Below are positions 1-64,000 of a DNA stretch of 64,000 nt, piece after piece. The DNA is from an uncultured bacterium. GTDB lineage: Bacteria; Planctomycetota; UBA1135; GCA-002686595. The notes under the pieces are model-generated. The model made no database searches. It was given only the letters and a program-made list of their open reading frames with translations, and had not been told where the DNA came from. Where the stretch lies: the NCBI GenBank assembly GCA_943787795.1, contig CALSNU010000002.1, positions 288,001 to 352,000 on the forward strand, given 5' to 3'. The stretch's first letter is position 1, and the number at the start of each line of letters is the position of its first letter. The position numbers were made by a program, and so were the translations under genes.

Positions 1-555
1 CGTCGCGCCAGGGCCGGTCGCGCCGTCGCTGCCGTCCTGGATCGTGATGGCCCAGTTGAAGGCCTCCATGTCACCGGAGACCGCGAGGCCCTGCTGACGA
101 CCCGCGAAGGAAGCAGCGTTCACCGAGCGGTCGATGAAGAACAGGTTGCCCGAGTCGATCTGGCTCTCCGCAAGCACGTAGGCGCGGAACTGGCCAAGGC
201 GGATGTCGATGGTCTCGCCGGCCGAGACGTCGATGTACGCGTCGAGCAGGTTGCCCGTGGCGAAATCGTTCTCGAGGCGGTAGCCAACGCCGGCCGCGGT
301 GGTGCCGTGGGCGAAGAGGCGGGCGTTGTAGAGCTGGAAGCCACCAAGGTCGTTGGTGCCGACCGTGATGTCGCCGGAGGACGCGTACGCCGCACGGATA
401 CGGCCGCCGATCGTCATGCCGCCGCCCTCCATGTCCTGGAGGTTGGCCGAGAGGGCCTGGACGTCGTTGTCGAGTTGGTCCCAGTCGCTGTTGTTAGCGA
501 CCGCGGTACCGCAGGTCAGGGTGAGCGCGCAGGCGCTGAAGACGAGCTTCTTCAT
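1..555 (-). CDS. Outer-membrane porin (phosphate-selective porin O/P-like); 3' end outside window
   Basis: Not in the ORF track because it runs off the edge. Manual translation from ATG at 555: MKKLVFSACALTLTCGTAVA (signal peptide) ...GGRIRAAYASS...FQLYNARLFAHG...GNLLDAYIDV...IRLGQFR...FFIDRS, with alternating beta-strand patterns. Confidence 0.65.
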   Translation of the reverse strand, partial: MKKLVFSACALTLTCGTAVANNSDWDQLDNDVQALSANLQDMEGGGMTIGGRIRAAYASSGDITVGTNDLGGFQLYNARLFAHGTTAAGVGYRLENDFATGNLLDAYIDVSAGETIDIRLGQFRAYVLAESQIDSGNLFFIDRSVNAASFAGRQQGLAVSGDMEAFNWAITIQDGSDGATGPGAT

Positions 556-839
556 GGGATTGCCACCAGTGAGGTGGTTGGGGGACTGCCGAGAGAGCAA
601 AGGGAGTGGTATCGAGGCGCAGAGGTTGCCGCGGCGAACTTGAGCCGTCGACCTGGCACGCATGAAATCGCTTCAAGGAAGCAGTGGGGACATCGGTGTG
701 GCCCCGGACGACCCGGACCGATTTCAGCGCAAATCTCAGCCTTGTGCAGATGGTCTAAGGCCGGAGCCCTCTTTTCCATGTCTCCAGGCGTGTTTTTTGA
801 GCCGGCCGCATGAAGTTCACTTCATGGCCGCGGCGGAAA

Positions 840-1271
840 TCAGTCGTCCGACCCACGCGATCGGCGGCCCTTCTTGATCTCGCCCCGGGCTCGCTTCTTG
901 TCGAGACGACGTCTCTGGGAGCCGCGAGTGGGCTTGGTCGCCCGACGCGCCTTGCGAATCAGGAGGCCGTCCGCCACCAGCGCAGCCAACCGCTCCCTGC
1001 ACGCCTCGATGTTCTGGTGCTGCGAGCGCCGCGCGCTGGATCGAACCACCAGGGCCTTCTTCTCTCCGACCAACCGGTGCCCCAGCGCGGCCATGAGCCG
1101 CGCCCTGTCTGTATTACTTAGGGCCGTCGATGAACCGACCTCGAAGCGGATCTCCACCGCCGTCTCCACCTTGTTCACGTGCTGACCGCCAGGACCGCCG
1201 GCCCGCATGGTGCGCACCGTCAGGTCAGCTGCAGGGATCACGACCCGCTCATTGACTCGTAGCGGGTCCAC
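840..1271 (-). CDS. arfB: Alternative ribosome-rescue peptidyl-tRNA hydrolase ArfB
   Basis: GGPGGQHVNKVET (GGQ) motif, RSQHQN, basic C-terminal tail (RRATKPTRGSQRRRLDKK). Confidence 0.93.
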   Translation of the reverse strand: MDPLRVNERVVIPAADLTVRTMRAGGPGGQHVNKVETAVEIRFEVGSSTALSNTDRARLMAALGHRLVGEKKALVVRSSARRSQHQNIEACRERLAALVADGLLIRKARRATKPTRGSQRRRLDKKRARGEIKKGRRSRGSDD

Positions 1272-1274
1272 CCG

Positions 1275-1613
1275 TCACGCCCCTGAGAGCCGCCTCAGCG
1301 CTGCCCACGTGAAGATGCCGGTGCGGTGACCGTCGCTGAAGGTGACGGAAAGGGCGTAGTTGCCCACCAGCTCCACCCCGGCCTGCGTGAGCCCCTCCGG
1401 GACCGTCTGCGGGTCCAGAAGCGCTGCTCCGCTGAACTCGTCCACGCAGCGCGCGCAGGGGCAGCCGAGGCGCAGCGACCGCGCGGAGACCGAAGTCGAG
1501 GCGCCGTCCGGCCACTGGAAGCCGATGCGATCTGGCTCCCGCCTGAGGATCCGCACGGGCGGCTCGACCCGTTCTGGACGGCTGGGATGGGGTTGGCCCG
1601 CTTCGTCCATCAT
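1275..1613 (-). CDS. DUF971 / gamma-butyrobetaine hydroxylase-like N-terminal domain protein
   Basis: LRLGCPCARC and VGNYALSVTFSDGHRTGIFTW motifs; start chosen at ATG 1613 (1610 possible). Confidence 0.85.
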   Translation of the reverse strand: MMDEAGQPHPSRPERVEPPVRILRREPDRIGFQWPDGASTSVSARSLRLGCPCARCVDEFSGAALLDPQTVPEGLTQAGVELVGNYALSVTFSDGHRTGIFTWAALRRLSGA

Positions 1614-1653
1614 TCGACTCATCCGATGTGGCTTGACCACTGGCAGTCGTAAG

Positions 1654-1729
1654 TGGTGGCGAGGACCGGATTTGAACCGGTGACCCCTTGATTTTCAATC
1701 AAGTGCTCTACCAACTGAGCTACCTCGCC
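1654..1729 (-). tRNA. tRNA-Phe (GAA)
   Basis: Reverse complement GGCGAGGTAGCTCAGTTGGTAGAGCACTTGATTGAAAATCAAGGGGTCACCGGTTCAAATCCGGTCCTCGCCACCA: 76 nt cloverleaf, anticodon GAA, encoded CCA. Confidence 0.97.
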
Positions 1730-1752
1730 TCGCACTCCCTTTCGGGGCTGGA

Positions 1753-1781
1753 ATTCTCCGTCAGGCCGGGGCGGTCGTCAA
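1753..1781 (-). promoter_or_regulatory. Putative sigma70 promoter of tRNA-Phe
   Basis: TTGACG-N17-GAGAAT on the minus strand, about 24 nt upstream of the tRNA. Confidence 0.55.
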
Positions 1782-1958
1782 CGCAAAGCCCCCCCCTTTC
1801 TGAACGGTCTCCTCAGCGGAGCGATCTTTCGGGTTCGAGCCACCAGAGGTTCCAGCGCTTGCGCGAGGCATCGGCCCCCTCCATCGGGGGCAACCGGTCC
1901 GAGAAGGCCGAGGGGATCTGCCTTGAATCGCCCCCCCCAGGCCTGCTCAGTTGGGGCC

Positions 1959-3167
1959 ATGGACACCCTCAGGACACCCTCCTGGCGACGGGAAGATGAG
2001 ACTCCCTCCCCGTCCGAGCCCCACTCTCTGCCCGAAGGCTCGTCGACGCACGGGATCCCCCGCGAAGGCCAGCCAGGCGATCGGCAACCGGGCCAGCAAC
2101 CGAGTCAGCAACCGGGGGGGCAACCCGGCGGACAACCAGAAGCGCCGGCCGGCAGACCAAGCTCAGCACCCTTCACGGCGCCCGGGAACGTGGTGAGCGG
2201 GACCGGAGTTCCCCTTGCAGCCGCCGCCGCCATGGAGGGCGTCCCCTCGGTTCAGGCGCTTCGCAAGCGGATCAAGAAGGGCACCCTCGCGAGCGTGCGC
2301 GTGTTGCACCGCGATTCCATCGTGGTCGGCGTTGAGCTGGACGAGCTCGCAAGGCAATACCCCGCGGCCTTCCACTCTAGGCCGGCCGCGCAGCCCTCCC
2401 CGCCGGAGCCCGACACACAACCCGCGGGCCCTGAAGAGCAACCCGCGCCTCCCTCGAGACAACCCGAGGATACCCACGGGCCGCGGCGCAACACCGCTGA
2501 AGGCCCCCTGAGGCCAGGCCGCACCTCAGCCGGGGGCGATCCGGTTGCCCCTGACGGGCAACCCGACAAACAACGCGACGAGCAACCCGACGAACCCGAC
2601 GCCGAGCAGCCAGAGCCGCGGGGAGCCCGGGAGCTGCAGACGGTCGACGTGGCGATCCAGGGCTGGCGCGAGGCTCGGGAGGCCCTGGAAACAAGCCGAA
2701 GGGAGCACCGCGAGGAGGTCACGCGGACGATCTCGTCGTACGAGAACCAGCTGCGGTCGAGGGACCGGGAGAGGGAACATGAGCAGAAGATCCACGGGGC
2801 GCGAGAGGCCCGGGCGGTCCGCTGGGGACGGGCTGCAGCCGGCGCCCTCCTCGTCACCCTGACCATGGGCCTTTGGGCCACGGAGCGCGCGGGCGACCGT
2901 CTCGCCACCGAGCGGTTCCAGGCTGGGGCCATGACCGAGCAGACCCGGGCCCTCACCGAGGAGAAGGCGGCGCTGGTGGAGGCCATCGAAGCCCAGGGCG
3001 CCGAACTCGGGGCGGCCCTTGAGGCCCTCGACGAGGCGGAGGCCGAGGCTGGCGCCTTGAGCGCCCAGCGAGACGCCCTCGGGCAGGAGCTGGAGGAGAT
3101 CCGGGCCGAGCGAGAACGCGCGCGGGACGCCACCCGCGCCGCACTCAGGTTCCTCGGCGCCCGCTGA
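1959..3167 (+). CDS. Hypothetical protein: HTH-like segment, Pro/Gln low-complexity linkers, one TM helix, coiled coils
   Basis: GVPLAAAAAMEGVPSVQALRKRIKKGTLASVRV resembles MerR/excisionase HTH; hydrophobic AAAGALLVTLTMGLWA; heptad-rich C-terminus. Confidence 0.6.
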   Translation: MDTLRTPSWRREDETPSPSEPHSLPEGSSTHGIPREGQPGDRQPGQQPSQQPGGQPGGQPEAPAGRPSSAPFTAPGNVVSGTGVPLAAAAAMEGVPSVQALRKRIKKGTLASVRVLHRDSIVVGVELDELARQYPAAFHSRPAAQPSPPEPDTQPAGPEEQPAPPSRQPEDTHGPRRNTAEGPLRPGRTSAGGDPVAPDGQPDKQRDEQPDEPDAEQPEPRGARELQTVDVAIQGWREAREALETSRREHREEVTRTISSYENQLRSRDREREHEQKIHGAREARAVRWGRAAAGALLVTLTMGLWATERAGDRLATERFQAGAMTEQTRALTEEKAALVEAIEAQGAELGAALEALDEAEAEAGALSAQRDALGQELEEIRAERERARDATRAALRFLGAR

Positions 3168-3249
3168 TTCGACCCCGCGACTGATTCGACCCCACTATTG
3201 GGCCGAGTCTGCTGCTGGGCCGGGCCTGCTGCTGGGCCGGGCCTGCTGC
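3164..3249. repeat. Two short 17-bp-period direct-repeat tracts
   Basis: ctgattcgacccc at 3164 and 3181; tgggccg(g/a)g(c/t)ctgctgc three times at 3199, 3216, 3233. Confidence 0.85.
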
Positions 3250-3291
3250 CGAGACGAGGCAGCGCAGGAGCGGGAGACCGGCGTCGCCTCG

Positions 3292-4263
3292 TCAGCCCCG
3301 GGTGAGGACCGCTCGTGCGCGCTCCACGTCGGCGGAGATCGCCGCCTGGAGCTCATCGAGGCTGCCGAACTTCACCTCGGGGCGCAGCCGCTCGGCGAAT
3401 TCCAGCTCGATGCGTTGGCCGTAGAGGTCCCCGTCGAAGTCGAGCAGGTGGACCTCGACCAGGGGCCCAGCCCCCTCGGTCGCCACCGTGGGACGCCGGC
3501 CGATGTTGGCGACGGCGTCAAAGCTCCCAACCCGCTCCCGCGGGTCCGGAGCGCCACTCTCGGAAGGAGGCGGGACCACGTGGGCCCGGCACGCGTACAC
3601 GCCCTCGGGGGGCTGCAGCTCGTGGAGCAGGTCGAGGTTGGCCGTTGGGAATCCCAGCCGCCGCCCCAGCGCCTGCCCGGGAACGACCTCCCCGTAGATG
3701 GTGACCGGTCGCCCAAGCATCCGGCTCGCGCCGGCCAGATCGCCGAGCTCCACGGACTCTCGGATGACCGTGCTGGAGACCGCCCGCTGCCCGACCAGCA
3801 CCTTCGGCGCGATCTCCACCTCGTGGCCGCGGTCCTCCAGGGACCCCGGTCCACCCGATCGGTCCTTCCCGAACTTGCTGTCAAAGCCCAGGACAAACGC
3901 CCTCGTGGCGAGCCCGTGCTCGAGGATCCGCTCGCTGAAGGCCTCCGCCGTGGTGTTTCGGAGCTCCTCATCGAAGGTGAGCACCACCACGTGGCGAATC
4001 CCGGCGCGCCACAGGAGCGCCAGCTTGTGCTCCAGGGTCGTCAGGGTGCGGGGCGCGCGGCCCAGGAGGACCGCCTTGGGGTGCTCCGCGAAGGTCACCA
4101 CCGTGGGCTCCGACCCGAGCGCCTCAGCCCTGGCCACATTCGCCTCGAGGATCGATTGGTGTCCAAGGTGCACCCCGTCGAACACCCCGACGCTGGTCAC
4201 GGCACCGCCGGCGCGGGCCTCCAGGCCCTCAACTGAGCGGCTGACTCGGAGTCGGTAGGGCAC
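3292..4263 (-). CDS. ribF: Bifunctional riboflavin kinase/FAD synthetase
   Basis: GVFDGVHLGHQ, VSSTVIR, GRRLGFPTANL, NIGRRPT, EVHLLDF motifs. Confidence 0.96.
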   Translation of the reverse strand: MPYRLRVSRSVEGLEARAGGAVTSVGVFDGVHLGHQSILEANVARAEALGSEPTVVTFAEHPKAVLLGRAPRTLTTLEHKLALLWRAGIRHVVVLTFDEELRNTTAEAFSERILEHGLATRAFVLGFDSKFGKDRSGGPGSLEDRGHEVEIAPKVLVGQRAVSSTVIRESVELGDLAGASRMLGRPVTIYGEVVPGQALGRRLGFPTANLDLLHELQPPEGVYACRAHVVPPPSESGAPDPRERVGSFDAVANIGRRPTVATEGAGPLVEVHLLDFDGDLYGQRIELEFAERLRPEVKFGSLDELQAAISADVERARAVLTRG

Positions 4264-4266
4264 GGC

Positions 4267-4803
4267 TCAGGAGCGCTCGGCGCGATACTGCGCCTTGAGT
4301 TCCTCGACAGCCGCGCGGTTGCGCATCTTGTCGCTCGGGGTCATCCGGTCCACGAGGAGCACCCCCTGCAGGTGGTCGTACTCGTGCTGGATGATCCGCG
4401 AGACAAACCCCTCGGCCTCCATCTCGAAGGCCTTGCCCTCCACGTCAAAGGCGTGGACGAGGCACCTGTCCGGACGGGTGACGTCACAGTGGATCCCGGG
4501 CAAGGAGAGGCAGCCCTCCTCAAATCGGACCTTGTCCCCCTTGAGGGACTTGATGGTCGGATTGATCAGCACGAGGTTTCGATCCGGCTTCTCGACGTCC
4601 CCCTCGTCGTTCAGGACGAAGATCCGGCTCGAGAGGCCCACCTGAGGCGCGGCCAACCCGACCCCCTGACTCTCGAACATGCGGGCGAACATTCCGTCCA
4701 CGATCGACTTCAAGGCGTCGTCAAAGGAGGCGACTTCCTCGGCCTCCTTCCGGAGAACAGGATCGGGGAACAGGACGACTTCGAAGCTCCGGGGCTCGGA
4801 CAT
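4267..4803 (-). CDS. def: Peptide deformylase
   Basis: GVGLAAPQVG, EGCLS, QHEYDHL motifs. Confidence 0.97.
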   Translation of the reverse strand: MSEPRSFEVVLFPDPVLRKEAEEVASFDDALKSIVDGMFARMFESQGVGLAAPQVGLSSRIFVLNDEGDVEKPDRNLVLINPTIKSLKGDKVRFEEGCLSLPGIHCDVTRPDRCLVHAFDVEGKAFEMEAEGFVSRIIQHEYDHLQGVLLVDRMTPSDKMRNRAAVEELKAQYRAERS

Positions 4804-4900
4804 GGTGCTCAACGAGGGAGGGTTGCCGCCGCTACGCGCCGCGGTATGCCCCTAAGATAGGTCCGTTCCCGTGCCGCTGGGCGGCTTTCGCATTCGATCC

Positions 4901-6232
4901 GTGGACTACTCAAAACACATCCAAAAGGCCGAAGAGGCCGCGCGTCGCCGTAACTACGACTTCGCCATCGAGCTCTACCAGCAGATCCTCGAGATCGACG
5001 CTGATATCGGGGAGGCTCGAGCGGGGCTCCGAAGCGCGCTCAAGGCGCGCCACGACACCAAGAAGTCGGGGCGTTTCATGAAGCTCGTCAAGGGCGCCAG
5101 CTCCCTCACCGCGGCCAAGGGCCTCGCCAAGGCGTCGAAGTTCGACGCCGCGGCCAAGGCCTGCGAGAGCTACCTGAAGGCGGCCCCGCTGGACGTGGAG
5201 GCCAACATGTTGCTGGGGATGTCCCTGGAGTCAGCGGGACACTTCCGGTCGGCCCTCGCCGTCTATGAGTTCATCGCACAGATCGACCCCAAGAACGCCC
5301 AGGGCCTCAAGCGGGCCGGGGCCATGATGGCCCGCACAGGCGATTCGGTGAAGGCGCTCGCGTTCTACGAACGCGCGCTGGAGGCCGACCCGCGGGATCG
5401 CGACGCCCTCAAGGCCCGCAAGGACCTCGCCGCCGAGGCGGCCATTCAGAGCTCGAAGTTCGACAGCGTCGAGCACAGCCGTGAGCAGCTCGTGGACGTG
5501 GAGCAGACCCGCGAGCTCGAGCAGAGTCGGCGCCTGCACCGCACGCCCGAGGAGCTCGAGGCCGACCGCGAACGGCTCGAGTCCAAGTTCGCAGAGGACA
5601 CCACCGACGTGGACGTCATGGTCAAGCTGGCCGAGGTGCACGAGAAGCTCCGTGACCCGGAAGCTGCCCTCGACGTCCTCGAGCGTGCGCTCTCCTACCG
5701 GAAGGGGGACCGCGACCTCGAGGAGCGGGTCGGCACCATGCGCGGCAAGGCCCTGAAGCGCGCCCTCGCCAAGGCGGACAAGCTCGGGGACCAGGAGAAG
5801 GCCGACCGGATCGAGGCCAAGCTGCGGGCCCACGAGGTCTCGGAGATCCAGCGGCGGCTCGCGATCCACCCCGGCGATGCGACGCTCCGGGTCCAGCTCG
5901 GCCAGGAGTTGCTGCGTCAGGGTGACCCGGACGCGGCGGCCTCCGAGCTCCAGAAGGCCCTCTCAGACCCCAGGAAGGCCCTTGAGGCCCGTCTCTTGCT
6001 CGCGAAGTGCTTCGAGGCCAAGGGGTTCGGCGACCTCGCCGCCAACGAGTATGAGAAGGCCCTGGAGGGGATGGCGGAGAACGACCAGCGCCGGCGAGAG
6101 ATCCTGTATAGTCTCGCCGCTCTTTCGGAAGAAGCGGGTGACCTCGAGCGAGCTCGAACGCTCTACACGCGTGTGTACGAGGTCGACGTGAGCTTCCGAG
6201 ACGTCGCCAAGAAGATGGAGCAGCTGCGCTGA
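4901..6232 (+). CDS. Tetratricopeptide-repeat protein
   Basis: Multiple TPR-like helices (AIELYQQILEIDAD, ALAFYERALEADP, AANEYEKALE); GTG start inferred. Confidence 0.85.
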   Translation: MDYSKHIQKAEEAARRRNYDFAIELYQQILEIDADIGEARAGLRSALKARHDTKKSGRFMKLVKGASSLTAAKGLAKASKFDAAAKACESYLKAAPLDVEANMLLGMSLESAGHFRSALAVYEFIAQIDPKNAQGLKRAGAMMARTGDSVKALAFYERALEADPRDRDALKARKDLAAEAAIQSSKFDSVEHSREQLVDVEQTRELEQSRRLHRTPEELEADRERLESKFAEDTTDVDVMVKLAEVHEKLRDPEAALDVLERALSYRKGDRDLEERVGTMRGKALKRALAKADKLGDQEKADRIEAKLRAHEVSEIQRRLAIHPGDATLRVQLGQELLRQGDPDAAASELQKALSDPRKALEARLLLAKCFEAKGFGDLAANEYEKALEGMAENDQRRREILYSLAALSEEAGDLERARTLYTRVYEVDVSFRDVAKKMEQLR

Positions 6233-6336
6233 CGCGCCGCCGCCTCCGCCCTCTGGCCCCGATGAGCCCCAATCCAACGTCCCCAAGGGGGGCCGCCCCG
6301 AACACCAAGCGCCAAGCCGGCGCCCACTGAAATCAG

Positions 6337-6594
6337 ATGCCCAACACCAAGCAAGCCAAGAAGCGCATGGTCACCGACGACGCCCGTCGTCTGGCCAACA
6401 AGACCGTCCGTACCTCCATGCGCTCGGCCGTCAAGAAGGTCCTGCAGTCCGAGTCCGCCGACGAGGCGAAGGCCGGCATGACCGAGGCCTTCAAGCGCGT
6501 CGACAAGGCCGCCAAGAAGAACATCATCCATGACAACGCGGCCGCGCGGACGAAGTCCCAGCTCAGCCGTCACGTCAACAAGCTCGAGGGCTGA
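6337..6594 (+). CDS. rpsT: 30S ribosomal protein S20
   Basis: MPNTKQAKKR...DKAAKKNIIHDNAAARTKS. Confidence 0.97.
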   Translation: MPNTKQAKKRMVTDDARRLANKTVRTSMRSAVKKVLQSESADEAKAGMTEAFKRVDKAAKKNIIHDNAAARTKSQLSRHVNKLEG

Positions 6595-6617
6595 GCCCCC
6601 CGGGGCGGATCAGTTCC

Positions 6618-6956
6618 ATGGGGTGCTTCTCGACCAGCAAGGATGCCTCCGACAAGTGGCTCCAGCCCGTGGCCGTTCCGTCCAGCAAGGGCGGGGTCTT
6701 CGGCACGGTGATTGAGTTGCTTGAGGACCTGCCGGGTTGGGAGGTCCAGTCCTCTGACGAGGAGAGCTGCACGGTCCACGTCTCCAAGGCCAACGGCTTC
6801 CTCGGCGGCACCTCGAAGATCTCGATCACGGTCTCAGGTCCAGACGGCATCCCCTCCTCGGAGACCAACGTCACCTCCGAGTCGGACGGGATGATCTCCC
6901 GGGACAAGTCCAACGTCTCGACCTTCTGCCGCAAGCTCTGGATGCGCGTCACCTGA
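6618..6956 (+). CDS. Small hypothetical protein (possibly DUF1499-like alpha/beta fold)
   Basis: 112-aa ORF with host-like GC3 codon bias, 23 bp after rpsT. Confidence 0.6.
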   Translation: MGCFSTSKDASDKWLQPVAVPSSKGGVFGTVIELLEDLPGWEVQSSDEESCTVHVSKANGFLGGTSKISITVSGPDGIPSSETNVTSESDGMISRDKSNVSTFCRKLWMRVT

Positions 6957-7256
6957 GGGCGGGCAGCGCAGCTGGGCCCCTCGGAGAGCCCCGGTCGACG
7001 TCCACCCCGGACGCACCGGGGCTTCTTCGTACCCCCGCCACCCCTCGCCGGTCCTGCGCCCGGTCTTTGGGGTCCTGCCGCGAGGACCCCTGCGGCGAGG
7101 ACCAAGGTCGGGCTCTGAGAACGAGGCTGCGCCCGCAGTCGCCGACCCGTCGCCCGGACGATCTCTCACCCTCTCGACGCCGATTCCCGGATCCACCCAC
7201 AGCGCGTGACGATGGGATGGCCTAGGAATGGGGACACGCAAGCCGCGCCCAACATC

Positions 7257-8843
7257 GTGAAGACCCTCCTCGACCTCGACTTCCAGAACCGCTTCACCCG
7301 GGATCTCCCCGCGGATCCCGAGACCACAACGCGCCCGCGCGAGGTGACCGGCGCCCTCTACTCAAGGGTCTCTCCCACGGCCGTCGCCGCCCCCAAGCTC
7401 GTCGCTGGCTCCTGGGAGTGCGCCACCCTCATCGGACTCGACCCTTCGGAGTTGGAGGGAGAGGACTTCGCCCGCGTCTTCGGTGGCAACGCGCTGGTAC
7501 CCGGGATGGACCCCTTCGCGATGGCGTACGGCGGGCATCAATTCGGCCACTGGGCTGGACAGCTCGGAGACGGGCGGGCGATCAACCTCGGTGAGATCCG
7601 CGGGCCCGAGGGAGCAGGCTGGACGCTCCAGCTCAAGGGGGCTGGCATGACCCCCTACTCGCGCCGAGCCGATGGGCTCGCGGTGCTCCGCTCCTCGGTG
7701 CGCGAGTTCCTTTGCAGCGAGGCGATGTCCCACCTCGGGGTCCCCACCACTCGCGCCCTGAGCCTCGTGACCACCGGGGATCAGGTGCTGCGGGACATGT
7801 TCTACGACGGCAACGCGAAGCTCGAGCCCGGCGCCGTCGTCTGCCGCGTGGCGCGCTCGTTCGTGCGCTTCGGCAGCTTCGAGCTCCCCGCCTCGCGGGG
7901 CGACGAGGCCCTGCTGCGCTCGCTCGCGGACCACGTGATCCGCACCTCGTTCCCCGAGCTGAACGCCCCGCCAGCAGGAACCCCGATCCCGGCCGAGACC
8001 TACGTCGCATGGATCCGAGAGGTCGTGCGCACCACCGCCGTCATGGTCGCTCACTGGATGCGGGTCGGCTTCGTCCACGGCGTCATGAACACCGACAACA
8101 TGTCGATCCTCGGCGAGACGATCGACTACGGCCCCTACGGCTGGCTTGAGGGCTACGACCCCGACTGGACGCCAAACACCACCGACGCCCAGGGCAAGCG
8201 CTATCGCTTCGGCAACCAGCATCAGATCGCCCACTGGAACCTGACGCGTCTGGCGAGCGCCGTGGTGCCGCTGGTCGGGGACGTCGAGGCGCTTCAGGAG
8301 GCGGTGGACGGCTTCCAGGCCATCTACACCGAGGCCTGGACGGGCATGTTGGCCTCGAAGCTGGGACTCCCGGAGTTCAACGAGGAGCGAGACGGCCCCC
8401 TCGCGGTGGAGCTCTTCCGGATCCTCGAGCTCCAGGAGACGGACATGACGATCTTCTTCCGCGAGCTCGCTGGTCCGCTCGGAGAGGACACGGTCACGGC
8501 GCTCGCGCGGGCCTCCTACGGCGACGGATTCGACGGGGCGACCGTCGCCGCGCTCGAGGCGTGGCTGGGTTCCTACCGCGGCCGGCTCAAAGCGCTGGGG
8601 GTCGAGGACGGCCCGCGGCGCGCGCGCATGGACGGCGCGAACCCTCGCTACGTCCTGCGCAACTACCTCGCGCAACTCGCCATCGACCGCGCGGCGAAGG
8701 GCGACCCCGCCGGCGTCACCGAGCTCCTCGAGGTCCTCCGACGACCGTACGAGGATCAGCCCGGGCGGGACGAGTTCGCTGCCCGACGGCCGGAGTGGGC
8801 CCGTCACCGGGCGGGCTGCTCGATGCTCTCCTGCAGCTCCTGA
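7257..8843 (+). CDS. selO: Protein adenylyltransferase SelO / YdiU family
   Basis: YGGHQFG...GQLGDGRA, LQLKGAGMTPYSRRADG, GFVHGVMNTDNMSILGETIDYGP, C-terminal CSMLSCSS. Confidence 0.95.
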   Translation: MKTLLDLDFQNRFTRDLPADPETTTRPREVTGALYSRVSPTAVAAPKLVAGSWECATLIGLDPSELEGEDFARVFGGNALVPGMDPFAMAYGGHQFGHWAGQLGDGRAINLGEIRGPEGAGWTLQLKGAGMTPYSRRADGLAVLRSSVREFLCSEAMSHLGVPTTRALSLVTTGDQVLRDMFYDGNAKLEPGAVVCRVARSFVRFGSFELPASRGDEALLRSLADHVIRTSFPELNAPPAGTPIPAETYVAWIREVVRTTAVMVAHWMRVGFVHGVMNTDNMSILGETIDYGPYGWLEGYDPDWTPNTTDAQGKRYRFGNQHQIAHWNLTRLASAVVPLVGDVEALQEAVDGFQAIYTEAWTGMLASKLGLPEFNEERDGPLAVELFRILELQETDMTIFFRELAGPLGEDTVTALARASYGDGFDGATVAALEAWLGSYRGRLKALGVEDGPRRARMDGANPRYVLRNYLAQLAIDRAAKGDPAGVTELLEVLRRPYEDQPGRDEFAARRPEWARHRAGCSMLSCSS

Positions 8844-8945
8844 GGCCTCGCCTCGGGACACCCGACGGCAGCCTCGCCCACGAACGGCCTCACAGCCTGC
8901 GCCCCACTCTGGCCATGGAGGCGGGAAGCGAGGTGCGGGTCAGCC

Positions 8946-11318
8946 TCACATCATCGAGGCCGGGTCAACGTCGATGGCCATGCGCGGACGCTGGGTCTGA
9001 AGATCCGCGAGGATCGCCCTGGCCCGGGAGAGCCCCTGTCCGGAGAGGGGCGCCTTCAGCAGCAGGTGCCAGCGGTGCCGACCCCGGAGGAGCGCCATGG
9101 GAGCAGGAGCAGGGCCCAGCACGTCCACCTTGTGCTCGCCGAGCGCCTCGCGGAGGATCGCGGCGGCCCGCGCCGCGGCGTCCTTGGCCCGCGCCTCCTC
9201 CTCGTCCTCCCAGATGACCCGCAGGAGGCGACGGTACGGCGGATAGCCCAGCTCGGATCGTGCCCGGTCCTCCTCGAGGGCGAAGGACTCGAAGTCATGA
9301 CGCGCCGCGTGCCGGATGGAGGGCTCCTCCACCGAGGTCGTCTGCACCACGATGTGCCCGGGTAGGTCGGCCCGGCCCGCGCGCCCCGAGACCTGGCTCA
9401 CCAGCTGATAGGTGCGCTCGGCCGCGCGGAAGTCAGGCTGATGCAGGGAGGCGTCCGCCGAGACGATGCCCACCAGCGTGACCTTCGGGAAGTCGAGCCC
9501 CTTGGCGATCATCTGCGTCCCCACCAGTACGTCCAGCTCGCCGCGCCCGAAGGCGGAAAGCGTCTCCTCGTAGTCCTCACGCCGCATCATCGTGTCCGAG
9601 TCCATGCGCCCCACCTTCGCGTGGGGACACAGCACCCGCAGGATCTCCTCCACCCGCTGCGACCCGGCGCCGAGGAAACGCAGGGCCGGGGCCGTGCAGG
9701 CGGGGCACGCGCGCGGCACCTCGATCTCCTGGCAGCACGAGTGGCACACCATCCGCTCGTGCCGCTTGTGCCAGGTCATCGCCACGTCGCAGTCCTCGCA
9801 GCGCAGGGTCTCGCCGCACTCCTGGCACCACAGGACCGGCGCGAAGCCGCGCCGATTGATGAAGAGGATGACCTGCTCGGAGCGCGCGATCGTCTCGCGG
9901 AGCAGCTGCTCGAGCCGGCGCGAGAACAGCCGCGGCTTGCCTCGCTCGTCGCGCTCGCCGCGCATGTCCACCACCTCGACCTCGGGGAGCGGCCGACCCG
10001 AGGCTCGGGCGCGGAGTTGAAGAAGCTCGTAGCGACCCAGGCTCGCGTTGCGCCAGCTCTCCAGCGACGGCGTCGCGCTCCCGAGGACACAGACCGCGTC
10101 CGCGTGCTTCGCCCGCAGCACAGCCACGTCCCGGGCGTGATAGCGAGGCACGCTGCCCTGCTTGTATGAGGGCTCGTGCTCCTCGTCCACGACGATGACG
10201 CCGAGGTCCTTGACCGGCGCGAAGATCGCCGACCGGGCGCCCACGACCACCCGCGCCTCGCCACGCCGGACCCGCTGCCACATGTCGAGGCGCTGCACGT
10301 CGGTCATCCCGCTATGCAGGACCGCGACGGCGCCGAAGCGGTCCAGGAACCACCCGACGGTCTGGGGCGTGAGCGCAATCTCCGGCACCAGCACGATGGC
10401 CCCCTTGCCGCGCTCGAGGGCCGCCTCGATCAGGCGCAGATAGACCTCCGTCTTGCCGCTCCCCGTGACGCCATGGAGCAGCGCCGTGCAGAAGCTCCCC
10501 TGATCCAACGCCTCGGTGAGCCGCTCGACCGCCGTCCCCTGGTCCTCCGTGAGCTGGGCGTGGCGCGGCCGCGCCTCGCGATCGCCCGAGAGGAGGTCAT
10601 CGGGGGCCGCCACCACGTGTTCGAGCACGGCGAGGCCCTTCTTGACCAGCGTGCGGATGGGCCCGTCGGTGACGTTGAGCTTCTTGATGACGTCGACGCG
10701 CGCGATGGGCCCACGCGCCTCGAGCAGGGTCCGAAGGACCCGGTGCTGCTTCGCGTTGGCCGCGCCCTCCAGCTCCGCGAGCCGGGATTCGTCCACGCCC
10801 TCGGCTGGCGACACCACCACCACCGTCCGGCGGCCGCCCTCGCGCTTCAGCGCCGCCGGGAGCACGGCCGCGAGCGCCTCGCCCCAGGAGCACGCGTAGT
10901 AGTCGGCCATCCATCGCGTGAGGTCGAGCAGGTGTTCGTCGAGCACCGGCTCCGAGTCCAGCACCTCGGCGATGGGCTTCAGGCGGCCCGCGGGGACGTC
11001 AGTGGTCTCCCGGGTGGCGACGACGACGGCGATCTCACGGCGCCCGGAGAAGGACACCACCACCCTCACCCCCGCCTCGACGCGCGCCTCCAGCTCCGCG
11101 GGGACCGCGTACGTGTACTCGCGCCGCATGGGCCGATTCAGGGCCACCTCGGCGAAGAGCTTCGCAGCCGGCCCCTTGGGGCCAGCGGCGCTGGATCCAG
11201 TGGCGCGGGATCCCGCCGAACGGCGGCGCTCGGGCTCACGCACGAGCTCGGGCCCGAAGAGGCCGTCGACCTTCTTCGTTGCCCCTAGCTCGTTACTCCT
11301 GCTCCGTCCTCGACCCAT
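8946..11318 (-). CDS. priA: Primosomal protein N' (replication-restart helicase)
   Basis: GVTGSGKTEVY, DEEHE, SATPS, four CxxC pairs, GTQMIAKGLDFP, QVSGRAGR. Confidence 0.96.
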   Translation of the reverse strand: MGRGRSRSNELGATKKVDGLFGPELVREPERRRSAGSRATGSSAAGPKGPAAKLFAEVALNRPMRREYTYAVPAELEARVEAGVRVVVSFSGRREIAVVVATRETTDVPAGRLKPIAEVLDSEPVLDEHLLDLTRWMADYYACSWGEALAAVLPAALKREGGRRTVVVVSPAEGVDESRLAELEGAANAKQHRVLRTLLEARGPIARVDVIKKLNVTDGPIRTLVKKGLAVLEHVVAAPDDLLSGDREARPRHAQLTEDQGTAVERLTEALDQGSFCTALLHGVTGSGKTEVYLRLIEAALERGKGAIVLVPEIALTPQTVGWFLDRFGAVAVLHSGMTDVQRLDMWQRVRRGEARVVVGARSAIFAPVKDLGVIVVDEEHEPSYKQGSVPRYHARDVAVLRAKHADAVCVLGSATPSLESWRNASLGRYELLQLRARASGRPLPEVEVVDMRGERDERGKPRLFSRRLEQLLRETIARSEQVILFINRRGFAPVLWCQECGETLRCEDCDVAMTWHKRHERMVCHSCCQEIEVPRACPACTAPALRFLGAGSQRVEEILRVLCPHAKVGRMDSDTMMRREDYEETLSAFGRGELDVLVGTQMIAKGLDFPKVTLVGIVSADASLHQPDFRAAERTYQLVSQVSGRAGRADLPGHIVVQTTSVEEPSIRHAARHDFESFALEEDRARSELGYPPYRRLLRVIWEDEEEARAKDAAARAAAILREALGEHKVDVLGPAPAPMALLRGRHRWHLLLKAPLSGQGLSRARAILADLQTQRPRMAIDVDPASMM

Positions 11319-11418
11319 CCTTCACCGCGCAGCCCTGACGATACCCCCGGCTCACTGGGGCCGCACCCTTCCCTCGGCGGGGTCGCAGCGCCCAGGCCCG
11401 ATTCGAGGGAGCTCCCGC

Positions 11419-12840
11419 TCAGGCGGCGCCTTCGGGGTCCCTTCCGAGCACGATGATGGACACATCCGCAGGGAAGGACTCCTCGTCGGCGAAGGCCTCC
11501 AGCGCGGTCAGGATCCCATCCAGAACCACCTCCGTATCCTCATCCGCGTTACGGAGGAAGAGCTTGTAGAAGCGCTTCTCACCGATCTCCTCGCCCTTCA
11601 GCGAGACCACGCGGACCGCGCCCGTCCCCGCCAGCGCGACCCGATCACCGGGGGCCAGCGGGACCTGCCTGGCGGAGATGCTCCGCTCGAAGACCGGTCC
11701 GCGGTCGAACCCCAGCGCGATGCCGTCCGGCTGGATGGCGCGGATGACGTTCTCCTCACGGGACCAGTGGATGAGCGGGAGCTTGTGCCCCGCAGACACC
11801 ACCTCCAACTCGTGGCGCTCCTGGTCGAGGGCCGCTGCGAGGACGGTCACGAACATCCCGCGGCGGACCTCGCGCGCGAGGACGCGGTTCACACCCTTCA
11901 GCACGTCCTCGAGCGAGCCACCCTGGCGGAACGCCGTCTTCAGGTACGCGCGCGCCATGGCCCCGACCAGGGCTCCCGGCACTCCGGTCCCGCTCACGTC
12001 GCAGGCGAAGAAGATCAGCCGCCCGTCCTCGGCCTCTACGAAGTCGTGGAAGTCGCCGCCCGGCTCCGCCGACCCCACGTGCTCCGAGGCCACGTCGTAC
12101 CCTTCGGGGACCGGAATATCGGTGGGGCGGAGAGCCTCTTGAACCTCGAGCGCCACCTCACGTTCACGCTCCCTGACCGAGAGCTCCATCTCCGCGTCGC
12201 GCGCCTCGCGAAGGGAGTCGGTCATGCGGTCCATGGCCCCGGCAAGGAGCGCCACTTCCCCGCCGCCCTGGGCTCGCACCCGGTGGGTCAGGTTGCCGTT
12301 GGCGATCGCGCGGACATCGTCCACGAGCGAGGTGATCGGCTGGCTCACGCGGTTGGCGACGCCCACAGCCACCGCGGCGGCGACCATCAGCACGATCATG
12401 GTCAACGCGAAGACGAGGCCGTAGAGCTTCGCGAGCGGGTCGTCATCCACCGCCGCAGCAGCGGTCACGCCGACGATCTTGTTCTCGGTCTGCGCCTCGC
12501 GGAAGTAGGCGTAGCCGTCCTCTCCGCTCCGGTTCTCGGAGGTGAAGGTCACGCGACCCCGGAGGATGCCTGGCACGACCCGGACCGCGTCCGTGTTGGG
12601 CTGAATGAACGGCAGCTCGCCGTCCTGGTACTGCGACAGCGCGACGGCGGCCTCATCGCGGGCATCGTCGACCGCGGTCTCAAGGATCTCGCTGGTCGCC
12701 CCGAGCATCAGGTACGAGAAGACCAGCAGGACGAGCGTCAGGGGGATCATCATCGCCACGACGAAGCGCGGCGCGATCTTCAGCCCCACACCCCGCGAAC
12801 CGCTGCGCTCCCGCCCCGCGTCCTCGCGCTGACTCACCAT
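11419..12840 (-). CDS. Membrane HAMP + SpoIIE/PP2C-family phosphatase (possibly degenerate)
   Basis: Two TM helices, HAMP (GNLTHRV...GEVALLAGAMDRM), GGDFHD, CDVSGTG, SAGH; ATG overlaps the pgpA stop (TGATG). Confidence 0.85.
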   Translation of the reverse strand: MVSQREDAGRERSGSRGVGLKIAPRFVVAMMIPLTLVLLVFSYLMLGATSEILETAVDDARDEAAVALSQYQDGELPFIQPNTDAVRVVPGILRGRVTFTSENRSGEDGYAYFREAQTENKIVGVTAAAAVDDDPLAKLYGLVFALTMIVLMVAAAVAVGVANRVSQPITSLVDDVRAIANGNLTHRVRAQGGGEVALLAGAMDRMTDSLREARDAEMELSVREREREVALEVQEALRPTDIPVPEGYDVASEHVGSAEPGGDFHDFVEAEDGRLIFFACDVSGTGVPGALVGAMARAYLKTAFRQGGSLEDVLKGVNRVLAREVRRGMFVTVLAAALDQERHELEVVSAGHKLPLIHWSREENVIRAIQPDGIALGFDRGPVFERSISARQVPLAPGDRVALAGTGAVRVVSLKGEEIGEKRFYKLFLRNADEDTEVVLDGILTALEAFADEESFPADVSIIVLGRDPEGAA

Positions 12841-13403
12841 CAGAGCAGCGACGCGCTGAAGGCCGCGAGGGAACCCACCACACCGCCACCATCGACCCCA
12901 AGGGTCCACGCGCTGGGCTCCAGGAAGAAGGTACGCAGCAGCGCCATGACGCCCAGGCCGTAGATGCCCGCGACCACGTCGTCCAGCAGGATCCCGTCCC
13001 CGCCGGGGATGCGCTCGAAGCGCTTCACGGGGGGCGGCTTGGCGATATCGAAGAAGCGGAACACCACGAACGCGACGAAGAGCGAGAGGAGGGTGGGTCC
13101 CCCGACCCAGGCCACGGTCACGAGGTAGCCGATGACCTCATCCACCACGAAGAAGCCCGGGTCCTTCCCCGCGTGGGCCTCGGCCCAGGGGGCCACGGCG
13201 CGCCCCAGAACGTAGAGGACGAGGGCCGCCACGAGCGCCGAGACCAGGAAGTTGGGGGTCCCGGAGAGCAGCCAGGCGATCAAGACGCCGCCGAGGGTCC
13301 CGAAGGTCCCCGGCGCCACCGGCGCGAGGCCCAACCCGCCGAAGGAAGACACGGCCATGCAGGCGATCGCCTTCGGGGTCCACCGGGTGCCCTCGGCGGT
13401 CAA
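12840..13403 (-). CDS. pgpA: Phosphatidylglycerophosphatase A
   Basis: APGTFGT, DPGFFVVDEVIG, FRFFDIAKP, GILLDDVVAG; TTG start overlaps the pgsA stop. Confidence 0.92.
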   Translation of the reverse strand: MTAEGTRWTPKAIACMAVSSFGGLGLAPVAPGTFGTLGGVLIAWLLSGTPNFLVSALVAALVLYVLGRAVAPWAEAHAGKDPGFFVVDEVIGYLVTVAWVGGPTLLSLFVAFVVFRFFDIAKPPPVKRFERIPGGDGILLDDVVAGIYGLGVMALLRTFFLEPSAWTLGVDGGGVVGSLAAFSASLL

Positions 13404-14032
13404 GCGTCGACCTCCCTGAGGATGTCGCGCGTCCGGAGGCAATAGGTGATCCCGGAGCCAATGGTGGTCACCAGAGTCAGCAGAACGAGGCCCTTGACGA
13501 CCAGGTCCCAGAAGTGGAGCCACCAGTCCCCCCAGGGGAAGGCCTCGATCCAGATCAGCCCCCCGACCGCGATGCTCTGGACGATCATCTTGATCTTGCC
13601 GAAGCCGTCAGCCGGGAACTCTCGCCCGAGGCTCTCGATGTAGCCGCGCAGCCCGGTCACCAGGAACTCCCGGGCGAGGATCACCACAACGTAGGTCGCC
13701 GGGAGGCGCTCAGCCGACCAGGGCATGACGCACAGGTAGACCATGGAGCCCAGGATCAAGACCTTGTCCGTGAAGGGGTCCGCGATCCGGCCGAAGGCCG
13801 TGATGATCTGATCCCTGCGTGCGAGGTAGCCGTCCAGGTAGTCGGTGGCCGCGACGACCACGAAGAGCCAGAAGGCGATGAAGAACGGAGCTCGCTTCTG
13901 CTCGATCTGCTCCGCAGACACGTCCCCCCAGACCGCGAAGATGGCGAACAGCACGAGGGAGCCAGCGAAGCGGATCATGGTGATCCGGTTGGGCCAGTGG
14001 GCGAAGACGCCGTCGCGATCCGCTCCGGTCAT
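13400..14032 (-). CDS. pgsA: CDP-diacylglycerol--glycerol-3-phosphate 3-phosphatidyltransferase
   Basis: PNRITMIR and TDYLDGYLARR...FGRIADPFTDK CDP-alcohol motif; ATGA overlap with rimO. Confidence 0.9.
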   Translation of the reverse strand: MTGADRDGVFAHWPNRITMIRFAGSLVLFAIFAVWGDVSAEQIEQKRAPFFIAFWLFVVVAATDYLDGYLARRDQIITAFGRIADPFTDKVLILGSMVYLCVMPWSAERLPATYVVVILAREFLVTGLRGYIESLGREFPADGFGKIKMIVQSIAVGGLIWIEAFPWGDWWLHFWDLVVKGLVLLTLVTTIGSGITYCLRTRDILREVDA

Positions 14033-15387
14033 GCCGGATCTCCCGCCACCTGCGTGCCGATCCAATTGTGTTCCTGGTCGGTGGCCTCGATGCGCACGCG
14101 GATGCGGTCTCCGACCGCGGCATCAGGTGCTGCCGCGAAGGTGACCATGTCGACCTCGGGCGCATCATGGACCGTACGACCAACAATGACGCCGCCGTCG
14201 GGGTCAGGCGGCTCGTCCACGAGCACCTCGACCTCCGTCCCGATAGCACTGGATTGGGTCTTGGCCAACTGAGCGTCACGCTCCTCGAGCACCGCATCCC
14301 GGCGGGCCATGGCCTCCTCCTCCGGGACGCTCCCCTCGAGGCCGAAGCCCGGGGTGCCCTCCTCGGGGGAGTACGTGAAGGCGCCGACTCGGGAGAGCTC
14401 GAACTCGCGGATGAGGTCCACGACCTCGGCGGCGTCCTGGTCGGTCTCCCCGGGGAAGCCAAGCAGCACCGTGGTCCGCAGCGTCAGGCCAGGCACCTCG
14501 GTGCGCAGGCGGTCCAGCGTACGGCGGACCTGATCGCCGCTGCCTGCCCGGCGCATGGCCCGCAGTACGGGCGTCGCGGCGTGCTGAACAGGGATGTCCA
14601 GGTAGGGCACCACCTTGGGGTGCTCCGCGAGCAGGGGTGCGAGGTCCCAGGGAAAGCGGTTGGGGTAGGCGTACATCACGCGCAGCCTGGCGTCACCGTC
14701 GAGGTCTGCGAGGGACTCCACGAGGGCGGGTAGCTCCGTGCCCAGGTCGCGCCCCCAGGCGGTCGAGTCCTCTGCCACCACAACCAGTTCCTTGACGCCA
14801 GCGCCGATCAGCTCCTCGGCCTCCTCGAGGACATCGGAGGGGCGCTTCGAGCGATGGGGTCCGCGGATCGAGGGGATGGCGCAGAAGGAGCACGTGTGGT
14901 CGCAGCCATGGGAGATCCGCAGATAGGCGTAGCTGCCAGGCGTAGCGAGGAGCCGAGCCCCCTCACGGCGCGGCTCACGCAGGCCGGGCCCCTCGAGGTA
15001 CCGCTGATGCTTCTCCCCCTCGGACATGCTGCGGATGTTCCGGGCGAGCGCGCGGTAGTCGCTGATCTCCGCGAACATGTCCACGTCGGGATACTGACGC
15101 TCGAGGGTCCGGCGGTAGCGCTGGACCAGGCAGCCCGCGACGACCACGGCGCCCAGGTCCCCCGCCTGCTTGCGCTCCACGAGATCACGGATCGCGCCGT
15201 GGCTCTCCTCTCTCGCAGGCCCGATGAAGGAGCAGGTGTTCAGGACCACCGTGTGCGCCTCCTCCGGATCGCCCGTGACGACGAGCCCTTCCTCCGCCAT
15301 CCGACCGAGGATCAGCTCGGAGTCGATCAGGTTCCTGGCACACCCGAGGTGAATCAGGGCCACACGGTCAGCGGGACGGACTGTCAA
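14029..15387 (-). CDS. rimO: Ribosomal protein S12 methylthiotransferase RimO
   Basis: LGCARNLIDSE, NTCSFI, radical-SAM CDHTCSFC, C-terminal TRAM domain (DAPEVD). Confidence 0.95.
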   Translation of the reverse strand: MTVRPADRVALIHLGCARNLIDSELILGRMAEEGLVVTGDPEEAHTVVLNTCSFIGPAREESHGAIRDLVERKQAGDLGAVVVAGCLVQRYRRTLERQYPDVDMFAEISDYRALARNIRSMSEGEKHQRYLEGPGLREPRREGARLLATPGSYAYLRISHGCDHTCSFCAIPSIRGPHRSKRPSDVLEEAEELIGAGVKELVVVAEDSTAWGRDLGTELPALVESLADLDGDARLRVMYAYPNRFPWDLAPLLAEHPKVVPYLDIPVQHAATPVLRAMRRAGSGDQVRRTLDRLRTEVPGLTLRTTVLLGFPGETDQDAAEVVDLIREFELSRVGAFTYSPEEGTPGFGLEGSVPEEEAMARRDAVLEERDAQLAKTQSSAIGTEVEVLVDEPPDPDGGVIVGRTVHDAPEVDMVTFAAAPDAAVGDRIRVRIEATDQEHNWIGTQVAGDPA

Positions 15388-15404
15388 GGGGATCAGAGGT
15401 CAGG

Positions 15405-17825
15405 TCAGGAGTGGGCGAAGTGGTCCTCCCACTCCTCCTCGCTCAGGAGGATATCACGCTTCTTGCCCCCCTTGTACGGGCCGATCAAGCCCTCCGCCTG
15501 AAGCTGATCCAGAAGTTGGCAGGCCTCATCGAACTCCATGTCGAGCTCCTGCTGGAGGACCGAGACCGCCACTCGGCCCTGCCGCACGAGCACGCGGCCC
15601 GCCTTGAGGAGTCGTTCGGAGTCCGCCGAGGCCCCGGAGGGCGGCGACTGGGGCTCGAGAATGACGGCCTCCTCCTCGAGCGCCTCCTCGTACTCGTCCG
15701 GATCAGCGTCCTCGAGCTCTGCGGCCGCCTCGTCCTCCTCGAGGTCCTCCTCGGGATCCTCCGCAGGGTCCTCTTGGGGGCTCTCATCCTCGGCGGCCTC
15801 CTCGTACTCGGCCTCCTCGTACTCAGCCTCCTCCTCCTCGTCGGGCTCCTCCTCGTCGCCTTCCTCTTCTTCCTCTTCTTCCTCTTCTTCGTCGAGCTCG
15901 GCCGCTTCGTAGTCGTCCTCGTCCACGAGCTCGTAGTCACCGTCCTCGAGGGCGTCGATGTCGATCGGGTTGCCGTCCTCGTCGACGTACTCGTACTCGT
16001 CTGACTCTTCCTCAGGCTCTTCCTCAGGCTCTTCCTCAGGCTCCTCCTCAGGCTCCTCCTCCTCAGCTGAAATCTCGTCAGCCGGGGCCTCACCCTCGAG
16101 CGAGTCCTCCGGCGAATCGGCGGCCTGAGCCTCCTCCCCATGGGCGAGGGCGCCCCCTTCCGGCTCGTCACCAGAGCCCGGACCGGCGGTCGGTACAGCG
16201 GGATCTTCAGCCGTGCCGCCGCGGGTCCAGGTCCCATCGGCCTCGGAGACCGTGTCTCCTTCGAAGCCGCCTTCCCACGAGGCCGGGGGTCTCGGGAGCG
16301 AGAGCTCGTCCACATCCGACTCCAACGGCGCCACGCCGCTGGGGAGATCGGTGACCGATGCTTCGGGGGCGGCGGCGCCATCGCCCACCGATCCAGGCGC
16401 CAGATCTCCCTCTCCACCCAGGCGAAGCGACTCCTCGTCGTCCACCAGGTCGAAGGGAGCCACGTCTCCGATCGGGGTCGTGAGTTCAGCAGAAGGGGCC
16501 GGGGGGACGACCTCTGCAGCGGGGGGAGCGGGGCCAGCAGCGGCGGCGCCCCCAAGGGGCGTGGTTCCCTGGGGGATCTCCCCCTTGAGCCGAGGATCGT
16601 CAGGGTAGGGCGAGGGCGGAATCGGCTCCACCTGCTGGAGGCTGGCCGAGGCGTCGCGCCAGACCTCCTCCATGTAGGCGAGGGTGTTGCCGTCCGGCGC
16701 GAGGGCAGCCGCCTCATCGTGAGAGACTCCCTCCGCCTCCCCTCGCACCAGAGCGTCGCCGAGGGTCTTGGGCTCGCTCTTCTTCGGGGCAGGCATCGCG
16801 ACCCGGGGCCGCCTGCTCATCAGGCGACCGCTGACGGCGCCCACCAGACCCCCGAGCCAGCTTGGAATCGCAGCGAAGGAGAAGCCGCCTGCTTGCGCGG
16901 AGGGGGAGGGACCGTCCACCACCGGGTCAGCCTCACGGTCAAGCAGCGGCATCCCGGCGCCTGTGGAAGCCGGTGAGGCCGGATCGGCTGCCGGTACTTG
17001 CTCGGCGCTCGGTCGCGCGGGGGTGACGGCCTCCGAAGCTGCTTCGGGCGCGACGCCGCTGGAAGCTGCCGGGCGGCCACCGGTCGCCTGAGACGGCTTG
17101 GGCCGGCGAGACGCGGCGCCCACGGACTCCTCGGGCCCGCCTGCCGCCTCACCGCCCTTCGCCTTCCCGCCAGCGCCCCTGGGGGCACTTGATCCTGAAC
17201 CGGGTGACTTGCTGGCGGGCCGACTGCTGGACTGCCCGCCGCGACTCGGAGGGGAGATCTCCTGCACCGCCGGCCCCGAGCGCTCGGCGCTCGCGCGCCG
17301 CAGCTCGGGTCCATCGAGGGAGACCTCGAGGGTCCTCGAGCCCTCCCTGGGCGCCTCGGCGAAGGCGAGCCAGAGCGCGACGGCGACGATGCCAGCGCCC
17401 ACGAGGATGCCAGCCCAGGGGCCGACGGCGTCCGCCAGCCGGGCGCCGGTCCCGTCGCCGATCCGTCCACCCGAGCCGACAGCCAGGGCGCTCGAGATCG
17501 CCGCGACGCCGAGGCCACAGACCACGATCCCGACCATCCGGCGCATGAGGTCAGACCGGAGCGCGCCCAGAACGGCCATGGCGCCGAAGACCGCGATGGC
17601 GCCGGAGATCATGAGGCCCGGCCACGTCCCGACCCAGGTCTCCACCCGGGCCGCGAGGGCGGCGGTGCCACCTAGCCCAGCCGAGGACAGGTCCGTGCCA
17701 TCCCGGACGGCCTTGATCAGGGCGACCGCAGGCAGGCACCCGATGAGAAACAGAACGCCACCGAGGAGCTCGGGCCCCCTCGAGGGAATCCGGGCCGCGC
17801 CGCGCTTACGAGGGTCTTCCTTCAT
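15405..17825 (-). CDS. FtsK-like protein with N-terminal TM region and C-terminal gamma domain but no ATPase motor
   Basis: Several N-terminal TM helices, a long Pro/Ala then Glu/Asp-rich linker, and a C-terminus VAVSVLQQELDMEFDEACQLLDQLQAEGLIGPYKGGKKRDIL aligning to the FtsK gamma domain; no Walker A/B. Confidence 0.75.
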   Translation of the reverse strand: MKEDPRKRGAARIPSRGPELLGGVLFLIGCLPAVALIKAVRDGTDLSSAGLGGTAALAARVETWVGTWPGLMISGAIAVFGAMAVLGALRSDLMRRMVGIVVCGLGVAAISSALAVGSGGRIGDGTGARLADAVGPWAGILVGAGIVAVALWLAFAEAPREGSRTLEVSLDGPELRRASAERSGPAVQEISPPSRGGQSSSRPASKSPGSGSSAPRGAGGKAKGGEAAGGPEESVGAASRRPKPSQATGGRPAASSGVAPEAASEAVTPARPSAEQVPAADPASPASTGAGMPLLDREADPVVDGPSPSAQAGGFSFAAIPSWLGGLVGAVSGRLMSRRPRVAMPAPKKSEPKTLGDALVRGEAEGVSHDEAAALAPDGNTLAYMEEVWRDASASLQQVEPIPPSPYPDDPRLKGEIPQGTTPLGGAAAAGPAPPAAEVVPPAPSAELTTPIGDVAPFDLVDDEESLRLGGEGDLAPGSVGDGAAAPEASVTDLPSGVAPLESDVDELSLPRPPASWEGGFEGDTVSEADGTWTRGGTAEDPAVPTAGPGSGDEPEGGALAHGEEAQAADSPEDSLEGEAPADEISAEEEEPEEEPEEEPEEEPEEESDEYEYVDEDGNPIDIDALEDGDYELVDEDDYEAAELDEEEEEEEEEEGDEEEPDEEEEAEYEEAEYEEAAEDESPQEDPAEDPEEDLEEDEAAAELEDADPDEYEEALEEEAVILEPQSPPSGASADSERLLKAGRVLVRQGRVAVSVLQQELDMEFDEACQLLDQLQAEGLIGPYKGGKKRDILLSEEEWEDHFAHS
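16005..16052. repeat. 12-bp tandem repeat x4 encoding (PEEE)n
   Basis: ctc(t/c)tcctcagg four times inside the acidic linker of the ftsK paralog. Confidence 0.85.
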
Positions 17826-17840
17826 GGATCGATTGGCTCA

Positions 17841-20603
17841 TCAAGCCTTGTCCAGGTTGGCCTGGTTCTCCTCCCAGTCCTCGAGGGTCATGAAGATCTC
17901 CCGAGCCTTGGACCCCATGTGGGGGCCGAGGATCCCGGCGTCGCTCATCTGATCAATCAGCCGCGAGGCACGGGTGTATCCGATCCCCAGGGCCCGCTGG
18001 AGGAGGCTGGCGGAGCCGCGGCGATACTTGAGGACGACGGAGACGGCCTCGTTGAACATCTCGTCGACCTTCTCGCCGCCCTGGTTCACAGAGCCCGGAG
18101 GCGCTGTCCCGGTGGCGGTCTGAACGAGCTGCTGGTCGAAGTTCGGTGCGGCCTTCTCGCACACGTGGTCCACCAGCGCCTGGAGCTCGTGATCCTCCAC
18201 GAGGGCGCCCTGAACGCGGACCAGCTGGCTGGACTGCGGCGGCGTGTAGAGCATGTCGCCCTGGCCGAGGAGCTTCTCGGCCCCCATCTGGTCGAGGATG
18301 ACGCGGCTGTCGATCTTGGACGCGACCTGGAAGGCGATCCGCGTGGGCAGGTTGCCCTTGATCAGGCCCGTGATGACGTCAGTGCTCGGGCGCTGGGTGG
18401 CGACGATGACGTGAATGCCGACGGCGCGCGCCTTCTGCGCGAGGCGCGCGATGGCCTGCTCCGCCTCCTTCTTGGACTGCATCATCAGGTCCGCCATCTC
18501 ATCGATGACAAACACGATGTAGGGCACGTGACGCGGGGTGTACTCCTCGTTGAAGTCGTCCCCGAGGCGCTCTCGGAGCTTGTCCTCACCGAGCTTGTTG
18601 AACGCCTTGATGTTCTTGACGCCGGCGTTGTTGAAGAGCTCGTAGCGGCTCTCCATCTTCTCGACCGCCCAGAGCAGGACGTTCGTCGCCTGCTTCATGT
18701 CGGTGACGACCGGCAGCTCGAGGTGCGGGATGTTCTGGAAGATCGACAGCTCGACCATCTTCGGGTCGATCAGGATCAGCTTCACATCGTGCGGCGAGCG
18801 CGTGAGCATGATGCTGGCGATGATCGTGTTGATGCAAACGGACTTACCAGAGCCCGTGGTGCCGGCGATCAGCATGTGCGGCGCCCGCGCGAGGTCCTCG
18901 ACGACGGACTTGCCCTCGGCGTCCATCCCGAGGAACAGCGGCAGCGCCAGGACGTCGTTGTCGTACGCCTCCTGGGTGACCAGCTCGGAGATTCGCACCG
19001 TCCGGCGGTCCTTGTTCGGGACCTCCACGCCGATCGTGTTCTTGCCCGGGATCGGCGCGATGATCCGCACGCTGCGCGCCCGGAGCGTCGCCGCGATCTC
19101 CTGGGCGAGGGCCGTCACCTTGTTCATCCTCGTGCCCTGGGTGACCGTCAGCTCGAACATGGTCACGGCCGGGCCGACCTGGGCGCCCACCACCTCGGCT
19201 TCCACGCGGAAGCTCCGAAGCGCGTTCTCGAGGTTCTCGGCGCTGGTCTCGAGGAACTCCTTGTCCACCCGGGCGCTGCCGCTGGGGGCCTCGAGGAGCT
19301 CGAAGGAGGGCAGCTCCCAGGGGCCCGGGGGTGGGGTCGGGGGCTCGTAGATGGGCTGGCTGATCGTCGAGGCGCGCTTCGCGGCGGCGGCGGCGGCGCG
19401 CTTCGCCTTCGCGGAGACCTCCGCCTCGTCGAAGTTCAGCTCGGGCTCGGGCTCCACCTCAACAGCGGCCTTCTTCTTCGAGCGAGAGCGGCTCTTCTTG
19501 GCCGCAGGCTGGATGATCTCCGGCTCCTCCTCGACCTCCTCTTCCCACTCCTCTTCCTCCCACTCACCCTCCTCGAGCTCGTCGGGATCCACCGGGTTGC
19601 CGTCCTCGTCGACGTACTCGTACTCGACCTCCTCGTCTTCCTCCTCCTCGATGTCCTCCACGTCATCGTGGGCCTCGAGGTCAGGGAGCGGGTCCTTCTT
19701 GGCCCTGGAGGCCGGCTTGCGCGGCCCGCGCGCAGCGGCCTTCCTGCCGCTCTTCTTGCCCCCCTTGGCCGCACCGGGCGCGAGGTCCGCGCCACGAAGG
19801 AAGTCCCAGATCCCCACGAGGAGGCGCTTGGTCCATCCCAGCACAGCGGGGAACGTGTGCTCCCCCATGCGGTCGCGGCGATCCTCCAGCCACTCCCCAA
19901 AGGCACTGATGGCCGTATAGAACGCCATCTCGGTGGCCAACAGGGCGGAGATGATGGCCATGGTGAGGAGCACCACCCACAGCCCGATCTGGCCGAAGCG
20001 GTCCACGAGGCCCCCGTTCGACACGAGCGCCAGCCAGCCTCCAGGACCGTAGGGCAGGTCCGGAGAGAGGCTCGACATCACCTCGTCCTCACCGACCTGG
20101 CTCAGCTCGTCCTGCGCAGCCAGGAAGGCCTCCCTCGACTCCAGGTCTGGCCCGAAGCCCAGGTCGAGGACGAAGGCCGTGCTCAGCACGAAGCACACCA
20201 CGCCCAGGAAGCGCAGCATCGGCATCCGGATCTCCCGCCGCGCGACCACGATCGCGCCCCAGAAGATGCCCAGGATCGCGAGCAGGTAGCCTGAGAGGCC
20301 GATGGCGCAGAAGGCGCCGTTCGCGAGGTAGTGCCCGAGCCGGCCGCCGAGGTTCGCCCCCTCGGGGGCTGCCGCCAGCGGAGTGCTGAACGTCACCATG
20401 GACAGCAGCATCCAGATCGAGGTCCCCACCAGCGCCAGGCCCCCCAGCTCGCGTACCCGCGCTGACGAGTCGTCGTCCAGGGGCTCGCCCATGACGAGAC
20501 TAGCCGCGAGCTGACGCCAGCGGCCTCGATCAGCCCCGCGGGCTGCTTTCTTCTTTGACTTCTTTCGCGCCAACTCGACTACTCCGCGCGTCTCCCCCCT
20601 CAA
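17841..20603 (-). CDS. ftsK: DNA translocase FtsK
   Basis: N-terminal TM region, PHMLIAGTTGSGKS, LILIDPKMVEL, VIDEMADLM, ATQRPSTDVITG, gamma domain GSASLLQRALGIGYTRASRLID; start may be slightly downstream. Confidence 0.97.
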   Translation of the reverse strand: MRGETRGVVELARKKSKKKAARGADRGRWRQLAASLVMGEPLDDDSSARVRELGGLALVGTSIWMLLSMVTFSTPLAAAPEGANLGGRLGHYLANGAFCAIGLSGYLLAILGIFWGAIVVARREIRMPMLRFLGVVCFVLSTAFVLDLGFGPDLESREAFLAAQDELSQVGEDEVMSSLSPDLPYGPGGWLALVSNGGLVDRFGQIGLWVVLLTMAIISALLATEMAFYTAISAFGEWLEDRRDRMGEHTFPAVLGWTKRLLVGIWDFLRGADLAPGAAKGGKKSGRKAAARGPRKPASRAKKDPLPDLEAHDDVEDIEEEEDEEVEYEYVDEDGNPVDPDELEEGEWEEEEWEEEVEEEPEIIQPAAKKSRSRSKKKAAVEVEPEPELNFDEAEVSAKAKRAAAAAAKRASTISQPIYEPPTPPPGPWELPSFELLEAPSGSARVDKEFLETSAENLENALRSFRVEAEVVGAQVGPAVTMFELTVTQGTRMNKVTALAQEIAATLRARSVRIIAPIPGKNTIGVEVPNKDRRTVRISELVTQEAYDNDVLALPLFLGMDAEGKSVVEDLARAPHMLIAGTTGSGKSVCINTIIASIMLTRSPHDVKLILIDPKMVELSIFQNIPHLELPVVTDMKQATNVLLWAVEKMESRYELFNNAGVKNIKAFNKLGEDKLRERLGDDFNEEYTPRHVPYIVFVIDEMADLMMQSKKEAEQAIARLAQKARAVGIHVIVATQRPSTDVITGLIKGNLPTRIAFQVASKIDSRVILDQMGAEKLLGQGDMLYTPPQSSQLVRVQGALVEDHELQALVDHVCEKAAPNFDQQLVQTATGTAPPGSVNQGGEKVDEMFNEAVSVVLKYRRGSASLLQRALGIGYTRASRLIDQMSDAGILGPHMGSKAREIFMTLEDWEENQANLDKA

Positions 20604-20722
20604 GGAGACGAACTGCCCTCCATCGTTGCGTTCCGGGGAACGCGGTTCAACGATAGGCGCCCGTGAATGGGCCCTCTGGCCCGATCCTTCCGAGAAATAA
20701 GCTCCCGCCCTGCCTGCTGCTC

Positions 20723-22186
20723 ATGCTCCTGGCCCCCCTCGCCTCCACCGCGCTTCTGCTGACGTCACCGGCCCCCCTCCAGGAGACCCCCGTGGCTCCC
20801 GAGGTCCTGGACAGCCTCGTCGTCGCTCCGGACGAAGAACTGAAGCTCACGGACACGGGTCCGACAAAGAAGGGCCCCTGGAAACTGCAGGACGCGGTCG
20901 GAGCGCCGGCGTGGCTAGAGGTCAGCGGTCAGTTCCGGACACGATTCGAGAACCTGAGCGAACGCTTCAAGATCATTCAGGACGAGGGGAGCGGCCAGAT
21001 CCTGGTCCTCCGCACGCTCCTCGCCATGACCCTCAAGGACGAGTTCCTCTCCCTCACCACCGAGCTCGAAGATTCGAGGGCGTACGGCTACCCCAGCGAC
21101 GAGATCCTCTCCACCGGTCAGGTCAACGCCGTGGAGCTGCTCCAGGCCTACGCCAGGGCGGACTTCAGTGACATGTTCACGGGCGGCGACAAGACGCGCG
21201 TCAAGCTCGGCCGCCAGACGATGGACATGGGGAGCCGACGGTTCGTGGCCCGTAACCGCTACCGGAACACGATCAACTCGTTCCTCGGCGCGAACGCGCG
21301 CTGGGAGGACAACACGGGCAGAGCCGTGGAGGCCTTCTTCACCAGCCCCACTGTCCGGCTGCCCAACGCCGGCGATCAGGAGGCCCTCAGGAACAACGAG
21401 ATCCAGTTCGATAAGGAGTTCGCGGACAACAACTTCTGGGGCCTGTTTGGCTCCCACAAGGAGGTCATCGAGAACGTCAACGCCGAGCTCTACTACTACG
21501 GGCTCGATCGCGGCGACGTGTTCAACCTCGCGGTGGCGGACCGCAAGCTGCACACCTTCGGGAGCCGCTGGTACCGCCCCACAGCTGCCGGAGAGCCCTT
21601 CTGGGAGATCGAGTACGCCTACCAGTTCGGCGAGTCCCGCAGCACGAAGGCGGCGTCGAACACGACCGACCTCGACCACAGCGCCTACATGCTGCATGTC
21701 TCCGGCGGCTACGCGTTCGATCACAGCTCCGCCCTGAAGGTCGAGGGCCTGTTCGACATCGCGACCGGCGATAGCAACCCGAACGACGGGCAGAACAACC
21801 GCTTCGACTCCCTCTTCGGCGTCCCCCGTTTCGAGTTCGGCCCCACGGGGATCTTCCGATCCTTCACCCGCGCGAACATCATCTCGCCCGGCCTGCGGCT
21901 CACAGGGAACGTCGTCGACGACTGGCAGGTCCAGCTGACCCAGCGGCCGTACTACCTGGAGTCCAAGACCGACGCGTGGACGACCACCGGGTTCCGGGAT
22001 GACACCGGCTCCTCGGGCCGACACGTGGCGGACGTCACCGAGATCCGGGTGCGTAAGCCCCTGCTGAACGGAGGCGCTCGCTTCGAGTTCGGGGGCGCTT
22101 ACCTGGCGATGAAGGAGTTCGCCAAGAACGAAGGGGACGGCAAGGACTCGATCTACACCTACGCGCAGATCACCTTCAGCTTCTGA
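20723..22186 (+). CDS. Alginate-export (AlgE-like) outer-membrane beta-barrel protein
   Basis: Signal peptide, RTRFENL, ELEDSR, ELLQAY, KLGRQTMDMGSRRFV..N.YRNTINSF, ATGDSNPNDG..NRFD; C-terminal Phe. Confidence 0.8.
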   Translation: MLLAPLASTALLLTSPAPLQETPVAPEVLDSLVVAPDEELKLTDTGPTKKGPWKLQDAVGAPAWLEVSGQFRTRFENLSERFKIIQDEGSGQILVLRTLLAMTLKDEFLSLTTELEDSRAYGYPSDEILSTGQVNAVELLQAYARADFSDMFTGGDKTRVKLGRQTMDMGSRRFVARNRYRNTINSFLGANARWEDNTGRAVEAFFTSPTVRLPNAGDQEALRNNEIQFDKEFADNNFWGLFGSHKEVIENVNAELYYYGLDRGDVFNLAVADRKLHTFGSRWYRPTAAGEPFWEIEYAYQFGESRSTKAASNTTDLDHSAYMLHVSGGYAFDHSSALKVEGLFDIATGDSNPNDGQNNRFDSLFGVPRFEFGPTGIFRSFTRANIISPGLRLTGNVVDDWQVQLTQRPYYLESKTDAWTTTGFRDDTGSSGRHVADVTEIRVRKPLLNGGARFEFGGAYLAMKEFAKNEGDGKDSIYTYAQITFSF

Positions 22187-22197
22187 TCCCGGCCGTC

Positions 22198-22253
22198 CTG
22201 CGCCTGCGAGACTGCGCCTGCGAGACTGGGCCTGCGAAACTGGGCCTGCGAGA
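22198..22253. repeat. 14-bp tandem repeat x4
   Basis: ctg(c/g)gcctgcga(g/a)a four times, with no spacers, between convergent genes. Confidence 0.9.
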
Positions 22254-22329
22254 CCCGGAGCCGGCGGCAGGCGTCCACCGGCTCCTTCCCCAGGCTCCTC
22301 GGACAGCGCCCCTCCGGGGGCTTTAGAGC

Positions 22330-22983
22330 TCAGCTTGGCGTCGGGCCGTGGGGGCCGATGAGCTGGATGAGGCGCGCCGCCGTCTCCCGCTTGGGGCAGC
22401 CCTCCGCTGACCAGAGCGCACCGTCGGCGTCGAAGACCGTGACGCTGGACTCCGGCGCGTTCAGGGCGCTGGCGCCGTTGAGGACGATCCAGTCGGCGTT
22501 CTTGCGCACGAGCTTCGCGGCCGCCCGCCTCTCGCCGTCCGCCGTCTCGAGGGCAAACGCGATGACCTTGCGGTCTCCCTTGTCCCTGGTGATGGTGCGC
22601 AGCAGGTCCGGATTCTCGACGAGCTCGAGCACCGCTGGGGCGCCGCCCTCCTCCTTCTTCTTCCACTTGCCGTCGAGCCGCTCACGGGGCCTGAAGTCAC
22701 CCACTGCGGCGGCCATGTAGATGGCATCGGCCCGCGGAAAGTGCTCCTCCAGCGCGGCGAGCATGTCCAGGGCGCTCACCACGTCGACCCGCTCGACCCC
22801 TGGCGGGGTCTCCAGGTGAACCGGACCCGCGATCAGGGTCGCGCGGTGCCCCGCTTCCACCGCCGCGCGCGCGATCTCGAAGCCCATTCGACCGCTGGAC
22901 TCGTTCGAGAGGTAGCGGACCGGGTCGAGGTGCTCACGGGTAGGACCCGCGGTCACGAGCACGTGCAAGGAGCCGGAGGCCAA
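22330..22983 (-). CDS. coaB: Phosphopantothenate--cysteine ligase (stand-alone CoaB)
   Basis: VTAGPTREHLDPVRYLSNESSGRMG, AAVGDF, FALET. Confidence 0.92.
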   Translation of the reverse strand: MASGSLHVLVTAGPTREHLDPVRYLSNESSGRMGFEIARAAVEAGHRATLIAGPVHLETPPGVERVDVVSALDMLAALEEHFPRADAIYMAAAVGDFRPRERLDGKWKKKEEGGAPAVLELVENPDLLRTITRDKGDRKVIAFALETADGERRAAAKLVRKNADWIVLNGASALNAPESSVTVFDADGALWSAEGCPKRETAARLIQLIGPHGPTPS

Positions 22984-22985
22984 GT

Positions 22986-23534
22986 TCAGGCCCCCTGACC
23001 GAGGGCTCGCTCCGCCGCAGCCACGATCGTGGCCGGCTCGGCGAGCCGCCCTGCGCCCTTATCTCCGCAGGCCATGTGCCCTTCCTCGGCCTCCACCAGG
23101 GACCAGCCGTCCGCTCGAAGGACGTCGAGGTTCCTCTGGACGGCCGGGTTGGCGAGCATGTGGGGATTCATGGCCGGGCAGACCAGCCGCGGAACGCCCG
23201 CCGGCACGGCGAGCAGCGTGGTCGTCACGAGGTCGTTCGCCATCCCATGGGCCAGTCGCCCGGCGAGGTCCGCGGAGCAGGGGGCGACGATCACCAGGTC
23301 CACCGACCGGGAGAGCTCGATGTGGTCCATCGCTCCGCGGCGCTCGTCTCCCCACTCGGACACCTGGGCAGCCTCACCCGTCACGGCGTGGAAGAGCTGG
23401 GGCGAGACGAGCCGCGCGGCGTTCTCGGTCATCGCCGTCCGCACCTGGTGTCCGTTCTGAGCGAGCTTGCTCGCCAGGTCACAGGCCTTGTAGACCGAGA
23501 CCGAGGCGGAGCAGCACAAGAGGATGTGGGCCAT
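22986..23534 (-). CDS. coaC: Phosphopantothenoylcysteine decarboxylase (stand-alone CoaC flavoprotein)
   Basis: SASVSVYKA, HIEL, APCSAD, PAMN, GHMACGDKGAGRL. Confidence 0.92.
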   Translation of the reverse strand: MAHILLCCSASVSVYKACDLASKLAQNGHQVRTAMTENAARLVSPQLFHAVTGEAAQVSEWGDERRGAMDHIELSRSVDLVIVAPCSADLAGRLAHGMANDLVTTTLLAVPAGVPRLVCPAMNPHMLANPAVQRNLDVLRADGWSLVEAEEGHMACGDKGAGRLAEPATIVAAAERALGQGA

Positions 23535-23605
23535 CTTGGGGTCTCGGTCCGAGGTCAGGGGAATGGGTGCTCCGAGCCTTGAGGCGCAGCCCTCGTCGAG
23601 GGTGC

Positions 23606-24184
23606 TCAGGCGTTGGAAGGGATCGGGAGGCCGACGATCTTGCGGATCTCGGTGACGGCACGGTCGAGGTCATCGTTCACGACGATGTGATCGTACTTCA
23701 CGCGCTCACGATACTCGTCCTCGGCCTTCTTCAGGCGCCGCTCGAGCACCTCAGGCGTCTCGGTACCGCGCCCGGAGAGCCGCTGACGCAGCACCTCGAA
23801 GGTCGGAGGAGCCACGAAGACGTAGATGCCGTCCACCTCGAGCGCCTTGAGCTGAAGGGCTCCCTGGACGTCGATCTCCACGAGGTAGGTCTTGCCGGCG
23901 GTGATGGCCTCGCGCATGGGCGCCCTGAGGGTGCCGTACATGTTCCCGTGGACCTCGGCGTGCTCCACAAAGTCGCCCGCCTCGATGCGCGCCTTGAACT
24001 CGTCCACCGAGAGGAAGTGATAGTGCGTGCCGTCCACCTCACCCGGTCGGGGCGCCCGCGTGGTCGCCGAGACGCTGAAGACCACCTGCTCGTCCTCGAG
24101 CAGCTGCCTGCAGATGGTGCTCTTCCCGCAGCCGGAGGGTCCCGAGATGAGCAGGACGGATCCCTGATGATCGGAGGATGTCAT
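23606..24184 (-). CDS. gmk: Guanylate kinase
   Basis: SGPSGCGKST, SATTRAPRPGEVDG, YGT, EIDVQGA. Confidence 0.97.
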   Translation of the reverse strand: MTSSDHQGSVLLISGPSGCGKSTICRQLLEDEQVVFSVSATTRAPRPGEVDGTHYHFLSVDEFKARIEAGDFVEHAEVHGNMYGTLRAPMREAITAGKTYLVEIDVQGALQLKALEVDGIYVFVAPPTFEVLRQRLSGRGTETPEVLERRLKKAEDEYRERVKYDHIVVNDDLDRAVTEIRKIVGLPIPSNA

Positions 24185-25086
24185 TCGATGTTCTGGACCT
24201 GCTCCCTCATGCGCTCCACGTGGGTCTTGAGGTCCACCACAAGGTGCGCCACGTCGGCGTCATTGCACTTGGAGCCCACCGTATTGGCCTCCCTGAAGAA
24301 CTCCTGAGCCAGGAAGTCGAGCTGCCGGCCGACAGGTCCACCCCCGGACAGGACAGCCCGGAGCTGGCCGAGGTGGCTGTCGAGCCGGGTGATCTCCTCC
24401 GAGATATCCAGCCGATCGGCGAGCAAGGCGACCTCACGGGCGAGGTCCGCCTCCGCGAGGCTCTTGTCGGCCGCGAGCTCGCCGACGCGCTCCACGAGGC
24501 GCGCCCGGTGCCGGGTCGCTGCGCCCGCCATGCGCTCGGAGATCCTGGTCACCAGCGCGGCGATCTCCTCACCCGCGCCGGCCACGTCCGCCCCCATGGC
24601 CTCCCCCTCGGTGGCCCTCATCGCAAGCAAGGCCTCGAGGGCCTCGTCCACCGCCCCCAGCACCGCGCCCGCCTCTTCGCCCGCGAGGTCCAGGCTCTGC
24701 TTCGAGCGATCATGGACCAGGACTCCGGGGAGCCCGAGCATCTCCGTCACCGAGTCGATCGGTCTAAGCTCGGGGTGCCGCTCGGCCAGGGACCTCTGCA
24801 GCTCGCCGTAGCGTTCCACCGCGGAAAGGTCGACGTTGAATGACGGCTGCCCCCCGGTTCGCGCGACCTCGACCCCGACCTGCACTGCGCCCCGATTGAG
24901 CTTGGCGCGGACAGCCTTGTCCACGACGGCCTCGAGGGCTGCATATCCCTGGGGGAGGCGCACCTTCGCCTGAAGGTGCTTGTGGTTGACGGTCCGGACC
25001 TCGACAGAGATCGACAGCTCCGCGCCGTCCGACAGCGTTCGCTCGGCGCGAGCCGCGCCGAATCCGGTCATCGAGAGGAGCGTCAT
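24181..25086 (-). CDS. yicC: YicC/YloC family endoribonuclease
   Basis: SMTGFG, RTVNHK, DISEEITRL, GRQLDFLAQE..REANTVGSK, REQVQNIE. Confidence 0.95.
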   Translation of the reverse strand: MTLLSMTGFGAARAERTLSDGAELSISVEVRTVNHKHLQAKVRLPQGYAALEAVVDKAVRAKLNRGAVQVGVEVARTGGQPSFNVDLSAVERYGELQRSLAERHPELRPIDSVTEMLGLPGVLVHDRSKQSLDLAGEEAGAVLGAVDEALEALLAMRATEGEAMGADVAGAGEEIAALVTRISERMAGAATRHRARLVERVGELAADKSLAEADLAREVALLADRLDISEEITRLDSHLGQLRAVLSGGGPVGRQLDFLAQEFFREANTVGSKCNDADVAHLVVDLKTHVERMREQVQNIE

Positions 25087-25123
25087 GCGTGCGCCCTCTT
25101 CGGGCAAACGAACCCGCCTGGGC

Positions 25124-25429
25124 TCAGCGGAGTTCCAGCCCGCTGACCTCTTCCACCGAGGTGTAGGGGGCCGCCTCGGAGAGGGAGCTGGTGCTCTGGC
25201 GCTTGTTGTTGAGGACGTGGATCAGCACGGCCGACGCCAGGAACGCGATGGCCACGTAAGCCGTGAAGCGCTGCACGCCTGACGCCTTGACCCCGAAGGC
25301 CTGCTGGCCAGCTGTACCGAGGGCATCCCCGAAGCCGCCGCCCTTGCCCTCTTGGAGGAGGATGACGACGGTCAGGATGATCGCCGCAGCGACGAACAGA
25401 ATGTAGAGGAGGGTGATCGCGAGGGTCAT
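25124..25429 (-). CDS. secG: Preprotein translocase subunit SecG
   Basis: Two TM helices flanking ILLQEGKGGGFG; follows tpiA. Confidence 0.92.
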   Translation of the reverse strand: MTLAITLLYILFVAAAIILTVVILLQEGKGGGFGDALGTAGQQAFGVKASGVQRFTAYVAIAFLASAVLIHVLNNKRQSTSSLSEAAPYTSVEEVSGLELR

Positions 25430-25480
25430 CGTTCTAGGGGGGCGTGCCTTGGCGGCGTCCGCAGGGTGTGGCGCCGGGGC

Positions 25481-26230
25481 TCAGCTGGCGGCGTCAATGA
25501 TCGGGAGGAAGAGCTCTGGCCGCAAGGAGGCGCCGCCCACAAGGGCGCCATCAATGTCAGGAACTGCCATGAGCTCCGCGGCGTTGGTGGGCTTGACGCT
25601 GCCTCCGTAGAGGATCCGCATCGCGGCCCCGACCTCGTCACCGAAGGCCCCTGAGAGGACACCTCGGAGGTAGGAGTGGACCGCTCCGGCCTGCTCAGGG
25701 GAGGCCGTCTCGCCCGTCCCGATGGCCCAAACGGGCTCGTAGGCCACGGAAACACGGGCCAAGGCCGCGTGATCGAGGCCCTCCAGGCCCGCGGTGAGCT
25801 GGGCCTGGCAGACCGCCTCGGTGCGCCCGTCACGGCGCTCCTCGATGGTCTCGCCCACGCAGAGCATCACCTCGAGGCCGTCCTCGAGGGCCCGTCGCAC
25901 CTTGCGGGCGATGAACTCATCTGACTCGCCGTAGACGTGACGGCGCTCGGAGTGGCCCACGAGGGCGACCGTGGCCCCGATGTCCTTCAGCATCCGGGCG
26001 GAGACCTCGCCCGTGAAGGCGCCCTCCTGCTCGTCGCTGCAGTTCTGGCCACCGACCCTCACATGGGATCCCGCGGTCGCCCTCGTCACCTCGTCCAGGT
26101 GCACGAGGGCGGGGAAGAGCCCCACGTCCACGCCGCTCACCGCGTGGTCTCGCACGGCGACGGCGAGGTCGCGCGCGGCGCGACGGTCCAGGTTCATCTT
26201 CCAGTTGCCGGCGACGTAGGGAGTTCTCAC
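25481..26230 (-). CDS. tpiA: Triosephosphate isomerase
   Basis: AGNWKMN, GHSERR, AYEPVWAIGTG, YGGSV, LVGGASL; GTGA overlap with aroF. Confidence 0.97.
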   Translation of the reverse strand: MRTPYVAGNWKMNLDRRAARDLAVAVRDHAVSGVDVGLFPALVHLDEVTRATAGSHVRVGGQNCSDEQEGAFTGEVSARMLKDIGATVALVGHSERRHVYGESDEFIARKVRRALEDGLEVMLCVGETIEERRDGRTEAVCQAQLTAGLEGLDHAALARVSVAYEPVWAIGTGETASPEQAGAVHSYLRGVLSGAFGDEVGAAMRILYGGSVKPTNAAELMAVPDIDGALVGGASLRPELFLPIIDAAS

Positions 26231-27336
26231 GCGGTGCCTCGTAGGTGGGTCGGGATCTTGGGGAGGGAGGGGTGCTGGGTCTGGTGGTCTCCGGTCAGGA
26301 GCGTCCGCCCGTCCAGCTCGCAAAGGACGCCTGCGTCAGCCACAAGCGCCTCGAGTTCATCAGGGCCAATGGCCTGCTGCCCGTCCGAGAGGGCCGCGGA
26401 GGGGTCCAGATGCACCTCGACCATCAGCCCGTCAGCGCCAGCTGCCATCCCCGCGCGCCCGATCGCACGGACCAGGTCGGAGCGACCCGCGGCGTGGGAG
26501 GGATCAGCGATGATCGGCAGGTGGGTGGCCCCCCGCAGGTGCGCGATGGCGCCCACGTCCAGGAGGTTCCGGGTGACCTGATCGAAGCTCCGAACGCCGC
26601 GTTCACAGAGCACGACGCGCGTGTTTCCCGCGCAGAGCAGGTACTCAGCCGCGTTCAGGAACTCATCGACCGTCGCCCCGAAGCCGCGCTTCAGGAGCAC
26701 CGGCCGGTCCACCGTGCCCAGCTCCTTGAGCAGAGAGGAGTTGGCCATGTTGCGGGCTCCCACCTGCACCATGTCGGCCACCTCGAGCACGGACTCGATC
26801 TCCCTGGGGTCCAAGACCTCGGTCACGATCCCCAGCCCGGTGGACTCTCGCACGTCCTTCAGGTGCTGCAGCCCGCGCTGTCCCAGCCCCTGGAAGGAGT
26901 AGGGCGAGGACCGGGGTTTGAACGCCCCGCCTCGGAGCAGGGTCGCGCCCCGGCTCTGGACGGCACGGGCGATCTCAAGGAGCTCCCCGCCGTCCTCCAC
27001 CGCGCAGGGGCCAGCGATGATGGAGGCGCGCCCACCGCCGAAGACGGCCCCCGCGACCTCCACGACCGTCGAGGGACGGCGCGTCGCCGACCAGAGCGGC
27101 TGCTCGCCCGGCCGGTCCAGCACCTCGATCACACCTGGGAGGACGGTGAAGGCCGACACGACCTGCCCGCGCTCGGGGACCGGGACCCCGGCCGAGACGA
27201 TCTCCAGCAGCTGGGCCCCCTCCAGCAGTTGGGCCCCCGACTCCGGCGCCACAAGGCGGACACCGAGCTGGAGAGCCGCGGCATCGACCCCAGCGCGCTG
27301 GGCGTCGTCGATGGTGCTCTGGAGGTGGAGGTACAT
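26227..27336 (-). CDS. aroF: 3-deoxy-7-phosphoheptulonate (DAHP) synthase, type I-beta
   Basis: IAGPCAVE, RGGAFKPRSSPYSFQG, QVGARNM, LCERG, DPSH, EVH; short N-terminal regulatory domain. Confidence 0.92.
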   Translation of the reverse strand: MYLHLQSTIDDAQRAGVDAAALQLGVRLVAPESGAQLLEGAQLLEIVSAGVPVPERGQVVSAFTVLPGVIEVLDRPGEQPLWSATRRPSTVVEVAGAVFGGGRASIIAGPCAVEDGGELLEIARAVQSRGATLLRGGAFKPRSSPYSFQGLGQRGLQHLKDVRESTGLGIVTEVLDPREIESVLEVADMVQVGARNMANSSLLKELGTVDRPVLLKRGFGATVDEFLNAAEYLLCAGNTRVVLCERGVRSFDQVTRNLLDVGAIAHLRGATHLPIIADPSHAAGRSDLVRAIGRAGMAAGADGLMVEVHLDPSAALSDGQQAIGPDELEALVADAGVLCELDGRTLLTGDHQTQHPSLPKIPTHLRGTA

Positions 27337-27487
27337 GATGGGTCGCGGAGGCGTTATTGCGCGGGGCACGCGGGCGCGCGGGCTCGTTTGGGTCACGCGC
27401 GTTTGGCTCCAGCGAAATAGCGCACCATTATAGGTGCAACGCCCCGCAAGCTCGGGGAGAGGACCGACATAAAGTCGGCCGCGAGAC

Positions 27488-28069
27488 ATGCCCGTTGACG
27501 ACCAGCACGATCCAACGCCTGGGGACACCCTGGAGGCACTCCTCGACCTGGGGTCTTTGGACGCACTCCCGCGCACCGGCTGGCTCCTCCGGGGAGTCCA
27601 ACCCGCGGAGTCGGTGGCCGGACACCTGCTCGGGGTCGCGCACCTGGCGCTCGCCCTCGCGCCCCGCGTCGATTCGCCGCTGGACCTCGGTCGGGTCCTG
27701 GCCATGGCGGTGCTCCACGATGCAGCCGAGGCACGCAGCGGTGACATTCCAGGCCCTGCTGGGTCCAGGCTCGCGCCCGGCCAGAAGCGGGCGCTCGAGT
27801 CGAGCCTCGCGGATGACCTCTTGACCCCGCTCTCTGCCACCGCAAGGGACGCCTTCGAGGAGTTCCAGGCCCAGGAGACCCCGGAGGCGCGCTTCATCAA
27901 GGCCTGCGACCGCCTCCAACTCGGGGTCCGACTGGTGGGCTACGAGCGGGCAGGGTGGCGTGGCCTCGACGAATTCTGGGACGGCCTCGACCCCGAGCTC
28001 TTCGCGGAGTTTGCGCCCTGCAGTGGACTCTGCGCCGAGCTCCTCAGCTCGAGACCGGGTGGATCTTGA
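27488..28069 (+). CDS. HD-domain hydrolase (YfbR/HDDC2-like)
   Basis: LPRTGW, ESVAGH, LHDAAEARSGD, KACDRL. Confidence 0.88.
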   Translation: MPVDDQHDPTPGDTLEALLDLGSLDALPRTGWLLRGVQPAESVAGHLLGVAHLALALAPRVDSPLDLGRVLAMAVLHDAAEARSGDIPGPAGSRLAPGQKRALESSLADDLLTPLSATARDAFEEFQAQETPEARFIKACDRLQLGVRLVGYERAGWRGLDEFWDGLDPELFAEFAPCSGLCAELLSSRPGGS

Positions 28070-29127
28070 GACGGCCGCGGATCCTCTCTGTCGTCCCGCT
28101 GGCCGCCCTGACCGTGGTCCTGGGCGTACTGGCTGCCGCGGTCCTCACGGACCCGCCCCTCGACTTCCCATTTTCCGAGCCGCCGCCCGGAGCGCCCATC
28201 CCGTCCGTCGACCTCTCCCTGGGAGACCTGACGCTCACCGGTCGAGTGATAAGTCCTGACGGCGCCCCGGTGGACGGCGCAGGAGTGTCCTTGAAGGAGG
28301 GAATCCGCCCGGTATGGACCTGGACCTCGTCGGACGGGTCCTTCGCCCTGACCGAACTCGACGCCGGCCCCAAGCGCATCCTGGTGACCGCCCTGGGGCT
28401 CCAGGCCACGGCCTTTGACGTCGAACTGGGCCCAGGGACCGCGGATACGGTGGAGCTGAAGCTGGAACGGAAGATCATCGCGCCGGAGGTGTCTGAGGGC
28501 CTCTCCCTCCAGGACCTCCGCGGAAGGATCGACCTCGGCCCGCTCGCGAGCACGGAGGCCGGCTTCGAGGTGCTCTTCCAACCGCTCCTCTCGCCGCTCG
28601 AGCTCGATGGCGGCTTCCCACGACGCGTGGCTGTGGACCGCGCGGGTCGCTTCGAGGCTCCGCTGCTCCAGGAAGGCGGCTACCGGATCATCCTGCTCTC
28701 TCCCGACAATCGAGGAGCCGACGGCCCGGACCTGCTCTCCACCGGAGCCCAGGACGTGATCACCGTCCAGCACGGAGCTGATGGCGAGACGGGCGAGCTT
28801 GAGCTCACTTCCAAGGCCGGCATGCTGCGTGGCACCGTGACCGCGCCATCGACCGAGACGGGCGGGACCGACCGGCCCGTTCGGGGCGCGCTGGTCCGGG
28901 CCGAACCGTTGACCGTGGATCCGGCCGAGCCGCGCAGGGGGACGTTGCTCCTGGAAGCCGATGACTTCAGGGCCACCCGAACCGACCCCGAGGGGCGCTT
29001 CGTCCTGCGCGACCTGCGCCCCGGCCGCTATCGGGTGACGGTGGTGGCTGGCAGGGCTCGCCGCCAGACCGATGTCCTCGTGCCGGCAGGAGGAGCCGTC
29101 GACGTCCAGTTCGACACGACACGATGA
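28066..29127 (+). CDS. Membrane-anchored protein with carboxypeptidase-regulatory-like (Ig-type) domains
   Basis: N-terminal TM, GRVISPDGAPVDGAGV, TDPEGRFVLRDLRPGRYRV; TTGA overlap. Confidence 0.75.
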   Translation: MRRPRILSVVPLAALTVVLGVLAAAVLTDPPLDFPFSEPPPGAPIPSVDLSLGDLTLTGRVISPDGAPVDGAGVSLKEGIRPVWTWTSSDGSFALTELDAGPKRILVTALGLQATAFDVELGPGTADTVELKLERKIIAPEVSEGLSLQDLRGRIDLGPLASTEAGFEVLFQPLLSPLELDGGFPRRVAVDRAGRFEAPLLQEGGYRIILLSPDNRGADGPDLLSTGAQDVITVQHGADGETGELELTSKAGMLRGTVTAPSTETGGTDRPVRGALVRAEPLTVDPAEPRRGTLLLEADDFRATRTDPEGRFVLRDLRPGRYRVTVVAGRARRQTDVLVPAGGAVDVQFDTTR

Positions 29128-31133
29128 ACCGCATCACAGCGATCCTGCTGGCCTTTGCCACCCTGCTGACCCACGTGCTCGTCGTGCACCGTGACCTCAG
29201 CGGAGAATTCGGGCCGCCGTACGATTCCGCATACGTGGCGTTCCGGCTGGCCCTCAACTTGGTCACCGAGGGGGACTTCGCATGGTGGCGCGACCCAACC
29301 ACCGGGGAGACCTTTGGCGGACTCTGGTCCTACCCGTCCCCGATCCTGGTCTTCGTCTCATCAGCCTTCGAGTGGCTACGCATCCCTGTCGCTCGCGGGG
29401 TACAGGTCACCGGAATCCTCTCCGTCATCGCCACCATCTGGCTCTGTACCCGCTTCGACCGGACGAGGATCCTCAGCGTGGTACCTGCAGTCCTCCTGGT
29501 CTCCTGCGGCGCGGTCGCCGCCGCCGGCGGTAGCGGGACCGAGTGGCCCATCGTGATGACCCTGGGCACCGCCGCGTTCATCGCCCTTGAGAGAGGACGA
29601 CCTCTCACTGCCGCGGTATCGCTCGCCCTGCTGATCGTCTCCACCCCGGCGGCCGTCCTGCTGATCATCGCACTCCTCGTGCAGACGCTGCTTCGAGGCG
29701 AGGTCTTCGGATCCACCGCTCGGGCGCAGCGAGTGCTCTACTTCTTGCCCGCGGTGGCGACGCTCGGCCTCGTCGAGCTGGCCGGTGGCTCCCTGCTCGC
29801 CGATGTCGCGAGGCTCCTCTCCTGGCAAGAGGCCGATGCTGCAATTGGCCTCGCCCACCTGAGGGACTTCTGCGTTGCGACGATCTCACCTCTCCTCCTG
29901 ATCTACCCCCTGTTCGCCCTCTGCATGGGTGACCTGTCCCCGGTCGGGCGGCGAGCGCTCGCGCTTGTCGGTGTCTGGTGTGCGGCGACGGTCATGGCCG
30001 GAGGCGGGCTAGAGACATACGACCTCGGATTTATACCTGCGCTGCCGTTTGCGTTCATCGCGATCCAGGAGGGTCTCCGGCGAGCCCTTGACACGCACAA
30101 GCCGAACGTCGAGCGACTCGCGTGGGTCTCCATCCTCGCCGCCAGCCTGGGATCCCTCGCCGTCAACCGATTCCCCGGTGAGCCGTCGAAGTCGGGTGAG
30201 CCGACGGTGATCGAACGACTGCTCAAGTCCACCGCGACCCGCTGGCCGGTCCCCCACCCAACGCTCGGCAGGCCGAGCCTCCACCAGGAGATCCGGAGCA
30301 CGAATCGCCTCCGGCAGATTGGTCAATTTCTGGGCGAGCGCCTCCCTGAAGACACGACCCTGCTCAGTCCCTGGCCGGGAGCCCTTGGATACGTCGGGCG
30401 CTACCGGGTCATTGACCTGCTTGGGCGGACCGACGCCCTACCTGGCTATCCACCGGCCCCATGGTCCCCGTCTCCACCTGCAGCTCGCATCACAGCAGCG
30501 CTCGGCGAAGCGCCCGACTACATCCTCCCCTGGCTCAGTGGCTTCAGGGTGGAGGTCACGGACGGAGACCACCCACGGCTCCGTCCGAGCATTCTTCGCC
30601 TCGATCCCGACGACAGCCCCTCCTACCGCGCCGAGATTGACGCGCTCATGGGAGCCTATGAGCCCCTGGTCACGGCGGGAAGGCAAGGGCCGAAGCAGCA
30701 GGCGACCGCACCGCTCCTTCTCCTGCGCCGCCGGGGCCTATTCAGTGTTCCGGCCATTGAACTCCGGATCCGGCAGGGTGACATCCTCGAGTTCGTCGCG
30801 AGCTTCGGGGCCCCAGGGCCTGGAGAGCAGGCCTCCAGTCTTCCGCAGGTCTTCGATACGGTCATCACCGCCATCCGAGCCGACGGTTCCCGTTCGCTCC
30901 TGGATCCTATGGGCCGGGATCGCGGCTCGCTCGGCGACGGGCCCCTGACCATGAGCAGCCTGGTCATTGATCCCCGCTGGCCGGACGAGGTCTCGCTGCT
31001 GCGCATGTCCCTCGCGGAGCTGCGGTCGATGTCCGCCGTCCGCCGTATCGAGGTGCGGCTGATCCATCATCGGCTGCCCGCCCGCTCATCGATCTCGAAC
31101 GCAGCAGAGCCGTTCATGTACGAGATCCCCTGA
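29124..31133 (+). CDS. Polytopic membrane protein, GT-C glycosyltransferase-like
   Basis: First loop YDSAYVAFRLALNLVTEG, many TM helices, SGTEWP, periplasmic PGALGY...IDLLGRTD. Confidence 0.6.
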   Translation: MNRITAILLAFATLLTHVLVVHRDLSGEFGPPYDSAYVAFRLALNLVTEGDFAWWRDPTTGETFGGLWSYPSPILVFVSSAFEWLRIPVARGVQVTGILSVIATIWLCTRFDRTRILSVVPAVLLVSCGAVAAAGGSGTEWPIVMTLGTAAFIALERGRPLTAAVSLALLIVSTPAAVLLIIALLVQTLLRGEVFGSTARAQRVLYFLPAVATLGLVELAGGSLLADVARLLSWQEADAAIGLAHLRDFCVATISPLLLIYPLFALCMGDLSPVGRRALALVGVWCAATVMAGGGLETYDLGFIPALPFAFIAIQEGLRRALDTHKPNVERLAWVSILAASLGSLAVNRFPGEPSKSGEPTVIERLLKSTATRWPVPHPTLGRPSLHQEIRSTNRLRQIGQFLGERLPEDTTLLSPWPGALGYVGRYRVIDLLGRTDALPGYPPAPWSPSPPAARITAALGEAPDYILPWLSGFRVEVTDGDHPRLRPSILRLDPDDSPSYRAEIDALMGAYEPLVTAGRQGPKQQATAPLLLLRRRGLFSVPAIELRIRQGDILEFVASFGAPGPGEQASSLPQVFDTVITAIRADGSRSLLDPMGRDRGSLGDGPLTMSSLVIDPRWPDEVSLLRMSLAELRSMSAVRRIEVRLIHHRLPARSSISNAAEPFMYEIP

Positions 31134-31191
31134 GCACCCCCTCCTCCTCGCTTTCCTGCGGGAGCGAGGAGCGCTGCAATAGGATAGGGAG

Positions 31192-32460
31192 GTGGAACCT
31201 GCTGTTTGGAGAGCGCTCGCGCCGCTGGCGCCCGGCTGCGTCGACCGTTGGGGCGAGCTCGCGGATCCAGCGCCTTCCCTGGGCGCCCTCGACCGTATTC
31301 GGGCGACCCGAGGACCAGCCGTGGCCCGCTTTGTCTCTCTCCAGGCAGAGCTAGCGAGGCAGCACCGAGGCCGGCTCGATGGGGCTGCGCTGCCCTTCTT
31401 GACCTCGAAGGGCGCCGAGCAGGCCACGGCGACCGCCGTCGCGCGGCATCGCGCGGAGCGCTTCGCCCGCGCCGGTTTGGATCGGATTCCCTGGGACGCG
31501 TGCTGCGGCGTGGGCTCGGATCTGCTGGCCCTCGCCGAGCGCTTCGACCGGGTCCTCGCCACGGACCTCGACCCTGACACCCTCCGCTGCGCGGCGGCGA
31601 ACCTCGCCTGCACGCAGGATCGCCGGCCTCGAGACCATGGGTTGAGCACTGGCGCGAGCTGGCTCGCGGCCATCGGAGACGCCGTCACTCCTCCCTTTCT
31701 CCCCACGGTCGAGGCTCAGGTCCTCGGTCTCTTCGACCCCGATCGCCGTCCCGCAGGATCGCGAGAGGGCCGTGCAGATCGCTGGAGCCCCGCTCTCGAC
31801 ACCGTGTTTCAGGCCGCAGCCAACCTGGGGGGCGCATGCGTCAAGCTCCCCCCGTCACTGGAGGAGTCCAACCTCTCTCGTGCCGCCGGAGACCTCTCCC
31901 TCGCCCTCTCATGGACATCCCTGGACGGTGAGATGAAGGAGCTGAGCGCATGGTCCGGAGTCCTGTGCGCCGACGCTCCCAGGAGGGAGGCCGTCTCGCT
32001 CCGCTCCAGCGGAGAGGCTCGCTCCTACTCGAGCTCGACCCAGACGCTCCCCGAGGCGGAGCGAGAGCCACGCCAGGGACAGTGGCTCGTGGAGTTGGAC
32101 CCAGCGCTCTGGCGAGCCAACCTGGCCGGGGCCTTCGCAGCGGAACACGGCGCGGCGCCCCTTGAAGCCCCAGGGCCCGGCGGGTTCCTGGTTGCCCAGG
32201 CGCCCCTGGCCCATCCGATGGCCCGCAGCTGGCAGGTCAAAGGCGTCGTCCCCGCCGACCGCAGGCGCGTGCGAGCCCTGCTCCGCGAGCACGCCGTGGG
32301 ACCGCTCACCGTGAAGACCCGCCACCACCCCCAGAGCGCCGAGGCCCTCGCCATGCGCTTCCGGTCCTCAGGCTCCAAGGCGGGGCTGCTGGCCGTCACC
32401 CGCGTGGCCGGCCGCGCGCTCGCGCTTCTCCTGGAGGAGGGGCTCGACGAGATGCCCTGA
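31192..32460 (+). CDS. Class I SAM-dependent methyltransferase with THUMP-like C-terminus
   Basis: AEQAT..VARHRAERF, DACCGVGSD, DPDRR, VKLPP, SLDGEMKE. Confidence 0.8.
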   Translation: MEPAVWRALAPLAPGCVDRWGELADPAPSLGALDRIRATRGPAVARFVSLQAELARQHRGRLDGAALPFLTSKGAEQATATAVARHRAERFARAGLDRIPWDACCGVGSDLLALAERFDRVLATDLDPDTLRCAAANLACTQDRRPRDHGLSTGASWLAAIGDAVTPPFLPTVEAQVLGLFDPDRRPAGSREGRADRWSPALDTVFQAAANLGGACVKLPPSLEESNLSRAAGDLSLALSWTSLDGEMKELSAWSGVLCADAPRREAVSLRSSGEARSYSSSTQTLPEAEREPRQGQWLVELDPALWRANLAGAFAAEHGAAPLEAPGPGGFLVAQAPLAHPMARSWQVKGVVPADRRRVRALLREHAVGPLTVKTRHHPQSAEALAMRFRSSGSKAGLLAVTRVAGRALALLLEEGLDEMP

Positions 32461-32575
32461 CGAGTCCATGAGCGACAGGAGAGCCCCGAGGAAGAGCCCT
32501 CGGCAACGGAGGTCCCGATAGCAGAGGACCCAGCCCCACCGACTCCTTCACCAGGTTGATGCAAAAGGAGGCACC

Positions 32576-32651
32576 TGGTGGGCGATGAGGGACTCGAACC
32601 CACGACGTCCTCGGTGTAAACGAGGCACTCTACCAACTGAGTTAATCGCCC
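32576..32651 (-). tRNA. tRNA-Val (TAC)
   Basis: Reverse complement GGGCGATTAACTCAGTTGGTAGAGTGCCTCGTTTACACCGAGGACGTCGTGGGTTCGAGTCCCTCATCGCCCACCA: 76 nt, anticodon TAC, CCA. Confidence 0.97.
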
Positions 32652-32825
32652 TCTGAGGGAACGCCAGCGACCCCATCGGGGTCGAGACCTTGGTTATTCT
32701 GCCCCATATCGCGCCCTGAGTTCAGGGGGCGCGGTTCGAAATCCGATGTTCCGATAAGAGTGAAGCTGCACCTCAGCGGCTCTTCCGGTCGGCCCCTGCC
32801 ACTCCCCAGTACCGCCCCCCCAATC

Positions 32826-34127
32826 ATGCGTATCGCAGTCATCGGATCCGGCTATGTCGGCCTCGTCGCAGGAACCTGCTTCGCCGAGAGCGGCAACACC
32901 GTCACCTGCATTGACATCGACGAGAAGAAGATCGATGGCCTCCGTAACGGCGTCGTGCCCATCTTCGAGCCGGGGCTCGAGGAGCTGGTCAAGCGCAACG
33001 TCCGCGATGGACGCCTCCACTTCACGACCGACTACTCGGAGGGCATGAAGGACGCCCAGGTGGCGTTCATCGCCGTGGGGACGCCCCCGGGCGAGGACGG
33101 CGGCGCCGACGTCAAGTACGTCCTCGCTGCCGCCGAGAGCATCGCCAAGCACATGACGGGCTACACCGTGGTCGTGGACAAGTCAACGGTCCCCGTCGGC
33201 ACGGCACTGAAGGTGCAGGCGGCCATGGCCCCACACGCCAAGCACGAGTTCGACGTGGTCTCGAACCCGGAGTTCCTCAAGGAGGGAGCCGCCATCGACG
33301 ACTTCCTCAAGCCTGATCGCGTGGTCGTCGGCGCGGATACGGACCGGGCGGCCCGGATCATGACGGAGCTCTACGAGCCGTTCGTCCGTACCGGGAACCC
33401 CATCTTCACCATGGACGTGGCGTCCGCGGAGCTGACCAAGTACGCGGCCAACGCCATGCTCGCCACGCGCATCTCCTTCATGAACGAGATCGCCAACGTC
33501 TGCGAGCGGGTGGGCGCCAACGTGGACAACGTCCGCAAGGGCATCGGTTCGGACGACCGTATCGGCTCCCGCTTCCTCTTCGCCGGGATCGGCTACGGGG
33601 GGTCCTGCTTCCCGAAGGACGTCAAGGCCATCATCCACACGGCGGACAAGAACGACTACGACTTCAGGATCTTGAAGGCCGTGGAGGACGTGAACGCGAC
33701 CCAGAAGCTCCTGATGTTCGAGAAGATCGTGAGGCACTTCGGCGAGGACCTCTCGGGCCTCCGCTTTGCGCTCTGGGGCCTCGCGTTCAAGCCCAACACG
33801 GACGACATGCGCGAGGCGCCCGCCATCGTCCTCTCCCGCGCCCTCCGGGGGGCGGGGGCGACCGTCATTGCCCACGATCCAGAGGCCATGGACGAGGCCC
33901 GGGAGCACTACCTCGGCGACGAGATCGAGTACGCTGAGAGCCCCATGGAAGCCATCCAGGGGGCCGACGCTCTGGTCATCGTGACGGAGTGGAACGAGTT
34001 CCGTCGTCCGGACTTCGAGGCCCTGCGGAGCGGCTTGAAGCAGCCCGTTATTTTCGACGGGAGGAACATCTTCCCGCGAGAGACGCTCGAGGAGCTCGGC
34101 TTCTTCTACGAGGCGCTCGGCCGGTAG
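32826..34127 (+). CDS. ugd: UDP-glucose 6-dehydrogenase
   Basis: GSGYVG, KSTVPVGT, SNPEFLKEG, GYGGSCFPKD, GLAFKPNTDDMRE. Confidence 0.95.
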   Translation: MRIAVIGSGYVGLVAGTCFAESGNTVTCIDIDEKKIDGLRNGVVPIFEPGLEELVKRNVRDGRLHFTTDYSEGMKDAQVAFIAVGTPPGEDGGADVKYVLAAAESIAKHMTGYTVVVDKSTVPVGTALKVQAAMAPHAKHEFDVVSNPEFLKEGAAIDDFLKPDRVVVGADTDRAARIMTELYEPFVRTGNPIFTMDVASAELTKYAANAMLATRISFMNEIANVCERVGANVDNVRKGIGSDDRIGSRFLFAGIGYGGSCFPKDVKAIIHTADKNDYDFRILKAVEDVNATQKLLMFEKIVRHFGEDLSGLRFALWGLAFKPNTDDMREAPAIVLSRALRGAGATVIAHDPEAMDEAREHYLGDEIEYAESPMEAIQGADALVIVTEWNEFRRPDFEALRSGLKQPVIFDGRNIFPRETLEELGFFYEALGR

Positions 34128-34199
34128 GCCGCGGCTCCAAGCGCCTGAGCCCGCGTGCGGGCGTGCCAGCGGGCGCCCTCGGCGCAGCTAGCGGCTTGA

Positions 34200-34241
34200 A
34201 ACGACAAGGCGGCCCGTTCCCGAAGGAACGAGCCGCCTCTT
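34200..34241 (-). terminator. Intrinsic terminator hairpin with C(UUCG)G tetraloop (possibly bidirectional)
   Basis: Minus strand AGGCGGCTCGTTCC-TTCG-GGAACGGGCCGCCT followed by TGTCGTTT. Confidence 0.75.
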
Positions 34242-34348
34242 GATGTCGTGGCTATGACTGAGAGCACTCCTCACCCCGGCGCTGAACTCGATCAGGTGGT
34301 GTGAACCTCACCGAACGCTGGTGCGTCTTGTGTCCTCGATCAACGTGA
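34200..34348 (-). ncRNA. Candidate ~145-nt small RNA
   Basis: Bounded by an ECF-type promoter and the UUCG terminator; no convincing RBS-led ORF inside. Confidence 0.4.
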
Positions 34349-34353
34349 TACGT

Positions 34354-34381
34354 ATTACGTCGCCGGAAACCCACTGATTCC
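34354..34381 (-). promoter_or_regulatory. Putative ECF sigma promoter
   Basis: GGAATC-N16-CGTAAT on the minus strand, with a T-tract upstream. Confidence 0.55.
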
Positions 34382-34403
34382 GGAACGTTCATCCAAAAAA
34401 AAT

Positions 34404-35018
34404 TCAGCGGCGCTTCGAAGCCAACGTGCGCAACCATCGCGCGGCGCGCTGCCCTTCGTCGGTCTGTTGCGCCGCCAAGGCCTGCAGTTTCGCGCGCGCG
34501 ACGTCCTTCAATTCAATGAACGTCGACGACCATTGGATGCAACGAGCGACGTCAACGTTCGACTCTGCGGCGAGCAGCGCGCGGGACAGTAGCGCCGGGT
34601 CATCGCAGCGCGTGATCAGGTCACGCAGCGCTAGCGCTGCGCTGCACTCGCCGAGCTCGAGGCGAAGCCGAGCGGCCCACAGCGCCGCGTGATCCGCGTC
34701 TTGGCCGCGCGCGCGCGCGGCGGCGGCCACCGCCCGGTACCCATCCAACGCGGCGCATACATCGCCCCGTCGCCTGGCCTCATGTGCCAACGCGAGTCGA
34801 TGACGCCAGGTACGCCACGGAACCGCCACGGCGACCTGGATCGGTTCCACTTCACGGCGCCGTGGCTGCGGCCTCGGCTCCCTGGGCGGCGCCGAGAGCT
34901 CGACAAGGGCCAGGCTCAACCCGGCGATGACGACCACGCCCAGCGTCCCCCTCAGTCGATGGACTAGCAGCCATCGACTCGGTCGAACCAGGTTCGATGA
35001 GTGCCCCTTCGAGTCCAT
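34404..35018 (-). CDS. Hypothetical membrane protein, possible anti-sigma or partner of the ECF factor
   Basis: One TM helix (LGVVVIAGLSLALV) then a helical TPR-like segment; 8 bp downstream of the ECF gene. Confidence 0.5.
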   Translation of the reverse strand: MDSKGHSSNLVRPSRWLLVHRLRGTLGVVVIAGLSLALVELSAPPREPRPQPRRREVEPIQVAVAVPWRTWRHRLALAHEARRRGDVCAALDGYRAVAAAARARGQDADHAALWAARLRLELGECSAALALRDLITRCDDPALLSRALLAAESNVDVARCIQWSSTFIELKDVARAKLQALAAQQTDEGQRAARWLRTLASKRR

Positions 35019-35026
35019 CTCGGAGC

Positions 35027-35707
35027 TCAGCTCCGAGCGAGGTGCTCAAGAACCGCCGCGTGGAGCCGCCGCCGAGCCCGGAAGAGCCGCACCTTCACCA
35101 GCTGGCGACTCACAGAGCAGGCGGCGGCCGCGGCGGCGGTGCTGCCCCCCTCTGCGTAGAAGGCAGCGAGCACGACACGGTCGCGCTCCAGGAGGGTCCC
35201 CCAGACCGCACGAACTGCAGCGGTGAGGTCCTCGCCATCCACCTCTTGCCCGTCGACCAGGTAGAGGTCCGGCTCCGCCAGGTCCCCCGGCACGGCCTCC
35301 GTCCCCGGAATGAGCAGGAACGTCGCGTGCTCCGGAGGGCTCGAGTGCTGCCAGGATTCCTTCCTCGCGTGATCAAGATGAACGTTGGCAGCGATCTGGA
35401 GCAACCACGACACCGGTCGCTGGACCCGATGAAAGTGCTCTCCTTGGCGGGCGGCGCGCAGGAGCGTCTCCTGAACCAGGTCCTCGGCCTGGTGTTCGTC
35501 GCGGCAACGCCGCTTCAAGAAGGACAGCACGGAGGGCCGCAACGCCACCAGCTGGTCCCAACAGCGCGAGCCTGTGGCCGATGGAGTCGCTCGCCCGGTG
35601 TCGGCGGACCGGCCATGGGCTGGATGGGCACGACGTGAAGCTGGCGTTGACCTGGGGCGCGACGGTGCTTCAGCAGAGCGCGGGACGGGGAGTGTAAGTC
35701 TGGACAT
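35027..35707 (-). CDS. ECF-type RNA polymerase sigma factor
   Basis: Region 2 AEDLVQETLLRA...SWLLQIAANVHLDHARK; region 4 LLERDRVVL...VKVRLFRARRRL; start uncertain. Confidence 0.85.
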   Translation of the reverse strand: MSRLTLPVPRSAEAPSRPRSTPASRRAHPAHGRSADTGRATPSATGSRCWDQLVALRPSVLSFLKRRCRDEHQAEDLVQETLLRAARQGEHFHRVQRPVSWLLQIAANVHLDHARKESWQHSSPPEHATFLLIPGTEAVPGDLAEPDLYLVDGQEVDGEDLTAAVRAVWGTLLERDRVVLAAFYAEGGSTAAAAAACSVSRQLVKVRLFRARRRLHAAVLEHLARS

Positions 35708-36059
35708 GAGGCTCTTGGGAGAGGGCTTGACGACCACGAGCCGAGCGCGCCCTGCGGACGCTGCCGGTTCAGCCGGCCCCCGCTCGGCCGCGGATCCAGG
35801 TTCAAGACAGCATCTCCAGCGCAGCGGCATCGCCGGCGCCCCCCATGTGGAGAACTCCACGCCGCTCTGCCGCCCAACGAAGCACGGAAGGTCTGCGCGG
35901 CCATCCGAGGCGCGCCGGAGGCGTCGGACCTCTCCGGTACGGCATTCGCCGCCAATAGGGCGAGGCCGCCCCCGGTCACCGGGGGCGGCCTCGCCGCTGG
36001 CAGGGTCAACGCCTGCTAGTCCCGAATCGACCGGAACGCTGGCTTTCTTGCGGATCAGA

Positions 36060-37190
36060 TCAGTTCCGGCGGCGGAACTGGCGGGCCGAGTCCGACCAGC
36101 GAGAGCCTCGGAAGTTCCGCGTCACGAAGTTGAAGAGGCGATCGGACTGCTCCTTGGCCAGCTCTCCACCCAGCTCCTGAATGCAGCGGCCGGCGTAGAA
36201 GGCCGACTGCGGGACGTAGGCCAGCTCGGCGGGGTAGAGCACGACCACGCGCATGAAGGCGAGCTGGGCACGATTGAAGAGCGGTCCGGCCGTCTCGGCG
36301 TTGCCCGCCGCGGCCATGGTCTCGGCCCTGCGGAACAGGCACTCCCCGAGGCCGCACCACGCGGCGGCCAGGGTGCGGTCGTCGGCGTTGGGTGACTCGG
36401 TGACGCCCTCAAAGCCCTCCTCAGCCTCCTCGAAGGCGCCGCGCGCCTTCATCGATTCGGCGATCGCAACGTCAGCACGATTGGCGACGGTCGGGAAGAC
36501 CGCGGCTTCGGTCGAGACCCGATCCAGCGCCGACTCGAGCCCGGTGCCGCTGAGCGACTCGTCCGAGAGGACCGCGCGGAGCCTGTGCTCCAGCTTCCAT
36601 CGCTGGGCCAAACCACGCTCCTCTACGAGAGCACCGAAGGCCGCGGCCGAGGCCTTCGCGCCAGCCCGGTCGCCGTGGATCAGCTGCGCCTCGATCTTCT
36701 TGATGAAGGAGAGCGGCACGTAGCGGGAGTCAGGATAGGTGGCCACCAGCTCGTCGACCGCCGCGACCATGGACTGGATGGACTCCTCAGAGTTCAGCTG
36801 CTCGAAGAGCTCGATCAACCGGTACTGGGAGTAGGCCGCAGCCCAGGGGTGCTTGCGATCGCCCCGCTCGCCGAGACCCCCGAGGTAGGTCTGGTAGCCG
36901 CTGATGGCGCCGAGCAGCGCGCCGTTGGCCGCGTCCACCTCGGCGGCAGCCACGTCCTCAGGTCGCTCGGTGAACTCGACCCGCAGGACCAGTTCCGAGT
37001 CGACCTCGGCTTCTCCGCGGCCCTTCTCCGGCTTGTAGGTCACCAGCTCGAGGGTCTCGGAGACCACGTCCACGTTGTCGACGATGGAGCCGTCGGCCTT
37101 GTAGATACGGTCCGGGGCGGCGGACGCGTTGGGAGCGGCGACGACGGCCAGGGCGGCCAGGAGGGTCGAGGAGGTGATTCGGGTCATCAT
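36060..37190 (-). CDS. Secreted TPR-like protein
   Basis: Signal peptide ending NASA; TPR-like helices (ELVATYPDSRY, AFMRVVVLYP, QSAFYAGRC). Confidence 0.75.
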   Translation of the reverse strand: MMTRITSSTLLAALAVVAAPNASAAPDRIYKADGSIVDNVDVVSETLELVTYKPEKGRGEAEVDSELVLRVEFTERPEDVAAAEVDAANGALLGAISGYQTYLGGLGERGDRKHPWAAAYSQYRLIELFEQLNSEESIQSMVAAVDELVATYPDSRYVPLSFIKKIEAQLIHGDRAGAKASAAAFGALVEERGLAQRWKLEHRLRAVLSDESLSGTGLESALDRVSTEAAVFPTVANRADVAIAESMKARGAFEEAEEGFEGVTESPNADDRTLAAAWCGLGECLFRRAETMAAAGNAETAGPLFNRAQLAFMRVVVLYPAELAYVPQSAFYAGRCIQELGGELAKEQSDRLFNFVTRNFRGSRWSDSARQFRRRN

Positions 37191-37318
37191 GAAAACCATC
37201 GAACGGCATAGCGGGCGGCGTGCCCGCGGTGACGAGATCGGGGCAGGAGGATGGGCGGAATCGGCCGACCTGTCAACGTGAGCCGGCCCCCAAGGCGGCC
37301 AGACCGGGTCAGATCAGC

Positions 37319-37873
37319 TCAGACACACATGGCGGTCGACACCTCGAGCGCCCGCTCAGCCCCGACCAGCTCACCAGCGACCGCCAGGGCAAACTCGACG
37401 GAGGAGCCGGGGCCCAGGCTGGTGAGGACCGTCCCGTCCTGAACCACTCTCGCGTCCGAGGCGACGGCCCCAGCGGCGATGAGCTCGTCGCGAACGCTGG
37501 GATGACAGGTCATCCGCCGCCCCTCCACGGCCCCTGCCCGCACCAGGACCAGCGGCGCGGCGCACACGGCAGCCACCAGCTGACCTCCCGCCAGAAGGCT
37601 CTGGACCGCGCTGATGACGCGCTCATCGGATCGCAGCCGCTCCATACCGCCCATGCCGCCGGGGAGCACGAGCGCGTCCACGGGCTGCACAAGCGCCTCT
37701 TCGAGTCCAAGCTCGGCCATCAGGGTGACCCCTCGGGAGGCCCGCACTGGACCCGATCCATCGAGGCCCGCCACGACGACCTCAAGGCCCGCCCGCCGCA
37801 GGACGTCGATGACGATGACCGCCTCCATCTCCTCGACCCCCTCCGCCAGAGGCACCACAACACGCTTGCTCAT
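37319..37873 (-). CDS. DJ-1/ThiJ/YajL family protein
   Basis: GVEEMEA, DVLRRAG, LPGG, AVCAAP. Confidence 0.92.
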   Translation of the reverse strand: MSKRVVVPLAEGVEEMEAVIVIDVLRRAGLEVVVAGLDGSGPVRASRGVTLMAELGLEEALVQPVDALVLPGGMGGMERLRSDERVISAVQSLLAGGQLVAAVCAAPLVLVRAGAVEGRRMTCHPSVRDELIAAGAVASDARVVQDGTVLTSLGPGSSVEFALAVAGELVGAERALEVSTAMCV

Positions 37874-37931
37874 GGCGTGAGGATAGACGGGTCGGCGCAG
37901 CGGCGCCCGCCCTCACGTCAGCTTGCGACCC

Positions 37932-39773
37932 TCAGGCAGCCCGCCGAGCTGCGGAGGAGGCGCCAAAGACAGCGTCCCCCCAAAGGGCGAGGTTCCCGAG
38001 CAACCAGGTCAGCCGCCAGTGAGCCTGGGGGTCGCCGGCAACCGCCTGGAGCACCTCAGGCTCCACCCACTCCGCGAGGAATCCGGAGGCGGCGATCTCG
38101 TCCTTCACCGGCGCACACCAGGTCTCGAAGGGCAAGGGGAAGGACGCCTTCGGCCGCTTCTCGACCCGCTCTGGGATGGCGCCGCTGAAGGCTCGGCGCA
38201 GGATGACCTTCGAGCTCGAAGCCCCGGCCTTCCCGGCGATGAACTTCTCGGCCATGGGGAGCGACTCCGCGTAGCGGGCGACCTCCACGTCAGCGAAGGG
38301 GGTCCGCCCTTCGATGCCGTGGCGCATGGTGGCCCCGTCCAGTCGCTCCAGCAGGGAGCTGAGGTTGAAGCGGCGCTGAAGCTGGAGGTGAGCGTCGAGC
38401 GCGCTGCCCCCGACCCGCATCTGGGCCTCGCTCAGGGCGTACGCGCGCTCGTAGGCGTTCACGACGAACTCTGACTGTCCCGCTGCGTCGCCGCGGAGGA
38501 GCCCGTCCTGGGCTCCTGGAGACACCCAGGCCGTGGCCTCGAGGTGGAAACGAGCGGCCCCGATCGGGGGGGCCGAGAGATGACCGTGAGCCGCGTAGGC
38601 CGAGAGCACCGCGTCGTAGCCGCCGAAGAGCTCGTCGGCCCCCTCTCCGGAGAGCGCCACGCGCGCCCCCGACTCCCGGACGGAGGCAGCCAGCCGCGAG
38701 ATCGCGACCTCGTTTGGCGTGGAGAGCGGCTGGCCCAGGTGGGCCACATGCTCGCGCCAGGCTCCCATGAAGTCGGCCGCTTGAAGGTGAACATCGTGGT
38801 GCCGGGTCCCGAGCTCCCCGGCCAGGGTGCGCGCCTCGGCGGGATCCGGGCTGACCTCCACGCCGCCGTCGACGCCGGAGGCACACCAGGTCGCCAGGTC
38901 GTCACGCTGTGCCGCGATGATCGAGGCGATGATCGTGCTATCGAGGCCGCCGGAGAGCATCGCGCACACCGGGACGTCGCTCACCAGGTGCGCCAGAACC
39001 GAGTCGGTGACCACGGACCGGCAGACCTCGGGGTCCGGGTCAGCGGGCGCTGCGCCGAAGAGCAGTCCAGGCGTGTAGAGCTGCACCGGCCGGGGGCGCC
39101 GCTTGCAGAGGTCAACCTGAAGCGTCTCCCCTGGTTGGACCGCCTCGACGCCCTCGAACAGGGTCCGGCCCGCCATGGTCCTGCGGCTCGTGGCGAGGTA
39201 GGTGGAGAACATCTCCATGTCCGGGGCGACGCGCACCCTGGGATGCGCCACGAGGGCCCGCGCCTCGCTCGCGAACGCGAGGCCCGTGGGCGTCGACGCC
39301 CAGACCAGAGGCTTGACGCCGAGCGGGTCACGGGAGAGCAGGGCCGTCCGGGTCTCGAGGTCGACGAAGGCCAGCGCGAACATGCCCCGCATGGACCCGA
39401 TCGCTCCTCGGCCCCCGAGCGTCAGCGCCCAGAGCACCGTCTCCGCGTCGCAGGCCGTCTGAAAGCCCGCTCCGCCCGTCGCCTGGAGGACCGCTGGCTC
39501 GAGCGATGCCCGGAGCTCTGCGTCGTTGTAGAGCTCGCCGTTGTAGACGAGGGCGTACCGCCCACAGGGCGTCGTGATCGGCTGTGCGGCCGCGCCGTTG
39601 CGGGGATCACGCACGGCGAGCCGCGTATGACCCAGGAGAACGTTCTCACCGCGCCATAGCCCGCGGCCGTCCGGGCCGCGGTGATCCAGCTCAGCCAGCC
39701 AGCGCTCGGCCTGAGCGTCCGTCAGACCTACCGCCTCTCCGCGAGCCGTCACCTCTCCAAGAATTCCGCACAT
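37932..39773 (-). CDS. asnB: Asparagine synthase (glutamine-hydrolysing) family amidotransferase
   Basis: MCGI N-terminus, HRGPDG, YNGELYN, RDPLGVKPL, LSGGLDS, SGEGADELFGGY. Confidence 0.9.
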   Translation of the reverse strand: MCGILGEVTARGEAVGLTDAQAERWLAELDHRGPDGRGLWRGENVLLGHTRLAVRDPRNGAAAQPITTPCGRYALVYNGELYNDAELRASLEPAVLQATGGAGFQTACDAETVLWALTLGGRGAIGSMRGMFALAFVDLETRTALLSRDPLGVKPLVWASTPTGLAFASEARALVAHPRVRVAPDMEMFSTYLATSRRTMAGRTLFEGVEAVQPGETLQVDLCKRRPRPVQLYTPGLLFGAAPADPDPEVCRSVVTDSVLAHLVSDVPVCAMLSGGLDSTIIASIIAAQRDDLATWCASGVDGGVEVSPDPAEARTLAGELGTRHHDVHLQAADFMGAWREHVAHLGQPLSTPNEVAISRLAASVRESGARVALSGEGADELFGGYDAVLSAYAAHGHLSAPPIGAARFHLEATAWVSPGAQDGLLRGDAAGQSEFVVNAYERAYALSEAQMRVGGSALDAHLQLQRRFNLSSLLERLDGATMRHGIEGRTPFADVEVARYAESLPMAEKFIAGKAGASSSKVILRRAFSGAIPERVEKRPKASFPLPFETWCAPVKDEIAASGFLAEWVEPEVLQAVAGDPQAHWRLTWLLGNLALWGDAVFGASSAARRAA

Positions 39774-39886
39774 TGCCCCAGTCATCGGCTGGATCCCCTC
39801 GGAGGATGAGCGATCCGCGCTGAACCCCGCCAACAGGCGCGCCCTCGAGGCCTATGAGGGTGTCCAGGCCGCTGAAGGTGGGCTCC

Positions 39887-40654
39887 TCAGCGCCTCGGAC
39901 GAGCCACGACGAGCACGTGGAAGCCGAGGAGTGAGAGGCCAGGGACGGCGCAGAGGACCCGATCGATCCCGATGAAGAGCCTCGTCAGGAGCGCAGAGCC
40001 CGGGATAAACCGGAGCGCGCCGAGGTGATCGGGGAAGCCAGCGAAGACGTAGGCGAGGACGCCGAACTTCTTGGTCTTTAGGACCTCCATCCCGGCCTGC
40101 TCGGTCAGCTCCACGATCCCCTTGCGGGTGAAGCCCTGGTCCCCGACGTCAAAGTGGGGGCTCTTGCGGTACATCACCGCCCGGGCGAAGCGGATGAGCG
40201 GGTTGTCGTTGCAGGGCTCGCTCATGACGAGCAGGCCATCGTCGGTGAGCATGTCCTCGCAGCTCTCGAGGAAGCCCACGTGGTCACGCATGTGGTGCAG
40301 GCTGCCCTTGCAGAAGACCACGTCGAAGGCCGCCTCCCGGAAGGGCATGTGTTCTGCATCAGCCGTCACGAGCCGCGCGTTCGGAACGTACGCCTCGCTC
40401 ACCTTCAGCATCTCGTGACTGATGTCGAGGCCGACGGCTCCGGGTCGCTGCGCCTCGAGCTCGGCGAGGAAGAACCCGGTCCCGCACCCGATGTCCAGGA
40501 GCCGCGTGGCGGACGCCGGGGCATGGCGGATCATCTCCGCGTGCCACTCCTCCTGGAAGAGGCGGCTGAAGGCGAACGAGTATCGATACGCGTAGCGCGG
40601 CGCGAGCGCGCGGTGGAGCTCGATCTGCGCCTGGGCGTTGGAGTCGCTCGACAT
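39887..40654 (-). CDS. Class I SAM-dependent methyltransferase
   Basis: LLDIGCGTG, GLDIS, ADAEHMPF...FDVV, LHH. Confidence 0.9.
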   Translation of the reverse strand: MSSDSNAQAQIELHRALAPRYAYRYSFAFSRLFQEEWHAEMIRHAPASATRLLDIGCGTGFFLAELEAQRPGAVGLDISHEMLKVSEAYVPNARLVTADAEHMPFREAAFDVVFCKGSLHHMRDHVGFLESCEDMLTDDGLLVMSEPCNDNPLIRFARAVMYRKSPHFDVGDQGFTRKGIVELTEQAGMEVLKTKKFGVLAYVFAGFPDHLGALRFIPGSALLTRLFIGIDRVLCAVPGLSLLGFHVLVVARPRR

Positions 40655-40689
40655 GACGGTCGAAGTCTACCCGGCCCGCCCTGTCCGGG

Positions 40690-43600
40690 TCAGTTCCGCT
40701 CGACCCACTGCTGGGCGATCGTCCGCAGGTCGATCTCGGCCCCGTCATCGGCGCCGAAGTACCGGCGTTCAATCTGGAGCACCGTCGCGTCCAGCTCCCG
40801 CTGCGTGGCGCTGTCCATGTGGTTCGCCCGGCGGACCTCGCCCAGGAGGGAGAGCACGGTCACGGGGGTGATCTCGTCCGGGAGGCTCGGACCGGCGGTC
40901 TCGGCGTCCTGGGCCCCATCCTCCCTGGGGCGCAGCAGCCAGGCCGCCGCGCCGCCCAGAGCGAGGAGCAGCAGCCAGGGCCACGCCGAGCGGCCTCCCT
41001 CGGCTCCATAGTCGCTGCCAAGCTGGACCACCATCTCGGCGGTCATCAGGTCGGCGTCGTCGTAGCGCTGGAAGACGGCCTGGGTGTCCGCCTCGAGGGG
41101 CGCCGCGAACTGGAACTCGATGGGCGTACCGGCACCCTCGCGAGCCTCCATCTCCACCACCCAGAGGCGCTCGGACACCACGGCCTCCTCGTCGTCGGCG
41201 AAGCGGACCACGGACACGCCCTGCCCCTCGGTCTTGGTGACCTCGAAGCCCTCGGGGGCGAGGTCGACGATCTGATCCAGCTCGGGCACGAGCCCGTTGG
41301 CCTGGGCCTTCACCTCGAGGGTGAGGACGCCCTCGTCCGCGCGGCGTTCGTCAAGGATCTGGGTGACCTGCAGGTTCTCGTGGGGCCGGGTCCCGCCGCC
41401 CGCCGAGGCGTCGATGGCGACCACCGGCGAGGTCACGGGGAGGACCACGTAGCCGGTCACGTCATTGAAGTCGAGGTCCAGCTTCAGGGGCGGGACCCGG
41501 TCCACCGCCGCGTCGCGGGCCGTGGCGAGCACGTAGGCGTAGGGGGTCCGCCGCCAGCCGTAGTCGTCATCGGCCTTCGAGGCGGCGTCCTCGCGGTTGA
41601 AGGTGACGGACACCACGTCGAACTGCTCGCCGAGGGTCGCGCGCACGGACTCCTCGAACTTGTCCCGGTAGTTCTCCTGGGGCCGGCCGTAGTTGTAGTA
41701 GCTGTTGACCGCGTTGGCCTGGTTCTGAAGGTACTTGGCGAAGCCGCCGCTCTCGCGGGCGATCTCCTTGGTGTACCGGATGTCGACCTTGATCCCGAAG
41801 GGCTCCGTGCCGACGTCAGCCGAGCCGTCCACCGCGGTCACCAGCTCGATCTCGGTCACGAGGTCGGCGTAGTAGTCGTAGACCCGGCGCGCGGCCTTGG
41901 CCTGCGGGTGATCACCAACGACCTCGAAGCCCGCCTCGAGGAAGCGGTTCTTGCAGGCGGGGTTCACGCTGCTCAGGCGCGTGAACAGGTTGTTCGCGAA
42001 CATCGCGAGGTGGGCCTCGGCGGCCTCGCCCCCGATATCCTCGAGCATGTCAGAGATGAGCGGGATCTCCTTGCGCACCAGGATCGTCTCCTGGTCCACG
42101 GCCGCGAGGTCGGTCGCGCCGAGGGCCGAGTTGAACCACAGATCGAAGACCTGGGTGGAGTACTCGGAGGGCTTCAGGTCAGGCACCGACTCGACGTAGT
42201 GCAGCGCGGCCTCCCCGAAGAGGTCCAGGGCAGCTCGGCGCCCGCCGGCGAAGTCAGAGCTCTTCTGGAGCTTGTTGCGGTAGTTGTTCAGGTCGTGCAT
42301 CAGCGACGCGCGGGCCGCCTCGAGCTGCCAGGCGCCCACGTGGGCCTCGATGGCCCCGTCCAGCATGGCCGACGCGAGCTCGTAGCCCCGCTGGACCTCG
42401 GCCTCGATGTCCTTCTGCTTGCGGTTGGTGCCCGCGTTCTTCTGGACCTCGGGGGAGCGCCAGATCGTGGCGAGGTTGGCCCGCATGGTCTGGGCCATGG
42501 AGGCGAGGGTCTCGGGGTCGAGGGTCTCGAGGTCGCCAAAGACCCTCTCCATCACCTCGACGCGGTAGATCTCGGCCGCGCTGTGGCTCTGGATGAAGGC
42601 GCGAACCAGGAGCTTAGAGTCCACCTCGACGCCCTCCACTGCGCGCAGCCGCGCCACCCACTCGGAGAGGTCCTCGAGGTTCCGCTCCTGCTTGCTCCGG
42701 GTCAGCGGGATGCCGCTCGCGCGCTGATTGAAGCCGTAGGAGTAGTTGTAGATGTTCGACCGATTGCGGCTCGCGTTCGGGTCGTTGTTCTGGATCCAGA
42801 CGTCCATGAACGAGCGGGCGAGCTCGTTGGCCTTCTTCGGGTTCGAGGCCGCCAGGTCACGGATGAACGGGAAGGCGAGCTTCTCCTCGCCGACCTTCAG
42901 GTAGAGCTCCGCGATGGTCTGATCCACCTTGGGCCGAAGGCTCTCCGGCAGCGCGTCGCGCCAGCCGCCGTCCGGGCGGACCGCGAGCAGGTCGTCCGGC
43001 TCGATGGGGTTCACCGGGCGGTTGTAGTTGTTGTAGCGGTAGCTGTTGTCCTCCCAGTAGATGTTGCCGAAGGCGTCCCGGCGGGTGATCGGGCCCATGG
43101 AGGACTGCTCGGAGTTCTCGTAGGAGTACGCCGCCTCACGGAGCCACGCGTCGGAGAGCAGGACCAGCGTGGGCCGCCACTCCCCCGCGCGCTCGGGGGC
43201 GACCTCGAGCAGAGCGTCCACCGACTCGCGCATGAGCTTCAGGTCCGCGAGGCGGTCCTGGGGACGCGTCGAGCGCTGCACCATCCCCTTGGAGGCCTCG
43301 GCGCCGATGGTGGCGAGCACCTCCATGCCGCGGTCCGGCCGGTCGGTGAACGTCTCCCGGATCCACTCGGAGCCCTTCTCCCCGCCCACGACGCCCGCGT
43401 ACTGAACGGCGCGCTTGAGGGCCTCCCCTTTCAGGTTGTCCTTCAGCTCCCCCGGCGCGAGAACGGCGAGGTTGGCCTCCCAGGCACTGGCGAGCACCTC
43501 AGGGTCGAGCTCCGCCTTGTAGAGGGCGATCCGGTAGCGCGCGATGAGGTTGAGGGCCTCACGGTTGTCGTTGGAGAGCGCGTCCGTGAAGGGCGGCAGG

Positions 43601-44802
43601 AAGGGCTTGAGGTGGATGTCCTGGCGTTGGGCGCTGAGGAGCCAGGCCGCGAACATCGGCTTGACCACCCGCTCCTCCGGCGCCCGCTGGACCTCCATCT
43701 GCAAGCGCGCGACCCAGTCGTCGATGCTGTGCCCCTGGGCGAAGACCCGGGCCACCAACGGCGCGAGCATCCTGGCGTCGGCCGCGGTGAAGCCGCCCGG
43801 CGCGATCCGCATCAGCTCGATGATGTCGTCGAACTCGAAGGCGCACTGCTCCTGGTACTGGTTGAAGCGACCGTTCACCGGCTGCGGGGGCCGCGCGATC
43901 TTCGGCAGCATCTGGGTGTAGATCTGGCGACCGCTCTTGCCCAGGGAATCCAGGGCCGCCTCCACATCCTCCCAACGACCGAGGGTCACGTCGCGCTGGA
44001 AGAGCTGCACGTCTCTTGTGAGCCGCTTGGTGGCGAGCGCCTTGCGCTCCTTCTCCACCCGAGACTTCTCCTTCTTGTAGGCCTTGTGGGCCTCGTTCGA
44101 CGCGTTGTAGGCGGCGAGGTCCGCGTCGTAAGCTGCCTGCAGCTCGGCGTCCGACGCTTCAGCCGCCTGATAGGCCGCGAGGGCCTCGGCGTGGTCCTCC
44201 GCGTCGTGGTCCTCTTCAGCCTCCTGCTTGGCCTTGGCGAGCGCCGCGAGGTCCGCCACGGACCCCACCGGAGCCACCAGCTCCGAGGGAGCCACGGGAC
44301 GCTCGAGGGCCTGCAGCTTGGGCGCCTTCGGCTTCTTCGGCTTGGGCGCCGGCTCCTCCGGCATGGGCGGGTCCTGGAGCTCGGGGTCCTCCGCCGAGGT
44401 CAGCGGAGCCGCCTTGGACCATTCGGCGAGGATCTTGGAGGGCGTGCGGTCGAGGATGGCCTGCTGGAACTTCTGGACGCGCTTGGGGTCGACGGGCTTC
44501 TCCTCCTTCGGGCTCACCTTGGCCCCTGGGCCTCCCGGTGCGGCTCCCAGCATCTCCGCGGGGGGCTCGGGGACCTCCACATCCTCCAGGACGACGACGC
44601 CGCCGGTGGACGAACCCATGGTCATCGCAGGCATCATCTGCACCGGCGCCGTGGTGACCATGATCGGCGCGGCGCCCGTGGAGCCGCTGACGATCACCTT
44701 GGAGGAGAGGCTGATGCCCTGGACCGCGCTCTGCTGGGCGAGAGAGAGCGGGGCGAGGGCGACCGATGCGGCGGCGAAGGCCGCGAGGGTGAGACGGGAC
44801 AT
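40690..44802 (-). CDS. Large (~1370 aa) exported, C-terminally membrane-anchored protein of the MoxR/vWA operon
   Basis: Signal peptide MSRLTLAAFAAASVALAPLSLA, Pro/Lys linker, long helical region, beta-rich C-terminal domain, TM helix WPWLLLLALGGAAAWLL; host codon bias. Confidence 0.85.
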   Translation of the reverse strand: MSRLTLAAFAAASVALAPLSLAQQSAVQGISLSSKVIVSGSTGAAPIMVTTAPVQMMPAMTMGSSTGGVVVLEDVEVPEPPAEMLGAAPGGPGAKVSPKEEKPVDPKRVQKFQQAILDRTPSKILAEWSKAAPLTSAEDPELQDPPMPEEPAPKPKKPKAPKLQALERPVAPSELVAPVGSVADLAALAKAKQEAEEDHDAEDHAEALAAYQAAEASDAELQAAYDADLAAYNASNEAHKAYKKEKSRVEKERKALATKRLTRDVQLFQRDVTLGRWEDVEAALDSLGKSGRQIYTQMLPKIARPPQPVNGRFNQYQEQCAFEFDDIIELMRIAPGGFTAADARMLAPLVARVFAQGHSIDDWVARLQMEVQRAPEERVVKPMFAAWLLSAQRQDIHLKPFLPPFTDALSNDNREALNLIARYRIALYKAELDPEVLASAWEANLAVLAPGELKDNLKGEALKRAVQYAGVVGGEKGSEWIRETFTDRPDRGMEVLATIGAEASKGMVQRSTRPQDRLADLKLMRESVDALLEVAPERAGEWRPTLVLLSDAWLREAAYSYENSEQSSMGPITRRDAFGNIYWEDNSYRYNNYNRPVNPIEPDDLLAVRPDGGWRDALPESLRPKVDQTIAELYLKVGEEKLAFPFIRDLAASNPKKANELARSFMDVWIQNNDPNASRNRSNIYNYSYGFNQRASGIPLTRSKQERNLEDLSEWVARLRAVEGVEVDSKLLVRAFIQSHSAAEIYRVEVMERVFGDLETLDPETLASMAQTMRANLATIWRSPEVQKNAGTNRKQKDIEAEVQRGYELASAMLDGAIEAHVGAWQLEAARASLMHDLNNYRNKLQKSSDFAGGRRAALDLFGEAALHYVESVPDLKPSEYSTQVFDLWFNSALGATDLAAVDQETILVRKEIPLISDMLEDIGGEAAEAHLAMFANNLFTRLSSVNPACKNRFLEAGFEVVGDHPQAKAARRVYDYYADLVTEIELVTAVDGSADVGTEPFGIKVDIRYTKEIARESGGFAKYLQNQANAVNSYYNYGRPQENYRDKFEESVRATLGEQFDVVSVTFNREDAASKADDDYGWRRTPYAYVLATARDAAVDRVPPLKLDLDFNDVTGYVVLPVTSPVVAIDASAGGGTRPHENLQVTQILDERRADEGVLTLEVKAQANGLVPELDQIVDLAPEGFEVTKTEGQGVSVVRFADDEEAVVSERLWVVEMEAREGAGTPIEFQFAAPLEADTQAVFQRYDDADLMTAEMVVQLGSDYGAEGGRSAWPWLLLLALGGAAAWLLRPREDGAQDAETAGPSLPDEITPVTVLSLLGEVRRANHMDSATQRELDATVLQIERRYFGADDGAEIDLRTIAQQWVERN

Positions 44803-44928
44803 GGCGATCGGGAGGGTCACGGGCAGGTACATCAGGTTCGAACAACGGCGCCCATGGCGCGTGGTTTGGCGAGAGAGGCGGGACACGCCCCCCCCGCGCC
44901 CCCCCGGCGGAGGGGCATCTCCTCAAAC

Positions 44929-44966
44929 ACGGGGCCTGCCCGGCGTCACCGCCGGGCAGGCCCCGT
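44929..44966 (-). terminator. Perfect 17-bp inverted repeat (terminator or mRNA-stabilising hairpin)
   Basis: acggggcctgcccggcg-tcac-cgccgggcaggccccgt, followed by GTTT on the minus strand; begins 13 nt after the TGA at 44980-44982. Confidence 0.7.
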
Positions 44967-44979
44967 CGAGCTCGTCGGC

Positions 44980-45108
44980 TCAGGACCCTGAACCGTCGGG
45001 CGGCGGACCACCGCTCGCGCCACGGGAATCAGAGGGCTTCTTTCCAGACTTGGGCTTGCCCCGACCGGGGCGCTTTCCGGAACCGTTTCAGGTCCCGTTG
45101 CCGCTTCA
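44980..45108 (-). other. Candidate recoded C-terminal extension with two in-frame TGA (putative Sec) codons and SECIS-like hairpins
   Basis: In frame with the 45711 CDS: TGA-SGNGT-TGA-NGSGKRPGRGKPKSGKKPSDSRGASGGPPPDGSGS-TGA; hairpins at 45079-45096 and 45042-45082. Confidence 0.55.
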
Positions 45109-45711
45109 TTGGTTGGGCAGGGGCAGGCCCTGCAGCTCCTCCAGGTCGAGCCTGGCGAGCTTGATGGAGGACTCGAGGTCCTCCATGTGGGTTCGAGCCG
45201 CTTGCTCGTCGCCGCGCGCCTCGGCGCGCTCGGCGAGCAGCCGGTAGCTCTGACGGGCGACCTCGGCCTCGGGCTCCCACTCCTCGCGGGAGTAGCCCTC
45301 CAGGCGCATCAGCCAGGTGTAGTAGTACTGGGCGTTGGCGAGCCCCTCGCGGGCCTCGTCCAGCATCGCGCCCTCGGAGGCCTCGAGCGGAGACAGCTCG
45401 TCGACGAGCCCCGAGAGCTCGGAGCGCGCCGCGATGAGATCGGAGGAGGCCAGCTTGGCCTTGGCCGCGCTCAGGCGAATGCGCCGCGCGCTCCGCTCGA
45501 GCGCCGGGGTGTCGAGGCCCGGCAGGCTCTTGAGCGCCGCGTCGTAGTGCTCCACCGCGAGCGCCCAGTCCTTGGCTTCGGCGGCCTCGCGCGCGGCCGA
45601 GAGTTCGGCGTCCACGAGGTCGAGCTGGACGCCGTCCTGGCCCGGGCCTTCGTGGTAAGCCCACGCTCCCACAGGGAGCAGGAGCCAGCCGGCGATCATG
45701 AATCGTCTCAT
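45106..45711 (-). CDS. TPR-like membrane-anchored/exported protein of the MoxR/vWA operon (likely extends to 44980 by UGA recoding)
   Basis: N-terminal hydrophobic MRRFMIAGWLLLPVGAWAYH, TPR-like helices, LANAQYYYTWLMRLEG; the ORF stops at LQGLPLPNQ-TGA. Confidence 0.8.
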   Translation of the reverse strand: MRRFMIAGWLLLPVGAWAYHEGPGQDGVQLDLVDAELSAAREAAEAKDWALAVEHYDAALKSLPGLDTPALERSARRIRLSAAKAKLASSDLIAARSELSGLVDELSPLEASEGAMLDEAREGLANAQYYYTWLMRLEGYSREEWEPEAEVARQSYRLLAERAEARGDEQAARTHMEDLESSIKLARLDLEELQGLPLPNQ

Positions 45712-45803
45712 CGTGTCGTTCCTCGTGAGGTGCTCCGAACGGAGCAGGAGGGGGTTCTGTTGGAGTCTATCGGCAGATCCGGAGTCGGTGACCCAATCGA
45801 CCG

Positions 45804-46805
45804 TCAAGAGCGGGTGAGTTCGCCCGGGGCGCCTCGCCAGGAGGTTCTACGGTGGGCCCAGGGGCTCCCGAGGGCCCGCAGCAGCGGCGGCAGCAGCGCG
45901 AGGAGCAGGGCGCCGAGCACCAGCGCCAGGAGGGCGTACTCGCGACGACCGAGCTTGAGCGCCGCCTCCCGGTCCGCCCCCGCGGTCACGGTCCGGAGCA
46001 CCTCGCTGGCCACCTGGCGCTTGTTCCCGTCGTGGTACTGGCCGCCCAATCGGAGCGCCATCTGACGCAGGGCGGACACATCCTGACGGGAGTTCCGCCC
46101 GTTGATGAAGCTGCCCTTCGTGGGGTCGCCGATCCCGACCACGAGGACGCCCCCGATGGCGGGCGGCATCTTCGGCATGCCGGTGGGCGGGAGGGTGTCG
46201 CCGTCGCTGGCCACGATGAGGGTGGTGCTCCCCGGCTCCCAGGGAGCCGCGATGCGCGCCGCCTCCTCGAGCCCGTCGAACAGGCGCGTCTCGCCGGACT
46301 TGAAGGCGAAGTGCATGGGGAGGTCGCTCAGCACATTGCGCACGACCTCGGAGTCCGAGGTGTCCACCACCACCGGCATGGCGCCGGTGTAGGTGGCGAT
46401 GATCGAGATCTTGTACTGCCCGATGGCGACCCGCCCGAAGATCGAGTCCAGCACGTCCCGGGCGCGACCGGTGCGGCTCTGGGCCGCGTCGGGCCCGGCG
46501 TCCTCGAGGCGCATGGAGGGTGAGACGTCGAGGACCAGCACCAGGTGCTTCCACTCGTCCGGCCCCTTGTCCACCAGCCGGTGGGCCTTGGGCTTCACGT
46601 CCAGCAGCAGGCTCGAGAGTCCGAAGGCCAGCGCCGCCGCACCCGCGGCCCGGAGCAGCGGCACCACCTGGACCCAGGCGGCCGCGCGGCCTCCGGGCCC
46701 GAACGCGAGGTGACGCACGCGGCGGATCCGGCGCAGGTGCAGGAGCTCTCCGCCCAATACGAGGGCGAAGGCCGCCGCCGTGAGGATCATGGTCCAGTCG
46801 CTCAT
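45804..46805 (-). CDS. vWA domain membrane protein (BatB-like)
   Basis: MIDAS DVSPSM, T, SDGD; TM helices at both ends. Confidence 0.88.
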   Translation of the reverse strand: MSDWTMILTAAAFALVLGGELLHLRRIRRVRHLAFGPGGRAAAWVQVVPLLRAAGAAALAFGLSSLLLDVKPKAHRLVDKGPDEWKHLVLVLDVSPSMRLEDAGPDAAQSRTGRARDVLDSIFGRVAIGQYKISIIATYTGAMPVVVDTSDSEVVRNVLSDLPMHFAFKSGETRLFDGLEEAARIAAPWEPGSTTLIVASDGDTLPPTGMPKMPPAIGGVLVVGIGDPTKGSFINGRNSRQDVSALRQMALRLGGQYHDGNKRQVASEVLRTVTAGADREAALKLGRREYALLALVLGALLLALLPPLLRALGSPWAHRRTSWRGAPGELTRS

Positions 46806-46812
46806 CGCAGGA

Positions 46813-47751
46813 TCACCACGGCGTGGCCCTCAAGAACAGCTGGAGCAGGGCGTGGGCGGCGAGGGCGATCAGCCCGATCCAGCACCACAGCCCGAAGTCG
46901 TCGAGCTGCTCACCGGCGACCTTCTCGAGCTCGGCCACCTGCATCTGATCGATGCGCTTGAACACCGTCTCGAGCGCCACGGGGTCGCCGGCGGCGAACA
47001 TCTCCCCCCCGGTCAGGGAGGCGATGTTGAGCACCTCGCCGGGCACGTTGCCGTCCGCCACGTGGACCCCGTAGACCGTCACGCCGCTCTTCTTCAGCCG
47101 ATCCGCGATCACCTCATCTTGGCCGCCGGAGAGGTCCGACGAGAACCCGTCGGAGATCAGGATGATCATCCGATCTCCCTCCTCGCGGCTCGCCAGCACG
47201 TCGCGGCAGGCGTTCAGCGCCTTGCCGATGGACGTCCCCCCGAACCAGGGCGGCAGGGCGCCCCGCTTGGGGTCCATGAAGGGCGGCGCACAGCGGAAGG
47301 CGCTGGTGTCGTTGGTGAGCGGGCACCAGTGCAGGACGTTGTTCCCGAAGAAGGTCAGCCCGAAGGCGTCGCCGTCCCGGAAGTCCAGGAACTCGTTGAT
47401 GGCCTCCATCGCGGCGTCGTAGCGGGTCCCCTCCCCGAACGAGGCGGTCATGGAACCGGACACGTCCACGCAGAACTGAATGTTGGTGAGCTTGCGCTTG
47501 GTGGAGGGCGCGCCGATCTTCTGGGGGCCAGCGAGGAGCACCACGGCCACCGCGAGCAGCAACGGCGACACGGACTCCGCGAGCCGCAGCAGGACCGAGA
47601 GCCCGAGCCCACGCGACCGCCGGTCGGCCCGGGCGGTGCCGTCAAAGGGCAATGCCAGGCGTCCCCCCTTGCCGGACCAGACGAGGGTCAGCAGCAGCAG
47701 CGGAATCGCCAGCAGGGCGAGGGCCCAGGGGTGACCGAAGCTCAGGCTCAT
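46813..47751 (-). CDS. vWA domain membrane protein (BatA-like)
   Basis: BatA-type N-terminus SFGHPWALALLAIP, MIDAS DVSGSM, GTSIG, ISDG. Confidence 0.9.
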   Translation of the reverse strand: MSLSFGHPWALALLAIPLLLLTLVWSGKGGRLALPFDGTARADRRSRGLGLSVLLRLAESVSPLLLAVAVVLLAGPQKIGAPSTKRKLTNIQFCVDVSGSMTASFGEGTRYDAAMEAINEFLDFRDGDAFGLTFFGNNVLHWCPLTNDTSAFRCAPPFMDPKRGALPPWFGGTSIGKALNACRDVLASREEGDRMIILISDGFSSDLSGGQDEVIADRLKKSGVTVYGVHVADGNVPGEVLNIASLTGGEMFAAGDPVALETVFKRIDQMQVAELEKVAGEQLDDFGLWCWIGLIALAAHALLQLFLRATPW

Positions 47752-48605
47752 CCCCGGTCTCCCCCGGGATCAGGCGTCCCGCGATAGGGGGCGAGGAGCG
47801 CCTCGAGGTCCACGGCGTCCCCCTCTGAGCCCGGGCGGTGGAGCCAGCGTTCGAGCTGGAGGAAGAGCGGTCCGGCCTCCTCGTCTGCGCGGAGCAAGGC
47901 CACCGCCTCGGCGACCGGGGTGGCGCTCAGGTTTCGACGGTCGCGCCAGTGGGCCAGCAGGAGCCGCTCCAGCTCCGCCTGCTGGGCGGTGTCGAGGTCG
48001 CCCGATCGCGCGCGCTCCACCAGGGGCGCGAGTCGATCGGCGAGGGTCAACGGCGCCTCGGGTCCGGCGCTATTGGCCGCGTCCTGGCGTCGGCGCCCGA
48101 CGGTCATGAGCGCCACCAGGCCCGCGGCCCAGAGGATCCCCAGGACGGTCATGCCTGTGCCGTAGCCCCCCACCCCATCCGGCGCGGGGACCTCGAGCTC
48201 GTTGGGCTCGACCACGTCCACCGGCAGCAGGGCCTCGACCTCGATCTTCAGGGTCGGCGGATCCCAAGTGGCGCCCGCCTCGGCGGGCTCCAGCAGGCTC
48301 GCGAGGTTCAGGGTCCCCTCCACCAGGGGGGTCACCTCGAGGTTGTAGCGCCACCCCGAGCCGTGGGGGAAGACGTTGAGCACCCGCACGATGGCGTCCG
48401 CGCGCCCAGGATCCGCCACCGGCTTGGCCCGGAGCCGTGGCCCGGCAATCGGCTGCTCCTCGATCCGCACCCGCATGCCCACGGAGGTGCGGGCGACGGG
48501 TTCAGACTGGGGGGCGCGCGGGGCCGAGGCCCCCAGCGGCGGGGCGCTGGCCGCGAGCGGCGGGGCCAGCAGCGCACCGAGCAGGAAGGTGGTGGCGAAC
48601 ATCAT
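47748..48605 (-). CDS. Exported/membrane hypothetical protein of the Bat-like operon
   Basis: Signal peptide, beta-rich domain, TM helix, C-terminal LERWLH; translationally coupled on both sides. Confidence 0.75.
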   Translation of the reverse strand: MMFATTFLLGALLAPPLAASAPPLGASAPRAPQSEPVARTSVGMRVRIEEQPIAGPRLRAKPVADPGRADAIVRVLNVFPHGSGWRYNLEVTPLVEGTLNLASLLEPAEAGATWDPPTLKIEVEALLPVDVVEPNELEVPAPDGVGGYGTGMTVLGILWAAGLVALMTVGRRRQDAANSAGPEAPLTLADRLAPLVERARSGDLDTAQQAELERLLLAHWRDRRNLSATPVAEAVALLRADEEAGPLFLQLERWLHRPGSEGDAVDLEALLAPYRGTPDPGGDRG

Positions 48606-49492
48606 CGTCCTCCCGCGAGTACGGCGCGGTCCTTGAGGAACAGCCTGAGGGACTGGGCGTAAGGTTGATCGGTGCGGATCAGAAGGTGGTCGATCCCGCC
48701 CCTGCGGAGCTCCTGGCGGGCGGCCTCGGGATCGAAGCGCTGGCGGCGGCCGTGGGTCACGAACTCCGCCCCGCTCTCGGCCTCCTCCGCGCGCAGGAAG
48801 CCCGCGCCGCGCAGCTCGACCTCCGCGGGGTCCTGGAGCTGGAGCACGACGACGTCGTGCACCTGCGCCATGAGCTTCAGGGCGTCCATGGCCTCCGGCT
48901 CGTGCAGGTCACTCAACACGAACACGAGCGCCCGATTGCTGAGCCGGGCGTTGAGCTCCGTGACCCGCCGGGCGAGCGTCGTCCGCTCACCCTCGCTGTA
49001 CGTCCGGAGCTTCACGAGCCACTGCATGACCTCGTCCTTGGCGAGGCTCGGCTGGACCCGCAGGTCGCGCTCGCCGGTCCCCAGGAGCCCTACCGGGCTC
49101 ACCCGATCCAGGCAGGCGAAGGCCAGCCCGCCCGCGATCTGCGCCGCGACCTCATACTTGCTGAGGCGCGTCGAAGAGAGGGTCATGGACCCCGAGGTGT
49201 CGAACAGGATCCACGCCGGCATCCGCTTGGGGGCCTCGTATTCCTTGATGTGCACCTCACCCGTGCGCGCCGTCACGCGCCAGTCAATCGCCCGCACGGG
49301 GTCGCCCGGGACATACGGGCGAGACTGCACGTACTCGAGGCCCGAGCCCAGGAACCGCGAGCGGTCCGTGCCGTGGCTGAGAGTGTCCGCCAGGCGCCGA
49401 ATGGCGACCTGGTAGCGCCGCGTGTCGAGCGGATCAACCGCGGGCAGCGTGTGCTCCGGCGCGGCGCGCCGGGGGGCTCCGGTACGCTCCAT
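48602..49492 (-). CDS. DUF58 domain protein
   Basis: GSGLEYVQSRPYVPGDPVRAIDWRVTAR, KEYE, DTSGSM, LSD. Confidence 0.93.
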   Translation of the reverse strand: MERTGAPRRAAPEHTLPAVDPLDTRRYQVAIRRLADTLSHGTDRSRFLGSGLEYVQSRPYVPGDPVRAIDWRVTARTGEVHIKEYEAPKRMPAWILFDTSGSMTLSSTRLSKYEVAAQIAGGLAFACLDRVSPVGLLGTGERDLRVQPSLAKDEVMQWLVKLRTYSEGERTTLARRVTELNARLSNRALVFVLSDLHEPEAMDALKLMAQVHDVVVLQLQDPAEVELRGAGFLRAEEAESGAEFVTHGRRQRFDPEAARQELRRGGIDHLLIRTDQPYAQSLRLFLKDRAVLAGGR

Positions 49493-49496
49493 GGCC

Positions 49497-50507
49497 TCAG
49501 GCAGCGCCCAGCTCGCCCAGCATCTCCTGGAGGATGACCGAGGTGTCCCGGCCCTCCGCCAGCGCCTCGTAGGTGGCGCGGATGCGGTGCAGGATGACGT
49601 CCTCGGCGAGGGCAAAGAGATCCTCGGGGATCACGTAGTCGCGGCCGTGGATGAGCGCCCGGGCCCGGGAGGCCTTGACCAGCGCGATGCCCGCCCGGGG
49701 CGACGCGCCGAGTTCCAGCTCGGGGTGCTTGCGGGTGCGGTCGACGATCTCCATCACGTGCTCGATGAAGGCCTCGGAGACGTGAACCTTGGAGACGTCC
49801 TCCATGGCACGGGCCAGCTCGTCACGCCCGCCGACGCTGCCCTGGTCCACCATGTCGAACTCGGTCTTGACGGTGGCGCCGCCGCTCTTGTCCCGCTGGA
49901 TACCGAGCTTCGCGTTCCGACGCAGGACCTCCTTCTCGTCCTCGTTGGTCAGGTATTGGAGGCGGTGCAGGAGCATGAAGCGGTCCAGCTGCGCCTCGGG
50001 CAACTCGAAGGTCCCCGCCTGCTCCACGGGGTTCTGGGTCGCGATCACGAGGAACGGAACCGGCAGGCCGTAGTTCTGGTTGCCGATGGTGATCCGCCGC
50101 TCCTGCATGGCCTCGAGGAGCGCGCTCTGCACCTTGGGCGCGGCGCGGTTGATCTCGTCGGCGAGGAGCAGGTTGGTGAAGATCGGCCCCTTGTGCGTTT
50201 TGAACGTCTGGTCCCGCTGGTCGAGGATCTCGGACCCGAGGATGTCCGAGGGGAGCAGGTCGATCGTGAACTGGATCCGCGCGAAGTCGAGGTCCACGGT
50301 CTTCGAGACCGCCGCCACCAGGAGGGTCTTGGCGAGGCCTGGGACGCCCTCCAACAGGAGGTGTCCCCCGGTCAGGAGCGCGATGAGGATCCGCTCCACC
50401 ACCACCTCCTGGCCGACGACCACCCGGCCGACGCGCTCCTTGATCTCGCCCAGGAAGCGGGCCGTATCGTCAAACTGGGGGGCGGGAGGGCGCTCGATCG
50501 TCGTCAT
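49497..50507 (-). CDS. moxR: MoxR family AAA+ ATPase
   Basis: LEGVPGLAKT, RIQFT.DLLPSDI, LADEINRA, ATQNPVEQAGTFELPEAQLDRF, GASPR. Confidence 0.96.
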   Translation of the reverse strand: MTTIERPPAPQFDDTARFLGEIKERVGRVVVGQEVVVERILIALLTGGHLLLEGVPGLAKTLLVAAVSKTVDLDFARIQFTIDLLPSDILGSEILDQRDQTFKTHKGPIFTNLLLADEINRAAPKVQSALLEAMQERRITIGNQNYGLPVPFLVIATQNPVEQAGTFELPEAQLDRFMLLHRLQYLTNEDEKEVLRRNAKLGIQRDKSGGATVKTEFDMVDQGSVGGRDELARAMEDVSKVHVSEAFIEHVMEIVDRTRKHPELELGASPRAGIALVKASRARALIHGRDYVIPEDLFALAEDVILHRIRATYEALAEGRDTSVILQEMLGELGAA

Positions 50508-50949
50508 GGGAAGGGATAGCTGGTGAGGCTCGGCGCGAGGCCGGGCTTCCTGGGGCTGAAACGGGGTCGGATCAGACCCGGCGCCGCTCGGGCAGGGGCG
50601 GGGAGGTCCGATCGGGGTCACATTGCAGCAGCGAGGTCGCCGAGCCAGGGGGCTGAGTCGGGTTCCAGGCGCCTGCGTTCGCCGGGGTCACCGACCCTAC
50701 GCGGCGCGCCGCAGGTGGGTTACGTCCCCATCCTGGATTGTGTTGGCCCGGGCACAGTTTGGCCCGGCTTCGAGCCCGCCCGAAATCCCGCGCCTGTGGC
50801 ATGGTCGGGGCACCCTCCGCCGCTGGCTCATCCCCTGGATTTGCGGAAGTTCTCGAAGATCCCGACCGACAAACGCATGGAGGGCTCGGCCGTACGACTC
50901 GACGGCCACGCTTAGCCCCACGACCACTCGCAACCCAACCACCTCTCCC

Positions 50950-52083
50950 ATGCTCTCGCTTATCACTGCCCTGATTGCAAGCGCGGCGCCCGTTCCGCCC
51001 GCCACCGCACCGCTCACCACCTTCCAAGACGACGACCGCCGCCGGGATGAACTCCGCGCGGAGGCCCGCGATGTCGAGCGGATGATCAAGGAGCTCCACG
51101 AGAGGCTCGGCTGGATCGAGCGAGAGATGGAGGAGCTCGACCGGCACCACGAGGAGCATCACGGCGAGGAGCATCGTGAGCGGCGGGTGATCGTCATGGA
51201 CCTCGGCGATGAAGGCCGCGAGAGGCAGATCCTCATCGATGGGGAACACTCCGAGCTCATCGAGCGGCTCGTGGAGGAACTCATGGAGCGCGAGGAGCGC
51301 CACGAGGATCATCACGACGACCACGGGGATCATGAAGACCATGGCGACCATGATGACCACGACGGACATCACGAGGATCACCACGACGATCATCACGACG
51401 GGCATCACGACGGGCATCACGACGGCCGGGACCACGAGGAGCATCACGAGGTGCGCGGGTTCGAGTTCCCCGGTGGGCACGGCGAGGTGCACATCCGGAT
51501 GGAGATGGAAGGCGAGGACGAGATGGAATTCGACCTCGGGGAGCTCCTCTCCGAGTTCGGCTTCGGCGACCACGACCTGGGGGGCCGAGAGATCCACATG
51601 GAGGTGGAGATCGAGAGCGAGGGGGACCACGGCGAGGAAGGTGAGCACCATGAGCGCCACGTGGAGCGACGGATCATCCACGTCGGTGGCAACGACCGGG
51701 AGCGCGGCGCGCGGCGCCGCGCTCGACGCCTCCCGTCCGGTGGCATCATCGAACTCGAGGCCGTGGACCAGAGCGACGACCTCGGTGGCCTCATCTTTGA
51801 GGCCGGCCCGATCGGCATCGACGTCATCGAGCTCGACGGCTCGGAGTTCATCGAGTTCGGCGACGCTCCGGAGCCTTCGCGGGTCGTGGAGCCGCGCGAG
51901 CGCCGGGAAGAGCGCGGAGCTCGCGGGGGACAGCAGCAGCGCCGCCGAGAGCGCGCGATGGAGCAGCGCGGGCGCGGCATGCCTCCGGAGGCCATGCAGG
52001 CCCTCCGGGAGCTCCAGGAGGAGGTCCGCGCGATGCGTCGAGAGATGAACGAGATGCGTCAGCGCTTCGACCGACGCGACTAG
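50950..52083 (+). CDS. Secreted His/Asp/Glu-rich low-complexity protein with terminal coiled coils
   Basis: Signal peptide MLSLITALIASAA, tract HEDHHDDHGDHEDHGDHDDHDGHHEDHHDDHHDGHHDGHHDG; host codon bias; terminator downstream. Confidence 0.8.
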   Translation: MLSLITALIASAAPVPPATAPLTTFQDDDRRRDELRAEARDVERMIKELHERLGWIEREMEELDRHHEEHHGEEHRERRVIVMDLGDEGRERQILIDGEHSELIERLVEELMEREERHEDHHDDHGDHEDHGDHDDHDGHHEDHHDDHHDGHHDGHHDGRDHEEHHEVRGFEFPGGHGEVHIRMEMEGEDEMEFDLGELLSEFGFGDHDLGGREIHMEVEIESEGDHGEEGEHHERHVERRIIHVGGNDRERGARRRARRLPSGGIIELEAVDQSDDLGGLIFEAGPIGIDVIELDGSEFIEFGDAPEPSRVVEPRERREERGARGGQQQRRRERAMEQRGRGMPPEAMQALRELQEEVRAMRREMNEMRQRFDRRD

Positions 52084-52138
52084 GACTGGACCCAGCTCCC
52101 GGCCCCCCGGGGCCCAGGAGTCCCGCGGGTTCCCGAGC

Positions 52139-52178
52139 AGGGCCCGCGCCGTTCCCGACGGCGCGGGCCCTTGTTATT
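52139..52178 (+). terminator. Intrinsic terminator
   Basis: 14-bp stem agggcccgcgccgt / acggcgcgggccct followed by tgttatt. Confidence 0.8.
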
Positions 52179-52267
52179 GGCTGCCCCCCCACTCGCCCGG
52201 CCGCGCTGCGGCTAGACTGGTGCGCCAAAAAGCCCCGACGAGCAGCCACGCGACCCCCATCACGGCC

Positions 52268-54592
52268 ATGACGATCCAAGCCCAACCGACCCTCGCCGAT
52301 TTCCAGCCCCACTTCGCCAAGTGGGAGATCGTGGGCGACCTGATCGACCAGTCGATCGACCTGATGCTCAACATCCGTCAGAGCGGGCACCCGGGCGGCT
52401 CACGCTCCAAGGTCCCCATGATGGTCGCCACGACCCTGGGCCCGGGGATGCGCTGGGACGTCCGCCACCCGGAGAACCCGTTCGGCGACCGCTACGTGCT
52501 CGTGGCAGGGCACTGCAACCCGGGGACCTACGCGATGCTCGCGGTCTACAACGAGGCCCTCCGCATCATGCATGAGCGGACCGGGGACGATCGCTATCTC
52601 GTGCCCAACGCGGCCGAGCGCATGCTCACCTGGGAGGACCTGCTCCGCCTTCGTCATAACGGCGAGCTCCCCGGCCACGCAGAGATGGAGGGCAAGACCC
52701 TCTTCTTCAAGTTCAACACCGGCCCGAGCGGGCACGGCGCGCCGGCCGCCCTCGGGGAGGCCGTGGCCCTCAAGCATGCGGGCAGCGACACCCGTGTCTT
52801 CGCCGTCGAGGGCGAGGGCGGGCACACAGCGGGCTGCCACCACGAGGTCAAGAACTCCGCCTACGGCCTGGGCCTCGATAACCTGATCTACCTGTTCGAC
52901 TGGAACGACCACGGCATCGATTCGTTCGCCAACTCCGAGGTCGCCCACGGGACGCCCAAGGAGTGGTTCGAGCCCTACGGTTGGCGCGTGGCCGGCGCCG
53001 AGGACGGCCATGACTTCGAGCAGATCACGAGCGCGCTGCTCGAGATCGTCCACGCCGAGGACACCCAGGGCCGCCCCGGCTGCGTCTGGTTCAAGACCCG
53101 CAAGGGCCGCGGCTACGGCATCTATGACGCCGCCTCCCACGGCAAGTCCCACGGCCGCAACTCCGAGGGCTTCTGGGCCTGCCGGGAGGCGTTCGCCAGC
53201 AAGTACGGCGTGACCTTCGAGGGTCACGGCGACACCACCGACCCGGGCGAGGACGGCTGCCGCGAGCAGTCGCGCGGCTGGTTCGAGACCGTGTTCAGCG
53301 TCCTCCGCAACACCGAGGGGCTCGCGGAGTACGTGGCCAACACCCTGCTTGGCCTCGGGGAGTCCATCCCGGCGAAGCCCGAGGGACTGCGCCTGGACCC
53401 CGCCAAGAACATGCACGAGGACCGCAGCTGGCTCGACCAGCTGCCCGAGGAGCTGTTCCTCCCCGTCGGTGCCAAGGCCGCCAACAAGGACGGCTTCGCC
53501 AAGTTCGGCTCCTGGGTCAACAGCCTCGCCAAGGAGCGCATGGGCCGGCCGCTCGTGCTCGCCTGCTCGGCGGACCTCGCCGACTCCACCGCCATCAGCG
53601 GCTTCGCCAAGGACTTCGGAGACAAGAAGAGCTTCGGCTGGTACGAGCGCAACTCGAACACCGAGGGCTCGCTCCTGCCCCAGCAGATCACCGAGTTCAC
53701 GAACGCCGGCCTCGTGGTGGGCGCCGCGACGGTGAACATGAGCGCGACCCCCGAGGACGCCTTCATGGGCTACTGGGGCGCGTGCTCCACCTACGGCAGC
53801 TTCTCCTACCTCAAGTACGGGATGATGCGGCTCTTCAGCCAGCTCGCCCAGGACTGCGAGCTGAAGGTCGGTAAGGTCATCTGGGTCGCGGGCCACTCCG
53901 GCCCCGAGACCGCGGAGGACAGTCGCACCCACTTCGGCATCTTCTCACCGGTGGTCACCCAGCTCTTCCCCGAGGGTCACGTGATCAACCTGCGCCCCTG
54001 GGAGCACAACGAGGTCGCCCCCGCCCTCGCCGCCGCGCTCAAGACGGACGTCCCCATCATCGCCCTGCACCTCACCCGGCCCGGCGTCGTGATCCCCGAC
54101 CGCAAGGCCCTGGGCATCCCGAGCCACATAGAGGCCGCCAAGGGCGCCTACGTGCTCCGCGACTACGACACGAGCCGCCCCAAGGAGGGCACGCTCATCG
54201 TCGAGGGCACCTCGACCATGGAGTCAGTCCTCGAGCTCCTGCCGAGCTTCCACGACGGGAGCGCGCCGAACTGCAAGATCGTGGCCACCTCCAGCTACGA
54301 GCTCTTCATGGCCCAGCCCAAGGAGTACAGGGACACCGTGCTGCACAAGTCGGACTGGCTCGACAGCACCGTCATCTCCAACGGCAGCCGCATCGGGATG
54401 CACCCCTGGCTCTCGACCAAGGTCGCCGAGCAGTACGCCATGACGAGCGACCACGACGATCGCTGGCGCACCGGCGGCTCGATCCCCGAGGTCAAGGCCG
54501 AGGCCAAGATTGACGCCGCGAGCCTCCTCGAGGGCATCAAGCGCTTCGCCGGCGACCGCGAGGAGCGGCTCGGGCGGCTGCACTACGTCTAG
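52268..54592 (+). CDS. Transketolase-family ThDP-dependent enzyme (divergent)
   Basis: SGHPGGS, VLVAGH, LPGH, NTGPSGHG, GW...DGHD, KTRKGRG, SADLADST, HSG...AEDSRTH. Confidence 0.85.
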   Translation: MTIQAQPTLADFQPHFAKWEIVGDLIDQSIDLMLNIRQSGHPGGSRSKVPMMVATTLGPGMRWDVRHPENPFGDRYVLVAGHCNPGTYAMLAVYNEALRIMHERTGDDRYLVPNAAERMLTWEDLLRLRHNGELPGHAEMEGKTLFFKFNTGPSGHGAPAALGEAVALKHAGSDTRVFAVEGEGGHTAGCHHEVKNSAYGLGLDNLIYLFDWNDHGIDSFANSEVAHGTPKEWFEPYGWRVAGAEDGHDFEQITSALLEIVHAEDTQGRPGCVWFKTRKGRGYGIYDAASHGKSHGRNSEGFWACREAFASKYGVTFEGHGDTTDPGEDGCREQSRGWFETVFSVLRNTEGLAEYVANTLLGLGESIPAKPEGLRLDPAKNMHEDRSWLDQLPEELFLPVGAKAANKDGFAKFGSWVNSLAKERMGRPLVLACSADLADSTAISGFAKDFGDKKSFGWYERNSNTEGSLLPQQITEFTNAGLVVGAATVNMSATPEDAFMGYWGACSTYGSFSYLKYGMMRLFSQLAQDCELKVGKVIWVAGHSGPETAEDSRTHFGIFSPVVTQLFPEGHVINLRPWEHNEVAPALAAALKTDVPIIALHLTRPGVVIPDRKALGIPSHIEAAKGAYVLRDYDTSRPKEGTLIVEGTSTMESVLELLPSFHDGSAPNCKIVATSSYELFMAQPKEYRDTVLHKSDWLDSTVISNGSRIGMHPWLSTKVAEQYAMTSDHDDRWRTGGSIPEVKAEAKIDAASLLEGIKRFAGDREERLGRLHYV

Positions 54593-54782
54593 GATCCAGG
54601 GTCCACCGCTGCTCACCGGCCGCGGCCAGCGTGCTACCGTAGGAGAGGAGGCGCCGTCGCCGTGCGCCCTCTCGGTCTGCCCTTGAGCCTCCCATGACGC
54701 CCTACCTGTTGAACCAGACCTTCGCTTGGGCCGCGCGAGGCGAGATCGGGTCGCGATGGTGCGCCTCCGAGGAGATGTGGAG

Positions 54783-56012
54783 GTGACAGAGCACTCCAAG
54801 CTCCTGATGGTGGCGTATGACTTCCCGCCGCGCCTGAGCGCGGGGGTGCACCGCACCCTGAAGTTCGCCCAGCACCTCCCGTCGCATGGCTGGGAGCCCA
54901 TCGTGGTCACGACGACCGCTGGCGCTTACGAGCGTCGGGACGAGTCCGTCTCGCTACCCGAGGGGCTCGAGGTTCGTCGAGCTTGGAGCTGCGACGCATC
55001 CCGGCGGCTCGCCATTGCAGGGCGCTACCTGACCATCACCTGTACCCCGGATCGGTTCAGCAGTTGGTTCCCATTCGCCGTCCGGGCGGGCCGCGCTGCG
55101 ATCAAAGAGCGCCGTCCGGCCGCGATCTACTCGACCTACCCGATCTTCACGGCCCACATGGTCGCGGCCACACTGGCGCGGAGAGCCGGGTTGCCCTGGA
55201 TCGCTGACTTCAGGGATCCCGCACCGGAGCACTACGAGCCGGGCTATCGAGCACCTCGGCTTGCGAGCCACGTAGACCGCACAGCCGTCGAGGAGGCCAA
55301 CGTGTTGATCTTCGCAACCGAACGCATGCGCGGCCTATACCTCGAGCGCTACCCCCACTGCGATCCCAGCAAGGCTGTGATCATCGAGAACGGTTACGAC
55401 GAGGACCGTTTCGTCGAGTTGTCGCGGGCCGGAAGATCGTCTGGCGCCAACTTCGACATCCTGCACAGCGGCCAGATCTACCCCCGCGGGCGAGACATCA
55501 CAGCGCTGCTTGAGGCCCTGGCCCACGGACCGTCCCACACTCCCGATGGCCGGCTAATCCGCCTCCTCCTTAGAGGGACCCGCAGGAACGAGGACCACGA
55601 GAAGCCCCTCGACGAACAGATCGCGCGGCTGCGCCTCCAGGAGAGGGTGATCCTCCTGCCACCGTGCGAGTACATCGAGGCGCTCGAAGAAATGCGCAAC
55701 GCCGACGCACTCATGATCATTCAGGGGCGGCTCTTTGACTTCCAGATCCCCGGCAAGGCCTACGAGTACGCCGCCACCGATCGACCGATCATCACCCTCG
55801 GAGGGCCGAGAGGAGCCACGGCGGCGCTGATGGCGCAGATGGAGAGCAGTGTAGTCGGTGACTGTGACCACCCGACGAGCATCGCAACAGCGCTCCGTGA
55901 ACTGATCAACCTCAAGCCAACACGACGCGATATCTCGGGCACAAGCCGCCAGGAACGCACAGCGGAGTTCGCCACCATTCTAAAGCAGTTCAAGCCGGCC
56001 GCCGCTCGATAG
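54783..56012 (+). CDS. Glycosyltransferase family 4 protein
   Basis: AYDFPP...[27 protein letters not shown]; start approximate. Confidence 0.85.
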
Positions 56013-56035
56013 GGCCCTGGAGAGCGAGAGATACC

Positions 56036-57184
56036 ATGACTCCTATCGACGTGCTGCTTGTCTTCGGGACCCGGCCCGAAGCGATCAAGATGGCGCCTGT
56101 CCATCGCGCCCTTGCCCGCGATAACCGATTCCGCGTCAGGGTCTGTGTCACCGCTCAGCACCGCGAGATGCTCGACCAGGTCCTGACCCTCTTCTCGATC
56201 GAACCCACGTTTGACCTGGACCTGATGCGCCCTGGCCAGGACCTGACCTCTGTCACGACCAGTGCCCTCGAGGGCCTCAAGGGAGTCCTCGAGGAGGCGG
56301 ACCCGGACTTCGTCCTCGTCCACGGTGACACGACTACGACCATGGCCGCATCGCTCGCCGCCTACTACGCCCGCATCCCAGTCGGCCACGTTGAGGCCGG
56401 CCTGAGAACCGGTGACATCTACTCGCCTTGGCCGGAGGAGGTGAACCGGCGCTTGACGAGCTCTATCGCTGCCCTGCACTTCGCTCCGACGGAGAGCGCC
56501 CGGGCCAACCTGCTCCAAGAGGGGATCGACGAGGACCGAGTCGTCGTCACGGGGAACACCGTCGTCGACTCGCTACTGACCGCGATCGAGCAGGTCCGTG
56601 AGACAGACGAGGAGGTCTTCTTGAAGCGCTTCGAGGGGATCGACTTCAGCCGAAGCCTCGTGCTTGTCACGGGGCATCGCCGCGAGAACTTCGGTGACGG
56701 GTTCGAGAGAATCTGCGCCGCGTTGGCGGAGCTCTCGAGGACTCCCGGCGTGGAGATTGTCTACCCCGTTCACCTGAACCCGAACGTCCAGGAGCCCGTC
56801 CAGAGAGCTCTCGGAGCGCTCCAGCATGTCCACCTGCTCGAGCCACAGGAGTACCTCCCGTTCCTGTTCCTGATGGATCGGGCCCGCATCATCATCACGG
56901 ACTCGGGAGGCATCCAGGAAGAGGCTCCTTCTCTCGGCAAGCCGGTGCTCGTGATGCGGGAGACCACGGAGCGCCCCGAGGCCGTCGAGGCCGGAACTGT
57001 GCGCCTGGTAGGCACCGGGACCGACCACATCGTGGAAGCCGCCAGAGAGCTCCTCCTGGATGAAGCGCGGTATCGCTCCATGAGCGCCGCCAGCAATCCA
57101 TACGGTGACGGCACCGCCAGCCTGCGCATTGCAGAGTCGCTCGTCGCCCACAATGTCGCTGCCAGGCCAACTGATGGGGCGTAG
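56036..57184 (+). CDS. wecB: UDP-N-acetylglucosamine 2-epimerase (non-hydrolysing)
   Basis: [47 protein letters not shown]. Confidence 0.97.
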
Positions 57185-57265
57185 AGAGGTCCGACGCCGT
57201 CCCCTGACGAGAAAGCGTGGTCCGACCCTTTGACCCATCTGGCCCAGTCAAAGGAGAATGGAGCG

Positions 57266-58504
57266 ATGCGAACCACCCAGGTTTCAGTGATCGGCCTCGG
57301 CTACATCGGGCTCCCCACCGCGGCTGTGATCGCCTCGCGCGGACTGAAGGTCTGCGGAGTCGATGTCTCAAGCGAGACCGTGGATACCGTCAACCGAGGA
57401 GAGGTTCACATTGTCGAACCCGACCTCGACATCGTGGTCCGAAGCGCGGTCATGACCAAGTCGCTGCGCGCGACCCTGACCCCAGAGCCCTCGGACGTCT
57501 TCATCGTCGCGGTCCCAACGCCCTTCGCTGCTGACCACCAACCCGACCTCTCGCATATTCAGCGCGCTGCGCAAGCCATCGCTCCTGTCCTCAAGACGGG
57601 CGACCTCGTGATCCTCGAGTCGACCTCCCCCGTCGGCGCGACAGAGAAGCTCTGCGAGTGGATCGCAGAGGCCCGCACCGACCTCCGCTTACCCCATGTC
57701 CACGGAGAGGGAGCGGACGTCGCCGTCGCCCACTGCCCCGAGCGTGTCCTCCCGGGAAACATCCTGAAGGAACTCGTCGACAACGACCGGATCATCGGGG
57801 GCATCACCCGCCAGTGCGCAATGCGGGCGCGTGACCTGTACGATATTTTCGTCAAGGGAGACTGCATCCTCACCACGGCGCGCACCGCCGAGATGGCGAA
57901 GCTCTCCGAGAACGCTTTCAGGGACGTCAACATCGCCTTCGCGAACGAGCTCTCGCTGATCTGCGATGACAACGACGTCGACGTCTGGGAACTCATCCGC
58001 CTCGCGAACCTGCACCCCAGGGTCCATATCCTGAACCCCGGCCCCGGCGTCGGCGGGCACTGCATTGCGGTGGACCCATGGTTCATTGTCAGCTCCAACC
58101 CGGAGAAGGCCCGCCTCATCAAGACCGCACGGAACGTCAACGACAGCAAGCCAGCGTTCGTGGTTGAGAAGATCGCGCAGGCAGCTGATCAGTTCAAGAA
58201 CCCGGTGATCGCCTGCCTGGGGCTGGCATTCAAGGCGAACATCGACGACCTCCGCGAGAGCCCCGCCCTCGCGATCTGCAGGGAACTGTGCGCGCGACAA
58301 CTCGGCGAGGTCCTCGCGGTAGAGCCGAACCTCTCGGCGCTACCGCCCTCGGAGGCGAATGCTGGGTATGAGCTCACGCCGCTCTCCACCGCCCTCGAGC
58401 GCGCCAACGTCGTCGTGGTGCTCGTGGACCACCAGCAGTTCCGTGGCATCGACCGCGACCTGGTCAACCGAAAGGTCGTCGTGGACACCCGCGGCATCTT
58501 CTAG
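57266..58504 (+). CDS. wecC: UDP-N-acetyl-D-mannosamine dehydrogenase
   Basis: GLGYIGLPTA, ESTSPVG, CPERVLPG, GPGVGGHCIAVDPWF, GLAFKANIDDLRES; follows wecB. Confidence 0.96.
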   Translation: MRTTQVSVIGLGYIGLPTAAVIASRGLKVCGVDVSSETVDTVNRGEVHIVEPDLDIVVRSAVMTKSLRATLTPEPSDVFIVAVPTPFAADHQPDLSHIQRAAQAIAPVLKTGDLVILESTSPVGATEKLCEWIAEARTDLRLPHVHGEGADVAVAHCPERVLPGNILKELVDNDRIIGGITRQCAMRARDLYDIFVKGDCILTTARTAEMAKLSENAFRDVNIAFANELSLICDDNDVDVWELIRLANLHPRVHILNPGPGVGGHCIAVDPWFIVSSNPEKARLIKTARNVNDSKPAFVVEKIAQAADQFKNPVIACLGLAFKANIDDLRESPALAICRELCARQLGEVLAVEPNLSALPPSEANAGYELTPLSTALERANVVVVLVDHQQFRGIDRDLVNRKVVVDTRGIF

Positions 58505-58530
58505 CTGGTCGGGATAGAGGCGCTCAACGC

Positions 58531-58565
58531 GCGGCGGGCAGCCCCCCAAGGGGACTGCCCGCCGC
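58531..58565. terminator. Hairpin between convergent genes
   Basis: gcggcgggcag...ctgcccgccgc inverted repeat. Confidence 0.6.
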
Positions 58566-58601
58566 TTCAGTATCGTGGATACCCGGTCGATTCGCCGTCG
58601 A

Positions 58602-60794
58602 TCAGAGAGCCTCTCGGCTGATCTCTTGACCCGTCACCCCGTCGTACACGACCTCTTCCCCCGGGCAATGCAGGCTGATGGTCTCTACCTCAGCAGTGTG
58701 GCCGAAGGGTCCCGAGACATGGATCCGGAGCGATACGCCGTCCGACACGTTATCTCGGAGAACGATCCGCTGCGTCTTGGTCCCGCCCAGGTCGTCACCG
58801 CTCCAGTCCAGGTCCACCCAAACGTAGGGGTAGTCGTGGTTGCGAGCGATGAAGCAGCACTCCTCGATGCGGAGCTCATCCATAGACTTGAGGTCCGCGA
58901 TCGCACGGTCACCGTTGGTGTAGTCGAAGAGACAGTTCCGGATCGTCACGTTCGTCATCATCTGACCAAGCTCAGGATCGAGCGACTCCAGGTTGCGATC
59001 CTTGTAGGCCAGGAGCGCACCAGAGCTCTCGTGCCCGTCTGAGCGCGGAGTCGAGAACTTGGAGACGAACGAACTGTCCTCGACCAGCAAGGACCCCGGG
59101 AACTCAGAGGTGCCTGGCGTGGCGTAGGTCAGGCTGAATGAGGCCCAGCCCGCGAACCATCCGTTGTCAATGAAGTGGCAGTCTCGAACCGTGTGCGTCG
59201 GCCGATCGATGTACGCGAAGTTGTTTTGCCCGTTGTGGCCGTTAGGGTCCGCCCGGTGACTGAATTGAGCACCCTGGCCGCCGATCCGGAGGAAGGTGCA
59301 ACCGTCCAACGTGGTGTCTCCGTTGCTCGAGACGTAGGTACCGTGCGCCCGCGGGATCTCCGTGAAGTCACAGTTGAAGAAGTGGCGATCCGGAACGTTG
59401 TACTCACGAGTACCGAACAGGAGGCTCGATGAGCCCGGACCAGGATCCGGGCGAACGCTGATGTTGTTCCACGTCAGTGACGACTCACGCTGCAGTACGG
59501 GACCCGACCCGAGGTGCACGTTGAAGGCCCACTGCTTGGAGGAGTGCGGCACGATGCAGAGCGTGTCTGAGTAGGAGATCGCTCCACCCGGCCACTGAGT
59601 GATATCACTGATCTCCGGCTGGACCACTCGCGGCTCACGGTTCATCCGCAGAGCACGGATGCGGAGTCCCTTGTTCTGGTCGACTGTGTTCTCAAGGTAG
59701 TTCTTCGCCACGAAGGGGCCCTGCGAGAATGCGGTCCCAGGCCCCTCGCTCGAGCCTTCCAGAGCGAGCTCGATGTCCTCGAGGCTCAGACCACGTTCGA
59801 GCGACGTCTCGATGTAGGCATCCAGACCCTCGTTGACCCGCACCTTCGGGCCCGGCTGGCCCCCACCTCGCGCGTCATCAGCTGAGTTCGCACGGTCGCG
59901 GATCTTGCGCGCGATGAGCGCCTGATCTGCGGAGAGAATAATGGGGCGGGGCTGGATGAGGTTGACGGGAAGAGTCTTGCCTGACTTGCCCCCCGCGGCG
60001 AAGGCGAACGGTGCCTCCTTCGCGGGCACCGACGCCGAGGGCTCGGTCTCGGATGACCGGGCTTCAGGAACCTCTCGCTGCACCTCGACGGTGTCGAGAC
60101 GGTCCGAGGACGTGCCAGCCGTCTCGCCCATCGCCTCAAGGGGCGGGGCCTCAAGCCGCTGGGGGGCCTCCACCTCGGGCTGGATGACCGGCTCCGTCGG
60201 AACCCGGCTCGAGACCGCATGTGAGATCGAGAGCGCGTTACTCGCGCCCTGCTTGAAGAGGTGCACGCGGTCGACCTTGAACCCCTGGCTACGGCCAGAG
60301 AGCTCGATCTTGTGGTTGCCCGCCTCGAGCTCAAGGACGACCGGACCGACGTTGCCTGCCGTAGAGCGCTGGCGTGTATCCCACGTCCAGTCGCCGCGGA
60401 CAGAGGAGAAGACCTTGGTCCACGCACCACCATCGACCCTGAGCCAGACGTCATTGGCGTCGGTGACGTCAGGGGCGTCATGGCGGTTGTGCAGCCGGAG
60501 CTCGTAGCTTCCCGCTGCTTCAAGGCGCGTCTCGAACCCCACCAGGCCGGTGCCGGGTTGCTTGGCCATGTCAGGGCCCGACCACTCAACGTAGCCCCTA
60601 CCTGCGAAGCCTGCGAGGTCGCTGGACGAGGTCCACCCAGCGGCCTCTGCGAGGTCTTCCATTTCGACGACGACGAGATCGTCGCTCGGTAGATAGGCAC
60701 CGGACTGCGCGAAAACCGCGCCCATGGTGCTCATCGCGCCGAGAGCCGCCGAGCTCGCGATACGCGCTAGTTGAGTCTGAGTCTTGTTGATCAT
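58602..60794 (-). CDS. Secreted protein: N-terminal CBM-like beta-sandwich plus C-terminal parallel beta-helix-like domain
   Basis: Signal peptide ending AVFA; VVVEMED...GYVEWSG...NDVWLRVDG...LEAGNHKIELSGRSQGFKVDRVHL; repeats TLDGCTF, TVRDCHF, LVEDSSF, TIRNCLF, RIEECCF. Confidence 0.65.
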   Translation of the reverse strand: MINKTQTQLARIASSAALGAMSTMGAVFAQSGAYLPSDDLVVVEMEDLAEAAGWTSSSDLAGFAGRGYVEWSGPDMAKQPGTGLVGFETRLEAAGSYELRLHNRHDAPDVTDANDVWLRVDGGAWTKVFSSVRGDWTWDTRQRSTAGNVGPVVLELEAGNHKIELSGRSQGFKVDRVHLFKQGASNALSISHAVSSRVPTEPVIQPEVEAPQRLEAPPLEAMGETAGTSSDRLDTVEVQREVPEARSSETEPSASVPAKEAPFAFAAGGKSGKTLPVNLIQPRPIILSADQALIARKIRDRANSADDARGGGQPGPKVRVNEGLDAYIETSLERGLSLEDIELALEGSSEGPGTAFSQGPFVAKNYLENTVDQNKGLRIRALRMNREPRVVQPEISDITQWPGGAISYSDTLCIVPHSSKQWAFNVHLGSGPVLQRESSLTWNNISVRPDPGPGSSSLLFGTREYNVPDRHFFNCDFTEIPRAHGTYVSSNGDTTLDGCTFLRIGGQGAQFSHRADPNGHNGQNNFAYIDRPTHTVRDCHFIDNGWFAGWASFSLTYATPGTSEFPGSLLVEDSSFVSKFSTPRSDGHESSGALLAYKDRNLESLDPELGQMMTNVTIRNCLFDYTNGDRAIADLKSMDELRIEECCFIARNHDYPYVWVDLDWSGDDLGGTKTQRIVLRDNVSDGVSLRIHVSGPFGHTAEVETISLHCPGEEVVYDGVTGQEISREAL

Positions 60795-60882
60795 TTGCTT
60801 TCCCTCTGGGTCTTGCTCTGGCATCTGCGACCAGAGCTAGCGCTCGTCCTGGGAAACAGCCCAGTGAACGATAGCTCCTCAG

Positions 60883-60909
60883 GCATCGGCAGGTGACGAG
60901 GGCCGTCTA
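60883..60909 (-). promoter_or_regulatory. Possible sigma28 (FliA)-like promoter
   Basis: TAGA-N15-GCCGATGC versus consensus TAAA-N15-GCCGATAA, about 90 nt upstream of the 60794 start. Confidence 0.3.
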
Positions 60910-61196
60910 AGCAACTTTCTAGAGATCGAGCGTTCGGTGCCCCATAGGAGGACCCATTTACCTGCCAGTGAGACCGTCGCGAAGCAAGGGACCGCTCACT
61001 GACACGGCAGAGATACTCGGGGCAGGGGATGAACGCGCCCGACCTCCAAGATAGAGACTCTGGAATTGGGGCTGGGTCATGCCTCTACATGGCCGAAAAC
61101 CTTCCTTGTCAAAGGCGACCAGCAGGCCCAATTGGAGCCCGCCAGTAGGCTTGGACCATCGACATCAGCGCTGGGCGGCGAACCGCTGCCCTCCCC

Positions 61197-62762
61197 ATGC
61201 CCAGCAACAGCAGCCCCCACCCGAAGTCCGTTGGGGAGCGGCCGGACTCGATCCAGAGCTTGCTGAGACACGCGTCGATCTACTCGATCACGCCCATCTT
61301 CCAGCGGCTGCTCGGGCTCGTCTTGGTGGGCGTCTACACCGCGGTCCTCCCTGCGGGTGAGTATGGGCTCCTCGGGGTCATCGCGCTCTTCCTCTCCATC
61401 TTCCCGCTGCTCATCGGCACCAGCATCCTCGCCGGGGTCTCGCGGCACTACTTCCTCTACGACGACCCCAAGGACCGCTCGAGCGTCATCTCCGGGGCCG
61501 CGATCGCCCTCGTGGTCTCGTCCTCGGCGGGGGCAGCGCTCATCCTCACCTTCCGCGAGCCGATCGCCGGCTTCCTCTTCGCGGCCCAGGGGAGTACGCC
61601 CAGCCCGGCGCTCGTCGACTACATCTCGATCTGCGCCCTGCTCGTGCCCTTCTCGCTGCTCACGAGGACCGGCACTGAGGCCCTGCAGGCCCAGAAGCGC
61701 TCGAAGGCGGTGGTGGTCATCTCCCTGGCCAAGACGCTGCTAGAGACGGCCCTGAAGCTCTACTTCCTCTTCGTTCCGAAGATGGGAGTGCTGGGGTTTC
61801 TCTACGCCATGCTGATTGGCGAGATGCTGGCGGGAACAGCCTTCGCGATCTACATCGCAAGGGTGCACGGGAAGAGGCTGCTACCCAGGACCTTCAAGCC
61901 CCTCTTCATCTACTCCCTCCCGTTGATTCCCATGGGGATCTTCCAGCTCTGCCTTCACCAGGCAGACACGCTGCTCATCCAGCGCCTCGGGCCCACCGAC
62001 GTGATCGGAATGGGCGCCGATGGCGTGCCGCTGACCGTCGCGAGTCAGTGGCTCGGCGTCTACTTCCTCGGCTACCAGATTCCGTTCCTCTTTCACACGG
62101 CGGTCATGGGGTCCTTCATGCGCATCTGGGCGCCCAGCGTCTTCGCCCTGAATGACGAGCCCGCGAGCCGGGAGAACATGCGGCGGATCGGCACCCTGGT
62201 CGCGCTCTGCATCGGAGGGCTCTATGCCCAGGTGGCCCTCTTCGGCCGCGAAGCGATCCAGCTCGTCGGGCGTCAAGAGGCCTACCAGGCTGCCAATGAG
62301 GTCGTCCCCTGGGTCGCCCTGGGCTACGTCGCCTACGCCCTCTACGGGCTGAGCCAGGTCATCCTCATGAAGGTCTTCGCCGTGGGGCTCTTGGCCGCGC
62401 TGAACGCGGTGGCCCTCGGCGTCAACCTGCTCTTGAACGTCCTCTGGATCCCCGAGTACGGCTCCGTCGGCGCAGCTGCGGCGACCACCGTCTCCTTCAG
62501 CGTCCTCGCTCTGAGCGCGGCCTGGGTATCCGGGCGAAGGGGGGTCCCCCCGTTCTCCTCGGCCTCCGTGCTAGTGGGGTTCCTCCTCGTCGCTGGAGCC
62601 GCGATCGCGGGAGCAGCGATCGATCAAGCCACGGCGCCGTGGGCGGCTGGAGGCCTCGCAGCGAAGGCCGCCATCTCCGTCGCCATGATCATGCTCCTGC
62701 TGGTCTCGCTCCCCACAGGCGACCGGAAGCGGCTCCTGGAGTCGCTCCCGGGCCGCCGCTAG
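61197..62762 (+). CDS. wzx: Wzx-type oligosaccharide flippase / polysaccharide export protein
   Basis: Highly hydrophobic polytopic protein; HASIYS...YTAVLPAGEYG, YSLPLIP, LGVYFLGY, WIPEYGSVGAAAAT. Confidence 0.85.
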   Translation: MPSNSSPHPKSVGERPDSIQSLLRHASIYSITPIFQRLLGLVLVGVYTAVLPAGEYGLLGVIALFLSIFPLLIGTSILAGVSRHYFLYDDPKDRSSVISGAAIALVVSSSAGAALILTFREPIAGFLFAAQGSTPSPALVDYISICALLVPFSLLTRTGTEALQAQKRSKAVVVISLAKTLLETALKLYFLFVPKMGVLGFLYAMLIGEMLAGTAFAIYIARVHGKRLLPRTFKPLFIYSLPLIPMGIFQLCLHQADTLLIQRLGPTDVIGMGADGVPLTVASQWLGVYFLGYQIPFLFHTAVMGSFMRIWAPSVFALNDEPASRENMRRIGTLVALCIGGLYAQVALFGREAIQLVGRQEAYQAANEVVPWVALGYVAYALYGLSQVILMKVFAVGLLAALNAVALGVNLLLNVLWIPEYGSVGAAAATTVSFSVLALSAAWVSGRRGVPPFSSASVLVGFLLVAGAAIAGAAIDQATAPWAAGGLAAKAAISVAMIMLLLVSLPTGDRKRLLESLPGRR

Positions 62763-64000
62763 CGCTTGAGCCAGATATCGCCCACGCCGCTCGGCACATA
62801 GTGGGCGTCGAGGAAGGTCTGGACCTCCGGGCCGAGTCCTCTCGTGCCCGCATCACGGATCACCGCCGCCGGAGGATCGGACTCGAGGACCCGTAGCACC
62901 CCGCCGCCCTTGGCTTCCTCGTCAAGGTTCCCAAGCATCCCCCGGTGGAGGAAGAAGTACCGGTAGGCGTGAGGCTGGAAGACCGCACACCCTGTCCAAC
63001 CCGTCAAGACGGCGTCATCGTCCCCGAGCGTGGACGTCATGAAGTCGAACTGCCGCCGGAAGTCGTCGACCGGCTCGACCACGGCCATGCGCGCCGTCAC
63101 GACGAGCGGCCAGGCGCAGAGCGCACAGGTCGCCACCACCGAGAGCGCCTCCTCACGGCGGGCGCGGGCCGCTGCGGCGAGGAGGCAGAGGCTGCCCAGG
63201 GTCACCAACGCCACTCCCGTCGGCTCAGCCGGGAACTGCCGCGCCATCACCGCCCCAGCGCCTGCCGCGCCGAGGCAGGCGACCAGGAGCCCCGCGGCCC
63301 AACCGAGGCGACCGGCCATCAAGGCCACGAGGAGCCCGAAGGCCCCGGCCACGGCCCCCACGAGGAGCGGGTCGAACAGAGCACCAGGGTGGATCGAGAG
63401 CAGCGCTGCCGTCACCGCGGAGATCGAGAGGCCGGCGGCCGCCCCCGTCAACGACAGCCAGTCCTTGACCGACTTTAGGTGGCCCAGCGAGCTCGCTCCG
63501 GCGCACGCGAGGAGCGGCCAGAGGGGCATCAGGAACTGGGGCCACGGGACGGGAATCGTGAACCAACCGCCCAGTATGCAGGCGCTCGCGAGGACGATCA
63601 CCGCCGCTGCGTGGCTTCGCTCGCCTCCGCGCCAGGCCACCGCAAGAAGCTGTAGCAGCCCGAGCCCTCCGAACCCGACCAGGAGCAGATTGCCCTGCAC
63701 CAGCACCTGAAGATAGGCCCAGGGACCCACCTCTCGCTGCCACGCCAGGGGCCCCAGGATGACCTCCTCCACGAACCCTGCCAGCTGGTCCTGGTGGGCC
63801 AGGGACAGGAACAAGAGCACCACCGGCAGCGCGCTCCAGCCGACGAGGGTGAGGAGGTCGGGGATCCCCTCTCGCACTCGTCGCCAGCCGCCCTCGCGGA
63901 GTTGAATGAACAGCACGGCCAGGCCCAGCCCGATGGCGCCAAACGCCAACTTGAACGTGAAGAGCAGGCCAAAGCCTAGCGCCGTGCCTGCGGCCGCGAA
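62759..64000 (-). CDS. Polytopic membrane protein, GT-C (ArnT/PMT-like); 5' end outside window
   Basis: Frame open to the window edge (FAAAGTALGFGLLFTFK...), many TM helices, WPQFLMPLWPLL, small C-terminal periplasmic domain. Confidence 0.6.
   Translation of the reverse strand, partial: FAAAGTALGFGLLFTFKLAFGAIGLGLAVLFIQLREGGWRRVREGIPDLLTLVGWSALPVVLLFLSLAHQDQLAGFVEEVILGPLAWQREVGPWAYLQVLVQGNLLLVGFGGLGLLQLLAVAWRGGERSHAAAVIVLASACILGGWFTIPVPWPQFLMPLWPLLACAGASSLGHLKSVKDWLSLTGAAAGLSISAVTAALLSIHPGALFDPLLVGAVAGAFGLLVALMAGRLGWAAGLLVACLGAAGAGAVMARQFPAEPTGVALVTLGSLCLLAAAARARREEALSVVATCALCAWPLVVTARMAVVEPVDDFRRQFDFMTSTLGDDDAVLTGWTGCAVFQPHAYRYFFLHRGMLGNLDEEAKGGGVLRVLESDPPAAVIRDAGTRGLGPEVQTFLDAHYVPSGVGDIWLKR

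Follow-up and report, generated by a model that had tools for sequence, protein, structure and literature searches.

The DNA analysed here, referred to as the window, is a stretch of 64,000 nucleotides from the genome of an uncultured planctomycete (contig CALSNU010000002.1), and all coordinates given below are positions within it. Its minus strand carries a complete ftsK gene (17841..20603), whose product comprises a four-helix membrane domain (4TM), a linker, the alpha and ATPase domains and a gamma domain with an intact GYTRASR motif. Fifteen base pairs past the ftsK stop codon, just as the original prediction had it, begins an ATG-initiated gene for a protein of 806 amino acids (15405..17825, minus strand). 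This protein, hereafter X, is a motor-less paralog of FtsK consisting of a 4TM anchor, a long acidic disordered linker and a gamma-like winged helix; both its ends are homologous to FtsK, and the motor is absent. X is followed on the same strand by rimO (14029..15387; TIGR01125 above cut-off), a downstream neighbour kept at 48 of 75 X loci, and then by conserved genes for a PgsA-like CDP-alcohol phosphatidyltransferase (pgsA; 13400..14065), the phosphatidylglycerophosphatase PgpA (pgpA; 12840..13523) and a protein with HAMP and SpoIIE-type phosphatase domains (spoIIE; 11419..12909), the conserved run ending with priA (8946..11318). No sigma-70-like promoter was found at the X locus, and terminator-like matches occur there at chance level only. 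In a single metatranscriptome study, contigs from four runs overlap X in part and span both gene junctions; they are no proof of transcription or co-transcription, because contigs cannot show it and DNA may be present.

The C-terminal winged-helix domain of X (aa ~734-803; 15417..15626, minus strand; Pfam PF09397) accounts for the sole Pfam match of the protein, to FtsK_gamma (aa 737-794, 42 bits against a cut-off of 30.6), and BLASTP of X against FtsK aligns the gamma domain only (32% over 81 aa). The AF2 model of the domain has a pLDDT of 92, and Foldseek ranks 1-10 are all FtsK gamma domains, with an rmsd of 1.2-1.8 Å and E-values of 2e-3 to 8e-3, none being at or below 0.001; a phmmer comparison of the domain with solved structures gave no match. 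The gamma winged helix proposed earlier therefore holds, and with it falls the possibility, raised at the time, that no HMM or structural counterpart would exist. The N-terminal membrane domain (aa 17-159; 17349..17777, minus strand) displays four TM-like hydropathy peaks (aa 19-156) and has a G-rich loop motif in common with the FtsK N-domain. Homology of the two domains is not visible in pairwise comparison, nor does the host protein match Pfam FtsK_4TM (PF13491), which is matched by 17 of 57 orthologs. It emerges at the level of families: hhalign aligns the two N-domains over 162 columns (99%, E 5e-18), and an HMM of the FtsK N-domain matches 41 of 69 paralog N-termini at E<1e-3 and none of the 69 sequences when reversed. 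These profiles bear out the suggestion that the N-terminal TM region is FtsK-like.

Neither the ATPase (PF01580) nor the alpha domain (PF17854) has a Pfam match in the host X protein, and in 75 X orthologs an HMM built on the FtsK motor, alpha included, gives nothing below E 2.5; with no alpha or ATPase domain, X cannot translocate DNA. The place of the motor is taken, as had been claimed, by a long acidic linker with a net charge of -86 over aa 551-700. Its Glu/Asp-rich tract (aa ~551-720; 15666..16175, minus strand) makes X the most acidic ORF of the genome by 60-aa window, with the FtsK linker ranking second. The linkers of X orthologs are of low complexity and range from 151 to 774 aa, with a median of 453 aa versus 187 aa in FtsK. 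A mid-linker motif, GVSxxEAxAL... plus PSPYPxDxRLxG (aa ~355-424; 16554..16763, minus strand), occurs only in orthologs from f1, the family of the host, and has a dN/dS of 0.07-0.28. A further motif, EYEYVDEDGNP, is present in the linkers of both X (aa 610-620; 15966..15998, minus strand) and FtsK (aa 327-337; 19593..19625, minus strand) and is lacking from every other acidic-context ORF of the genome; both linkers carry it within genus g1 only, and beyond that genus it occurs in one distant FtsK. The synonymous sites of its codons vary, and identity within a genome is not in excess (5.83 vs 5.67 of 7 codons), so that gene conversion was rejected as the origin of the common motif, which is instead kept in both proteins by selection.

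X orthologs were found in 24 families of Planctomycetota, and a second gamma domain is present in 120 of the 125 genomes of the class outside family f9. X was found in none of the 25 genomes of f9, and a second gamma match was not found in most of the other Planctomycetota families sampled, which also lack FtsZ; X is therefore dispensable. All 69 X sequences form one group in a FastTree phylogeny (SH 0.96), as do all 29 in an IQ-TREE PMSF analysis (SH-aLRT 87), in which the branches are long. In nine pairs, dN/dS was 0.03-0.15 for the gamma domain and 0.09-0.48 for the TM domain. To judge from these trees and rates, X arose by an ancient duplication of ftsK, makes up one clade and is under purifying selection. 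The opposite view, of a decaying, strain-specific ftsK duplicate with a dN/dS near 1, could point to the long branches and to linkers of low complexity and very uneven length, but the spread of a single clade over 24 families, the low dN/dS of gamma and the stop-free frames in 120 of the 125 class genomes outside f9 have already refuted it, and its probability is negligible. One sequence, L117, turned out to be of Fic type and was left out of later X counts, and the Micromonospora protein P0067, whose only Pfam match is gamma, was set aside as not an X because an ATPase-like core is present.

The gamma domain is absent from six X orthologs, five in family f49 and one in f30. The f49 proteins end in a conserved tail, D(P)Y..GGLL...(F/Y)DWRG(R/Q)P(L/I), and the f30 protein (L228) in a Lys/Ala-rich one, so that the constant core of X is the anchor plus the acidic tether. 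The tandem arrangement is widely conserved, with ftsK directly upstream of X in 66 of the 75 gamma-bearing loci. X and ftsK lie apart in at least 11 genomes, comprising at least five gamma-bearing cases and all six gamma-less ones, and there X usually retains its position before rimO/pgsA, which suggests that the adjacency of ftsK and X may reflect history rather than function. X could accordingly be pictured as a membrane landmark or scaffold working apart from FtsK, either as a polar organiser or tied to the SpoIIE-type phosphatase or the synthesis of phospholipids: parted from ftsK, it usually stays with rimO-pgsA-(pgpA)-spoIIE, at least one of rimO, pgsA, pgpA and spoIIE is present in 58 of the 75 loci, its C-terminal module is exchangeable, and in architecture it is like HubP/FimV or ZipA. 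However, ftsK, rimO and pgsA are adjacent also in genomes without X (L069, L120, L123, L129 and L134), so the neighbourhood is ancestral, and both the FtsK-type motifs of the N-domain and the linker motif common to FtsK speak for a bond with FtsK; we consider such an independent role quite unlikely.

Within the gamma domain, alignment confirmed that the FtsK segment LLQRALGIGYTRASRLIDQM becomes VLQQELDMEFDEACQLLDQL in X. The altered recognition segment, QQELDMEFDEACQ (aa 758-770; 15516..15554, minus strand), aligns to Q1288-R1300 of E. coli FtsK (gamma numbering from PMC5052618), and the changes in the host protein are R1289>Q, R1292>D, G1294>E, N1296>D, R1297>E and R1300>Q. At the KOPS-reading GYxRAxR site the host X has EFDEACQ; the full motif is intact in 1 of 76 X sequences, and its G, Y, R and R are each at 100% in 91 FtsK gamma sequences. 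Family-wide loss of the KOPS-reading motif from X is evident from these alignments. The charge reversal stated in the original prediction proved real in the host family, where all 23 X sequences have an acidic segment (mean -4.7 vs +2.0 in FtsK), and did not extend to the other orthologs, in which the segment is net basic (+1.7, n=53). Over the whole gamma domain no reversal is seen, the mean net charge being -2.0 in X and -1.8 in FtsK (for an X set of 77 that includes one non-member). Many other gamma positions are invariant in f1 despite the acidic segment, which points to a conserved surface that would repel DNA. The label 'non-DNA-binding' thus likely applies to f1, as predicted from the acidic segment, and is not general: outside f1 the segment is basic, Q1288/R1289 are mostly kept and one ortholog has a lysine-rich tail, and a basic segment fits a putative contact with DNA too.

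Judged by the DNA-contact residues listed in PMC5052618 and PMC2680272 and weighted by family, X keeps R862 at 78%, Q1288 at 91%, R/K1289 at 87% and the wing residue R901 at 81%; the base-reading residues are lost, and R1297 and R1300 stand at 33% each. Such a pattern would suit a sequence-independent DNA tether, in which a KOPS-blind gamma domain, borne on anchor and arm, keeps the chromosome close to the membrane or septum. The net basic segment outside f1 and the histone-like Lys/Ala tail that replaces gamma in L228 agree with it, as does the f1 wing GPYKGGKKR, which is basic and conserved and to which the acidic helix of f1, as a later change, may perhaps have shifted the DNA contact. That segment is nevertheless acidic in all f1 members, the strongly acidic linker would repel DNA, and the C-terminus of the five f49 orthologs carries neither a basic nor an HTH module, so we hold DNA tethering to be unlikely, if still credible.

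The acidity of the f1 helix, as opposed to the basic FtsK helix, also enters into the notion that X is a negative regulator timing DNA pumping by FtsK, be it as a motor-less subunit of the hexamer or through a DNA-mimicking gamma capping that of FtsK. The close tandem seen at 66 of 75 loci is in line with this, and so is the homology of its N-domain to that of FtsK, which, according to the available part of PMC3870252, hexamerises on its own at midcell without the motor. The acidic helix is confined to f1, however, and an inhibitor would hardly need a conserved fold on an arm of ~450 aa (median); this role is very unlikely.

The host genome has XerC/D and a dif site (C6:229287-229314 in the genome numbering), and G[GA]TGGGGG is a KOPS-like motif, 96%-polarised and flipping at dif. 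The canonical FtsK/Xer pathway appears from these features to be intact without the gamma domain of X. In the available text of PMC5052618, one surface of FtsK gamma binds both KOPS and XerD, Q1288/R1289 contacting E184 of XerD, and a duplicate could thus have taken over Xer activation; isolated gamma does activate Xer, as stated in the accessible portion of PMC3130261. X might then be a dedicated XerD activator at the septum that leaves DNA reading to FtsK gamma, the acidic gamma of f1 matching a basic XerD. Retention of Q1288/R1289 (91/87%) versus R1297/R1300 (33/33%) would be expected of it, and in the XerD of f1 Arg occupies position 184 in 7 of 8 cases and position 186 in 7 of 8. But position 184 is basic also in 6 of 17 XerD proteins from X-less genomes and in 10 of 22 from carriers outside f1, so there is no specific covariation with X, and a charge swap between X and XerD was rejected on the basis of 47 XerD sequences. 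E184 occurs in only 2 of these 47 planctomycete XerD proteins, which makes the E. coli interface no valid yardstick for X; of its XerD-contact residues Q1288, R1289, R1292 and N1296 the host X retains Q1288 only, with Gln in place of R1289. With six orthologs devoid of gamma, XerC/D retained in X-less genomes and attachment of gamma to the motor required for unlinked products to form efficiently (PMC3130261), the chance that X activates XerD seems slim.

All this plays out in bacteria without FtsZ, as had been assumed: FtsZ_C was found in 0 of 80 genomes and Tubulin in 0 of 1, the host genome. Of the genes for FtsZ-less planctomycete division, ftsK alone has been reported to be both conserved and essential; the available parts of PMC12283558 and PMC12673574 describe ftsK as the only essential dcw gene of P. 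limnophila, and that of PMC11975371 describes an FtsZ-less chlamydial divisome organised by FtsK. We tentatively favour, at somewhat below an even chance, the interpretation that X associates with FtsK at the division site, serving there as a membrane tether or adaptor. After duplication of ftsK, X kept the four-helix anchor and the long acidic linker and lost the DNA motor. Its FtsK-like membrane domain would bring it to the septum or bud site, by co-assembly with the FtsK N-domain or by binding of the same divisome partners, and the disordered acidic linker would act as a flexible arm with short binding motifs, one of them common to the FtsK linker. The pumping of DNA, the reading of KOPS and the activation of Xer would stay with FtsK, and X would take on the structural or recruiting role that the FtsK N-domain and linker play in division; in f1, the predicted ligand of the C-terminal module is a protein partner and not KOPS DNA. 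A bolder version, which we judge rather unlikely, would make X a dedicated division scaffold of FtsZ-less Planctomycetota, the jobs of FtsK having been split after the ancient duplication: X would co-assemble with the FtsK membrane domain to label the site of division, and would draw in the wall-building machinery by means of its acidic arm and a gamma tip put to new use. If true, planctomycete division would have in X a first component specific to the lineage. Since it keeps the division-related part of FtsK (membrane domain and linker) and drops the motor, X is in any case a testable candidate for an FtsZ-independent division component.

Several findings weigh against the favoured role at the division site: X is dispensable, it is separated from ftsK in some genomes, its gamma segment is basic outside f1, the linker motif common to FtsK has a narrow range, and no co-loss with X was seen for FtsW/RodA, XerC/D or MamK-like actin. 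A link to FtsW/RodA was rejected, as these are present in 78 of 80 genomes regardless of X, and one to MamK-like actin (E<=1e-40) likewise, the latter being absent from 13 X-bearing and present in 10 X-less genomes among the 80. Replacement of RodZ by X was rejected as well, with RodZ_C in 0 of 1 genome (the host's own), HTH_25 in 1 of 80 and ftsK abutting rimO in five X-less loci.

ZipA, HubP/FimV and RodZ each combine a membrane anchor, a flexible, often acidic arm and a partner-binding tip. X resembles them in overall design and possibly in its way of working, no homology being seen; RodZ, with its N-terminal HTH_25, single TM and periplasmic RodZ_C, differs from X in domains and topology, and X arose from ftsK, not from rodZ. 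With the FtsK/SpoIIIE translocases X has in common the homologous 4TM, a long disordered linker and gamma, in the same order, but it differs in lacking alpha and ATPase, in the loss of the KOPS motif (1 of 76 intact), in its longer linker and in the replacement or loss of gamma in some orthologs. SftA of B. subtilis is not known to have a membrane anchor. Together with SpoIIIE it offers, according to the available part of PMC9320952, another case of a second FtsK homologue splitting the work, although both are DNA translocases, whereas X is an anchor plus gamma with no motor. Among laboratory constructs, isolated gamma, XerC-gamma and KOPS-blind FtsK come close, in that X is likewise a motor-free gamma with the R1300 position substituted, a substitution that blinds FtsK to KOPS (available parts of PMC3130261, PMC2680272 and PMC5052618); X differs in being natural, membrane-anchored and ancient, and in f1 it is changed also at 1289, 1292 and 1296. 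The gamma domain of X thus provides a natural separation-of-function series, from near-intact through KOPS-blind and acidic to replaced by a peptide or basic tail. We found no published description of X, many of whose members are misnamed 'DNA translocase FtsK' in public records, annotation pipelines concealing it under that name or as 'hypothetical'.

The gene directly downstream of ftsK (positions 15405–17825, minus strand; here called X) encodes 806 amino acids and starts 15 bp past the ftsK stop codon, in a run of genes ordered ftsK, X, rimO, pgsA, pgpA, a HAMP-SpoIIE phosphatase gene and priA. All four FtsK domains are recognised by Pfam in the upstream gene; the only Pfam match in X is FtsK_gamma, corresponding to the C-terminal winged helix of FtsK (aa 737–794; 42 bits against a cut-off of 30.6), and gamma alone aligns with FtsK in a pairwise BLASTP comparison (32% over 81 aa). 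A structural model of this domain (pLDDT 92) retrieves FtsK gamma structures at all of the Foldseek ranks 1–10 (rmsd 1.2–1.8 Å), with no match at E ≤ 0.001, the domain being small. Hydropathy indicates four membrane-like helices (aa 17–159), followed by about 570 residues that are first Pro/Ala/Gly-rich and then very acidic. Profiles of the N-termini of 69 X and 85 FtsK proteins from fetched loci align to each other with 99% probability (E 5e-18, 162 columns). The FtsK N-terminal HMM matches 41 of the 69 X N-termini at E < 1e-3 and none of the 69 when reversed, the X HMM matches 85/85 FtsK proteins, and the Pfam model of the FtsK membrane domain, FtsK_4TM, has matches in 17 of 57 X N-termini. 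When 75 X proteins were searched with an HMM of the FtsK alpha-beta motor, no match had an E-value below 2.5. The original prediction of an FtsK-like membrane region and a gamma domain, with an acidic linker in place of the ATPase core, is thus borne out: X is a true FtsK paralog which, despite lacking the motor that defines the FtsK translocase, is still a clear FtsK derivative. Its named close relatives are from Planctomycetota, as are the proteins of its three nearest Atlas clusters, labelled ‘hypothetical’ and annotated with gamma only. Full-text searches of mostly open-access papers, in part directed at FtsK paralogs, gamma-only proteins or planctomycete FtsK, showed no description of such a motor-less FtsK derivative in the main-text passages covered. 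As to the surroundings, the HAMP and SpoIIE-type phosphatase gene (11419–12909) is a steady part of the ftsK-X-rimO-pgsA-pgpA-priA run in many families, and coaBC occurs as two adjoining genes (Flavoprotein and DFP domains; 22330–23534) beside guanylate kinase.

Among 150 genomes of the class besides the host, two gamma matches were found in 120 of the 125 outside one family (f9) and in none of the 25 within it; in two of the five exceptions X is present but cut by the contig end. The X membrane profile retrieves FtsK itself alone in all 25 f9 genomes (85–92% complete), and in an f9 locus (L069) ftsK adjoins rimO directly, so X was evidently lost in this family. A sample of 250 genomes across the phylum added 58 from outside the class with at least two gamma matches; 39 of the 40 regions fetched contain X, and the remaining one, encoding a Fic protein, was dropped. 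X was not found beside ftsK in 20 loci from genomes with a single gamma match, and among the remaining genomes scanned with the membrane profile, few yielded a further gene that is not ftsK. If gamma-less and cut copies are included, X occurs in 24 families altogether, nine belonging to the class and 15 lying beyond it. The X sequences form one group both in a FastTree analysis of joined N-domain and gamma columns (69/69, SH 0.96) and in an IQ-TREE PMSF analysis (29/29, SH-aLRT 87), the latter with several long branches. The simplest reading is a single early duplication within Planctomycetota with later losses. Values of dN/dS against nine congeners are 0.03–0.15 for gamma, 0.09–0.48 for the membrane domain and 0.07–0.28 for a mid-linker motif; with this and its wide occurrence, X is neither strain-specific nor a decaying duplicate. 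The family itself, its evolutionary history and the residue changes can be considered solid. In another genome, three consecutive gamma-like matches lie within 1.1 kb (G175:C69:81323-82412), one of them in FtsK and the other two in short ORFs (about 144 aa).

The host genome retains the canonical FtsK–Xer pathway intact. It encodes XerC and XerD homologues, and a dif-like 28-mer lies outside the window (G000:C6:229287-229314) near the GC-skew switch. The motifs GGTGGGGG (533 leading-strand copies vs 23) and GATGGGGG (291 vs 22) switch polarity between positions 228233 and 230963, spanning dif. The consensus G[GA]TGGGGG, 93–96% leading-strand and reversing polarity across the dif-like site, behaves as KOPS and is a candidate planctomycete KOPS, unlike the E. 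coli octamer; its likely reader is FtsK’s own gamma. Another motif, (G)TTGCAGTC / CCGTTGCA, is skewed as well, with 83–88% of its copies on the leading strand over the whole genome.

With E. coli gamma numbering according to PMC5052618 (RQFRIGYNR = 1289–1297), G1294, Y1295, R1297 and R1300 are invariant across 91 FtsK proteins, while the full KOPS-reading motif is intact in one of 76 X proteins. Weighted over 22 families, X retains the structural core, Q1288 (91%), R/K1289 (87%) and a wing arginine (81%), and R1297 and R1300 at just 33% each. The charge reversal originally proposed for gamma holds in the host family, where segment 1288–1304 has a mean charge of −4.7 (23/23 orthologs) and many other positions are invariant, including the basic wing GPYKGGKKR, but neither in the 53 other X proteins (+1.7; FtsK +2.0 to +2.5) nor for the domain as a whole, in which X and FtsK do not differ. 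In E. coli FtsK, the substitution R1300A compromises the recognition of KOPS (PMC2680272), and R1289, R1292 and N1296 touch XerD via the KOPS-binding surface (PMC5052618). The host X is accordingly predicted to be KOPS-blind and, judged by the E. coli interface, poor at contacting XerD. That X acts as a non-specific DNA tether seems to us unlikely.

A further possibility is that X is a dedicated XerD activator. E. coli XerD E184 binds gamma R1289 (PMC5052618); E184 is kept in only two of 47 planctomycete XerD proteins (the host’s L139, G000:C3:389763-390737, and 46 others), often being replaced by Arg or Lys, while R1289 of FtsK is 97% conserved, which argues that the activation interface must, as read from these sequences, differ in the phylum. 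Arg occupies position 184 in seven of eight XerD proteins of the host family, as a matched partner of X might have it, but a basic residue is also found there in 6/17 XerD proteins of genomes without X, the change itself is general, and unlinked recombination products reportedly require gamma on the motor (PMC3130261); we regard a dedicated activator as very improbable.

The gamma domain is not a fixed part of X. In five genomes of family f49, X lies in front of pgsA (once at a contig edge) and comprises four TM helices plus a linker (in some genomes strongly acidic) without gamma; all five (L227, L261, L262, L263, L264) share the short C-terminal motif DPY..GGLL...(F/Y)DWRG(R/Q)P(L/I), likely a protein-binding tail. 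An X from family f30 (L228:10255-12057, genome G298), which precedes rimO and is 8.8 kb away from ftsK, bears a histone-like Lys/Ala-rich tail instead. As gamma is missing or swapped in these six orthologs, the constant core of X is the anchor plus the arm, the latter being 151–774 aa long (median 453; FtsK linker 187). In the host genus, the linkers of both X and FtsK contain EYEYVDEDGNP, which occurs in no other acidic-context ORF of the host genome. Gene conversion was rejected as its origin: synonymous codons vary and identity within genomes is no higher than between them, pointing to selection on a putative shared binding motif. YEYVDEDGNP also occurs in the FtsK linker of a distant family without X (L124, genome G165), which suggests a recurrent linker motif.

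The likeliest function, which we infer tentatively and by analogy, is that X accompanies FtsK at the division site as a membrane-anchored acidic arm with a partner-binding tip. The FtsK-type membrane domain would take X there together with FtsK, X would present the long arm with its binding motifs and terminal module, and the DNA work would stay with FtsK. Analogies come from the literature: FtsK-N of E. coli forms hexamers at midcell in the absence of the motor (PMC3870252), the FtsZ-less chlamydial divisome is organised by FtsK (PMC11975371), and in P. limnophila ftsK is the one dcw gene that is essential (PMC12283558, PMC12673574). What speaks against a role at the division site is that f9 and many other families manage without X, and that X stands apart from ftsK in at least five of 75 gamma-bearing and in all six gamma-less loci, mostly remaining before rimO/pgsA. 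A landmark unrelated to FtsK would accommodate such separation, yet we hold it quite unlikely; an inhibitor or decoy of FtsK appears decidedly improbable.

Concerning other division genes, the host genome (85% complete) encodes MreB, RodA and FtsW and has no Tubulin/FtsZ match, and FtsZ_C was found in none of 80 genomes, X carriers and non-carriers alike. The host also encodes a MamK-like actin (L142, G000:C3:455817-456620; NF040964, 359 bits, under the 400 cut-off), such as has been described in cultured deep-branching Saltatorellota strains in a preprint whose main text does not mention ftsK (10.1101/817700). This actin is patchy (40/80 Planctomycetota genomes searched) and mostly absent in f9 (3/15); profiling revealed no co-loss with X for it, FtsW/RodA or XerC/D. 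In the host, ftsW, confirmed by family search, lies in an apparent dcw cluster (G000:C5:126575-143721), and mreB and rodA, likewise confirmed, form an apparent cluster behind a small 1-TM ORF (G000:C1:962551-970963).

Follow-up and report, generated by a model that had tools for sequence, protein, structure and literature searches.

A candidate selenoprotein gene closes a Bat-like operon

The window analysed here, 64,000 nucleotides of the genome of an uncultured planctomycete, contains an operon on the minus strand that encodes, in this order, a MoxR-type AAA+ ATPase (AAA_3 plus AAA_lid_2; 49497..50621), a DUF58 protein (48602..49615), a 285-aa protein with a signal peptide, one transmembrane segment and no family match (47748..48605), and two vWA membrane proteins, one BatA-like (46813..47751) and the other, a VWA_2 protein, BatB-like (45804..46805). 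The gene that concerns us here (44980..45711, same strand) lies directly downstream of the latter, and a VWA_2 ORF was found directly upstream in 17 of the 20 homologous loci examined. A minus-strand frame at 50575-52800, upstream of the MoxR gene, was also considered as a second selenocysteine (Sec) gene and was rejected, as it looks like a shadow frame.

The ORF of the last gene starts at the ATG at 45711-45709 and reaches a first TGA at 45108-45106, where gene callers end a product of 201 residues. Past this codon the frame continues through SGNGT to a second TGA (45090-45088) and then through 35 sense codons (NGSGKRPGRGKPKSGKKPSDSRGASGGPPPDGSGS) to a third TGA at 44982-44980. We consider it very likely that the gene encodes a single protein of 243 residues, Met1 to Ser243, in which UGA1 (45106..45108) would specify Sec202 and UGA2 (45088..45090) Sec208, the third TGA being the true stop. 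The protein begins with a hydrophobic signal-anchor or signal peptide (MRRFMIAGWLLLPVGAWA; 45640..45711), whose topology was judged by eye from the charge distribution, and continues with Y-H-x-G-P-G-Q, invariant in the homolog alignment. A predicted all-helical, TPR-like domain (45109..45639) ends in a conserved L-Q-G-L-P-L-P-x-Q, and beyond the UGA codons a Gly/Lys/Arg-rich linker leads to the conserved C-terminal end-piece D-S-R-G-A-S-G-G-P-P-P-D-G-S-G-S (44983..45030). A perfect, terminator-like 17-bp hairpin with a GUGA loop (44929..44966; -51.7 kcal/mol, z = -7.1) begins 13 nt past the third TGA. All these features lie on the minus strand. The frame, the TGA codons, the 35-codon extension and the hairpins reported in a first-pass annotation of this DNA were borne out on re-reading, as were its statements that all five Lys codons of the extension are AAG, that the 17-bp hairpin follows the third TGA and that TGA serves as an ordinary stop elsewhere in the window, where all six neighbouring genes use it.

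The frame past the first TGA is conserved as protein

By itself, this ORF pattern is within chance expectation. The genome has a GC content of 68%, and 63% of the stops that close ORFs of at least 200 codons in it are followed by at least 35 open codons, while 487 (5%) of its 9433 ORFs of at least 200 codons end in a TGA that is followed, after at most 10 codons, by another TGA and then by 35 or more codons without a stop. Local fold stability is ordinary as well (z = -1.47; 17 of 200 shuffled sequences were equally stable). Ordinary termination at the first TGA, which would leave a complete 201-aa protein and make the downstream frame a by-product of high GC content, could account for so frequent a pattern, and it agrees with TGA being the codon in which the neighbouring genes normally end and with the annotation of the close homologs, all of which are recorded as hypothetical proteins of 197-206 aa, every annotation pipeline giving the short form. 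One of these short homologs, P0043 (206 aa), is assigned by its source to a planctomycete strain in culture.

The observation rises above chance because of comparative evidence. The first-pass annotation had considered the case of homologs that end at P-L-P-x-Q with no coding signal downstream; instead, homologs keep the tail, across many Planctomycetota families, to the same end (D-A/S-R-G-A-x-x-G-P-P-P-D-G-S-G-S, then stop). The closing stop varies between TGA and TAG among other genera and families, and the sequence past it is unrelated, so that conservation ends exactly at the third stop. Differences within the tail are biased towards the third codon position (1580, 1437 and 2336 at the first, second and third positions, respectively), and its aggregate pS of 0.558 and pN of 0.351 resemble those of the body of the protein (0.553 and 0.334). 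Six pairs were computed within the genus, where pS is about 0.4-0.5; dN/dS of the tail was 0.14-0.29 for five of them and 0.55 for the remaining one. Judged by these comparisons, the 35-codon tail is translated in this frame. The same conservation, together with the Cys-form homologs that run as continuous ORFs through the region, makes ordinary termination at the first TGA very improbable. A six-frame search of the genome with the end-piece motif, aimed at a general sorting signal, matched this gene only.

The UGA positions exchange with cysteine across the family

UGA1 falls in an invariant Cys/Sec column of the family alignment and UGA2 stands opposite a Cys of homolog L040; Cys or a conserved TGA, which the first-pass annotation had looked for at both positions in homologs, was thus found. 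Cys forms of full length (236-246 aa) have C-x2-C-x4-C or similar motifs within an uninterrupted ORF, and include Cys-rich examples of variable spacing such as C-K-G-C-C-S-G-E-C-Q-C and C-C-C-N-G-Q-C-K-G-G-A-C. Sec variants differ among lineages and comprise U-x-G-C, C-U, U-A-G-U, U-x-G-S/T and U-x5-U. Most relatives have the U-x-x-C spacing, one planctomycete family has G-C-U-Q-G, one genome has U-A-G-U, and some Sec forms have a single Sec without a nearby Cys (U-D-G-S, U-S-G-T). The U-x5-U motif is present in 18 of 18 genomes of the genus studied here. Judging from these alignments, Sec and Cys replace one another at the UGA positions throughout the family.

The family was matched in 47 of 401 sampled Planctomycetota genomes, with TGA forms in 33 of the 47; the genomes compared are related, and these counts are therefore non-independent. 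At E <=0.001 the family comprises 1256 representative clusters, and about 31 of the top 150 representatives end at the Sec position. Neither Pfam (E up to 0.01) nor NCBIfam contained a family matching the protein.

A gene in decay, with nonsense mutations in former Cys codons and a tail that is a not-yet-drifted remnant, would likewise place TGA where homologs have Cys, TGC and TGA being a single change apart. Decay is at odds, however, with the presence of the same TGAs throughout the genus at the pS given above, with the frequency of TGA forms among the matched genomes, with the purifying selection on the tail in five of six within-genus pairs and with the co-occurrence of TGA forms and a hairpin specific to them, described below. 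We regard it as extremely improbable.

A hairpin with a GGU loop accompanies the Sec forms

Two hairpins, both in the MFE fold, were found on the minus strand beyond UGA1. Hairpin 1, CGGGACC-UGAAAC-GGUUCCG (45078..45097), spans nt 12-31 counted from the U of UGA1 and contains UGA2 in its loop. Hairpin 2, GCCCC-GGUC-GGGGC (45058..45071), is SECIS-like, and its loop (45066-45063) occupies nt 25-28 when counted from UGA2 and nt 43-46 when counted from UGA1. The earlier proposal of a hairpin after each UGA thus holds for the sequence and its MFE fold, but the family-wide element is confined to the inner GC stem and GGUC loop of hairpin 2. The outer stem UUCCGGA/UCUGGAA assigned to hairpin 2 in that proposal is absent as a conserved feature in relatives, and hairpin 1 was seen in this genus only.

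Of 44 distinct Sec-form sequences, 41 have a hairpin with a GGUC or GGUUC loop, as against 0 of 9 Cys forms. The six-pair stem of this GGU hairpin was 88% paired, with compensatory changes in five of the six pairs, and its covariation score of 0.467 compares with 0.141 after shuffling (0 of 500 shuffles reached 0.467) and with at most 0.118 when the stem was slid. Within the loop, G-G-T was invariant in 43 of 43 sequences, the T being a synonymous third position. Most forms have the first loop nucleotide at nt 25, two have it at nt 31 and the C-U forms have it at nt 22, so that the 43 nt between UGA1 and the GGUC loop exceed every other spacing in the family (22-31 nt). Since hairpin 2 encodes Gly-Arg-Gly-Arg-Gly, part of its self-complementarity could stem from peptide constraint. 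Across the aligned sequences, it is only in Sec forms that the UGA comes with a hairpin whose loop has an invariant GGU.

Hairpin 1 was found in all 12 distinct aligned sequences of the genus; its loop, UGAAAC, lacks GGU, and its changes are one-sided only. Extra synonymous constraint on it was not significant (3 of 8 versus 14 of 69 columns, P = 0.36). Rfam gave no match at the gathering score, and its weak matches fell on the terminator hairpin.

A genome-wide scan for TGA followed by a GGUC hairpin returned 86 matches, mostly noise, with two credible genes; in two other candidate Sec genes of the genome the GGUC-loop hairpins lie at nt 24 and nt 21. Four genes for AhpC/TSA-like, thioredoxin-fold proteins with a W-U-G-P-C motif, as well as selD, have in-frame TGA codons without a clean GGUC tetraloop hairpin, which means that this loop is not universal in the genome.

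The genome encodes the machinery for Sec insertion

The genes for Sec synthesis and insertion, whose presence the first-pass annotation had left to be checked, were all found in this genome above the curated cut-offs: selA (456 bits), selB (328 bits), selD (327 bits), whose own reading frame contains a TGA, and tRNA-Sec (69 bits). Among the other TGA-form genomes tested, selA was found in 30 of 31, the exception being genome G284, which is 83% complete and in which no selA was detected. Seven of the 16 genomes with non-TGA forms lack selA; all seven carry Cys forms and all are at least 97% complete. As for the TGAs themselves, they are covered, with no difference, by contigs from an independent DNA run and from three runs of RNA libraries, although the latter carry no information on translation; an assembly error that replaced TGC or TGT, against which the earlier annotation had cautioned, is ruled out.

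Recoding that does not involve selenium, through a tRNA for Trp, Cys or Gly that is near-cognate or acts as a suppressor, or through a regulated leaky stop that yields two isoforms and is stimulated by a hairpin, deserves attention here. Hairpins near stop codons can stimulate readthrough, Sec insertion in bacteria is usually inefficient, which makes it likely that the short isoform is produced too, and hairpin 1 is unlike other SECIS candidates. Against such recoding, the residue that takes the place of TGA is specifically Cys, the hallmark of Sec; TGA forms are nearly confined to genomes with selA, and genomes without selA have Cys forms; and the invariant GGU loop matches the SelB-contacting G23 and U24 of fdhF. 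Recoding without selenium is thus quite improbable in our judgement.

Tail conservation, Sec/Cys exchange, the GGU hairpin and the Sec machinery together support the claim first made from the sequence alone, that of a selenoprotein with two Sec residues. It is highly probable on this comparative evidence that the two internal UGAs near the end of the gene are read as Sec. Both codons would be decoded by SelB and tRNA-Sec, the GGUC hairpin being the putative SelB-binding SECIS element for UGA2, 25 nt away.

Comparison with known Sec genes

The gene resembles bacterial genes that depend on SelB and a SECIS element, such as fdhF, in having an in-frame UGA opposite the Cys of homologs, a downstream stem-loop inside the ORF with a G-G-U apical loop and a genome with selA, selB, selD and tRNA-Sec. 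In Escherichia coli fdhF the stem-loop extends over nt 15-31, and its loop includes G23 and U24 (PMC8659212). By comparison, the loop starts here at nt 25 rather than nt 22, one codon further, and the stem is perfect, without a bulged U. Further differences from fdhF are the two UGAs of this genus, 18 nt apart, the first of them 43 nt from the GGUC loop, and the predicted location of Sec in a disordered tail instead of an enzyme active site. The protein family, having no Pfam or NCBIfam match, is also new among known SelB/SECIS genes.

The C-terminus of mammalian thioredoxin reductase is G-C-U-G, and SelL contains a U-x-x-U diselenide. As in those Sec arms, Sec adjoins a Cys or a second Sec on a segment that is modelled as unstructured, and the U-x-G-C spacing of the family matches CxxC/UxxC redox motifs. 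On the other hand, the protein has neither a flavoprotein nor a thioredoxin fold, and about 35 residues including the end-piece follow the motif. With the U-x-x-C selenoproteins of thioredoxin fold, four of which are encoded in this same genome and share its decoding machinery, most relatives have the spacing in common; the motif of those proteins lies at the N-terminus of a helix, whereas here it comes after the TPR-like domain, in a stretch for which the model predicts disorder. We know of no described protein with a U-x5-U spacing.

A literature search pairing selenoprotein with MoxR gave nothing relevant, and the main texts of a 2026 review (PMC13188914) and of the deep-Sep report (PMC12013277) contain no mention of Planctomyc-, TPR, tetratricopeptide, von Willebrand or MoxR. 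Table S9 of PMC4807772 records one planctomycete Sec candidate, designated "hypothetical", whose Cys counterpart is in Rhodopirellula and which may or may not belong to the same family. In all likelihood, the present sequences define a widespread Sec family, shortened in databases and located in a stress-related, Bat-like MoxR/vWA envelope operon.

Predicted architecture and possible function of the Sec arm

The predicted structure is all-helical, with a pLDDT of about 90 for residues 30-190 that falls below 50 for residues 210-235, in support of the flexible C-terminal tail proposed initially. The Sec motif lies in low-confidence coil, and a thioredoxin fold around it was not found in this model. 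The best Foldseek matches in the PDB were TPR domains (E 0.02-0.1, TM to target 0.64-0.74). With its predicted membrane anchor, TPR-like fold and disordered tail, the protein occupies the BatC position of the operon. It shares with BatC the operon position (MoxR, DUF58, a transmembrane protein, two vWA membrane proteins, then the gene), an N-terminal hydrophobic segment and a predicted TPR-like helical fold; it differs in that no TPR model of Pfam or Bat model of NCBIfam matches it, the likeness to TPR coming from the predicted fold alone.

Bat/MoxR-vWA operons occur widely and have been tied to aerotolerance and virulence. Their function is described as still elusive in PMC3557215; a reductive, periplasmic role has been proposed for the Bat complex (PMC3557215). 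In our proposal, the protein that closes the MoxR-DUF58-TM-vWA-vWA operon at the position of BatC would consist of an N-terminal anchor or signal peptide, the helical TPR-like domain, a disordered arm that starts directly after L-P-L-P-x-Q and opens with the Sec motif U-S-G-N-G-T-U, and finally the Gly/Lys/Arg linker with the conserved 16-residue end-piece. By the positive-inside rule, applied by eye, the arm and both vWA domains would face the periplasm, and the selenol or selenol/thiol motif might serve a Bat-like complex as a mobile arm that is redox-active or binds soft metals. We infer this function from motif analogy and gene neighbourhood alone, and a redox role of the arm appears to us a fair prospect that falls somewhat short of probable.

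Alternatively, the Sec/Cys cluster could bind a soft metal such as Cu, Zn, Ni or Fe and deliver it to, or sense it for, the MIDAS-containing vWA partners. The Cys-rich forms with variable spacing recall metal-binding clusters, and vWA MIDAS sites bind metal, which MoxR has been proposed to load (PMC3557215). Lone-Sec forms, however, would be poor chelators although one selenol suffices for a nucleophile, and motifs such as C-U and U-x-x-C/U look like established redox pairs. A metal site is conceivable but rather unlikely. Complex prediction for natural Cys-form proteins with their own neighbouring vWA domain and Mg gave a score of 0.01 and is uninformative on binding.

A possible origin of the second Sec codon

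Returning to the two-Sec reading, UGA2 appears to be the counterpart of the single family-wide Sec codon: its GGUC loop lies at the same 25-nt distance, and 14 of the 18 bases in its 18-nt unit agree with the unit found in other genera. UGA1 would then be a genus-specific extra Sec codon, added within a 6-codon insertion. The old resolving Cys may have been changed to Ser (UGC to UCC), and this same change completes hairpin 1. UGA1 could be decoded either with hairpin 1 as its own SECIS element or with the GGUC hairpin, once the folding of hairpin 1 shortens the 43 nt; in the latter version, a single GGUC SECIS element would serve the two UGAs in turn, at a folded distance of about 25 nt. We offer only tentatively, as an unlikely enough conjunction, the complete scheme in which the insertion gave rise, 18 nt upstream of the ancestral Sec codon, to another one and at the same time to a new hairpin with the ancestral UGA in its loop, this hairpin acts as a non-GGU SECIS element or as a collapsible spacer, and the periplasmic selenol-pair arm is a redox source of the Bat complex.

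Implications

For annotation, these results point to a large protein family that is systematically shortened wherever Sec is used. For the evolution of selenoproteins, they suggest one family with five motif solutions (UxxC, CU, UxxU, Ux5U and lone U), and this genus would represent a natural experiment in the decoding of two closely spaced UGA codons. A Sec/Cys-exchangeable motif is a signature that usually marks redox chemistry, and its occurrence in a BatC-positioned subunit may offer a testable handle on Bat function. If the proposal is true, a U-x5-U selenol pair, possibly a diselenide, on a disordered arm would provide the redox activity long suspected for Bat/MoxR-vWA complexes.

An ORF with two in-frame TGA codons closes a MoxR/vWA operon

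On the minus strand, an ORF starting at an ATG (45711-45709) reaches a TGA at 45108-45106 (UGA1), and the frame continues through SGNGT, a second TGA (45090-45088, UGA2) and 35 sense codons to a third TGA (44982-44980), 3′ of which lies a perfect 17-bp hairpin (44966-44929). Every detail of this sequence reported in the first-pass annotation was right: the five lysine codons of the extension are all AAG, and each internal TGA is followed by a small hairpin at the stated distance. The candidate selenoprotein gene is the last of an operon that encodes, in this order, a MoxR-type AAA+ ATPase (AAA_3 match, E 7e-62), a DUF58 protein (E 8e-41), a 285-aa protein (47748-48605, minus strand) and a pair of vWA membrane proteins; the BatA and BatB models weakly matched one of the pair. 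The 285-aa protein matched no Pfam or NCBIfam family; it carries a signal peptide, a single TM segment and, at its C-terminus, a charged domain. A VWA_2 ORF was found immediately upstream at 17 of 20 homologous loci, the remaining three being perhaps mis-picked ORFs. Immediately 3′ of the terminator hairpin there is an ORF of 1398 aa (40690-44886, minus strand) with no Pfam or NCBIfam match, whose N-terminal signal-like peptide is also found after the selenoprotein gene in close relatives; it could also belong to the cluster and hold the position of BatD. Since 6/6 neighbouring genes stop at TGA, this codon is not reassigned in the genome, as had been argued from the window itself.

The window has a GC content of 68%, and in the genome at least 35 open codons follow 63% of the stops that close ORFs of at least 200 codons. 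Of 9433 such ORFs, 487 are followed by the full pattern (a TGA, up to 10 codons, a second TGA and then 35 or more open codons), which by itself does not exceed chance. The fold of the 59 nt after UGA1 was no more stable than shuffled sequences (z -1.47; 17/200 shuffles equalled it). Thus, the case depends on the sequences of relatives.

An assembly error at the TGA codons, which had also been considered, is contradicted by independent contigs. The stretch recurs in contigs of many marine metagenome runs, and four contigs, from four runs of four studies, were compared with the window. A DNA contig spanning 44900-45576 and an RNA-library contig spanning 44900-45405 showed zero differences, two more RNA-library contigs span both internal TGAs, and no difference was reported at the three TGA codons in any of the four; such contigs carry no information on strand, on where transcripts end or on translation, and DNA may be present in RNA libraries. 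Two differences fell in the tail, a Lys to Asn change shared with close relatives and a synonymous Gly change.

The tail is conserved as protein and the first TGA exchanges with Cys

The read-through protein matched 28 of 61 related genomes, with matches that crossed the internal stops up to the end of the tail even in other genera and families. The translated loci share L-Q-G-L-P-L-P-x-Q, a Sec/Cys motif, a Gly/Lys/Arg-rich linker of variable length and a conserved end-piece (...D-A-R-G-A-x-x-G-P-P-P-D-G-S-G-S) followed by a stop, so that homologs keep the tail rather than ending at PLPxQ. This stop is TAG at four loci and TGA at most, and the sequences beyond it are unrelated between loci. 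Among 16 representative sequences, differences in the tail at codon positions 1/2/3 amounted to 1580/1437/2336, and aggregate pS/pN was 0.558/0.351 in the tail and 0.553/0.334 in the body. Tail dN/dS was 0.14-0.55 within the genus, and 0.74 and 0.87 for two pairs of other lineages. The third-position bias, the body-like pN/pS and the within-genus dN/dS indicate that the tail is translated in this frame and is under purifying selection.

The column of the first TGA held Cys or TGA in 22/22 aligned sequences. In a profile search across the phylum, 47 of 401 Planctomycetota genomes contained the family, 33 with an in-frame TGA within the match and 14 without. U-x-G-C is the most frequent variant; U-x-G-S/T occurs in two genomes, with U-D-G-S and U-S-G-T as lone-Sec examples, C-U in one family of eight genomes and U-A-G-U (U-x-x-U) in a single genome, while U-x5-U is present in 18/18 genomes of the window's genus and restricted to it. 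Other forms are Cys-rich, e.g. C-K-N-C-K-S-G-Q-C and C-K-G-C-C-S-G-E-C-Q-C. One homolog (L085, G228:C1:4647700-4649200, from another genome) carries neither Cys nor Sec and has an acidic-basic repeat tail, (G-E)n / (K-G)n, after L-P-L-P; therefore, the motif is dispensable in at least one lineage. In the protein database, Cys forms are full-length (236-246 aa), whereas entries for Sec forms are 197-206 aa long, are called "hypothetical proteins" and have 82% query coverage. An exhaustive profile search (E up to 0.001) yielded 1256 representative clusters, and about 31 of the best 150 representatives, as counted from the table, stop at profile position 195-198, immediately before the motif.

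The genome encodes Sec machinery and other candidate selenoproteins

The genome contains selA (456 bits), selB (328 bits plus a C-terminal piece), selD (327 bits), whose own active-site position is an in-frame TGA (...CAG-U-AAKMP...), and tRNA-Sec (69 bits, gathering score 47). selD lies about 360 nt 3′ of selA on the same strand (loci L010, G000:C5:184757-188701, and L001; G000 being the window's own genome). Among related genomes, and given as counts rather than as a statistical test, selA was present in 30 of 31 others with TGA forms, the exception being 83% complete, and in 9 of 16 with Cys or Cys-less forms; the 7 selA-less genomes, each at least 97% complete, had zero TGA forms. Together with the tail conservation and the Cys/TGA column, this machinery supports the first-pass proposal of a selenoprotein with a Sec pair.

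Three further sets of genes outside the window are likely, from their sequences, to encode selenoproteins: a DsbD-like membrane protein with T-U-V-V-C (G000:C2 about 476757-479857, minus strand; 784 codons before and 96 after the in-frame TGA), a small exported thioredoxin-like ORF with ...AEG-U-GNTAS... (G000:C6 about 415678-416218, plus strand) and four AhpC/TSA / Thioredoxin_8-like genes with one in-frame TGA each in W-U-G/P-P-C (G000:C4:789449-789799, C1:753587-753940, C6:69274-69621 and C2:496583-496939). The TGA is followed by a hairpin in the DsbD-like gene (AAGAUGGA-GGUC-UCCAUCUU, loop at nt 24) and in the thioredoxin-like ORF (GCGAGCGC-GGUC-GCGCUCGU, loop at nt 21). No clean GGUC tetraloop hairpin was found downstream in the genome's four W-U-G/P-P-C genes or in selD.

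A covarying GGUC hairpin follows the UGA of Sec forms

Every Sec form has, a short way 3′ of the UGA, a GC-rich stem with a GGUC loop (GGUUC in the C-U family). Under a strict criterion, by which the loop had to be flanked by no fewer than 4 uninterrupted pairs and lie within 66 nt, the hairpin was present in 41/44 distinct Sec-form sequences versus 0/9 Cys forms, a count outside which stand six more Cys-type loci that the pattern did not anchor; the 3 failing Sec forms have the same hairpin with a single internal mismatch. In a 43-sequence alignment, including five pentaloop rows out of register, the six-pair stem was 88% paired, with compensatory changes in 5/6 pairs and a covariation score of 0.467 versus a mean of 0.141 for column shuffles (0/500 reached it) and at most 0.118 for slid controls. 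The stems vary in sequence and in encoded peptide: CGCCCC/GGGGCG codes for R-P-G-R-G, GGCCUC/GAGGCC for G-L-G-R-G, GGCCGC/GCGGCC for G-R-G-R-G and GGCC/GGCC for A-G-R-P, and CGACCC/GGGUCG is a further variant. The loop G-G-U was unchanged in 43/43 sequences, even though its U occupies a third codon position where changes are synonymous.

Numbered from the U of UGA, the first loop nucleotide is nt 25 in most forms, nt 31 in two and nt 22 in the C-U family. The U-A-G-U genome has it at nt 31 relative to its first UGA and at nt 22 relative to its second. In E. coli fdhF, nt 15-31 form a stem-loop whose loop includes G23 and U24 and whose U17 is bulged (PMC8659212), whereas the GGUC hairpin has no bulged U. 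In the C-U forms (L078-L083, from one planctomycete family with genomes of ~3 Mb) the UGA lies one codon further downstream, which places the loop GGU at nt 22-24, a numbering identical to G22-G23-U24 of E. coli fdhF. We take the GGUC hairpin to be the SECIS.

The window's genus has probably acquired a second UGA

Aligned from the hairpin side, the UGA2 unit (UGA-AAC-GGU-UCC-GGA-AAG) is identical at 14/18 bases to that of other genera (UGA-AAG-GGU-UGC-GGA-AGC), and the UGA2-to-loop distance is kept at 25 nt. For this reason, the alignment identifies the UGA1 unit (UGA-AGC-GGC-AAC-GGG-ACC) as the probable 6-codon insertion after L-P-L-P-x-Q. In the genus UCC (Ser) has probably replaced the former Cys codon UGC, and this G-to-C change gives hairpin 1 (CGGGACC-UGAAAC-GGUUCCG, nt 12-31 from UGA1) its full pairing, with UGA2 inside the loop. 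Hairpin 1 is present in 12/12 distinct genus sequences aligned; its top pair is lost in 3, 2 of which gain two basal pairs. These 12 sequences showed zero double compensatory changes, and the excess of synonymous conservation was not significant. Hairpin 1 may act as a separate SECIS for UGA1. Alternatively, its folding may reduce the 43-nt distance, which would let the GGUC hairpin act on UGA1 first and, upon unwinding, on UGA2.

The Sec motif lies on a predicted flexible arm of a TPR-like protein

The full-length protein matched no Pfam or NCBIfam model. An AlphaFold2 model from a 22-row alignment (mean pLDDT 78.7, pTM 0.69) comprised an N-terminal helix, a confident all-helical domain (~30-190) and a disordered tail, with pLDDT <50 at residues 210-235 and 240-243, in agreement with the flexible tail first proposed. 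The top PDB matches were peptide-binding TPR domains (Hop TPR2A, Sgt2, FKBP TPR; weak E of 0.02-0.1, TM to target 0.64-0.74), and by language-model look-up a Cys-form relative falls among unnamed or "TPR-like" clusters of Planctomycetota and Verrucomicrobiota. The protein resembles BatC of the Bat operon in position and architecture. Judged by eye from the charge distribution, this protein appears to have a cytoplasmic N-terminus, and both vWA proteins appear to have their short loops and C-termini on the same side; we infer that the Sec arm is periplasmic, as are the TPR-like domain and the vWA domains.

The model places the Sec/Cys motif on a flexible arm between the protein-binding scaffold and the conserved end-piece. 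Known redox pairs include CxxC/UxxC, the G-C-U-G arm of thioredoxin reductase and the U-x-x-U of SelL; these are resembled, respectively, by the U-x-x-C of most relatives, the adjacent C-U and the U-x-x-U of one genome. According to PMC3557215, reducing agents partially rescued a B. fragilis bat mutant, and a reducing role in the periplasm was proposed; mutants of Leptospira had no phenotype and the function was termed elusive. The motif spacings and the B. fragilis rescue lead us to favour, tentatively and by analogy, a mobile arm with selenol or selenol/thiol redox chemistry in a periplasmic Bat-like complex. The main functional rival, a soft-metal site, would fit the Cys-rich forms and the MIDAS partners and seems somewhat less likely. 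The lone-Sec forms suggest that a single nucleophile is enough.

The first-pass annotation knew of no selenoprotein in such an operon, and we found no published description of this family in the literature on selenoprotein families, planctomycetes and MoxR, including the main text of a 2026 review and of the deep-Sep paper. Table S9 of PMC4807772 lists one unnamed "hypothetical" planctomycete Sec candidate, which could belong to this family. Taken together, the comparative data make it very probable that the gene encodes an unannotated bacterial selenoprotein read by standard decoding machinery; the selenoprotein founds, or belongs to, a new family, and the double-UGA arrangement of the window's genus is unusual.
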